DNA of 51,997 nt, the filler included, from Sphacelaria rigidula (taxonomy: Eukaryota), in NCBI GenBank assembly GCA_964200075.2. It is 3 parts of 3 records of this genome, joined end to end, with 100 filler letters (N's around TTAATTAATTAA, not from the genome) between each part and the next. Parts side by side here need not be neighbours in the genome. Positions count along the whole stretch, not along the records: positions 17,373 to 34,635 come from CAXNAA020001127.1; 2 more parts are not named here. One strand, written 5' to 3'. Positions 1 to 51,997 of this stretch are shown piece by piece. The translations under genes and the position numbers were made by a program. Below the pieces are notes generated by a model. That model was given only the letters and a program-made list of their open reading frames with translations. It was not told where the DNA came from and did no database searches. Numbering within the stretch: the first letter of the stretch is position 1; each line of letters starts with the position of its first letter.

Positions 1-3000
1 CCCCTTGATTCGACGATTAATACGATATGCGGACCAAGGCCTAATTCGTTTCCGGTGATGAGATATTGCTCTGCCAGGTAAAATGCGTTTCTGGGCTGGC
101 CCAGCTCGTACCGTAGTACAGTACAATACAGTACAGTACACTGCCCCACCGCACAGCATCAGCAGATGGCAGCAGCGGATATCGCCTTGTTCTTTAACCC
201 TTTTGGAACCCTTCCCTCCCGTCCCCGGGCCAGACGCCTTAATATTTCAAGTTCTGACAAAGAAAAAAATATGTGAACAGAAACGACCGACATCAACCAT
301 TTTTACTGTGAAGGACCAAAGAAGACTCCAGAAGCATACGTCATGGATGCACCAAAAATAAAGCCCCGGAGCGGTCGGGTTGGGTTTGTCCAATGATTCC
401 ACGCAACAGGCGACGTGTGTCGAATTGTTCGTATCGACATAACTCTCGCAAAACAGTACAAACTCCCATAGGTGATCTTCGTCAATGGGGAAAACCTCAA
501 CTTGAGTTCGGTGCACGAATATGCCACATCAGTACACTTGAACTCAGACCGGTGAATTAATATGCTTGAAATTAGGCTGGTGCACCATTTTGGTGGGCTG
601 CATCATCAAGAGTTGGCGAGCGTAGAAAGCCACACTATACGGCGACAACAGTATGGCCGAGGAAGTGGAATTCTCGTCAGCAAATGAAAAAGCGCTGAAG
701 AGCGACCCATATGCAATTAACGTTCAGATGAAGGAGGTGGCTGAGAAGCACGGCCAGGACGCTGCGACACGTTTCGCAAAAGAAGCTGCAAGAGCGGTTG
801 GGACAGCCCATTGCCCCCGGCGCACACCGCCCCCCCCCCTCCACTCGCCTACCGACCGCCAACACAGTACCCCGTCGCAAGAGAAAACGCTGCGAGGCAC
901 GCAGGATTATATAGGAGACACCAGGCGAACGTGATTGCAAGTGTCCAGACAGGCAACATACTAGTGAACGGCTGACAACCGACCGGGACAGCCTCTCGTA
1001 ATCAGCCTGACCCAACCACAACTACAGTCAGTGAACACACTTCACTACAGTCTAGTTCCCTCCTGACCTTTCGTTACTTTCTCCCGTACAGCCCTGTCAA
1101 CTATGGCTGGCAGTGTCTTTCTCTGCACGTTCTTTACGTTATATTGCGATCGCAGTTTTCTCGTGTCTCTATTTGTTTGAAGTGAGTACGTTCCCACTTC
1201 TAGCAGCGTCCTGGCCGTGCTAGGATACAGAAGCACGGCCAGGACGCTACCAATAACGATGTTTGGGTCTTCCATGCAAGAAGACAGAAACTGTGTAATA
1301 TTATTGTATGAAACCCCAACGCCGCCCACGAGGACAGACGGTCCGAACGCGATAGCGCCAGCCGGAGTTATAAACCTCACGCAGCTCAAAGTACGGCTGT
1401 GCAATGTCCAGGCATGATCAACCCGCACAGTATGGAGGTGGCGTCGTGGAAACGTACAGCATAAATAACATCACAGCCTACGAAGTGACAGCCTGTATCG
1501 GGTATGCCGAAGTGACGGCTCCCGTCTACGGTGCACCAGAGGTATGTACAACGGCGGGGTACATGGCATCCGCGTCGCCGTTATGAAATGATCAAACCAC
1601 AGTATGGTGTCGTATAAATGCGCACGACAGAGTATAGTGACGTACATGACGTGAGTTTACAGCTGAAAGAAGCTGAAAATATCATGATCACACGCATACA
1701 GAGGAGTAGGTGAACATCCCCACAGGGCCTGACGGTGACTGTCTCCAAATATAGACAGTTGTTACAGCACTTTCTTCCACTGAACTGAACTGAAGTCGAG
1801 CAGTTGATACACCCAACACTAAGATCATGTAGTTATCGTACTCTACACTTTACCCAAGTATTTCACACACGCTACACCACCAAAAACTGAATACTGATCA
1901 GTCCCCCGCCCCCTTATCCCCTATATTGCTCAAAGGGACGCTTGACTCACAGAAAAGTAATAAACAATCTTGCTACGTAGCAAGACACCCAGGCGTCCAT
2001 ATTCTCCTCGCCGCGCTACATTGCAACGGAGAGTTGTGCACACCAGTAGGCTTTCGTCCACTGTGTATGCTCTTCTCTGGGACTGATTCTTGAAAGATCA
2101 AAATTAGCATCCTGAACCTAGTTATCGGAACAGCTCACGAGTAGCTCTCATTGCGAAAATGACGTGACAAGCCACGGCGTACATTGTTCACGACGGGACA
2201 CGATGATCGCTGAAATAGGTATTCTCTTTCCCGAAATAAGCCTTGATATAGAGGGGACAGGGCGAGGGGGGGTGAGGGGACGACGGGATTCGTGTATACA
2301 GAGGAAGCGTTTGCATGGTCACTCGAAGCGTCTTTTTTATCGCGACAAAATTCCTCATTCTCTGCTCGCTACTACAGTCCTCATCGAAAGTCGGACGTAA
2401 CGAGTTCGGAGATTTGGGAGATGACCGATAGGTGGGGGCGTAGATAGCTGCCATTTCACTACAAAACACTCGACGATCTTCACCGCACGACCATATCGCG
2501 CTGTCGGGGACAACGTATACGCATACTGCTATCGACGGCGGCGAAAAAAACGAAATCGCCGGCATCGACGCATCATGGATCAGTGCCATCAGTCACAAAA
2601 CAGGGGCTTGGGTTCGGGTTATTGTGGATGGTCGCCGTCCCCTGGTGTCTATCGGCGGGGTTATGGTTGCTGCGAGAGGAACTGTCTCTTTGGCAAGAGC
2701 CGGAACTGTTGTTGCTCCGTCGGCGATTGCGATCGAGCGATAAATATCGCGTTTGTTTGAGGTATGGCCTGATTGACGATTGGGCGTACGAAAGTCGGGC
2801 ATGCGTTTCTACCATCAGCGCCACACCGGTCCGTTGTTCTGGAATTTCAGAGTCGATGAGACCAAACACGTTGGTTGATACAAGTATCGGCGCAGTCACG
2901 CATTACTGTGACGTTGAGCATTGCAGTGAGAGCAACCGTTACTACGTCGACTGAAAGCTTCCACCCTCGTCTTGAAAGGGGGGCAAGCAGCGGGTTCAAA

Positions 3001-6000
3001 ACATGAGGATAACCGGCCGTCGATGCCGTGGTGTCGCTAAAAAGTATCATCCAAATTTTTGGTGGAGTACGGCCATCCGTGAAAGCCAACACGACACACG
3101 TGTTTCTTCCTCTCGAAATTCATTACTGATCCACGGACGGAGTCGGGGACCAATGAAGTCCCAGATGAATTCTGGCCTCATCGACGAGACCCGGATGTGT
3201 TCATGAAGGAGAACACCGGCGACTGAAATGGCACAATCCATTACGTTTTCCTACGAATGGGCGTAATATTCACTCTCTTGATGTACGAATGCAATCCATG
3301 CCACACCTGTAGAGGCGTAAGGCATTTCTCGTGTAGCTGATGCGCCAAGAAACAGAGGAGGTACCAAAGTCGGGAATTGCTCCGCAGCGCAATCGCGAGC
3401 GGAAGACGGGCACATCACGTCACTTGCCCCGGCTTGTCGACCACTCCCCATAGTACCAGCGACCCCAGCCTTGGGATCTCGCGAACGACCCGCAAAGTAT
3501 ACGTTTGGAGTCATGGAGAAGGAGCCCGGGTGTTAAGTAGCGCTAGCCAAACCACTGCAGTCAAATTGACTTGTCAATCTTCTCTCCAGATTCTCAAAAA
3601 TACGCGAGCCTGGAGGAGGATGTCAAGAGTTATCGACATTTTCTGCAACACCGACCTGACGCCTCTCTGCTGTAGCAACTTGACCGTTGTGTGATGGATA
3701 CCGTCGGTCACGTGTTAGTAGTATAGCACTATTCAAACATACTCACCGGAGAATGTAGAGCTGAGATTGCCCGCACCTGGTGGATGTCCTTGGGCAGACT
3801 TTATCTTGCTCAGCGCACATATGAGCGCCATGTCTCATTCTGTGCCCCCTACTCGACTTTCTTGCTGACACATTCGTTTCGAAGGCATCTCTCTACCGGC
3901 GGCGGGTCGCAGAGTTAAAGCATGGGAGGGTTTGCATGCTGGCGACGGTCGGCGTCGTAGTCCAATCGTTCGTTCATTTGCCAGACCCTACAAGGTCGGC
4001 GTTTTCGAACACAAGACCGCTCGGCGCGTTATTTCAGGTAAAGTGGGGAAATTTGGCTGGGCGAGACCCGCGTGGTACGCATGCATGACGAAGACTGGCT
4101 TCTGCCCGTGCCGGGTTGGTGCTCTAACTGAAAAGTCTACGTTCATGGTTGTGTGCAGCACACACAGGTTGATGGTTCTAGTGAGGTTCAGACCAGACAG
4201 CTAGTGAGCTGTGGGCCATAGGTAAATGGTTCTCGTGGGTTTTGTGTAGGAGACCGGAACTAAGGAACCACAAGAACGTCAACAACATGCCTCCACGTGT
4301 GTGTGTTTCTTCTTTGTCCCGTGCGTGCTTGAACTCGAGGCGCTCGCGCCCGTGCCCGTGCCCGTGCCCGTGCCCGCGTGGGTCGCTGTCTCCCTCGTGG
4401 CAAATTGGCAAGAGTCCTTTATTAAGCTACTTTCTGCGGTTTTGCGTCGCCAGAACAGGCCCAACCAATTCAGCACACGAATCAGTGCATTCTACTTGCT
4501 GCTATATGCCTCGAGAAATGCTGTTTGTGCAAGCACAGTAAGCTTCACGACGGGTATCGATCACGGAGTTATCCCTGTCGGTGGCGTCACGTTGCCGCAG
4601 GACTCCCACCCGTTCCAGTTTTGCGGGCACCTCGGAGCGCGGGGTATTTCCACCTGGAGTTCATTTCGGCTGATGCGCTGAAGCCCTGAGTTGAATTTGA
4701 CAAAATTGTTGTGATGAACGTTCGTGTAGGTTTTCGTTTTACCGTGACGGGGGCAGGCGATACTTGACCCGAATTCAATCGTGCCGTATGTGCCTATTGC
4801 GACAGGTTTGGCGGGAGCGTCCGATTATTATTCTAGCGATAGTTGCTGCGATGGGGGTTATCGAGCTCACGGTGGGACAGGAGAACTATGGAGGGTACGA
4901 TGCTGAACCCGGGCGGTTGGGAGACTTCTGGCAGCAAGCCCGACCACAAGAACCCCTTGTAAGTGTGCTATCGTAACACCGTATGCAAGCCGTGCACTTG
5001 CAGCATCTTGTGATGTCGACAGCAGCAGTTCCCATTTACGCATGGGTTGACACTACGCAAAGTCATGTGACTTGCTCTCATGCAACTGAAATAGCACTGT
5101 CTTGAAAAATGTACGATGTACTAGTGTGCCAGACGCCACCTTACGTACTATGTGGGGTGCTCCGCTGTTTGCATGAGGGTCGACCGTGCTCTTTTCCCTC
5201 GTGATTCCGCGGTTGTGTATATTTGTGTTGGTGCAGCTCTGGAGGAAGAGACAACTTCAAGAGCTCAAGCACGGGCGGCTCGCCACACTTGCGATAACAG
5301 GTGAGTCTCTGTGACTCCTTATGTACCGCAGAAAAGTCGCATGCCAATAGACATTCCCGGTAAATTCTTAGGTAGCCTACCCGTTCGTTTGCCTGCATCG
5401 CAATATCTACGATGTTGGCTTGCGAACCACGAAGCCGTACATGGTTGACATTCCATCAGCGGTGCAGCACGCAGCGGTGAGCTGCATACAGAAGGAGGCA
5501 CAGTACCATCACAAAACTGGGGCATCGATAAACATCGACTGCTGTTACGTAAATATGGCACAACACGTGCAAAATTGGTGAAGGCTGCGGAAGCTGGCTT
5601 GCTGGCTTCACGGAGCCCACCCAGTGCGTGTGACCTCACTGTACAACCGTTTTCACGTCTGTGAGCTACAAGCACAAGGAAATACTCACTCCTGTCCATC
5701 CCTAGGTCGTTGCTATTTGTAGCCTTGCCCTGCGCTGACATATGCCTGCTCTCTTGTGTCGTTGTCTGATTACTGTTCGCTCAACCATCAGGTATTCTTG
5801 CTCAAGAGTTGGTGACGCACGAGGGACCCGTGGAGCAATTGCTCAACGGTCACATCAATCCATTCGGACACTACTGACGTTCGGTCGTGCTGGGTGTTTA
5901 ATGGAACTAGATTTCTTGCCGAAGCAACTCGAGTGCTCTAGTTCTTGACAGTGCCTACTCCTTGCGACTGTATTACGAGGTCGGCACCGGCGGTGTAGTG

Positions 6001-8571
6001 AAAAATCCCTCAGGAAAATGGCGTCCGATTCATACTAGGAGCTCAATTTTTGTAGTGTTTCAGGAAAAGGTCGTGACCAATTACGGTAGGTGGCCCTACG
6101 GTCGGGAACCCGAGACCGATATTGCCGTAGAAGGTACCTCCGATTCCACACGTATATTCCACTTATCATATGGTCAAGTGTTGGGGGCGAAATTCTTACG
6201 CGAGGGGCGTGCCGTATACTCATCCGTGTTTTGGCTCCGCATCAGTGGGTCGTGTATGGAGCTATTTGCTGCGTGTGAGGGACGATTACCATCCCGTTGA
6301 AGCAACGGAGCGTGCATGGGAAACGCTCCCCGCGTGCCCTTTCTTTCTCGGTCGAGACTTGATGGATATAAATATCGCATCGCTATGTTTGGTCTGCTGT
6401 TTTTGACCTTCACTCTCCCCCCGTATCGAGTCTTCAGCGCACCCCCCCCACCCGGCCATCCGCGGATAGCGGGTGAGTACCGCGCAGCAGGGAAAAGNNN
6501 NNNNNNNGGGTTTAAAAATGGTGACCCTTAGGTTTGGTTGCGTGGTTTTTTTCCTCCCCCCCCCCCCCATTCCTCTCCCCCCCCCCCCCCCCCCCCCCGT
6601 ATCGAGTCGGTGATTCAGATGATCATTGTGTGGAGCTTCGAGTGAGATGTGTTGCTTCGTCACCTATTTTTGAGCGGAAAATTTGGTCATGAATCCAGTC
6701 TTGGTACGGTGTGGCGGTTGGCAAGCTAAGACGTTGTCGATAGGACATGCTTTGACTTGTTCGGCTTGTTTTTTGCGGATGATCACATAAATGCAGCTGG
6801 AGGAGAGCAAAAGTAGGCGATCGACCCCCCCCCTCATTGAGTTTTTTTGTGTTGTTCTTCTCCGATGCGCCTTGAAACAGGCAGAGCGGACGGTAGGACG
6901 TTGCCACGCAGCGGACGGAGGTAGAACTGTGCTGTAACGATAAAACTAAGTGTGCCGAGGAGGTAGTAGGGCATTTTTTCCCCTTGTGCTTTTGATAGGC
7001 TGTCTCGACTGTGACGCGTACCGACTAAATTGTCGCAATTGTGGCCCCGAAATTGTGGGGTGGTATGTTGAGGCGAATGTACAATGATACCAGATGGAAT
7101 TTCCCGCCGCACGTGTGTTTGATTACTGTATTCGTCCAGGCGTGTGTGTGAAGGATGTTGGAATGTATGCTGTGCCGCGAAAAGGGTGAAGAAGGGGGTG
7201 GTAATCACTGTTGCGTATGGGATGTAGCGCGTTTTTGCGTCTCATGCCCAGTTTCATTTTCTTGTACAAATCAGTACGTGCGTGGAGGCAAGGATGATGA
7301 CCAGTATGTAAGCTTGCAGGCATTCACGGTTGGTTCAAGGTGCAACGATGTGGACTTTTGGCTTCGTTTTCCCCACGCTACGGAGAATCGGTAGCGGGCT
7401 TGACAAAAGCTGGAAGATCCTGTAAATATTACACGCGTTGAGAAGTGTTGTCGGGTCATTTATTATTTTGGTGGCACAATGAGGCACTGCAGTTGGGCAC
7501 AATTACGACGAGAGGGATGGGGACGCATCGATGTGCTCACGCCCTATCGGGGCGCACGTACAAGAGGCACGGGTGGGCTCACTGCTCGAGATGATCGAAT
7601 GCCTGTCTTTCTCCCTCCACCTCTGTTGCTATGGCAGGAGCTCCCAGCAGTCTTCGAGGCTAGGAGCGCACATTCTTGTCCGTTTTCCGGGCTGTTTCCT
7701 GAAGCTGCACATGCAGGCGGCTCGTGCGGGGCATCTTCACTGTCAGTTGATGTAGTCATTCTCCAGTGGTGGGCTGGCGTCCCCCATGAAAAATAAAATT
7801 GTGTCTGTCCGCCTGTTTGCTCGACTTTACATTCATCAGGCCTGACCTCCACCATTTGTTCATTTGTTGAAAAATCTTGTTACTGTTGGCGTTCGGCCCC
7901 CGTGCGGCAACGATTCTCGACAGCCATCACGCAAACACTGAGCCTGGTCCAAAACGTACCTCCTGGGGTGGTGAATGTGTGAGTCGACTTGTCACGTCTG
8001 ACTGACCTACCTAAATCGTGACAGCCATCATACAGAACGCTCGGTCTGGGTATGTAGACCTCTTACATTTAACAGGAACAGGTTAATCGTGAGGGTTGTA
8101 CGAAGATTGCACGTCCACAGTCACGTCCGCATACTGTAGTGTCTATTTGAATTAAGTGTAGGGTCGAGGCCCAATCGTGACGGGTGCTGCATGAAGAATG
8201 TACCACCCACCTCCAGCATACACGGACTGCCGACTACGCGGTGATGACTAACAGCTTTGAGTGTTGTGGTGAGGTCATTGCCAACCGTGTCGTCTCTTCA
8301 AATTTAGGGTTGGTTTGAGTCGGCGCTCTTCACCTAGTTCTAAACGGTACGAGTTAAGCTTTTATTCTGAACCATTTTTAAATCCGTTTGTATGCACGTG
8401 TGTGCTGTATGCAGTACAGTAGGTGTATGCTCGCAAATTATGTGCGTCTTAAAATAACAGGTGATCCCGACAGATGTGAGTGAGATTTTCCCATCGTGGA
8501 AACGAACTGAGATCGATACTGTACATGGTATTGCGACAAGTGCGCTGAACCCCTCTCGCGATTAAACAGTG

Positions 8572-8728
8572 GGCAAGGACCGCAAAAGGATGATGATGAA
8601 CCAAATAATAAATTAATCAAATACTCCTGTGTTTGCCTCCCTCTTGTATGACCCCAACTGGTGCGCCCTTATATACCGAAAGGTCAAGACTGGCGTCCAG
8701 AATAGATGGGATGACAACACACACACAG
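8572..8728 (+). mobile_element. SINE family B, 5'-truncated copy
   Basis: GGCAAGGACCGCAAAAGG...CTGGTGCGCCC...TCCAGAATAGATGGGATGACAACACACAC is a diverged reverse complement of 39521-39675. Confidence 0.7.
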
Positions 8729-9037
8729 TCCGCAAAAGGCCCAAAATGACAGCTTGTCGGACATGTCGGTATACAAGTGTGCGGTATGATGGTGGATCCA
8801 TCCATCGTGTGCGACCATATGTAGCCAGTGTGCACGAGTCTATCGATTGGCAACCCGCCTTCTTCAACAGAATAGATGGGACGACAACACATACACAACC
8901 CGCCAAAGGCCCAAAATGATCGCTTGTCGGACATGTCGGTATACTAGTATGCGGTATAATGGTGGATCCATCCATCTTGTGCGACCACATCTAGCCAATG
9001 TGCACGAGTCTATCGATCGGCAACCCGCCTTCTTCAA
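8699..9037 (+). repeat. Tandem duplication, 2 x 170 bp
   Basis: Units start AGAATAGATGGGA at 8699 and 8869, align without gaps, and differ by scattered substitutions. Confidence 0.95.
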
Positions 9038-9739
9038 GTCCGCAAATGCCGCATTTCTTCAACTCCGCCAAAGGCGCCATTGAACTCCACGTTGCGGACT
9101 TTCAACTCAAAACAGTGCACTGGAGAACAGCATGCCAACATCGCGCATGATTTGTGTTTCATGACAATTTGCCATACTCATCCGTAAACCTCGATCGAGC
9201 ATGCCATTCGCAAGAATCCTACGACGATGGTTTGGAGCACGCAATGTCGCCGCGCACTCGCGGTCGAACCGCGATACATCAATTCTAGGTCGACTTTCCA
9301 ATCCTAACGTTAACTCGACAGCAGCGCAGTCGTTTCCCCATTTAGCGTCGCCCGATAGCGTGAAGACAATGGTTGGCAAAAAGACGACGGTTTAATAAGA
9401 GTTGACGGACTGTGGGACTCCAGCGCTTCCTCGAAATACTCTCCAAAAGCACGGCACCGTAGCGCGGAAGAGATAGATCGATCCCTTCAGGATACGGATT
9501 CGTGTTAAGGGAGCTGAAAAATACTTCCTCTAGCCGACATGATAGGTCGGATTTGATCATTATGCGGCGTAACTCGACCCCATGGCACTCTTTTTCCGAA
9601 CCGTTTTTTTCTTTCCATTTTTTGTACTGGCGCGGCGCAATCAGAACCGCTGTTTTGAAAAGTTTCCCCCCCAAAACTTTGTGTCACCCCACCAGAAGTC
9701 GCTCGAAATACCACCGCAACTTTCAAGTCCCGGTAGCCT

Positions 9740-9970
9740 TGTTCATGTGAACAGGTACACTGAGTGAACATGCACATGTGCGGATAGATTAATGCGGATG
9801 TGCGGGTACTGGTAGTCGAGTGTGTGTGACTACAGCACCCCGCTCACGGCAACTACGGCGCTGCCTGCTGAGCTCACTCAACATCTGATCCCTCGGTCAT
9901 AGGGTCGACTCAGTCTAGGCACTAATACAAAAGATAAAACTATGTATCCTTCGCCACGGGCCACGGAATA
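9740..9970 (+). repeat. 5' LTR of the copia element (apparently 3'-truncated)
   Basis: Aligns by eye to 15624-15861 with about 17 substitutions and one 7-bp indel over about 231 bp. Similarity stops abruptly after GCCACGGAATA. Confidence 0.9.
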
Positions 9971-9997
9971 CACTAGTGTTACAACCGGTTGGGCAGA

Positions 9998-12900
9998 ATG
10001 GCGGAACAAGGTGATAGGCCTGCTGCAGTTAGGGGTGAGCAGGGCTTTACTGAGGAGTTGCGAGAAGTACGTAGTCAGATCAGTTCCTTGGCTCAGCTCA
10101 TGCGTGATATGCAGCTAAGCCAAGCTACATTACAGAGTAACATGGACAATATGAGATCAGAAGGAGATGCCGGGGGCGCAGAAAACAACGGCGTCCTCGA
10201 TAGTGGAGGTTCCCATAGTCAACAGGGAGAAATCAACATAAATAGAACAGTGGAGCGACGCGGTGCTGGAGTTCGACGAGAGCGACGGTACATCGGGAGC
10301 CAAGCTGTTCCAGAGGACGGAGCGCGCGACGCGTGGACAACGAGGCCACCAGTGACGAAGCTAGGGGCTTTGTCCCCGCACGTGAGTCAATCCAAATAAA
10401 CGATACAAGTGGAAATGTGTCAGGGGTTCCCGCTTTTCGACAGAACGTCCCAAAACTTTCAGGGAAGAGCGCTGGTTATGCTCGGTACAAGTACGAACTG
10501 GTCAACTTCGCAAGGGGCTGGGTGTTCACCATGGCCGGCGATAGTTCTTACGATGTGGATGTCGGTGATCCTGAGATAGAAATGGGGTATCTGGAGAGCA
10601 GACATGGAAAGGACACAGTGGCAGCCAACGTAAGGGCCAGACGAATGCTTGTAGCTAGTTTAGAAGGAAGGAGGGAGCAAGGTATTTTGCTTAGAACCCA
10701 CTCACCTGCTGCGGTTTGGAGAAAACTCGAGGATGTCGTTCGCCCCAAAACAAATGGGGCGAGAACCGCTTTGTTGGAAAAGTTCGATGGAGTCAAGATT
10801 GGTGTCCGTGATGATCCAGAGCAGAAGCTGCTCGAGATGGAGGAACTTGCACGTAACCTGAATTCATACAAGGAGCATGAACGACTAAGCGAAAACCATA
10901 TTCTCTTGAAATTCCTCAACGCGTTGCCTTTCGAGTATCACATCCAGAAACAACTACTAGAGGATCGAGAGGGATCACTGACACGGGAGGTTGTGTTGAC
11001 TTCGATCCGAAAGCGCTTCGAATCAATATCTTTGAAGCAGGAACTTACCCGGGAAAGGAGGTCATCCCCGGGCGACCAGGCTCTTCTTGCCAGGGGTGGC
11101 ACCGGAAAACCGAGCCGTGCGCACCGCACGCGAAAACTGGAAAAACCCCAGGGCTCTGGTAAGAAAAACGGCGGGAGCCAGAGTTCAAGTAGCTCTGGGT
11201 CGGCATCGTCGGACGGCAAACCGGCGATTGGGCAGCTGCTCCGCTGCCACATTTGCGACGAGAACACGACGCATCGAGCCAGGAACTGCCCGAAGAGATA
11301 CTGCGGGAGGTGCGGTCAGCAGGGGCACACGTTCTGGGATTGTCCAAGATCGACAGCGAAGAAAGAAGACGCGGTGATGGCGATGGGCGCGGCCGACGAC
11401 AGCGACAGCTCCTCCGTCTGTTCGGTGGCCGATGGGGAGGCTTTCACTTCTCTTGACACCACCATCAACAACGACACAGGCGAGTATGCATTGAGTGTTG
11501 AGCGGGGGGGTGATGGTCAGCAGGGTGAGGGCGAACCGTGGGTATTTGACACGGGGGCTACCCAGCATTTCTCCCACGATTCCCATGGGATGATGGAGTA
11601 CAGAGAGTGCAAGGGTAGGGTACTACGGTGCGCGGGAGTTAGTACTTACCCGGTCGTAGGCAGAGGAAATTTGTCTCTTGCCTTCAGATCTGACGGACAG
11701 GATGTAATTCTAAAACTAGTGGATGTTGACCATGTACCTGGTGTCCGGCATCACCCCTTGTCACTCACGAGGGTCCAACACATGGGACACACCTACACTG
11801 GTTTTCGTACAGGTTTCAGGGTAGATCTCAATTCAGGCAATACACTGATAATAATCGGACAACCACGTCAACTCAGAATGTACGCGCGCCGCCTCGATCA
11901 AAGTGGTAGTGACAAGTGTGCTTCGGCATATGCTGTTATTGCCCCGGGGGCTCCGCCTAACCCCCAGACCGCTGACATCAACGAGTTCCACTGTTCCCAC
12001 GCTCACGTGCACGAGGATTTACTGAGGAAGACGGCGAAGCAGCATAGAAAGCAGCTGGCTGGGGAGCTGCAGCCCTGCCGCGGCTGCTCAGAGGCGAAGG
12101 GACTGCGGACACCGATTCCAAGATCGACGCACACGAGAGCAGCTAAGTCAGCGTCTAGGGTGTTTGTAGATATTTCCGGACCGAAACCAGTCAAGTCTTA
12201 CGGGGGAAAGTCGCACACGATGATAGTCCGAGATGATCACTCACGGCATACCAAGCTGTATTTCCTCCGTAAGAAGGATGAGGCAGAGAGATACTTCGCG
12301 AAATACATTGCGTGGGTCTCTCCGAGAAAAATTGAGATAGTCCGTAGCGATGACGGGGGGGGATTTTCGGAGGGTGCATTTGGTTAACTGTGCGACAGGG
12401 AAGAGATCAAGCAGGAGAAGACAACTGCCGACACACCCCAGTTCAACGGTGTTGCAGAGCGAGCGTTAGATATCATCGAAACAGCAGGCCTTGCGGCCAG
12501 AATCCAAGCATCTGAGCTGCACCCCGATGAGCGCATCCCAAATGGTGACAGCTTGTTGGCTGAACAGGCAAACTGGGCGTGTCACGCCCTGAACTGTACC
12601 GCTACCTCGGCTGACCCGCACCACAAATCACCGCATGAGATGTGGTATGGATCACCACCGGAAGGTGATCTCATTCCGTTCTTGAAGCCTGGTTTTTGTA
12701 GGAGGAAGCGGGCAAATGAATTATAGCCGGAGGCCGAAAAATACTGGTACTTGAGCCCAGCCCCAGGCTACCCACGTGACGCGATGCGAGTTCTGACTGT
12801 ACGAGGAACTATCTCCGTGATAAGACATGTAACACGGGCACGTACGTCCGTCGCCCTCCCCCGCACACTACACCAAGCGATCCAGACGCCGGTCGAGCTG

Positions 12901-15324
12901 AAGGATTCCAGCGTCGATCAAGGCCAGGATATGGGTGGAGACAGGACAGAAAGCTCGACAGTGTACACTTCGCCCAGCGGTTCCTCAAGCGCGCCGTCCT
13001 CCCCGCCGAGTTCCGTTGGTGGGAAGGGCGGAGTAGCACCGCAGATCCCCGTCAGTAGTGGAGGGGGCGAAGTGCCTTCACCGTCCCCGCGAGAGGGGGG
13101 GGGGGAGGCGGGGAGAGACCAGAGATCCCCGTTCCAGATTTTGTCAACGGAGGAGGCGAGGTGGAGCCGGAATCATCATCATCATCATCATCATCAACAA
13201 CAACAACGTTAACATCAGCGCCGACGCCGACACCAGCACCAGACGCCGACACCTACGCCGACGCCGACATCAGCTTAGACGCCGACACCTACGCCGACGC
13301 TCACATCGGCATCGGACATTGCCTCGTCGCCCGCACTGTCACCCTCTTCCACGGGTCCCTCGCAAGGTGGCGGGGGGGGCGGCGACGCTCCTCAACTCCC
13401 GAGGACCGAGCAACGCCGTCTTGCGTGGGCTGACCGGTTACCAACACCAAGGGCGGGGCGTACGAGGAGCCAAATGCGCGAGGCAATGGGGTCGGTATAC
13501 GCACGAGACGAAAGGCTGGTGGCTGGCGGAGCGGAGGAAAGCAAGAAGGAAGCGGAGATGGTGCTGGCGGGAATGGCGGAGGACAAATGCTCAACCATGG
13601 AGATGATCACCGCGGCAGCGGGACAGGTGGCTGGACAAGACGCAATCGTTTCGACTCAATACGAGTTAGCTGAAAACGAGTTTTTTTGGTTTGTCGCTGA
13701 GGAAAACAGGGTAGGGCAGCCTGAATTCGGCTCGCGTTCACCGGTTGGTCTACACGTAAGCGAGATAGAGGCAGCACCAACCAGTATGGATGAAATTGCC
13801 AAGTCAGAATTTCGAGAGGCATGGTTAGGCGCGATGCAGGCCGAACTAGGAGGTCACGAAAAGGCTGGAACATTTTCGACTGGCCCTGTACCGGAAGCAG
13901 CAAACGTGATTTCAGCGAAGTGGGTTTTTAGTTGGAAGACCGACGCAGATGGTACTGTAACGAAGGAAAAGGCAAGGTTGGTAGCGCGAGGTTTTGGGCA
14001 ACGTTTTGCAGTCAACTATTTCGAGACTTTCGCGGCAACGCCCTCCATGGCCTAAATCAAACTGGTCATGGCAGTGGCAGTTCAGGAAGAGTGGCCGCTG
14101 TACCATTTTGACGTGACATAGGCTTTTGTTCAAGCGGAAATTGATACCGATGTATACATGAGGTTGCCTGAAGGTTGCTCCGTCTTGACAGACGTGACCG
14201 TAAAGCTTGAAAAATCTATTTACGGGATCAAGCAAGCAGGCAAGCAGTGGTCTCGTCTCCTGTGTCAAACTTTACTGGAGGATGGCGGGATGGTGCAGTG
14301 CGACGCTGATCCATGTGTTTTCAAGATGGAGGATGCAGGAGATGTGCGTGTGATTTTAGTTGTCCATGTGGACGATATCCTTATCAGTGGATCTGAGGAA
14401 TACGTAGGAAATATGGGCAAAATCCTCAACAAAACGTTCCCCTTGAACAATCTCGGAGAGTTCACACGGTACATGGGGTGCGCAGTGGATGGAGACCGGG
14501 ATAGAGGCACGTTGTCTGTGACGCAAACCACGTTCACGGACACACTCCTGAAGCGTTTTGAGGTGAGGGGGTACTCGGAAATCCCCGCCTCTGTTTCTGT
14601 AAAGTTGAGGCCGACAACGGGCGAAGACAAAAAGGTGAATCGCCCATACCGTAACGCAGTGGGGGGGTTGATGTGGCTGACAACAGTCACCAGACCCGAC
14701 ATCGCGAATTCGGTACGAGCGCTTGCTCGCCAGTCGCATGACCCATGCGAGAGGCACCGGGAAGTTGTTATGAAAGTTCTGAAGTACCTCAATGAGACGA
14801 AGAAGGTAGGACTTACGTTCAAGAAAACTCATGATAAGCTCTCAGTCTACTGCGATGCAGATTACGCCAAGAAGGAAACGGATAGGCGTTCGGTTTCAGG
14901 GGTAGCCGTGATGTACGGTGGTGTGGTAATGTCGGCAATGAGCCGCACGCAACACTGCGTAACTCTGTCAGCTACGGAGGCAGAGTATGTTGCAATGGCC
15001 GAGGGGGCAAAGGAGGGATTGTTTGTGGAGGCAGTGTTGACGTTCTTGCGACCGCAGACTGTGTCGGGAAGCGAGGAGAACCAAGGTATTCTTTTGTACG
15101 AGGACAACGAGGGAGCAAAAGCTCTGGCCGAAAATCCTCTTAGTTCCGAGAGGAGTAAGGACATAGACGTGAGATATCACTTCATTCGAGAGCTGGTGGG
15201 GACGGGAAAGATCAGGGTTGTACATGTAGGCTCAGGATGGCAGCATGCAGATATTTTGACGAAGCCTCTTCCGATCAGCCTGTTTACGAGGCACAGACGT
15301 TTCGTTGATGAACTTGGAAGGTGA
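9998..15324 (+). pseudogene. Copia gag-pol polyprotein, disrupted
   Basis: Gag-like AAVWRKLE...LLEKF; zinc knuckles CHICDENTTHRARNC and CGRCGQQGHTFWDC; protease WVFDTGATQH; integrase HCSHAH...CRGC, VFVDISGP, VRSDDGG and FNGVAER (read past the stop at 12385); RT WVFSWK, KARLVARG, YGIKQAG, VHVDD; RNase H YCDADYA, TEAEY, EDNEGA, QHADILTK. In-frame stops at 12385, 12724, 14053 and 14119. Frameshifts near 10330, 13100-13470 and 15300. Confidence 0.95.
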
Positions 15325-15615
15325 CAAGTAGGTAGGTTTCCGGGTGTACCATTGTGCTCGTGCCGGGTATTTTTAGATGTTCAAGTGATGCATTTATGCG
15401 CATTTTGTGTTAAGCCACCCACGCTACTTTGAGGGGCATGGGTTTTGTAGGGCGTTTCCTGGCATGTCGTGTATCTGCCTTGACCGGCGTTCATGGACCA
15501 TCTAGATGGAGCACAAGCTGTTGAGGGGAGAGGGTTTTTGCCCGGATGGTCGGGTTTCCCCCCTTGAAACTTTTTTTTTTAAGAGAGAAGGCCACGACGA
15601 CTAATGTACCGGTTC

Positions 15616-15623
15616 AGAGGGGG
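15616..15623 (+). other. Polypurine tract (plus-strand primer) of the copia element
   Basis: AGAGGGGG directly abuts the TG of the 3' LTR. Confidence 0.8.
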
Positions 15624-15969
15624 TGTTCATGTGAACAGGTACATTGAGTGAACATGCACATGTGCGGATAGATTGATGCGGACGTGCGGGTACTGGTGGT
15701 CGAGTGTGTGTAAGTGTAGTACCCCGCTCATGGCAGCTACCACGCTGCCTGCTGAGCTCACTAAACATCTGATCCCTCAGTCATAGGGTCGACTTAGTCT
15801 AGGCACTCTCCAATAATACAAAAGATAAAACTATCTATCCTTCGCCACGGGCCACGGAATATGGTCCCTGCAGAGACTGGCCCGGTTGGTCTTGAAAAGC
15901 GTCGGTCCTGGGGTGTGTTGAACCACAATGCGGTCCAAAAAGCACGCGGTTCTCTCACGCATTACAACA
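15624..15969 (+). repeat. 3' LTR of the copia element
   Basis: Starts with TGTT immediately after the polypurine tract; 15624-15861 matches the 5' LTR. The extension to 15969 is inferred from the AACA end and is less certain. Confidence 0.8.
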
Positions 15970-17272
15970 CAACCATCAGCAGGGCCGACGTGTAATGATT
16001 GCCAAGAGCTACGCCGGTCACGTGTAATGATTGCCATGTCACGACACGACATACAACCACCAGCAAAGGTAACGCTCGCCGTGCCAAGATTAGCAAGAGC
16101 TACGCCGGTCACGTGTTGTGATGTTTGCCATGTCACCAACACGGTTATGGTGCAAGCACTCCATGTACGAACACGAAGGTGACGTGCGATGATGTATTCA
16201 ACAGACTGCACGCATGCGTCGCCAAAATCGGTATGAGTTCTTGCAGATACGGAAGCGGTGTGCCGTACTGCACAGGTGTCTGTACTGCTTCTGCACCTGC
16301 CTCTGTCCGTACTGTTGTCATGGCTAGTTGTGACAACGTTATACGTTCAGTGAACAATACCGCACCGCTGCTACACGCCATGTATGGAGAATTGCGAGGT
16401 ACAGGAGGCAAAGGGCAATTGCGCGCGCATTCTCATGAAACAACAGAGACTACGTTACACTTGTTATTCGCATTTTCAGTAACACACTGTCAAGTTATTT
16501 ATTAAAAATGGCAGTTTACCCCCTGTTTTTTTTTTATAACATGACCATTTGTTTTCGAAAATGTAAGTGTAGCCCAAAACGAATCTGTGACCTACGGAAA
16601 ACGCAAAGGTGCTCTGGAACGGTCTTAGCGAGTAGAGCAGGTCATTCCAAGGTGTCAACATCCGCCTAACCCTCTTTTCGGGGGGGAAATGACGGAGGAG
16701 GGCCAAAAATGCACTTTTCAACAACGTTTACATTTTTATACATAAGAAAGAGCCTCACCACTATCACCATCACAATAATACGTGGTTACACACGTTATAC
16801 ATTTTACCGCATGAAAGTTGGAGTTACCTGCACTCGAGGAAGCTTCCAAGGCTGTGTTCCGTATTTTACAACGGCGCGAATTCGGGTACTTTACCCTTCC
16901 ACCGCGAGGAGGGTAATCCATCTGGTTTAAGCACACATTTTTCGAGTAAAAACTGATGCCGATTCAGCAGATGGCCTACTCTCACTGTCCACGGGTTCAA
17001 GTATGTAGGAGGAATTGTCTCGGTAAATACTGTACTCTTTCAAACCATACCGGATTGTTCGGAACCAGGGTTGCATATCGGACCGAGAAGAAAGTTAGAT
17101 GCGGTATTCTTAGAATATCGACCTACAACCCCCGATACCGATATTTTTCTTGATATTCCGAAAATGACACGGTACGTTTCGAATATCGATATTCGATACG
17201 ATACGGGAGGCTCATCGAAGATTTTTGCTGAGGTGCCTCAACAAGCATACCTCCAGCCGCAGCGCCCCTGAC

Positions 17273-17372
17273 NNNNNNNNNNNNNNNNNNNNNNNNNNNN
17301 NNNNNNNNNNNNNNNNTTAATTAATTAANNNNNNNNNNNNNNNNNNNNNNNNNNNNNNNNNNNNNNNNNNNN
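17273..17372. other. Assembly gap with artificial linker
   Basis: 44 N + TTAATTAATTAA + 44 N = exactly 100 nt. Confidence 0.97.
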
Positions 17373-20300
17373 CCAGCTCTGAACAGACCTGTGGTCTCCG
17401 GAACGCCATGGCTAGAATCGACAACGGGTCTGAAGCAGCATCAACAGACTAATATGCGTCTTCATGACACTGCCGTGAGGACTGTGCACTCTGTACAGCG
17501 GACAACAGACAACAGTAGTACTACTCTGCTACTGCACAGGTCTTGTAGTTCTTTGTACAGTTGATAAGTGATACGATACAGGAACACTCCCACTACTCGT
17601 GCTGCCACCTGGATAGCCCGCACCGTACGCAGACACAGTGAAAATATAGCGCGGTGTTTCGTACAAAAGCACTACAACAGTATGATGTGGCGGTATTCTC
17701 GATACTTAGGAGCTGCTGCATACTGCATACACTCCGTGTCGTCAGAGCATCCATGAAATCGAGCATGCGTGGTGCTTGGCTGGCCGAGAACATTGGAGTG
17801 CGACTGACCGTTGTTTCGTGTGTGCAGTACTTCGATTTGACACTGGGTTTGTCGTGGGTTTGGTTCCGGAGGCGTTCGCGATCTATACGCTCTTTTTTGC
17901 GTCCCCCACCTGCAAACAGGTCGTGCCTCAGTTTAGATTCTACGGGAGATTCCGCCTGACAACCCTATATCGTTTCTCGAGTGCAGTAGAAGACAGCTGC
18001 TCAAACGGGAATAGAACGCTAGAAAGTGCTTAACATGGCGCGAAATGCGCACTGTGGGCTGAGATAAGCTTTTCCGATGCGATCGATCAAGAGGTGACCG
18101 ATCGGCAACGATGACCGCAACAGGATCGTGTTCAATTTAGGGTACGGCATGCTCGACGGTTGGTTGTCCTGTCGCCTGAAAGCGTGATTGAATATTGGCG
18201 AGATAAACACTAGTGCATGTGTACGTGGTATCATTTGGGTACGTTGGTATATTATGGGTACCGGATATCGTGTGCGGTATCGGATATTGTGTTGATGACT
18301 GGATATATGACAAATAAGGGGACTCACCGTGCAGTCATGACCTCCGGGTACCTTCTTGTTGTGTGTGTTTTGATACTGCATGTTGGTGAGAGAGAGTAAC
18401 TCTGGCGGAGCTTGCACGGTTAACGTTTGGTGAGTGAAGGGTATAAGAGATGAATATAACATGCGCTACTACGCACCCTCCTGTCTAGTGCATGTCCTCT
18501 AAGAAGCGCCGCCTTGCTTCATTACGCTAGCGGATTTGGAACGGGCTTATTGCAGCTAGGGAGCAGGGAAGGAAGCAAGTTTGAGCGTAAACAGCAGCAG
18601 CCAGAGCGCGTTGGGTCAAATTGAGAGAGCCACACAGTGAGCGTGTGTCACTGTTTGAGCAAAGATAGCAGCAGTCACGGTGCGCTGAGCCAACTTGACG
18701 AAGCCACCCAGTGAGCGTTTATTCCAGATTGAGCAATGGCTGCTAGAAAGGGATTATGTACGGAAGCGTAGACTGAGAAGCTGCGGCATATGAAAGTACG
18801 ACACAGAGAAAAGCTGCGGCTCATGGAAGAAAAATAGGGAGAGCTTATCAAGGCCGTGAAACGCGGCGCTATTGTAAATGGCGGAAGAGAAAGAAGCATG
18901 CATTCAGGCGCAGGCGCACAGAGTAACCCCACGATGAGTACAGAAAACCGCGACCAGCAAAGTAACCCACGAGTTTTCCTGAGTTCCGATACAATAACTA
19001 CATGGGGGGGCAACGTGCCCAACCAAATATTGTAAGAGTACGTAATTATGCGGGTATCCACCCGTGGGACGGTTCTGTGAAAGCAGGGGAGAGCATGGAG
19101 TCAAAGTTTCGTGTCTTTCATGTGCAAATGATCGGATATTTTCGTGCCGAGAAATGATTTCAAGTGTTTGTTTGTGCAGGATCCCATCCGTGTATTTCAT
19201 GAGACGAATGAGGGGTTAGTGAGGCGAATAACAAGATTTCTTTTAAATATATCGATGTAGTCCGGAAAATCGAACTGTTTCGGTTTTACAGCTGTTGCGA
19301 AATCCGGTACATGTTGTTACAACGAGTAACCTCTGTGGAGACGCCAGCCAGTACAGTAGAGCGACCAAAGCTAGCTATGATCGGGCTTGCCTGCCGTACC
19401 GCCGCCAGCGTTGCTTGAAAGCCACAAGACCTTTGCGGTCGGCGATTGATGGCGTGGGTGTCAAATGCAACGACGAGTGGTTGATCTTTGAGCACTCTTG
19501 TTCATCGTGGAGTCATATCTCGCGCCAGGTTGCAATGCATAAGTTCCTTACCTCGAAATTAATTTTTGGAAGCTACTGCACCCAGGTGTTCACGCACCTA
19601 GTGTGTGCCTGAGATTGCAGCATGGACTCACCCCTTTGCACCACGCTAGCAACGGTTAGGTTATCACCATAAGTATTGTTTTCCACTCCGCATGTCAAGA
19701 AGGTCTCCACAAGTGTTTGATTCCTCATACACCCCCCCCCCCAACTGGCGTGTCGCGCGCTCTTGTGGTCGAGCACCAAAGAGGGTCACATGCTGGGTAA
19801 AACCAACGATGAATACCACCCCCCAATGTCAAATTGGATCTGTCATTGTTGCCGCAGCACCGCCCTCGCCGGCATGTGTGACAGAGAACAGTAGCGGTGA
19901 CGGGAACATTGTTCTGTTTTTCAACATGTTTTTCAGCGCACAGAGGCGTCCTGTCCAAAACAAGAGGCAGAGAGAAATCGATCTTCGCATCGGTAAGCTC
20001 CACAGACAGGAAAGAAGAGACGAGATCCCTCCGCAGCTCGATGTTCTTTGGGGGGCTGGGCTGTGCGCAGCACCATAATAGCATGCCTACCGGCAAATGA
20101 AAAATTGGGTACATCTTGGCAACATGCATGATGCCAGTCTCTCGAGCGACTGGTGATCGCCGAGCGAGGACATACAAAGGACACGGGCGAGAAGCTTCCT
20201 CTCTGTCGTTGCTTCTCTTTCTGGTGATATCGTCATCGATATGCGTGTACACCGTATTCGTTCGGTTCACCCAGCCACAACTGCTCCACTGCTGCAGAGG

Positions 20301-22711
20301 TTTGGGGGAAATATGGTTTCGCTCTGTGTGACTGTTTCGCGTCATCGCTGCAAGAATAGAATACCACTTGAACCTCATTCAAGAGATCAGCCTCAAGAAT
20401 GAGGATCCACTGTTACAAGCCATCTTTCTATTTTCGCTGACAGAGGCCGAGTCATACATCGGAGCTTGATCATTTCTGCTGGCACAGAACCAATTTCTTA
20501 TCGAAGCTTTGAAACCTGAACAAACCTGACTCGAGTTTCCACGACTACTCCGACGAACAGGGCATGTCTCGGCGTCTAGTCATCACGAGCAATTCCGGGA
20601 AGCCATCGATGGTTCGGATTCAATTCAGCACAACTGCATCGAATCAAGTATCGGAGGGATGGAACATTTCAACAGATCGATCATCTGTGACAACACCTTG
20701 GAATACCTTTCTGTTGATTTCAGTCCAGTGTTGAGGCCTGTGCAATAATCAGATCGCTCGTTTCCTCTCAACCCTGAACAATTCTGGCTAGACAATCACA
20801 TGATCCAGGGAGCAATACTAGTCGCCGGATAGACAGGCATGCAGCTTCAACTTGTTTCATTTGATACAATTTCCAGTTCTACTATGCCTCAGCCCTGAGT
20901 CTTTTTCCAGATGCCCCAGACGCAAAAAACAAGTAGAAGTCGATATACCCCCCCGCGCTAGGCTACATGTGCGCTGAAGCCGGATTGTTCTCGTTTTTCT
21001 CCGAGAAGGGTGTAGGAATGCATTTTCGGTCTGAACTTTGCAGAAACATCCCCTGAAAGGCGCGGACTACGGGTACGGGACGATCTGGTACTTAGTGGTC
21101 GCGCTGTTGAGACACTCAAGATTATGGGAGTGAAGGAGAGAGAAACCGGCCCTCGGGGATGACTCGCGACCCCCTCCCCCCCCCGTCCCCCCTCACTCAG
21201 AATCGTATGGAATTTCGGGGGTGGTGCAGTTACCATCACTAACCACGGCACGAAAGTTAGAAATGAAGCATCCTCTCTCTTCTGCGGACGCTCCGTCCCT
21301 CCGAAAAATATTGTTTTTGATCGGCTGGAGCTGTCGTACAGCAATTCCTCGAACGTTCGGCACCTTGAACTTCCTCTGATCCAAATTCGTAGTGGTTCAA
21401 CCCCCGTGATAGGTCGACAAGACGGAAGCCATTGAGGCGTAGTCTGAAACGAGCTAGCCGAAACTCTAAGGATAGTTTGGGAATGTAGCGAACAAAAATC
21501 TACAGGAACTCAATTTCTTCACGTTCTCGGGCGTATTTCAGCGTGTCAGCGAATTAAAAATGAGATGTTCCGCACTGTTATTTCTGCGAAGAACGAAGAG
21601 TAATCAAACCCGGAAGTAGCACCTAATGAACTCATTTCACTTGGGGTGACCATTACGATTGCTGGAATGACAACAGCTGATGAGAAAGAAAAAGCGATTG
21701 TTCGGTTCCAAGTCGTCCTCATTGAGTCTGAGGATTATTGCCATTCAAAACTCAAGGCATCACGACAAATGCGGGAAAGCCGCACAAGATGAATCGATGT
21801 CTTCGGACCACCACGTTGAAGCTAATTTGAGACGTACGACTAGTCCTACAGAATAGTCACTGACGTGACCTTCGACAAACAAGTGAATCCAAAGACGAGG
21901 ACGAATCTGAGTGGAGTGTCACGATTATTCGACTCTTTGGTCGTCGTAGACTGTTTTCGAAGCCTCCAGTCGTGATCACGAGATAGGCACACCCAAGGTG
22001 GACGTGAGCAAACTGGGAACGCGTGCTAAAGGAATACTCGATAAACGACAGACGGCAAGAAGAGAAGGATACGATGAAGCATGTGGGCCAAAACGTGGAA
22101 ATAAGGATGAAACATGGAACCAAACGGGAAAGGGAAGGCAACGGAATTGAAGGAAACAGAAAAAAAACACGCCAACCCCAAATCAAGTACTGGTGGCGAA
22201 CACAAACGGAAATGACGCACAAACACAAGAAATGGCCGGAACCTGCTGCACGCGCTCGGTTTACGATGCTGTAAAAAAGCAATTGCATGGGGGAAATGTT
22301 GACGAGCACACCTCAAGTTGATCTCCTGAATTACGGCAGAATGTGAGCGAGTCAAATTCCAGCCGTCATGACTAACCCAGTAAATATGGCGAGAATTTGA
22401 CTCGACTCACTGAGCAAAGATGAGGATGACCGTCGAACCCGATGCTCTTTCGCGATTCTTGCGCCCTTAGCCATCTGCCGAGATTTTTGTGGGCTTGGAT
22501 ACGCTGTACGTTTCCGGTTGTAAATGTTCCGCCATTGAAGATGACTGACAGACAATCGTCCACTATGCTCACTATCGTCATGATTTTTACTCATCCAGCC
22601 ATCCGCAGAAGGAGACGGGTCAAGTCTTCGACTCTACGTCAACAAGTTCACAAGCTCCACCCGTTGTACCACAGGGGCGAAGCGACATCACGGTGTGCTC
22701 CCAGATTACAC

Positions 22712-23152
22712 ACACGGGAGTTTACAAATTGGGGATGGATTTTATATCGAGGATAAGAACCCCGAAAAATAAAATCTTCGTATCCACAACAAACATTTGG
22801 AAAATTGGCCCACTCCTTCAACTACAGGTTACTTTGGACAACTACTACAAGCAATACAAATTGGATCCTGATAACCCGTCTGTTGGGGTTCTAGGTGAAG
22901 AAACAGTATTGAGGAATTTAGATGATCAGATCAGATCGCAGAAATTCCTTAAAACTGGTATTTCACCTTGGACCCTAACATGACCGGTTAAGAAAATCCA
23001 AATGTGTATGGCGTGTAGTAGTTGTCAAAAGCTACCAGCAAGTAGAGAAATGGATCCATATTTCGATGATCTGATGTGGATACGAAGACATGATTTCTCC
23101 GGATTTCTCATCCTTGATGAAAAATCCATCCCCAATTTGTATACTCCTGTGT
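22712..23152. mobile_element. MITE-like element with about 155-bp imperfect terminal inverted repeats
   Basis: 22712-22866 (ACACGGGAGTTTACAAATTGGGGATGGATTTT...GACAACTACTAC...TTGGAT) is the diverged reverse complement of about 22996-23152. Even the ORF track shows TGVYKLGMDF on both strands. Confidence 0.8.
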
Positions 23153-23681
23153 TACAAACTTGATGTACGCGGCTAAAACCACAGCGCGCCTGAGGTAAAT
23201 CCACCATACCCATACTGGGGCAAGTAGAACTCTCTGGAGTCGTGGTCTGACAGAACAAAATCGCCGTACGCATTTTTGTTCGTGGTACAGATGCTAGCGT
23301 AGGATGGACAAGCGTGGCAGTGCGTGCTGCACCAGTCAAAACACGTTGGGGAAAAGTGCGAATCACAAGTGAAACAGTGGTGTCATGGTTCATCGAGTGG
23401 CCGACTTCTACGGTCCATCTACTTGCGGCCAGCTTTTGGCAAGTTGTCACTCAAGCACACGGTCAACGCGAGTATGAAGACTGCGCCTCGACCAGAATCT
23501 GGTGGAACGTTGCGCTGAAATATCAGAACCCGCAGCCTCACGAACTGCTTTACACCACTGGAAGAAAAAACAATCTTTTCGGCCAACTGTCGTTTGAGAC
23601 CGCTGACAACATACGCGAGCACGCACCAGCACCCTTCCACGTTAATCTGAGCAAAGGCGCCAATATGAGAAATGGTGCCAT

Positions 23682-25724
23682 CTACCACGCTTCGGACGCC
23701 GGAGGATTCGCACTGGACACTCCTAGCTCAAATTTTACGTTCGAATCCTGTTTTTCCTCTTCCAAAGCCGCATCATCCACTTCGCCCAGGCGCCCAGGTA
23801 CCACTGCCGGCGAACTACAAATCTGCCCATTACTTTCACCATCACTGCTGACTAAGCCACTACCACCACGCGCGCTTCTCCAACTGCTCGAAGAGGCAGC
23901 AAGCTCACGACACTCCCTCATCCCATCGCTACTGTGAGTGGTGGAAGGGACTGCCACCTCTATCTTCATCCCTGCTCCTGCTTTTGTCCCAAAAGTCACC
24001 TTTCCACCAGTCCTTGAAACTGAGCATCCCGAGAGCAATGGCGTTCTTACACCCTGCCTGGGACCGGCATCGGCATTGCGGCGAGCACCAACAAAGTCGT
24101 TTGCAACAGAACCCGAGATTGCCGCGCGATTTCGTTTCGTTCCTCGTACATCAGCAACGCTTTCTCCGCTGACCTCCGTCGGGCCACGGTCGGGGGCGCC
24201 CTCCTCAGTGTTGAGCTTCGCGGTATCAGACACCGCAGCCGTTTTACGTACAGTAGCGTGTTCTCGGTAAAACTTCGCCTCGTCAACGTTGTGCTTCTTG
24301 TGGATAACACATCCGGAGAACCCCACTTCATCGCAACGTTTTCTACCCATTTTCACCATTCCCGCCCTGACATGTTCAGAGCAGTACTCTGCCTTTGCGC
24401 TGCCCGCGACACCGTACGACCGCCTGTTGGAGCATCGCTCGTAGCTGTAGTTCTTGTTCACCACATCCACCATTTCCGTCCTGGCATGCTTGGAGCAGGA
24501 CCCCACCTTGTTTCCCACTAAACCATCAGACGCCGTAGTGGAGCAGCCCTCGTAGCCGCTGCTCTTGTTCACAGCATTCACCATGGTTGCCATGGCATGC
24601 TTGGAGCAGAACTTCGCTTTCTTGCTTCCCACTGCACCGCAAGACACCCGAGTCGAGCAGCCCTTGTAGCCGCACAAACTAACTCGCACATTCACCATCC
24701 CTGCCATGGCATGCTTGGAGCAAAACCCCGCCTTCTTGCTCCCCGCCACACCAAAAGAGGGATGCTTCGAGCAGCGCTCGTAGCCGCACCTCTTGTTCAC
24801 AACACTCACCATCCCCGCCACGGCATGCTTGGAGCAAAACTCCGTCTTCTTGCTCCCCACTACACCATAAGACGCCCTAGTTGAGCAGCCCTCGTGGCCG
24901 CACGTGTTGCTCCGCACATGCACCATTCCCACCGTGGCATGCTTGGAGCAGAACTCCGCCTTCTTGCTGCCGACCAATCCAAAGGACGCATGAGTGAAGC
25001 AGGCCTCGTGGGCGCACCTCTTCTTGACAACATTCACCATCCCCGCCATAGAATGCTTGGAACAGAACTCCGCCTTCTTACTTCCCACTGCACCATAAGA
25101 CGGCTGCGTGGAGCAGCCCTCGTAGAAACACTTTGTCGCTCTCACGTCCACCATCCCCGCCCTTGCATGTTCAAAGCAGAACTCCGCCTTCTTGCTTCCC
25201 ACCACACCATACGACGGACGCTTTGAGCAGCCCTCGTAGCTGCACCTCTTGCTTTTCACGTCCACCATCCCCGCCCTGGCGTGCTCAAAGCAGAACTCCG
25301 CTTTCTTGCTTCCTACTACACCATACGACGGATGCTTTGAGCAGCCCTCGTCGCCGCACCTCTTGCTCACCACATTTACCATCCCCGACCTGGCGTGCTC
25401 AGTGCAGAACTCCGCTTTCTTGCTTCCTGCCACACCATACGACGGATGCCTTGAGCAGCCCTCGTCGCCGCACCTCTTCTTCACAACATTCACCATCCCC
25501 GCACTGGCATGTTCAAAGCAGAACTCCGCCTTTTTGCTTCCTACTACACCATACGACGGATTCTTTGAGCAGCCCTCGTCGCCGCACGTCTTCTTCATAA
25601 CATTCACCATCCCCGCCCTGGCATGCTCAAGGCAGAACTCCGCCTTTTTGCTTCCTACTACACCATACGACGGATGCTTTGAGCAGCACTCGTCACCGCA
25701 TCTCTTCTTCACAACACTCACCAT
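23682..25724 (-). CDS. EsV-1-7 cysteine-rich repeat protein (about 680 aa from the first ATG; upstream exons possible)
   Basis: The 775-codon open frame starts at a TTG; the first ATG is at 25724. It contains about 12 tandem 38-aa units with consensus CGDEGCSKHPSYGVVGSKKAEFCxEHARAGMVxVxxKR (C-x4-C-x16-C-x2-H). This is the motif of Ectocarpus siliculosus virus ORF 7 and of the expanded brown algal family that includes IMMEDIATE UPRIGHT. Confidence 0.88.
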   Translation of the reverse strand: MVSVVKKRCGDECCSKHPSYGVVGSKKAEFCLEHARAGMVNVMKKTCGDEGCSKNPSYGVVGSKKAEFCFEHASAGMVNVVKKRCGDEGCSRHPSYGVAGSKKAEFCTEHARSGMVNVVSKRCGDEGCSKHPSYGVVGSKKAEFCFEHARAGMVDVKSKRCSYEGCSKRPSYGVVGSKKAEFCFEHARAGMVDVRATKCFYEGCSTQPSYGAVGSKKAEFCSKHSMAGMVNVVKKRCAHEACFTHASFGLVGSKKAEFCSKHATVGMVHVRSNTCGHEGCSTRASYGVVGSKKTEFCSKHAVAGMVSVVNKRCGYERCSKHPSFGVAGSKKAGFCSKHAMAGMVNVRVSLCGYKGCSTRVSCGAVGSKKAKFCSKHAMATMVNAVNKSSGYEGCSTTASDGLVGNKVGSCSKHARTEMVDVVNKNYSYERCSNRRSYGVAGSAKAEYCSEHVRAGMVKMGRKRCDEVGFSGCVIHKKHNVDEAKFYREHATVRKTAAVSDTAKLNTEEGAPDRGPTEVSGESVADVRGTKRNRAAISGSVANDFVGARRNADAGPRQGVRTPLLSGCSVSRTGGKVTFGTKAGAGMKIEVAVPSTTHSSDGMRECRELAASSSSWRSARGGSGLVSSDGESNGQICSSPAVVPGRLGEVDDAALEEEKQDSNVKFELGVSSANPPASEAW

Positions 25725-25850
25725 CCCCGCCCTGGCGTGCTCAGAGCAGAACTCCGCGTGTAGCCCTGTGCACCGTGATATGGCGGCTCGGAGCAGCCCT
25801 TGGTGACGCACCTTTCTTTTGCTACGTCGACCTTCAGGTCCTTCGCATGC
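24255..25850 (-). repeat. Coding tandem array, 114-bp unit (EsV-1-7 repeats)
   Basis: On the plus strand, CACCATCCCCGC...GCAGAACTCCGC...GAGCAGCCCTCG recurs every 114 bp. There are 12 recognisable units plus a degenerate unit at each end. Confidence 0.95.
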
Positions 25851-28800
25851 GGCTGCTTCGAAGACTAACTGCTCACGGTAGCACAAATGCCAAAACGGCG
25901 GGAGGTCTGCCGTGAGCCATGTGTGAAAGCGAGTTGGAATGCTTTGCAAAACGATCGGCACTTTTGTTGGGGCACATACTCCGGAGAAAAAGAGGCTGCC
26001 TGCATTCAACTCAGACCACGCTACATGTAAGCTGACCGTAACAACTGCAGCACCACTTCAAGAGAGTTCGAGCGAACGGGACATCCTGTACACTACTGCA
26101 GTAGGGATCGAAAGCGAACAAAGCGCTATCGTAGTGCAATAGCAGGAATGTGCGGCGGGAAACATGCCGAAGCACCATAGCACCACAAAAGCCTGCCCGA
26201 ACTTGAACAGAGACGAGACAGTGGATTTGAATCGAAAGTACTACAGATACCATATCTGCTGTCATCGTTTCGACGCACACTCCGTCTGCATGGCACCATA
26301 TAGCACGACAACGCCGAGACGCACCAGAGGGACGAGGTTCAGCAGATGCACGCCGGCGTGCGAAGGCAACTGCGAAAAATGGCCCAGGCCATGTTCTAGG
26401 CCATGATCTTATCGTTATTTCCCTGCTGGGTATTCCTCGTTGCACAAATAGAAGCAGCGTCCAAAACGTCGTCGGCAATGTATTCTAGCTTGCACAGCAC
26501 CCCAGGTGAAGACGGCAACTCCCAGATGCACTATCGTAACACAGTCCGTGCATCGGCGGTAAGATGTTTCAAAAAGCCTTGTCAGCCACGCGCCGTCATG
26601 GAAAGGAAGTATTCACTCCTCGCAACTTTATTTGCTTCTGGTGTTCTGTACGGGATCAACATGACTTCTCATCGCGTGTAAGACAGGCTTCACAAGAAGT
26701 TCTATACGCAGAGGCACCGGATTGTCATCATTGTAATGGTACCAATGAGCCGTTGTGCTGTGTTCTGCCGTGGCTGTCGCTGGTGTTCAAAAGCCGCAGT
26801 GGTGAAACTACACAAACGACGCCAAATGAATCGTGCCTGATGGGGTACCATGTGATGTCGACGCATGGATACTGCGCTCGCCGTGAATTCAACGGCAACG
26901 GTGCAGTTTGGTGCAAGGTGGCAAGTACTGTGCTTATGTGACTCTTACCTGTGCAGATCGCGCCTTGTACACCATCCGGATACGTTTTGGCGACTGTGTA
27001 CGTTTGTCCGGCGTGAATTAACTACACAAGGTGTGAAGGCGATCCTGTACAGCTGTTCTCAAGTAGCTGTAAGCCCGTGAGGATTACTTCAACAAAACAC
27101 CGTATAAGAAAGCAGCGGAGACCCTCGCCAATGAGAGACGTCACGACAGGCAACGGTGTAGATTTCCGTCTGTTGCAGGACTATCGACACATGGACACAA
27201 TCATGCGTGATGCACATGTTTCGTATATCCCAGCGTATACTAAAAGCTATCCTGGGCACACACTATACGTCCTGTTGGGGGGGTCTCAGCAGAGTACGGT
27301 GGATCGAAGGCCCGCATCACAGCCCCCCGCACCATACTGGTAAAGTGGAGCTACTTTCAGTAGTCTAGCGGATAGGAAATAGGAAATGTGACAAGTAGGA
27401 CAAGTAATCTTGACTGCACCATGTGGCATTTCCATTGTACGAAGTAATACAGGGCAAACCTACCGAACAACAGGACAGGATCATTTCGGGTATTTGCAGA
27501 GGAGAAATTGTTATTTTCCATTGGGTTCATGGGAGTAACCCGCCGGCATGACATGGGAGTAATGTTGATGGTCGCCTTCAAAAGTGCATGCAACACCGAA
27601 CCACAGCCCTAACCCAAGTAATTCGCGACGTGATAGCATGTACGATGTGAGACGCATATGCGATGTGAGTAGCTGGAAAACGTCACAGTTCAATCATGAG
27701 AAATGTAAGACGCTTGCACATACAATCCGCATCTGAGTTGCGTCTAGTGTTCACGACCGGCAATGCACAAAGTGACTGTACTGTTGAGCACACCCACTAT
27801 GCATGAGCACGCGGTGCTGTGGTAACCAAGAGCAACGCATGCTGCCTGTTCGGCAAGCGCGAGTCCGAATGACGTGTACCAATCCCCTTGGCGCATTGCA
27901 GTATTGATGATCGAGCGAGCGGCATTGCGTTGGTCGCGCTTACCGTCGACGCGTGCGCTCCATTTGTTTCACGAAGCAAGCGAGAGAAATGAACATGCTT
28001 GTCCGTGCCACATGAATATTCAACACTTTCGACAGATTAAAAATATGTCCCTGCTCCAGATATCTGATATGAAATATGCCGTTTCCCTGGAATGAACGAT
28101 CTGCCAATCTTTGGGAATGATGCCCAAGACTCGCAGAAAACCACACACCATTGTAAAACGTTGCTTCGAAATCGAAGAATACCTGCAAACGTCGGAGAAT
28201 GCTGCTCCCAACTGGTATGTATCTGGGAACGTCCATATCGGTCGTGATTCTGTTCCGCTCGATCGCTGGAATTGCAAAACGGGTATCCCGTGTGCTGGAC
28301 GGCGATTTATCCGATGGTTGGAAGCCAGTCATTTGTTATTTTCGTACAGGACATGCTCAGTGTACTTGAGGAGAAAAATATCAATAACTGCCGAATCTCC
28401 CGGAGAGCACGCGCATACGCCGATCTGTAAACATATATATATATATACAGTGATCAAATATCTTCCGCTTTCTGTCGCACATATGTACGTGTTAATATCC
28501 GATTAGCACAGCCTGATGCCAGTCGGTCAGTTGTACAACAACAGAGAAATATTGTGGGAATTGAGTGACCGGCTTTACAGAGAAAAAGGGGTCACCTAGC
28601 GTAGCTGATAATGACATGTCTTGAATCTTGTTACCTACATCAGGCAAACATGTAGAGAAACTCCAGACATATCTCATATCATTCGAAACCATTGATATGA
28701 CTCTTCAGATGGTCTGATAATACGTCTGAGAAGGTTCCTCTCGATTCACGGATATCGGAAAACGTTCCAAAGAGTTGTGCCGAAAGAAGAACATGCCTGC

Positions 28801-29325
28801 ATTTGTTTGAAAGAGCCGTCTCTGGGGTGAACAGTTGTTCCACGTGTGCTGGGCCCAATCCTTCTAGAAAAACAGGTTTTGTACCCATGTCGTTCACACA
28901 TGTTCTGCTACGGGTAGGTATGTCACGTATGTCACTCGCAAATGTTACGAACAAACAGATGGATACTCTCCGCGTGTCACATCCGTAAGCTTTAAAGTGG
29001 ACACGTGTTCCGCGTACGCTCGACAGATGCGTTTTGAAGTGAACAGCTGTTCAACAAATCGAACACGGAAAAAACTAACGCATTCGTACGTGTTCCGATT
29101 CGGGAATTTACTGCATAGTCAGTGCAGACAATAAACAAGTAGTATAACCGTGTGCTGCGACTCACTGTACGGCGCGGTGCCCTTTTCATCGCAGGGTGTG
29201 CAAACGCCACAGTAGGTGTGGGGGTAGGGGGGGGAGATGCCCAGATAGGAGAGGATACGGCAACGCACGACACGCGTCACAAAAGTAGCGGCTGTATATA
29301 GTGAAGAATCACTTCCCCCCCGCCT

Positions 29326-29655
29326 GGCCCTGATGGTGTAATGGTATGACTGTTACCGCTATGGTGGAGAGTATGTGAGTTCGATTCCTGCCGGATCCGT
29401 TGGTTATCATGTTCGAAGCATCTGACTTACACCGTCGAAAGCGTGAGTACGTGTGTGAACAAAAAGCAGTTGACATGCGTTTGTTTGACGAGAGTTGACG
29501 CCATGCGGGAGTGCTCCACCAATTCGCGAGACTCAAAATGCAAGGCGTGTACCGGGGGTTCCACTCATGATCATGCATGCCATAGTAGTAAAGATCATTG
29601 AGCTTACATCCCTACGAAGCCGAGACAGAGCACACCGGGTTCTCGCCGGACCAGG
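29326..29655 (+). mobile_element. tRNA-derived SINE, family A (with head)
   Basis: The head has Pol III A-box TGGTGTAATGG and B-box GAGTTCGATTC but no clean cloverleaf. The 3' about 110 bp recurs at 30118-30252. Confidence 0.7.
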
Positions 29656-29873
29656 TTCGCTCTCGATCACCAAGCGCTAAGTGCCGTGGTGTGTTCGACT
29701 GATCGCATGAAGGGTGAGCTGCATCCTGCTAAGACTGTTCGGCCCGAAGCCCGGTGATTATCTTGCATTTGGATGACAGCCTACAATGAGCTGCTTTAGT
29801 TTCTGGTATCGCCCCTTCCAGAGACAGCCACGGCTTATACATTGCCTCGTGGGTGTCTCACGATTATTACAGT

Positions 29874-30120
29874 ACGTAGTACGATCATCTCCGTTGTGCG
29901 GAGTCGGGCTTCTCCCACGCCGCACTACATGATCTCGCTCGACTACCATCATGCTCACGACAAACAAACGCAAGCGCGCAGAACAAAATCGGTCACCTGG
30001 CTCCCTAGCTTACGCAGTGAGTGATGTGTTTGGCAGCGTCATCGCCAACCGACGTCAACCCCATCGGGGGTACGCCCCTACGAAGTCGGGACATTGCACG
30101 CCGGGTTCTCGCACCCGGGC
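29874..30120 (+). mobile_element. Interspersed repeat, probably the 3' end of a non-LTR retroelement
   Basis: Clear diverged reverse-complement match to 51749-51997. It ends in the same about 45-bp tail as SINE family A. Confidence 0.65.
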
Positions 30121-30252
30121 TGTACACGGGGGGGGGGGGAGGGGTGTACTCATGATCGTGCATGCCACAGTCATAAGACCATTGGCCTCGCATCCCTACA
30201 AAGCCGGGACGAAGCACGCCGGGGTTTCGCCGGACCAGGCGCGGGGGGGGGG
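30118..30252 (+). mobile_element. SINE family A, 3' fragment
   Basis: ACTCATGATCGTGCATGCCA...CCCTACAAAGCCGGGAC...TCGCCGGACCAGG matches about 29545-29655; followed by a G run. Confidence 0.75.
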
Positions 30253-30567
30253 CGCACTCATTTGTTGCTTCCCTCAATCGTTTGACCATTGACCACGCAT
30301 CCCTTTCAAGACACAGCGTGTAGCGAGGAGAGATGGGTTGATCCCCTGAGACAACGGACTCGTCCCCAGGTAGAGGAGGGGTTCAGAATATGACATCTGG
30401 GATGCTCGATGTAGAGTGTGGCGATACTGTCAGCTTCGGCCACCGTTGCTGTACCCGTAAATATATCGTGAAGGGTAGGCCATGCATTTCATTTTTGGTA
30501 GAGCGTCCTGCCGACCACGAGTGCTGTGCCGAAAGAAGCCGGAAGTCCCTCTGCATTCCGATGACCT

Positions 30568-30597
30568 GGTCGCCCCGGTGGCTCAGTTGATAATTTC
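30568..30597 (+). mobile_element. SINE family B head fragment, interrupted by a hAT-like element
   Basis: GGTCGCCCCGGTGGCTCAGTTGATAATTTC matches the first 30 nt of the family B head. Confidence 0.55.
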
Positions 30598-31530
30598 CAG
30601 GGCTGTACATGTTCCACATGGCACAGCATTAAACGTGAACGTCAAGTTTGTTTTACCTGATAAACATAACGTGACGTAATCCTTGGAACTTCATGTAGAA
30701 CGTTAACGTAACGTGACATTTTTTACGAGCCAAAGGGAACGTAACCTGAGCGCTTAATTGCCCAAACGTTCGAAACACGTGATATAAATGCTTCATGAAA
30801 CGTGTAAGGTCTAATAGACGCCATACGTGTATTAGACTTTACACGCTACATGACACGTCATAAGCACGTTACATGAAACGGTGCACACTTCAAGTATGAA
30901 ATCAATTTTGAATTCCTAGAAGATTGTGCTGCAATGAACACTAGTGAGTTTTCATGCCCATGCTATAGGACATACTATTTTAGCAAGTTCGCGCGCTCCG
31001 CCCCATAGCACACGTTGCCAGATATCGTTGCAGCACATCATAATATCATAATCATCCACATTCATATCAGTAGAAGAGACCGGGTGTGGCGTAACCATTC
31101 ACGTCACGTTCACGTGCAGTGAGTACATGAGATGGATCCAGGGGGGGTATCGACGGGTCCTCAAGTAGGGGGTGCCGCAGACTCCAGACAATCTCGATCG
31201 TTGCCTGCAGCTGCACCATCTACCGCAACGGCAAACTGCAGTACCGACGACTCGCCTGCCTGGTGGCCGCCACGATCATTGATCATTGTGCAAAACGAGC
31301 GGAACAAAGTGAATGTCGCCACACGAAGTCGTCGGCGTACTCTCTGACCGCTCTGCAGGTACATGACCCAATTGCCGCCTGCCTCGTCTAACGGCAAGAA
31401 CGTCATCTGCCGAGTCTTGACGTCGAAGGGCGACCGGTGCGACCACCTCACGATACACGTGTCCAATACCGGAACGGGCGTCATGTCGAACCACATGAAG
31501 AGAAGTCACCAAAACATCTACAAGTTGTGA
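30598..31530 (+). mobile_element. Left arm of a hAT-like DNA transposon with a dead BED zinc-finger ORF
   Basis: Begins CAGGGCTG (hAT-type terminus), followed by about 300 bp dense in ACGT/AACGT motifs. The frame of ORF 31132, read past the TGA at 31345, gives PLCRYM...VICRVLTSKGDRCDH...TGTGVMSNHMKRSHQNIY (BED-type C..C..H-x4-H). No catalytic domain or right end found. Confidence 0.65.
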
Positions 31531-34500
31531 ATGGCGACGGGCGTACACTCCAGCGCGGTACAGCGCGAGAGGGGAGGTATCCTTCAGCGGGCCCCATCAG
31601 CAACAGGTGTGTGTGTGTGTGTGTGTGTGATGTAAGAGAACGGCAGTACAGCTAAACGCCGAAAAAATGCCACAGTGATGATTCCAGTAGCGGTTGATTA
31701 TCTTCTCTTATGTTGGTTTGCGGTAGGCAATTGTTAATGGCGGTACGGCGCTGATACAAGTTACGATGCTTGTACAACAGTGCTGACATAGTAGGTCCAG
31801 TGTACTGTGCCACGTCCTGTGCCACACTTTACGTTGCGGCGGCTGCGCTCCATACACTTGCAACATGAGACACGTTAGCTCAAGGGTACGTACTACAGAC
31901 AGAGAAACATCGTGTGTGGCACCGAGTCTATGGGTAAGGATCACTATGAAATAATGAAACTCAAATCAGCGATTTTTTCGTTGTTTTCCATTATTCTTGT
32001 CGGGATTTCGCTGCATACACATGCGCTACTCAAACGCTACCTGTTGCAGAGATGTCAACAAGGGTGCACTGTTTGGTTATTTGTTGTCCGGGTCTAGTCT
32101 GGGCTTTTTTTTCCTCCGTTGGCTTGTTACAGCCCAGGATAGTAGCAGGAGGAGAGCTGGAAACAACATATGCAGGCAGCATTGATCATATTTTTCATAC
32201 GCACCAAGTCATGAAGCAAGCGAAGCGTACTGTGCACCTTCGAAAGGAAGCGGCGTTCTAGCACACGGGATCGGATACAGGAGAGAAATACATGAATACT
32301 TTAGTTAGCCACATGACGTTCCGTGTATACAGTGCTTGGTTGTCTCCGGCGTTGTACCCCAACAACTTTCTGTCGCGACACCGACTGTATCTGTATCGCA
32401 CGAAGATATGCCAGCGCTGGCCAGCCAGGCGGCACCGTGTTTGTCATACCTGTACGGTACCGACCAATGCGAGCCATCCAGAACAACAGCACGACAGACC
32501 ACAAAAGGGAGCCAGTAGCGTTGGTGCGGGTACAGTCCCTCTTCCGGGTTATGTTTTGTCCGAGCAGAATAAAACAATACACAACGATGACCATGGAGCT
32601 ATCTTCAATCATGCCCCGTATCCAAGGCCGTGCAGGATGCAGCAGCAAGCCAGAGCGCAAATGGAGACTGCAACACCAACCTCTGCTACCGCAACCGTAC
32701 CGCGGGCACGGCGACACTCAACGCAAACGTTGGGTACACTTACACGTATATCGATAGATGGAGCACCGCCCGTGACGCCATTGTTGTCTTGGATATCATC
32801 CCGCCTCCGCACAGTACGGTACAGCGGCTGCGGGTACCAGAAGACCGGAAAAATCATGTGTGACAGAATCTACACTAAAATCATGTTTGTACTATCAAAT
32901 GTGCCATGAAACGTTGAGGGGCCAGAATTTGAAATTACATTCCTTGAAATTAGTGTTTGTACTATGAAAATAAACCCGTACCCATGGGCCCGCCACCGCG
33001 TGTGTACTGTTATGGGGGTGAATGAAGGCCTTACCGACCAAAACTCCGGTTCCCACAATAATAAAATTGAATGCGGACGGATATTGAAGACGTATTGAAG
33101 ACGTCATAGACTTGTCGGGCCTGTGCCGAACCCCTGCCAAAAATGACACACGCTCCATCCCAAGTTACCCAGGTTTAGTATGCGACAGCTTGAATTTGTT
33201 TCATCGCAATAACCTCGAGACAGGAAGCACAGCGGCCTCTGGAACTTCACAGCCCGCAGCACACACAGAACACCTATACAGCAGCGCAAGCAGATTTACC
33301 CCATTCGCCACAGGGGATCCAAAAAGTCCCAGAACGTTGCAGGAAACGCGTTTTTCAGAACATTTTGTGTTTGGTGCAGCGGTTTCTGAAGTGCTGGGCA
33401 CGCGTGCGGAAATCTGTGGCTACACTGAACAATTCCGGTGTATGGGAAGCGCACGCATCAAACCGCAGTCGAATCCTTTACCTGGTTGCCGAGAAAATAG
33501 AGTCGAAAAATCGGCAGTTGTGAGTTGAGGGCCCGCAGTTTTTGCGGAGGTGAAAAATGGGAAATTCTCAGAAGCAGGGTGTTTCGAAGTACAAGGGAAG
33601 AACCGGTCAAGACTTGACCTGTGCCCTGGCGGCCGCGCGCAAGGTCAAGGCGGCGCCTCAACGCGCGGAGAAGGCTGAAAAAAAACTCAAGGCGGCCACT
33701 GAAAGGCTCAACGCGGTCACCGAAACGTTTGACGCGTCTGTTTCATGCCAGAGTATTAGAGGTCCAACGCATAAGCTACGCCGGTGCGCCCAATTTGTTT
33801 TGCGGTCCTTTGGTCCTTCCACAGTCGGCAGACAGCAATGATGCTTTCGGTAACTGACTGTGAATGCTAGTAACAATATGTGGACAATGCAACATGGGAC
33901 AAGCTTCGTTTTGAAGGGGGATGTGTATGTATCTTCCGTCCTGCCATGTGGTACTGATTTCTTATATGCGCTTGTGTACAAGGCGCAATTCATTCTCTCA
34001 ACATAAAGTACCACGGACTATATAGTTTGCTCTGATCAAAATCGGCTGTGTTGTGTCTACGCTATCGAGTGCACAAGCCAGGGCCTCAAGCGCGGTCTTT
34101 TCAATGTTCGATGTACTCCCTTTCATAGACCGAAGGCAGCCATGACGTTTGCTGTCACCACTGACCGTGTGCATCAATAACAAGATAACAGGAGGAAACT
34201 ATGAGACTGGACAGGCGGGATAATTGTGCATCGCCTCTGTACACCAACGACAATCCGAAAAAATGCGCTGTCTCCACTGCCTATGTACATTGATAACAAG
34301 CTATTCTGTGTTGCTGTGCAAAGCAACTTCGCGTTACAACAGCAAGTACCCGTCACCTCTCGAATTGCAGTGGGCGAGGTTACACATGAACGTCGTCTGA
34401 GCGTACGTCGGTCGGATCAAGCGCAGGAACGCAGGTGTGAAGAGCGGTTTTGACCATCGTCTGTGTACCGCACTTCACGGACTAACAGCAGCAGCCGTGA

Positions 34501-34635
34501 TATTTGTTGCCACTGCCGCCCGTGTACACCAACAATATGTAAACATCGCGGTTGGCAAGTTGCAAAGCAAGAATGAGCAGGGGCATTTGCGCCAACATGC
34601 GCATTCCAGCACTTGCTCTGTGCCGATGTCATGTG

Positions 34636-34735
34636 NNNNNNNNNNNNNNNNNNNNNNNNNNNNNNNNNNNNNNNNNNNNTTAATTAATTAANNNNNNNNN
34701 NNNNNNNNNNNNNNNNNNNNNNNNNNNNNNNNNNN
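34636..34735. other. Assembly gap with artificial linker
   Basis: Identical 100-nt N/TTAATTAATTAA/N construct. Confidence 0.97.
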
Positions 34736-34943
34736 CAGTCAGTTGTGCCGCGGCCGCAAAGTGATGTTGCTGCACTACTTGTGGTTGTACAACAAGGCAT
34801 GTCGTACTGTAGGCGGGCAGTGTCTGAGATGGCACGCAGACGAGACCTCCAGCGCGCAAGGGCGTCGCGCTTGTAGAAAACGTCACAGTTCCGGCTGAGG
34901 TTATTTTACTCTAAAAGCAAGTAAACCGGTTCTCGGTAGAAGA

Positions 34944-35231
34944 ACGCGATTTCACTGCTCAATTTGAAGTTGTTTTCCATGAAATTTTGACACCGTATAC
35001 ATGGGGTATATGTGAATCCCCTACCGGTTGCCCCCTCCTTTTTTTCCTTCCCTCTGGTATGTTACCGGTGATCTAAATTTCGGAACATTTTTTTCTGGTG
35101 AAAAAGCGTCGACAACTCATTTAATATATATATATATCGAGGGGGGACAATAGGAAGTTCAAAACATACCTCATGCGCATCGTGTCGAAATTTCGTGAAA
35201 AAATATCTAAAATTCAACAGCATAACCGCGT
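34944..35231. mobile_element. MITE (about 290 bp), older copy
   Basis: Left ACGCGATTT...GAAATTTTGACAC and right GTGTCGAAATTTC...CGCGT; same layout as 35283-35576. Confidence 0.7.
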
Positions 35232-35282
35232 TTCATTTTTTCGTGGCTGGTTCATCTCCACATAGGAACCAATCTTGGACAC

Positions 35283-35576
35283 GAACACGCGATTTAACAG
35301 CTGAGTTTCAGGTCGTTTTTAACGAAATTTTGACACGATGTACATGATGTATGTGCGAAGATGCCACTTTTCCCCCTCTACTTTTTTTTTTTTCCCGTGA
35401 GTTATCGGCGACTAAACATTTCAGAACAGTTTTTCGGAACAAAATCACGAACAACTTCGAAACAAAAAGAAAACAAAATATGGGGGGAAAAGTGGCGTCT
35501 TGGCACATACATCCCGTACATCGTGTCAAAATTTCATAGAAAACAAGCTTAAACTCAACTGCTAAATCGCGTCTTC
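35283..35576. mobile_element. MITE (about 290 bp) with about 90-bp terminal inverted repeats, better-preserved copy
   Basis: Left arm ACGCGATTTAACAG...GAAATTTTGACACGATGTAC...GCCACTTTTCCCCC is the reverse complement of right arm GGGGGAAAAGTGGC...GTACATCGTGTCAAAATTTC...TAAATCGCGT. Confidence 0.85.
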
Positions 35577-36005
35577 ACATCCCTGTCCGCGTCTTGGGCG
35601 GCCCAGCCTGTACAGCGTAGGGATACTTAGACGCAGCAGAATAACCAGCAATAAGTGATCATTGTCTGCAGTCTCACTACCGTGCCACATGGGAGACCAA
35701 GAACCGAGATACGATCACCTCCAACAGCAAAGGTCTGGCTCTATACAGTAGTACTATTGTATCGTAACACCGGAACGCTTGCCCTATTGTAACAACACCC
35801 TTACTAACAATAATACAAGTAGCACTTGACGTGCCACCCTGTATGGCCGCGAGGTGGCCAACTTTTGTCTCTAAATTTTCTGCTTTTCATCGCAGTGTTC
35901 TGATACATGGGGTTTCATCAACGAGAAAATATGGGCCCAAACTCTTGAGCAGATGGGCACCTTCCCCTTGATTGGACGATTAGTACGATATGATGTACTC
36001 TGTAC

Positions 36006-36143
36006 CTGGCGTCGTTTTGCCCGGAGACTGCGCTTGTTGAAACGTCTCTCGGCAGCACCCACGGCTGCTGCGAGAGCGCGCTGGAACCCCTCTTGCAGAT
36101 CTTGTGATTCCTCCATGGAGTCTTTGATCTGCGCATCACACAT
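36006..36143 (-). CDS. Putative first coding exon of an unidentified gene, divergent from CFAP47
   Basis: ATG at 36143 and 46 codons (MCDAQIKDSMEESQDLQEGFQRALAAAVGAAERRFNKRSLRAKRRQ) ending at a phase-0 donor CAG|GTACAG. No downstream exons identified. Confidence 0.35.
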
Positions 36144-36998
36144 GGATTCGTAGTAGAATAGACAGACTCGTGATGGTTAGAGTAGTGTGCTCATAAGCCA
36201 CGACACAGTCATGCACGTTCGCAGGTATTTGGTTGTAGCTCACAGAGTGGCGGCAGCAAAGCAACGCGCACCCGGGGCTATGAGTAATTTGCATTTGACC
36301 ATCACCACAGGATTGCCGATGAAGACCGTACTGGCCGTTTGATTTCGGGTATTGTATGCTGGTGTTCCAGCGGGCACGACGTGTTTCACGAGAGGCGATC
36401 CACGAAATGTTCATTAACGCATAAGGCAGGCGAGCCACCAAAATGGGCTCCAGTCATCACTGAGTGGCGGTGACGTTTTGGCGATCGTTTCAGCACGCGA
36501 GGCATGCACCCATTCGCGCGGCACACCGCACCTGCTTCTCCAGCTCTCGTTCCATGTCTGCACCCACAACTCGAGGCGAATACAATAGTGTACTCATACC
36601 TAATTCTGCTTCCTATCACAGCTCGTATGAAGCACAGAAGAGCAACATATAGTCGAAGGATAAGATAAACGAGGTCATATCCATCGCATCTCCGTGACGG
36701 CTTGAACCGTCCGAGATTGCCATGTCAGATGTCCACCGCAGGCTCTGAGCCCAAACCTGATACAAGTTTAAGAAAAAAAGGAAAAACAAAGTAGGTAACG
36801 CCTCCTTGTAGATATAAATTCCGCGAAACCGTCATTGTTGTCAAAAATACTCTTGATCCCTCCAATCCCTCCGCGTTTTTTCCTTGACGAGTGGTCGGGT
36901 TTGCTCAGGCTTGCATTGCCTGCCTGCGTGTTCCAGTGCGCATAAGCATGACCGCAGGTGCTGTTCGGAGGCCTCCGACTCTTCCGGGACGTAGCCAT

Positions 36999-37142
36999 AT
37001 GGATTTTAAAAGGAGGAAATCCCAAGGTCTAGCTGGCCCCGAAACGGGGTCAGCGACGGCGCCGAGCGACGGTACAACGATGACTCCGTTGGCTTTGACA
37101 GTCAATCGAGCTGCTCGAGGGATTACCGTCACACCACCAGAA
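36999..37142 (+). CDS. CFAP47: CFAP47 coding exon 1
   Basis: MDFKRRK...GITVTPPE, then donor GAA|GTGAGC, phase 0; the 5' boundary is uncertain. Confidence 0.7.
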
Positions 37143-40100
37143 GTGAGCCTATGAGAGCCCGTACTCCTAGCGGAAGTAGGGAGCTCTATCAGTATTTGGT
37201 CTTCGGGAGTGTATGCTATTTTATCCTCGGTCGCTTCTTGGCGTTTAGTGTATGTATCGATGCTTCCATGGTGGTTACGCTTAATTGGTGCACGAGCAGG
37301 GTGCGCCTCGCCTTCCATCATGTTCCTGAACACCCTATTATATGTACTTGGCTGTCCACAAGAAGATCCTGTCCCGCCGCTCTGTTCCGCCACGTTCATC
37401 GCCATGTCACAAGGGCAGAAGCATAGTAGTACACACTTATACATGTGGCTAGTTGATCTATGGGCTCACATACGCCAATACTAATCCACACAAGGGTCTC
37501 GACGGTGGACACCGCAGTGCTCATATTGTGGAGCATTTTCAGGCGTGGAAACGCACGCGCGCCGATGACAGCACAGCTCAATATGTTCGAGATTAAAATA
37601 TTTGAGACTGAAGCATCACAAAAAAACGAGGAAATACTTCCAAAACCACACGGTGCATATATAGTAAAACTGCTGTTGTATCCCCACTGTACAGTAAGGT
37701 CGAGTCTGTATCATAGCAAATTTGATGAAGAAATCCACACCGAAGAGGAACTAAAAAATACCGAAGTTCCATACTTTTATTGCCTCGCACAGCAACTGCG
37801 ACAGCAATGCTGTGTGTAGAAATGCACCACAGAATAGTACGTATAGTCGATACTTGCATTGGAAATATATAGTCGCACACAACACCAGCCAACAGAAGAC
37901 AGCTTTTACTGTCGGAACGTCTCCTGCGGGCGAGCCAGGCCAGCGCCGGCGGTAAAAAGGGAGCACGATGAAAATTGAATCGCTCAGGCCGAAGAACTTT
38001 TAAAGTATCCAGCATGGCGCGTGCACACATGTATGAAGTACAAAGAAACTCTGAAAACCAAAGGAATCGACAAATCAGAACGCAAACAAAAGACAAAGAA
38101 TCAACGGAAAACACAGCACCAGCGACGGCAAAGCTGTGTGATAAAACACAACATGTCATGAAGTAGCAAGCAAAGTGTAGCCGACTCCTATATTGCAAAT
38201 AAATATGAAAGTCTTTGACACAGCCATCGATACAATGTAACTAACTGCCGTTACGTTGCCCGAGGGCCAGCAAAGGCAAGCACCTACGGCTTACTGAGGG
38301 AAAAAACATCAAAATGAAAATCATTCAGACCGAAGGAATCTAAGAGCAGACGAAACCTCCCAGGATGGTGTGTATACACACTGGATAAGAAGACAAGGCA
38401 ATAATAGAGTGAGTGGGCGTCCCAGGATCTACCGCAAACCGCGAAAGCGATGAGAAATAATAAACCAACTCACAAATATCGAAACAAGACCCACGGTGGA
38501 AAATCTGAAGTCAAAATATTCTCGATAGGGGCAGTGGCAGCGACAGTCCGAGGGGAATACGGATTTCAACGGGCACAGAAAAATGCCTCAGAGCCCGAAA
38601 AAAGGAGAACTGCTGCTTCAGAGCTCTAGAGGCTTCGGCGCGCGATATCACGGGAGAGACAGATGGCGCGGTGAACGAAATTCTGGGAAATAATTGAACG
38701 TTTCGGAACCCCGAAATATATATGTATATATAAAAAACAACTGAATTTCACCCCAAATAAGGAAATCTAGGCACAAGATGGAAATCACCGGGAGAGGAGA
38801 GGAGAGGACAGGACAGGAGAGATTTAGTAAAAAGAACAGTGGAGTCACCTCCAACTTCTAGAGCTCAGAAATCTAGGCGCATGAAACTACAGGAGGGTTG
38901 AATGGGGCAATACGAGGATTTTCAGTTTTTTTAAAAGACTCATGTTTACATGTTCTTTGGGTATTGACCAAACGACGGCAGGTGGTGTTCGAAGACGTAC
39001 GCGCCGGGCTCCTGTTCGTTCTGACCTTTGCCATGCAAAACACAAGCGGGGAATCTCGTCGAATAAAGGTGGTTCCTCCACGTACTCCCGTGTTCAGCGT
39101 CAACTACGAGCCAGTGGGAGGCCTAGCGCCGGGGTTGGACGTGAGGGCCGAGGTGGAGTTCCAGCTACCCGCCGAAGATGAGACAGAGGACCTCGGAAGC
39201 CCGTTCCAGTTTAGCGAAGTAAGCCAGTACACTGACAAGTTTGTGGTCATCTCCGGCAAAGATAAGGCAAGTACTGTGTAGTATATTGGGAGCGAAATCC
39301 ATTTGAATATGTACAGTACACATGAAAGAGGCAAGAATGGGTTTTGATGCCGCATTCGTCGGTGAGGAGCATAAAACTGAACGTGTTGGGTTCCGGCACG
39401 GTATTCAACGATAGTGCTCCGAGGTCCTAACCAGCGCAGCTTGCCCCTCCACGTCCATCTACCGTCGCAATACTAGCGTTGAACTGTCGGAAAAGGCACG
39501 TGCGATATTGTACATACAAAGTGTGTGTTGTCGTCCCCTCTATTCTGGATGCCGGTCTACACCAATCGGTATACTTGGGCGCACCAGCCGGGGTCACACA
39601 GGAGAAAAGCCAACGCAGGAATTTTTTTTTTCTGGCTTGTTTTAGTTCTCCACCTTCCTTCTGCGGTGCTTGCCTTCTTCAGCAATCCCCTTCCCTCGTC
39701 GATCATTAAGTAGAATTTTGTGTACCCACGACATATTTGCTCTCCACTGTTGGGCATTGTGTAAGAAAAAATCCCAGATCGCGCTGAGATTCGAACCCAC
39801 GACCCAACCGTCAGAAGGTTTCGAGGTTACCAACCGAGCCACTGTGGCGACCGGCCATCAAAGTGCAGGCATCTTGTTGTGCGTGTATTGTCCGCACAGC
39901 GGCCGTGGGTGTGATTCTCTATCGTGTCATCGTTCCAAGATAATCGAGCGGGAAGCTGCCCCAACGTGACCGCGGAAACGCACCCGTCCCGCTTGAATCG
40001 CTCACAGCCATTATATTGAACTGTGCTATGCTTTGATCACGCAGTTCAGGCCCGTGCGCATTTCCTGGGTGCACTTGTTCGAACGTGTTCTAGGTAGAAG

Positions 40101-43100
40101 TACCGCTGTTGGCCCGCCGTCCACTACCTGTGATTGTTCACGAACACGTCGTAGAGTTCGGGGCAGTCTCAGACGTGAAGAAGGCGCACGGAGCAATTTC
40201 CTTGGTCAACACGGGCAGCCGTAAGGGTGACTACACTATCAAATGGGACAAGACTTTACCTTTGACTTTCAGTCCCACGGAGGTACGCGAGTCGATCCTG
40301 CCGCAAGTAATAGCCCGGTGAGACCTTGAAGCAGCACGTCTTGAGCATAAGAACTCGACCGCAAGTCTTGTCGAGTTACTAATGTGCTTCTGATTAATCA
40401 GTATATTTAGGGAGTTGTAAGGAGTAGGCAAGGCATTTTGGGAGCATTACTTTTCTGCTAGTTGCTCCCATCAACTTCAAGCTGGTATTGAGAACGAGAG
40501 GGTAGACGAGAGCAAGTAGAACTGGATTCCAAGTAACCACGTCATACATGCACCAAAGTAATGGGAGCAGTCGATTCAGGAGAAGCGCCAATCCTTGATT
40601 GGCCCCATTCGATTGCCGTAGTCGCGACTTAAACACATTCAAAATGTTTATCATCGTCATGTGATACTCGAGTTCACTATATCTACAACGACTGACACCT
40701 TTCAGAGAGCGTCTGAAACAATGAAATTGTGTCAGGCTGACGTGTAAATACTGCCTGTATCCAGTTTTACCGGGCGGTACGAATAATCTTCTGCTGTGTG
40801 TGTCTTTCTGCTATCTATGCATACTAGGACCGTCACGTGTTTGTCCATATTCGTACGATCATACACATCGTGGTGCGAACGTGCTTGCTGTTGGTAATCG
40901 ACAGGGTATTCTGGGTGAAGGACGAAGGTATCGCGACACCGAAGGGTCGCTATCGACCTTGACCACGGAGCAGCAACCATCAAGTGGAAGCAAGGCTCGA
41001 ATCGAGGTTTTTATGCACATAACCTGCTACAATAGTCCTTCATATCCTACCTCTCGAGCTAAGGCATCTAAGACCGGCGCCAATTGTGCAATGCAGAGCG
41101 TTCGAAATACTGTACACTGCTATCCTGGCCATCTTGCTGCCACAAGGAGCAACGCTTGTCCTCGTATCCACGAAAATCCCGTCGATTGATGCGGTATTCC
41201 ATCTCATGCGGTCGCCGTTTTCCTGAAACCGAATATCTATGTCGTGTTGAAAAAAGTAACGGCAACGGCAGGATTATCCAGCTCATGTAGAATCCGTGGA
41301 ATTGTGCCCATGTACCTCAGTTAACTGATCCACGTCGCTGTTTCCTTACGCGGTTGGTAAATATCGGCGTGGTATTTCGTCAGGTCATCTTCGACGCTAA
41401 AAGGTGGAGCGCGAACGAACCGTTCCGAGCCCTGGCAACTGTTATCGTCCCCGGCCAGCACGAAACCGTCATCGACGTTAGTGCCACTGTTTGCGTGCAG
41501 AAGCTGCGTCTTCTCGAAAGCGGTAGGTTTATGCTTGACCCTTATTCTGCTTTGGATGTAGTCATGGAATCCCCGATGCTGTCAATAAACGACTGCATAC
41601 GAAGGTATTAACTTTGGCAGTGGATACGTCGACATATTCGAGGTCTGACATCTGTGATATAGAGCATAAGTCGTTTGAGCATACCGTGTGTAGACATGGT
41701 CCCCCTCCAGCGCTGCATAATAAATTAGCATGGCGAAGTAGCTTGCGGTTTACAAAGACCCTGCACTGCCACCCCAATGCCGGAGAATCATATCGTCTCA
41801 ATGTATCGATGTGCTTTTTCGCAACCTTAAGCCCAAATATGGAAGGAGATGGGAGGAACCCAAGGCGAAATACTGTCCATAGGTGAAGTCGCGGTATACA
41901 GGACAAAAGTAAGAGACATGATAAAAATAAGGGGAAAATGAGCGCTCGGATGCAAAGTAGACGAGGAAGAACACCTGAAGATATATGGGAGGTTGAGAGA
42001 GGGGATGGGGATGAAAACAAATTGCATGGCCCAATGGACGCGGCGAAAAAGTTGAAACTGCGATTTCGGGTGGGGGACCTCGACCTGCCAGAAAGAAGAA
42101 AGAGATTTACCAGTCGTCGAGAGGAGGAGGAAGTACATGCACGGAATTGCCTCTGTGGCAAAGCAATAGAGAGCAGAAGTCATATACTGGCAGAATGTGA
42201 GCTATATAACGAGGAACGGGACGTGCTACAGGGGGAAATGCGGGACGTGAACGAAGGTGGTATGAAATCGTTTGATGCATTAGACAGTAGGGGGAAAACG
42301 ATGGCTATAGTAGGAGATAGATGGCGACCACAGACGGCGAAACAGGACGGGGATAAGATATGTAAAATGTTTTGTGCAATGTACGGAAGAAACGTAATGA
42401 GCACCTAAATGTTGGAGGTGTCTCTATTAGGAGTAGGAACGGAGCTCCGTCTCGAAAGGGATGCGTGGTCAATGGTCGAACGACTTAGGCAAGCAACAAA
42501 TGAATACCCCTCCCCTCTCCAAGCCCGAATCACCACTACACGTGCTTGATTTCTTCTCTGCGATCCATCCCCACTTCTACGACGCTTTTCCCTCGTCCCC
42601 TTTCGACCACACCGGCCCACAATTACGAACGTGCTCATGTGGGGTTTGCATCAGTTTCCAATTCTACATCCGAGCTATCAGCTGCAGAATTCGGAACGCT
42701 TCATTATGGGTGCCGCGGAGAGATCAAGGGTATCCTTTTCAACGATGGGCCAGATTTGGCCCCCTTCATGGCTTCTGTTGAGATGAACAGGGGGCTCGTC
42801 GTCGGTAGTAGCAGTAGCACGGGATCAAGAGGGAGTGAATCGGGCAAGAAAGAGCAGCTTCCATTCGAGGTGAGCCTGACTCCATGGGGGTCTACATCAG
42901 GCGTACGAAAAGAGCGAAAGAGACGGGACGAGAAGGAGATGAAGAGGACGGCGAAAATAGATGAGCGAAATGCGCTCAATGGATACAAGATAGTGTGAAT
43001 GGATCCAAGACCCGATGTAAACACAGCTTGCAACTCAACTTGGGAGATGTGTACCTCCGGTGCCATATAGTGTAGTCATTCGATAATATTGATGATTCCT

Positions 43101-46100
43101 GGTGTCAAGCCGCTCTCTTAATTCGATACTCAGGAAGGGAAATCTTGAATGTTCCTTCTCGTGAAAAAGACTTCGTCAACACACCTGAAAACGCCGTCTT
43201 GAAACGATAAAAAGGGGCTCCTTCTAGTCGGTAGCTGTAGCTGTGTCCCATGGTGCTGTTTCTGCAGAACAAGTGAAAGAGAAATGCCGAAATGAATGGC
43301 CTATGCCCGGGAAATCATTGTGTGTTTCGGCGTCGGTGGAATGTGCGTATCCACTTGAAGAGGCAAGAAGGCTATAAACAGGAATCACTTGCGTTGTCTC
43401 CACGATATTGTGAAAGTACAAGTGGGTGTTCGCCCCCTGTGAAGCGAAGTCTCACCGTGTTCACCTTTCGAGCTAGCTGTATGGTGTTTCTACGTAGACA
43501 ACGAACGACTGATGACGTGGCTTTGACCGCTCGCTTGCCTCCTTCTCCCTCCTCCGCGGTTGTAGGTCTTGACCAAGTTATCCGACTAGCCTGTATGACT
43601 TAGTCATGTGTCAACGTTACTGTGGTTTTTTGGAAACGGGGGTAGATTAACCAATGCGCGCCTCCCACTGAGCACCAGAATGCGTCCCGTACGCCGTTCT
43701 GGTGAATCAAGACGGGTGGTCACCTGTTTGCAGCAGGTGATGACAAAGCGCCCTACGCTTGACTAATGCTGAGATAGCCCCCCCACAAAAAGTGCACCGG
43801 AGACCGTCCGACAAACCGGCTCGTTTGCAGCAATTTCGCCCGCATGAGAGGCGTGTAGCAGTCCGAAATCAGCTACAAGGCCCGAATGAGTCGCGTCGTG
43901 CAGCACAAAACCGCCTCCAACGGCATTTATGATCATCGCCTCCGTGCACGTTTTTGGTCGGTTCGGGGGGGGGCTACCTCGGCAGCAGTCGCTTGTCCTA
44001 CCACCCATTCGCGGATTCTCAATCTCTCCATTATTTCGATGTCTTTTTTTCAGGTGGAGCCTCGGGACGGCACCATTGCTCCGTACGGCCGGCAAGAAGT
44101 CGTGTTTCGATTTCAGCCGAGGTTGCCGCCGCAGCTTAGCGGGTTCAAAGGGGAGGGGTGCAACGAACAGTCTTATCCATCATCCTTTACAGGTACAATA
44201 TTGGTATCTGCGTCGCATGAACCCGAGAACCTTATCATCGTATCACGGGTACATGGTGACAGTTACTTACAGTGCTGATATATCTATGCCGTTTTTCTTC
44301 CCTTGTGTGTGTATGTGCGTGCGTCCTTTCCTTTCATCACCCTAGTCCCTTAGTCGATCGCTTGCCTTTTTTCTCACTCAATCGATTGATTCACCACCAA
44401 ACAGCTGAAGATATGACGTGCTTCGGTTCTTAGCCCTATTTGGTAATCGGGCGGGGAGTTGGATCGCTTCTACTGGCTCGTGATGGCTGGAAATGGGACA
44501 ACGGCATGCCCGTTTCTCTTTCGGAAGTGATAGTTCCAGTCCTGATACAAGCGTTGTTCAGTATCTCTGTGCGTCTAGCCCGGCAGCATGGATCGACTAT
44601 GTTTCCGTGTGTTGCCTGTCGTTAAACACGGGTATCAAACAAAAAAAACACGGTGTAGAGGGTCGACCGCGCGACTGCATCAGAGCACTTGGCTTACTAC
44701 TAGACGAGGTTCGATTCCGTACGTTGGAGGAATCGTCGTTTTGTAGAGCAGCGGATAGAGTTTTTCCGGATATTTTTGCTGGTGGAGGACAGAGAGATCA
44801 TTTCAGAACACTAACATTTTGAGCGTGGGCATGCTGTTTTGGTCCACTCAGGAAGTTTAAGCCCTAGTCACGTCGTTCAGTGTGGCAAGCAGACGTGGAC
44901 TCAAAAGAACGATGCCGGGGTATTCAGAGTCAGACGACACTAACGTGCTGTGTGGATTCCAGTGGAGGTTTGAGAGTGACGGAGAAACCGGTGTGGTCAG
45001 GATATCGGGCTTGTGCGAGCATCTCGTTCTTACGTTTGGGTTAGTTGAGGCTGGCGCAAGCTCAGGCCGGCAGCGTCGGTGGCGGCGGCGACGGATAGCA
45101 CAAAGCAAGTGCAGGTGCCCGAAGACAACTCCGCCTGCCGTATAGACCACAGCCGGCCAGCTCGCAGCTCAGTGTGCGTCCGTCTCATCAGACGTAGACC
45201 CACTTGACGCCTCGTTCTCTGGCGTCTGGTCGTCCCCATCGATAACCTTCTACGTGATGTTTTCGGGGCCTGTTTGCTCGGAGATATTAACCAACGGTGC
45301 TTCATCAAGTCAGGGGTTGGAGCAGTTGGGGCTCCCGGGTCCCGAGGGGGACCGGGATCTCATGAGGGTTGTCTGGGGGCAGCAATACAGCCAGCCGATG
45401 TCCTGGATCGTAAGATGGGTGCAAAGAGTGCTCGTATTGACGGCATGTCGATGCAGCTTGCGGAAAAGTGTGTGCGGAGGGTTGAAGTGTAAAATACGAC
45501 GAAACTTGAAACCAACAGCGAAAGATCCGTGATGTACAACGATATTCATTTTACTTCAGTCTTCAAACACAAAATCGATCGGAAACCCATACATTATACC
45601 CGCCCCCCGCTCCCCCCCCTCATCCCCCCTGCCCTCTCCCTTCCTTTCCCCAACCGTAATCGTGTCGGTTTTCAACACCCCCGACGTAACTTTTGTGCTT
45701 TGCTGCAGGCAAGATTTTGCTGGAACACGCGGAGAGAAAGGGAGACATGGTGGCTCTCGCGCTATCCGGTAGAGGTGTAAAGCCTACCGTGTCTGTAACG
45801 CAGAGGGTTATTCGATTCGGCAGTTGTCCCTGCTATGAGAGGCGAGACATTGCTGTGGGAATAAAGAACATCGGAGAACTGCCCGTGAGGTAACAGCCTT
45901 TAATATCCGCGGCATGCTGCTGAAACGACCGTAGATACTCGAATTTTTGTACCGGTGGTAAATCGCGGTCATGATCTTGAAGCGAAGTTGGAATCATGCG
46001 CGGCAGGTAAAATTCGTTGTGGTTCCGATGCTCCGTTTCTTTTTCACCAGAAAGCGCTCGACAGATCCTTAGCATGGTCCATGATGGGGAGGTACTTCGG

Positions 46101-49100
46101 AATGACAGAAATATTGCAAGCATCATTCAGAAAAGAGACTGCTGTGGTGCGGGTATCGTCACACACACAGGCCCCTTTGTTGCACTATGGTTGCCTCAAA
46201 GCATAAATTCTGTGTTGTGTAACCTGCCCGATAAATGTTACCAGTAACCGCTGCTGTCTTAAACTACTTTTACCACCGGACAGGTTTTCCCTGTCGAAGG
46301 CGCCGAACTTTTCTTGCGTGCCTTTCAAGGGACTCCTGCAGCCCATGCAAAGCCAGAGCGTGGTGAGGTTCGCCCGTTATATCATTACCTCACACATCTA
46401 GCTGTACTTGACCCTTAGACCGCGAGGATAGTCCATCTGGATCGTCCATATTTTTTTCACGTGAACTTGATGCCGATGCAACAGATGACCTAACCTCGCC
46501 GTCTGAGGGTCAAATAGGTGCAAAATTGCGAGCTAATTTCGAGCATCATTGATTTTGACGGGTCATTCGAATATCTCTTATAATTTGTAGATATAGCTCT
46601 GGTGTGGTATGCTGCTGACAGCGCCAACGACCTTTCTTGAAAAGGTCAGTGCTTCGGCCGAAACGAAAAATAATGCAGTACTTTGTATCCAAATGATCGA
46701 CAGCCCCTCTTATTTCGCTGCTGTACCCGTGGCATCACCATCTCGATTTTTCAGGTCTCCCTCTAGTCCCTACTTTTCTTTTTTTACTCTGTGAGACAAT
46801 GTAAAAACTCCGCCTGACGGTGGCGGCGGTAAATTGCGCTGCAATTACGCGTAATAGTATCCCTCCCCTTCACCTGTGTTCCTCAGCGGTAGTTAATAGG
46901 GCTGTGGCTATGTACACCACGGGTGCGTATTCATTTTCCGTGTTTTTCTGCCATTTTCCGAGAGCTCCTATCGATCTGATGGCCATGTGATCTTTCGCTT
47001 CAAAGCCTTTCATGCGAACACTGAAATCGAGGTGACACCTCGCTTGATAATGACGCGGAAAATGCACGAAAATGGCATGAACGGGGACAAGTTTGGCTCT
47101 GTGTCTACTTGAGAAGTTACACCTTTCCGGAGAACTCGATTGCTACTGGTCCCAAAACAGAAGGCGGAGACGACGAAAACGATGATGATGATGATGGTGA
47201 TGATGATGATGATGGTTATCCTCTCTTCTGCTCGCAAGGTTCTGACGTTCTGTCCAGCTCAATTGGGACACTTTCGGAGCGTGCTACACTTGTCACTGGG
47301 AGGGGATGCTCTGGTGCTGCCCATCAGGGTTATAGGAGAGGCATCCACAGTTGGGATAAAGCAGCCAAGGTACACAACTGACTTGAAAAGAGCGGCTTTA
47401 CAAAAATACACCTTTGGAGCCGTGACGATGACACTTGTACAGTGTATACCTAAACTTATTGAACAATACGTGTGAGTGACAGTGTTGTTCATTGGAACAT
47501 TCATGTTATATCCAAGTAGGAACGGGTGTTGACCGTCTAGGGGGGCCGTGGAGAGAAATATCATATATATATATATATGTATATATGTGTGTGTGGTCGT
47601 AAGTACAATCCAACCTTTTTGAATACGAACAACCAACCATCGAATTTGAGGATGGAGCTTTTCATTGACGATGAGAACCCGGAAAATCAAAAGCTTTGCT
47701 TCCACACCAAATCTTCGAAATATGGTTCTATTCCTTCGACGAGAACAAGCCGAAAACGACACGGTGCGTACCTTTTGTTGGTCATGTTACAATTAAGGAA
47801 GGCCCGCACGTGCGCCCAATATCTCTCCTCTTTTGCTTCACCCTTAAAGACCCGGTGGCATCGATAAACTGCCCGGAGATTTCAAGCCCAAGTTTAACTT
47901 CGTGATGTCGGAGAGCGCCGCGGGAATGAGGAGGGCAGCAGAGAACAAGGCCTGGCGCCGACCGAAGCCTTACGAAACCGTTGATCTGTTGACATCAAAC
48001 AGGTCAGAGCTCCCAAGAGGAATAGCAATCATCATCATCATGTGCATTAACCTGGAAGTACGGAGCCTTCCGATGTCGTCCATGTACTGACGACAAGCAA
48101 GCAGAAAATGTGCTATCTTGACCCCCCAAAAATAGAGTACAAGCCAGTTCCTCGTCTGATACACAGTATACCGGCGAACGTCCGAGTTTTCGTAGTATGT
48201 TGGCGGGCAAGTGATTTGTCTATGTCTGCTGTCTATGATCTAAACAGTAGAGAACACAGGGCTCTGGAAGAGGAGCTCTGATATGCGACGGACACTCGGT
48301 GACGCGCAAGGCGTCGTGTCTACCTCGGGTCAATGTTGAATCACCGGTACTCCGTTTGTCCAAGGTCCCACTTCGCCTACTTTCCGGCCACCTTAGCGTG
48401 AATATGTCGACTGTTCACTCTGACGTCGACCACAACAACGCTGTTCCGGATTTCTGAATTTGACATACTGCCTCCGAATTGATTATACACATTCATACAT
48501 ATTTCGAATTCCAGCTGGGACAGCTCAACTCACTCGCTTGGGGACGTCGGTGGCGTGGACAAGGCATTTGGGAAGCTCACGTTTTCGATGCAGGCGAGCC
48601 GAAAAGTGCCCGAAAATGAATGACTCGGCGAAAATATTATGTGCCTCCGCATTCAAGTTTCCCCCCCCCCGAAAATGATCCCACATGAGAAAATCCATGT
48701 TGCACTAGTTAGTGTGCCATCTATTGGAACCTTCAGCACAGCCTACGTCACGGTCTTGCATTGTGTTGCAAGCTCCATCTGGGATATAGATCCATCCGGG
48801 ATGCGAACGCCCACTTCCGATGTCCATCTATGATCTCACATCCATCTGGATCCCTACATTCATGAGAGATGTTTACAAATAATCTTGCATCCATTCGGCG
48901 TGTCAATACAGCACCTCGGTCTCTGCGTACGGCATGGTATTGTTCCAGCTCGCGCGGATGAAGCTGTATGCCCTGTCAGTGCTGCTTGCACCGTGCTCTA
49001 TCAGCGCACACTACGGTAGCCGATACGCATGCTTTACCAGCGCACACTACACGGCGCTTTACCAGTGCACGATACCCCAGATGTATCCCGTGCCAGCGCA

Positions 49101-51127
49101 CACTGCACGTCGCTAGAACGATAGGCTACATCTATGGCCACTAGCGCACAAACTGTCCACGGGTTCGGGTTCGGGTCTGGGTTGAAGTTGGGTTTGGTTC
49201 CGATTCTTTGCGGGACTCGCCAGGGAAACTAAATCGCCAAGAAGGCAAACTAGTCTCGGCAGGTGAGAGTTCTAAGCCGACGCCTACGTCTGATTGAATG
49301 TCCATTTGGGTTGTACCAGGTCTACATGAACGTCACAGGTGGATGTCCATGTCTTAGACAGATATCTCAGATAGAGATTTCACATGGATACATCAATATT
49401 CCAGGTGCACATCCCAGGCGGATATCTCAGATGTATCCTACTATATCCATCCCAAATGGATCCTGGAATATTCATCCCAGATGCATCCTAGGGTAACCAA
49501 ATGAGCATGCCAGATGGACATGCCAGATGGACACCCACATCCGGGATGGTTATCTCAGGTATATATCCATACCCCAGATGAAGATTCGCGTCCCATATCC
49601 ACATCCCATATCCCATATTCCAGATGTAAATTCATATCCCAGATGGATATTCATGCCTGGGATGGATATTCATATAACCGATGGTTATTCATGCCCCAGA
49701 TGGATACCCCAGGCATACCTCAGAATCCAGTTGGATGCGAAGGCCAACGTTCCAAACAGACGTCCATCTCGGACAAACCAACTCCAAACATAGATATATT
49801 AACGAGATGGATGTCTCAGATGGATATCCATGTCCCAGATAGAGCTTGCACGATACTGCAGGCCTCCCCGTTACGTTTAAGTATTCTTCTCCAGTCGAGA
49901 TCAAATACACATAAATTTATATAGTATGTCGTTTTGGCCCGTTCGGGTTGTTTCGATCATTATCGAACACGATTATACCAATGAAAAGTATTCCCCGTGC
50001 CCGATTTCCTCCACACGATGTACACATAATGAGCGGGAGCAAAATATACGTGAATCCAAACGCAGAGCCAAGGAGTCACGCGTGGGGTGTTGTGGCGTTT
50101 TTAGTTTTTCGCTGCGAGCGCCAAGGAAGCTACTAACCAGATGTGGGAAATTGCCGAAACGTAGCGCTGCCCTGTGTATTCAACGCGTTCAAAGGTATAC
50201 GGAAAGAAGCACGGCATACAGTGGTGGACTAAACAAAAATCGTGTCGAGCCTTTCAAACTACCATATTCAATGGACTGAGGTAGAGCGTACTTCCGAAGA
50301 AGCACAAAGGGGGAAGAAGTGGCATAATTTGGTCGGATGAGCGTCTGATACTACTGTAGGAGAAATGACTATGAGGGTGACATGTGGGAGGTGCTGTCTG
50401 TGTAAGTGCTGTCTACACGACCCAACAAGAAGTATGGCTAGTGTTTGACGTTGCATCCACAGTACTTCTCTTCTTTGGTGATGTACACAGGAATGGAAGC
50501 CTGAGCGTGGAGGCTCAATCAGATCACACGATACAAGACATGTTCATGATACAGTATTCTAACCCGGGGGTTCGCTAAGTACAGCCCAGCGCTGTCCAGC
50601 GCTACAGCCCAGCGCTGTCCAGCGCTGTCCAGCGCAGTACACAATGCAGTAAAATACAGTAAGATGCGGCACGATATAGGCACGATTTCCTAGAGTATCA
50701 CTAAGTTCTTTGTAGATGATTTTTTTCCCCTGTATGTTTCTCTGATCGGGATACTTCATGTGCCCAAACTATTGTTTAGCCATCACTCGTATGTCTCAGA
50801 ATCCCTGTTTTCAACGACAAGACATCAACACTGCTAAAAGATTGAATCTTCTCGAAAGGTGTCTTTACATTTTCATCCTCCACTCCCCCTTGTTTCGTGT
50901 TCCCCACCCGCCCCCCTTCTCCCCCACTCCGGCAACCCCCCACGCCCCTACCCCGGACAGGAACTAGCCCAGCGAGAGGAGAGGAGGAAAGATGTCGATG
51001 CTTGGCTAGCAGTACAGTCTCTCATGCGGGCCAAGACGAAGGCCGAAAAGGAAATCATACGTCGGGCTAGGGTGGAGGGCAAGGACTGGAGGGATCCTGA
51101 GAGAGGTGCTGACATAGGAATGGACAG
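36999..51127 (+). CDS. CFAP47: Cilia- and flagella-associated protein 47 (CFAP47) orthologue, 5' part (13 exons, about 667 aa); the gene continues past the window
   Basis: Hand-built join 36999-37142, 38982-39266, 40094-40282, 40905-41006, 41384-41522, 42655-42869, 44054-44192, 45709-45889, 46284-46362, 47239-47369, 47850-48002, 48515-48593, 50961-51127. All splice phases are compatible and there is no stop. The product is a chain of ASH/PapD-like Ig domains that follows human CFAP47 as I recall it (ITVTPPEVVFED, LAPGLDVRAEVEF, VEVPL, EFGTLHYG, LFNDGP, LALSGRG, FCPAQLGHF, DIGM). The start could instead be the in-frame ATG at 36948 or an upstream exon. Confidence 0.85.
38982..39266 (+). CDS. 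CFAP47: CFAP47 coding exon 2
   Basis: Acceptor CAG|GTG; VVFEDVRAG...VISGKDK; GC donor AAG|GCAAGT. Confidence 0.85.
39521..39852 (-). mobile_element. tRNA-derived SINE, family B (tRNA-Arg(TCT)-like head), in CFAP47 intron 2
   Basis: The minus strand begins GGTCGCCACAGTGGCTCGGTTGGTAACC...CTTCTGA...GTGGGTTCGAATCTC (A box, TCT-centred loop, B box) and ends in a short (CA)n tail. The body matches 8572-8728. Confidence 0.75.
40094..40282 (+). CDS. CFAP47: CFAP47 coding exon 3
   Basis: Acceptor TAG|GTA; VEVPLLAR...LTFSPTE; donor GAG|GTACGC. Confidence 0.85.
40905..41006 (+). CDS. CFAP47: CFAP47 coding exon 4
   Basis: Acceptor CAG|GGT; GILGEG...KARIE; weak donor GAG|GTTTTT; phase 0/0. Confidence 0.65.
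41384..41522 (+). CDS. CFAP47: CFAP47 coding exon 5
   Basis: Acceptor CAG|GTC; VIFDAK...QKLRLLES; donor GCG|GTAGGT, phase 1. Confidence 0.85.
41837..42625 (+). mobile_element. 5'-truncated LINE: C-terminus of the RT ORF with a CCHC finger plus 3' UTR, in CFAP47 intron 5
   Basis: Frameshifted purine-rich coding relic LHGPMDAAKKLKLRFRVGDLDL...CLCGKAIESRSHILAECELYNEER, a C-x-C-x7-H-x4-C finger typical of LINE ORF2 C-termini. A pyrimidine-rich trailer follows. Confidence 0.8.
42655..42869 (+). CDS. CFAP47: CFAP47 coding exon 6
   Basis: Acceptor CAG|TT (phase 1); EFGTLHYG...LFNDGP...QLPFE; donor GAG|GTGAGC. Confidence 0.85.
43767..43984. mobile_element. Possible small MITE in CFAP47 intron 6
   Basis: TGCTGAGATAGCCCCCCC..CAAAAAGTGCAC compared with the reverse complement of the right end, TGCCGAGGTAGCCCCCCCCC..CAAAAACGTGCAC. 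Confidence 0.45.
44054..44192 (+). CDS. CFAP47: CFAP47 coding exon 7
   Basis: Acceptor TTTTTTTCAG|GTG; VEPRDGTIAPYGRQEVVFRFQP; donor CAG|GTACAA, phase 1. Confidence 0.85.
45709..45889 (+). CDS. CFAP47: CFAP47 coding exon 8
   Basis: Acceptor TGCAG|GC; LALSGRG...IRFGSCPCYERRD...KNIGELPV; donor GAG|GTAACA, phase 2. Confidence 0.85.
46284..46362 (+). CDS. CFAP47: CFAP47 coding exon 9
   Basis: Acceptor CAG|G; FSLSKAPNFSCVPFKGLLQPMQSQSV; donor GTG|GTGAGG. Too short for the ORF track. Confidence 0.8.
47181..47213 (+). repeat. (GAT)n microsatellite
   Basis: Directly visible, about 25 nt upstream of the exon 10 acceptor. Confidence 0.95.
47239..47369 (+). CDS. CFAP47: CFAP47 coding exon 10
   Basis: Acceptor AAG|GTT; VLTFCPAQLGHFRSVL...PIRVIGE; donor AAG|GTACAC, phase 2. 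Confidence 0.82.
47640..47740 (+). repeat. Solo decayed arm of the 22712-23152 MITE family
   Basis: AATTTGAGGATGGAGCTTTTCAT...GATGAGAA...TCCACA...TCGAAATATGG resembles that element's inverted-repeat arm. Confidence 0.55.
47850..48002 (+). CDS. CFAP47: CFAP47 coding exon 11
   Basis: Acceptor AAG|A; PGGIDKLPGDFKPKFNFV...PYETVDLLTSN; donor CAG|GTCAGA, phase 2. Confidence 0.8.
48515..48593 (+). CDS. CFAP47: CFAP47 coding exon 12
   Basis: Acceptor TTCCAG|C; WDSSTHSLGDVGGVDKAFGKLTFSMQ; GC donor CAG|GCGAGC. It supplies the required phase 2 to phase 0 link. Confidence 0.7.
48775..49840. repeat. Degenerate CCAGATGGAT minisatellite complex in CFAP47 intron 12
   Basis: Many CCCAGATGGATA-like units in about 49330-49840 and reverse-complement units (TCCATCTGG) at 48775-48895. 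Confidence 0.75.
50961..51127 (+). CDS. CFAP47: CFAP47 coding exon 13
   Basis: Acceptor CAG|GAA after a long pyrimidine tract; ELAQREERR...GADIGMD; donor CAG|GTATTC. Confidence 0.82.
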
Positions 51128-51152
51128 GTATTCTACGATTTCCAGGGGTGCG

Positions 51153-51275
51153 TCGTTGTTGTTGTTGTTGTTGTTGTTGGGGTCGTCGTCGTCGTCGTCG
51201 TCGTCGTCGATCCTGACTCCATTCATCCTTGTTGTAGTTTCGTTTCGTTTCGTTTCGTTTCGTTCTGTTTCGTTC
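51153..51275 (+). repeat. Compound microsatellite (GTT)n(GTC)n...(GTTTC)n
   Basis: Directly visible just inside the intron after exon 13. Confidence 0.95.
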
Positions 51276-51727
51276 TGTTTTATCTATTTTTGCACGGCAT
51301 TTCCACCGGAAGTCGTATGGTACAGGCCTACCGCCTTGTTCTCACCTTCTCTTCGCCAGCTTTCCCCCTTCTCGAGTTTCTTGAGCAAGTGCTTTCGTTT
51401 CTCACCTTGGGTACGCCAATCCTTTCTCCCCACCTAGATTTGTAGCAGATCAGCTCTTGTGTGGCAACAATCCAATCAGCTGGTCAAATGAAATATACTC
51501 ATGCACGAGTCATGCCATAGCGCTTTGCGTTATGTCTTTTCACATTTGTTCTAGTACAATGTCGGGGAATACCGCAGGTGGACGAAGGAAGACCAACCAG
51601 TTCCCAAGCTCCCACCGGCTCAGGACGATCCACTATTCTTGCAGAAACCCTTGGACGGACAGGGCAAGGGAGACGGAGCGTCAGATGTTAAGGTATCCGG
51701 CATTTGCTCCATTGTGACACGACAGCA

Positions 51728-51997
51728 CCCCTTTCCTCCCTCTCCCCAGCCTGGTCCGTCGAGAACCCGGCGTGCTCCGTCCCAACTTTGTAGGGGCGGA
51801 ACCCCCGATGGGGTTGGCGTCGGTTGGCGATAACGCCATAAAACACGCCGCTCCCTGCGTAAGCTAGGCAACCAGGTTGCCGATTGCTTTGCGCGCTTAC
51901 GATGTTTTTGCGGTATCCATGATGGTAGTCGAGCTAGATCATGTTGTGCGGCGTGGGAGGTCCTCAACTCCGCACAATGGGGATGATCGTACTACGT
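51728..51997 (-). mobile_element. Second copy of the 29874-30120 repeat, inside a CFAP47 intron and cut by the window edge
   Basis: The reverse complement reads ACGTAGTACGATCATC...CCTAGCTTACGCAG...CCCCTACAAAGTTGGGACGGAGCACGCCGGGTTCTCGACGGACCAGGC followed by a G-rich tail. Confidence 0.75.

Follow-up and report, generated by a model that had tools for sequence, protein, structure and literature searches.

The DNA analysed here (the window, 51,997 nucleotides including filler) joins three parts from three records of the Sphacelaria rigidula assembly GCA_964200075.2. On the minus strand of the part taken from CAXNAA020001127.1 lies a gene of the EsV-1-7 family. Its 791-codon stop-free frame carries, at 25718..24354, 12 units with a length of 114 nt (Table 1). 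The first methionine is codon 112 of this frame, and the most likely coding sequence, with a putative start there, runs through the 12 units and a degenerate 13th into a low-complexity tail. A further exon may lie upstream; no splice joint of the gene is listed in three sequencing runs guessed to be RNA. These runs cover the array and tail and are absent from most flanks, but their matches are mainly 50-100-nt pieces with mismatches and so derive from paralogues.

Table 1. Features of the EsV-1-7 locus, in positions of the window
Feature	Position	Strand	Remark
Duplicated block with the gene	23100..31917	.	about a dozen other contigs match the non-coding flanks at 77-89% identity
Stop-to-stop open frame, 791 codons	23682..26057	-	array to stop without need of an intron
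Most likely CDS from first in-frame ATG, 680 aa	23682..25724	-	predicted start
Relic leader unit	25769..25864	-	out of frame relative to array
Half unit (C-x2-H part) ahead of unit 1	25719..25757	-
Unit 1	25605..25718	-	residues 3/4/15 = V K H
Unit 2	25491..25604	-	residues 3/4/15 = M K N
Unit 3	25377..25490	-	residues 3/4/15 = V K H
Unit 4	25263..25376	-	residues 3/4/15 = V S H
Unit 5	25149..25262	-	residues 3/4/15 = K S R
Unit 6	25035..25148	-	residues 3/4/15 = R A Q
Unit 7	24921..25034	-	residues 3/4/15 = V K H
Unit 8	24807..24920	-	residues 3/4/15 = R S R
Unit 9	24693..24806	-	residues 3/4/15 = V N H
Unit 10	24579..24692	-	residues 3/4/15 = R V R
Unit 11, decayed	24468..24578	-	without first Cys, Tyr18, Phe28; 1 residue short
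Unit 12	24354..24467	-	Tyr in place of first Cys
Degenerate terminal unit	24249..24353	-	by eye
KRNR, variant of KRKR motif	24126..24137	-	K 96%, R 99% kept in 90 homologous tails
First psi-K-x-E motif (MKIE)	23958..23969	-	K 96%, E 97% conserved
Second psi-K-x-E motif (VKFE)	23727..23738	-	K 97%, E 89% conserved

Family membership is clear from the Pfam profile PF19114, which matches the window frame in 13 stretches with 560 bits against a curated cut-off of 25. Pfam lists nothing else on the 791-residue frame except a sub-threshold DUF1490; a zf-C2H2 profile match and KRAB, SCAN and SET domains are all absent from it. The C-x4-C-x16-C-x2-H spacing with a 38-residue period, a Cys/His pattern that suggests zinc binding, is kept by 10 of the 12 units; the first Cys is missing from units 11 and 12, and unit 7 reads CF rather than CS. 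Loss of the first Cys in unit 12 is a subfamily trait, present also in the paralogous loci L025/L072 and L062. The L025 counterpart of unit 11 retains the three residues missing here (L025 and L072 lie on one contig), and the stretch homologous to the relic leader unit is in frame in L062, L063 and L072. A preliminary description of this DNA had listed 12 units on a conserved scaffold; both are real, and the residue pairs that it read after CS (KH, KN, RH, KH, KR, TQ, TH, TR, KH, TR, TT and NR) are reproduced exactly.

The tail evolves almost neutrally (0.96 by an estimator similar to pN/pS) apart from a KRKR-type motif, presumably a nuclear-localisation-like signal, and two psi-K-x-E motifs, which we take to be SUMO-site consensus sequences. 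Of 68 host tails, which are paralogous and hence not independent, 66 contain psi-K-x-E and 55 contain K[RK]x[RK], where shuffles give 9 and 12. Database homologues that have no nuclease carry psi-K-x-E in 55 of 109 cases, compared with 11 in shuffles.

Within the units, variation is concentrated at three positions. Positions 3, 4 and 15, and no others, outpace silent sites, both in 93 loci of the S. rigidula genome and in 40 hold-out loci analysed separately. Within-array pN/pS at these positions is 1.29, 1.38 and 1.36 (88 arrays), no other position exceeding 1, and reaches 1.54, 1.54 and 1.52 in 364 disjoint unit pairs selected on columns 20-38 alone. The corresponding hold-out values, from 39 arrays selected by tail, are 1.53, 1.66 and 1.54, or 1.18, 1.35 and 1.34 against local silent sites. 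When strict 38-residue spacing is imposed, differences at codon positions 1 and 2 each exceed those at four-fold sites by a factor of 1.6-2.1, with an excess at 3, 4 and 15 in 66, 67 and 71 of 85 arrays and in 31, 32 and 30 of 35 arrays. The same columns are the most variable within proteins: 4, 15 and 3 in 130 host arrays, 15, 3, 17 and 4 in 166 arrays fused to a nuclease (see below), and 3, 15 and 4 in 91 others. The residues accepted are far from random. Position 15 is K, R or H in 46% of units and Q or N in 29%, with D/E at 0.7% and P at 0.6%; acidic residues are nearly excluded at position 3 as well, and net charge per unit is +2.5 to +3.3. Nuclease-fused arrays use nearly the same alphabet, with S, N, H, K and D at position 4 and R, Q, I, L and H at position 15. 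Unit order is gene-specific, no two loci having more than three consecutive 3/4/15 triplets in common. The number of distinct triplets, 567 among 1761 units, argues against a simple one-repeat-one-base cipher, and any code would be degenerate.

These results refine the earlier proposal of a modular recognition code written in the linker and in the two residues after CS. Hypervariability holds for the second of those residues (position 15), whereas the first (position 14) is constrained, with pN/pS of 0.54; in the linker it resolves to positions 3 and 4. The specific rule proposed, that xVVxKR linkers precede His and linkers with K or R third precede Arg or Gln, is perfect in the window (5 of 5 and 4 of 4 units; permutation p = 1.7e-4), but it was drawn post hoc on 9 of the 12 units, omitting units 2, 11 and 12. 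Unit 12 (DVVNKN) falls outside it, having Val third yet Arg, and units 1-5 are a single clade of recent copies. In the other 92 loci, xVVxKR precedes His in 25 of 101 units (base 151 of 1279) and K/R third precedes Arg or Gln in 185 of 356 (base 627 of 1279). The rule fails in the hold-out set (8 of 37, and 85 of 181 where the base for Arg/Gln is 201 of 472), and the five closest paralogues show the reverse trend, with His after Val third in 2 of 25 units and after K/R third in 7 of 35. The simpler alternative, copying of two ancestral unit types, is not borne out either, since the types do not separate on the remaining unit residues (p = 0.21). What survives is a conserved scaffold with candidate specificity residues, supported by the silent-site excess in two independent locus sets, by freezing of these residues in orthologues and by fusion to a DNA-nuclease fold in relatives; the particular code and the TALE-like 14-15 dyad do not.

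The freezing is seen in one orthogroup, a single gene represented by 8 proteins from Ectocarpus, Scytosiphon, Cladosiphon, Nemacystus, Laminaria and Sphacelaria, which span three algal orders. Among 101 orthologous unit pairs, 0-2% have different residues at positions 3, 4, 15 and 17; among 460 non-orthologous pairs the figure is 51-100%. Positions 8, 9, 24, 27, 34 and 35 differ in 31-45% of the orthologous pairs, and positions 13, 14, 26 and 30 of this one gene are conserved as well. Eight collinear pairs of nuclease-fused arrays display no special conservation at 3, 4 and 15.

Viral relatives offer a view of what such arrays may do. A nuclease tail follows the repeats in 44 of 120, 2 of 17 and 107 of 124 homologues in three sets. 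The window protein has none: of the 105 host frames, among them that of the window, none matches a nuclease HMM, and one query found no nuclease domain in the alga's own genome, which does not establish its absence. The model of the viral tail (pLDDT 83) has as its best fold matches the homing endonuclease I-Bth0305I (3r3p; Z 7.5, rmsd 3.5, 95 residues aligned) and Vsr (1cw0; Z 7.5, rmsd 3.4, 107 aligned), although a Z of 7.5 is itself middling. Foldseek returns mostly PD-(D/E)XK nucleases, none at E<=0.001, and neither Pfam nor NCBIfam names the tail, DUF559 appearing in 2 of 26 sequences at E 0.03. Six residues, D63, E76, D78, E79, Q81 and H82, are invariant in 26 sequences, and the predicted fold of the viral relatives is Vsr-like with these acidic and His residues preserved. 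As far as the accessible text on I-Bth0305I and the EDxHD group goes (PMC3239194), the viral proteins resemble these enzymes in placing repeated N-terminal modules before a C-terminal Vsr-like nuclease, and differ in having EsV-1-7 repeats rather than NUMODs, an E-x-D-E-x-Q-H motif and free-standing frames. An EsV-1-7 domain also stands at the N-terminus of a Mariner transposase of Ectocarpus, according to the available portion of PMC12477816.

Coupling between positions was sought by DCA, run without the invariant columns that otherwise swamp it, and by within-protein mutual information. In nuclease-fused arrays 4-15 ranks 3 of 1334 by DCA and 5 of 476 by mutual information (z 11). The coupling between linker and dyad is in fact 4-15, strong there and weak in the S. 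rigidula genome (rank 25 of 476), where concordance is 0.06 and synonymous controls reach 0.10; host-only DCA is too shallow (Meff 86). In the non-nuclease database set 4-15 ranks 106 of 476. There is no coupling for 3-15 (rank 1171 of 1342) or 3-16, and pairing position 15 with the following linker was rejected (ranks 890 and 1208 of 1342).

Diversification at 3, 4 and 15 suggests a modular code, one that probably reads DNA in the way of animal zinc-finger arrays; the binding itself is a prediction from sequence. The explanation that we favour, and hold to be probable, is a nuclear, sequence-specific DNA-binding array of zinc repeats, whose relatives are the nuclease-targeting arms of viruses and whose expansion resembles that of the KRAB zinc-finger genes. 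Each basic 38-residue module (about +3) would fold around zinc through its C-x4-C-x16-C-x2-H ligands. Linker residues 3 and 4 would form a patch with residue 15 at the foot of the Cys7-Cys12 knuckle, joined by residue 17 in viral and older algal arrays. These residues would set the base preference of a module, and module order would spell out a long target site. Given the disordered tail with its putative nuclear signal and SUMO-type motifs, the protein would regulate transcription, probably by repression. Arrays of this kind in giant viruses would guide a Vsr-like, homing-type nuclease to its target, and the algal genes may descend from such viral nucleases; in the brown alga, where the nuclease is apparently absent, more than 100 paralogues remodel their arrays quickly in the manner of KRAB zinc-finger genes.

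KRAB zinc-finger genes and PRDM9 have single-frame arrays, lineage-specific expansion and birth-and-death turnover, and their contact positions diversify when young and freeze in old orthologues. The window family is alike in its long single-frame array, duplication-driven expansion and short effector-type motifs outside the array, and in a few fixed positions that diversify in young paralogues and are frozen in orthologues (in one orthogroup, and with weaker likelihood evidence at 3 and 4). It differs in its CCCH ligands, its period and the location of the variable residues: not a helix, but the linker and the stretch after the knuckle. By analogy, then, the array may work like C2H2 arrays without being one of them. 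The TALE repeat is a helical unit of 33-35 residues with two adjacent variable residues. TALEs share near-identical tandem units, few hypervariable residues and gene-specific order with the window array, which is instead a putative zinc module with short strands and non-adjacent variable residues. PPR repeats are helix-turn-helix units of 35 residues, and a possible likeness lies in two non-adjacent positions, here 4 and 15, whose co-variation is strong in nuclease-fused arrays and weak in host arrays; the fold, the nuclear-type tail and the more likely DNA ligand set the window array apart.

According to the accessible text of two preprints, brown algae have expanded the EsV-1-7 family (bioRxiv 10.1101/2024.02.19.579948), and the family makes up the largest orthogroup (bioRxiv 10.64898/2026.04.27.720984). 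It includes a developmental regulator, IMM (Ectocarpus IMMEDIATE UPRIGHT, PF19114 family), which has five units (10.1101/2024.02.19.579948) whereas genes of the subfamily described here carry 3-28 canonical units, with a median of 13. The published view of function, in the portions available, is only the hypothesis that these are zinc-finger transcription factors (PMC12629598, citing Macaisne 2017). Those parts of the IMM/EsV-1-7 literature do not name a ligand, specificity residues, site-specific selection, a nuclease fusion or a SUMO/NLS tail. The literature search, within the text accessible, found no paper on specificity residues or nuclease fusion, although preprint supplements may bear on novelty and family size. 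Three or four candidate specificity positions, a nuclease-fused relative with a cleavage read-out and a conserved orthogroup make the question directly testable. If the candidate code is borne out, brown algae have developed a parallel to animal KRAB zinc fingers out of a module that they share with giant viruses, and a new modular DNA-binding scaffold stands beside C2H2, TALE and PPR. A bolder extension, possible but doubtful, is that EsV-1-7 arrays are an independent programmable DNA scaffold with a learnable code at 3, 4, 15 (and 17), deployed as a natural zinc-array nuclease by giant viruses and adopted by brown algae, where it would have grown into a KRAB-zinc-finger-like system of SUMO-tailed repressors that chase transposons or integrated virus DNA, with older members such as IMM turned into developmental regulators.

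Diversifying sites and fast array remodelling would fit equally well if the arrays bound proteins through variable surfaces, perhaps catching proteins of pathogens or viruses as receptors or traps, with a protein ligand driving selection as in LRR/TPR immune receptors. The array model is middling (pLDDT 67, pTM 0.29), with short strands and no helix of 4 residues or more, so the single surface patch is suggested by coevolution alone. Foldseek finds 0 matches to the array at E<=0.001, PDB sequence searches gave nothing useful, and the Atlas holds nothing except EsV-1-7 clusters. A single unit from this model has weak matches (Z 2.0-3.2) to RING and B-box domains, both protein binders, the best in the VIA search being to RING domains (Z 3.2, rmsd 2.2, 40 aligned). 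A protein ligand is nevertheless unlikely: the nuclease and transposase fusions place the array where DNA-binding arms normally are, the units are basic and nearly devoid of acidic residues at 3 and 15, and the candidate code is frozen in an old orthogroup.

Modular reading of RNA after transcription, in the manner of PPR/OPR repeats, would suit a basic patch rich in Q, R, H, N and S, and the viral tail does resemble the RAP domain of FASTKD4 (Z 7.1) and those of mitoribosomal proteins. The invariant E, D, E, Q and H with the upstream D, the DNA endonucleases as top matches and the transposase fusion all suggest DNA, and leave an RNA ligand rather improbable.

A further rival does without any code. 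A basic repeat would bind nucleic acid non-specifically, 3, 4 and 15 would be its surface sites under least constraint, and their apparent positive selection would come from gene conversion, which can inflate tests for site selection. Maximum-likelihood omega depends on the model, ranging from 1.19 to 2.0 at position 15 and from 1.0 to 1.69 at positions 3 and 4. The strictest setting, which takes third-position frequencies and gives each site its own silent rate, yields 1.0 at 3 and 4 and a non-significant 1.19 at 15 (p 0.15). A fitness-landscape model of site preference (omega*), which was set aside, puts nearly all columns above 1 and does not single out the three. Yet the silent-site excess is replicated in tree-free tests and in the hold-out set, the three positions are frozen in orthologues while 8, 9, 34 and 35 drift, unlike unconstrained sites, and viruses and alga share a residue alphabet. 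The no-code explanation seems a poor prospect.

It is highly improbable that a large non-autonomous mobile element carries the gene as cargo or includes it as a component, its copies selfish rather than host regulators: at least 9 kb around the gene is common to about a dozen contigs (77-89%), arrays are split over frames at 15 of 133 loci and a transposase with an EsV-1-7 domain exists, but copies of the block end at different places, no terminal inverted repeats were found around the block, no transposase-like long frame was recognised in 14 flank stretches (2 of 4 long frames Pfam-scanned, no match), no common termini or target-site duplication were seen in this fragmented assembly, and purifying selection acts on the scaffold and on the tail motifs.

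The EsV-1-7 gene of the window matches the Pfam profile PF19114 at 560 bits, and its homologues come from brown algae and giant viruses. With units numbered from the linker (1-6 linker, Cys7, Cys12, 13-28, Cys29, His32, 33-38), Cys7 is missing from units 11 and 12, and a relic unit upstream of the array is out of frame here and in frame in three paralogues. The genome holds 4575 candidate units, 150 of them scored, and the tail (the region C-terminal to the array) has 112 matches among 122 candidates. The first set comprised the window and 92 other contigs among the scored matches (93 loci, 105 frames, 1289 canonical units), and the hold-out 40 more loci picked by tail similarity (472 units). 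Exact Cys/His spacing was required, and therefore degenerate units were left out and the four Cys/His columns are invariant by construction. The block carrying the gene, at least 9 kb, is common to about a dozen contigs at 77-89% identity; arrays are broken over more than one frame at 15 of 133 loci. Unit numbers and orders differ among the closest paralogues (tail pS about 0.1-0.19), and no two loci compared within the genome have more than three consecutive 3-4-15 triplets in common.

The preliminary description had proposed that the linker covaries with a dyad at positions 14-15, xVVxKR preceding a second-position His and Lys/Arg at position 3 preceding Arg or Gln. Its dyad list and both counts (5/5 and 4/4) are correct in the window, with a permutation p=1.7e-4, but the rule is post hoc and fails in other loci. 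Across the other 92, xVVxKR precedes His in 25 of 101 units, and of 356 units with Lys/Arg at position 3, 185 have Arg or Gln, which is no more than the base rate. The trend runs the opposite way in the five closest paralogues, the hold-out behaves as the first set does, and the 3-15 coupling ranks 1171 of 1342 pairs under within-array permutation in this genome. The pair 4-15 ranks 27 of 1342 there, but its concordance (0.06) is no higher than that of synonymous controls (up to 0.10). The remainder of the unit does not tell the two proposed ancestral types apart in the window (p=0.21), so the two-ancestor alternative is no better established than the rule.

A profile search yielded 9174 clusters at 50% identity. 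The columns most variable within proteins are 15, 3, 17, and 4 in 166 nuclease-fused arrays (giant-virus-type arrays with a C-terminal Vsr/I-Bth0305I-like domain) and 3, 15, and 4 in 91 other proteins, a set that partly overlaps window-type tails and is not fully independent. Viral-type and host arrays draw on similar residues at 4 and 15. DCA on nuclease-fused arrays places 4-15 third among 1334 pairs, in the company of probable core pairs (e.g. 28-37 and 8-27), and the coupling persists under permutation within proteins (rank 5 of 476, z 11). This suggests that positions 4 and 15 may touch or share a ligand, as their placement flanking the Cys7-Cys12 knuckle would allow. A five-unit array model (pLDDT 67, pTM 0.29) has short strands at 18-20 and 37-39 and resembles no solved structure clearly; its matches to RING and B-box domains have Z 2-3.2.

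The array most likely acts in the nucleus, a reading we favor with some reserve: it is predicted to enter the nucleus and bind DNA, residues 3, 4, and 15 (and 17) of each unit would select bases, and the tail would recruit SUMO-dependent regulators. Host tails conserve only KRKR, K-V-E, and V-K-L-E (up to 96-99% versus a median of 58% in 90 homologous tails). Alternatively, the arrays might recognize protein, which seems unlikely, or RNA, which we regard as slightly less likely still.

Diversifying selection is well supported at position 15 and moderately so at 3 and 4. Within 88 arrays of at least five units, no positions other than 3, 4, and 15 have pN/pS above 1 (1.29, 1.38, and 1.36, respectively); position 14, previously described as hypervariable, is constrained (0.54). 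Disjoint pairs selected on columns 20-38 alone (364 of 578) give 1.54, 1.54, and 1.52, a result that holds under other cut-offs. The hold-out gives 1.53, 1.66, and 1.54 globally and 1.18, 1.35, and 1.34 locally, with position 9 also raised (1.24 locally). In a model-free comparison at strict 38-aa spacing, the first and second codon positions of 3, 4, and 15 each differ 1.6-2.1 times as much as four-fold sites do. A single codon position also exceeds four-fold sites at 1, 6, 9, 13, 30, and 34, with toggles such as N/D and K/T; in the hold-out, the same goes for 14 and 16. ML site models (86 arrays, 1194 units, duplicates and register-shifted units dropped) give omega 1.19-2.0 at 15 and 1.0-1.69 at 3 and 4, without significance at the strictest setting, and a site-preference model did not discriminate among positions. 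The tail, with a median dN/dS of 0.96, serves as a rough neutral calibration. It is improbable that 3, 4, and 15 are simply unconstrained sites.

In an old orthogroup, for which 8 proteins of six genera were counted and a ninth, incomplete one was omitted, 3, 4, 15, and 17 are near-invariant between orthologous units and different between units, and 8, 9, 24, 27, 34, and 35 drift between orthologous units. Eleven collinear non-nuclease pairs lean to the same conservation; eight collinear nuclease-fused pairs show no such lean. A second probable orthologue pair (proteins P0017 and P0056) has five units identical at all four positions. Two regimes of the candidate code are seen, frozen in old genes and diversifying in the young expansion, as in C2H2 genes.

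A C-terminal domain with E-x-D-E-x-Q-H has HMM matches in 44/120, 2/17, and 107/124 homologues of three sets. Its model (pLDDT 83) best matches I-Bth0305I and Vsr (Z 7.5), and PD-(D/E)XK nucleases predominate in Foldseek, with weak E-values. Among the structural neighbors of the array model are Faunusvirus, Cedratvirus, and Pithovirus entries that bear the name Endonuclease. The repeat-nuclease genes sit on IMG/VR contigs, several labelled giant-virus MAGs. A capsid-like motif, marking a putative major-capsid-like gene, lies within 3 kb in 9 of 37 (loci L037, L038, L040, L041, L044, L047, L049, L154, and L159), and in these the repeat-nuclease gene is often directly upstream. Free-standing homing nucleases are likewise located beside conserved genes. 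In two closely related viruses with the same neighbors, 13 (L035:2995-4995) versus 17 repeats (L036:3001-5448) precede a near-identical nuclease. I-Bth0305I itself has repeated N-terminal DNA-binding motifs before the Vsr-like domain (PMC3239194), and an Ectocarpus Mariner transposase carries an N-terminal EsV-1-7 domain (PMC12477816). The HMM found the nuclease domain in 0 of 105 first-set host frames. That the gene is mobile cargo is very improbable. Two proteins, P0127 and P0128, combine helicase-associated HA domains (PF03457) with EsV-1-7 arrays.

EsV-1-7 is a known family: published sources cover its expansion in brown algae (bioRxiv 10.1101/2024.02.19.579948; bioRxiv 10.64898/2026.04.27.720984), its viral link, and a hypothesised zinc-finger transcription-factor role (PMC12629598). 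The literature searched, partly available and exclusive of the founding paper and preprint supplements, yielded no publication that deals with specificity residues or with fusion to a nuclease. The proposed mechanism is new and testable. Differences between sequencing runs and the window, which may be alleles, paralogues, or assembly errors, are tabulated with neighboring elements.

Features of the window, with positions along the whole stretch
Feature	Position	Strand	Remarks
Stop-free frame of the EsV-1-7 gene	23682-26057	-	791 codons; twelve 114-nt units inside
First in-frame ATG	25724	-	
Extra G	after 25968		in one run, X5
T>A	23853		in all four runs
T>C	24205		in all four runs
Copia-type LTR retrotransposon	10246-15324	+	several frames; gag and Pol beta-barrel, then RVT_2 in two pieces
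Repeated stretch	20421-22742		2.3 kb; ~79% to several contigs; no protein recognised in it
Palindromic element	22712-23152		~440 nt, a little 3' of the gene's stop; MITE-like; many genome copies at 72-81%
High-copy repeat	29370-30330		contig depth very high in all four runs
Second, partial copy of high-copy repeat	51728-51997		at the window end
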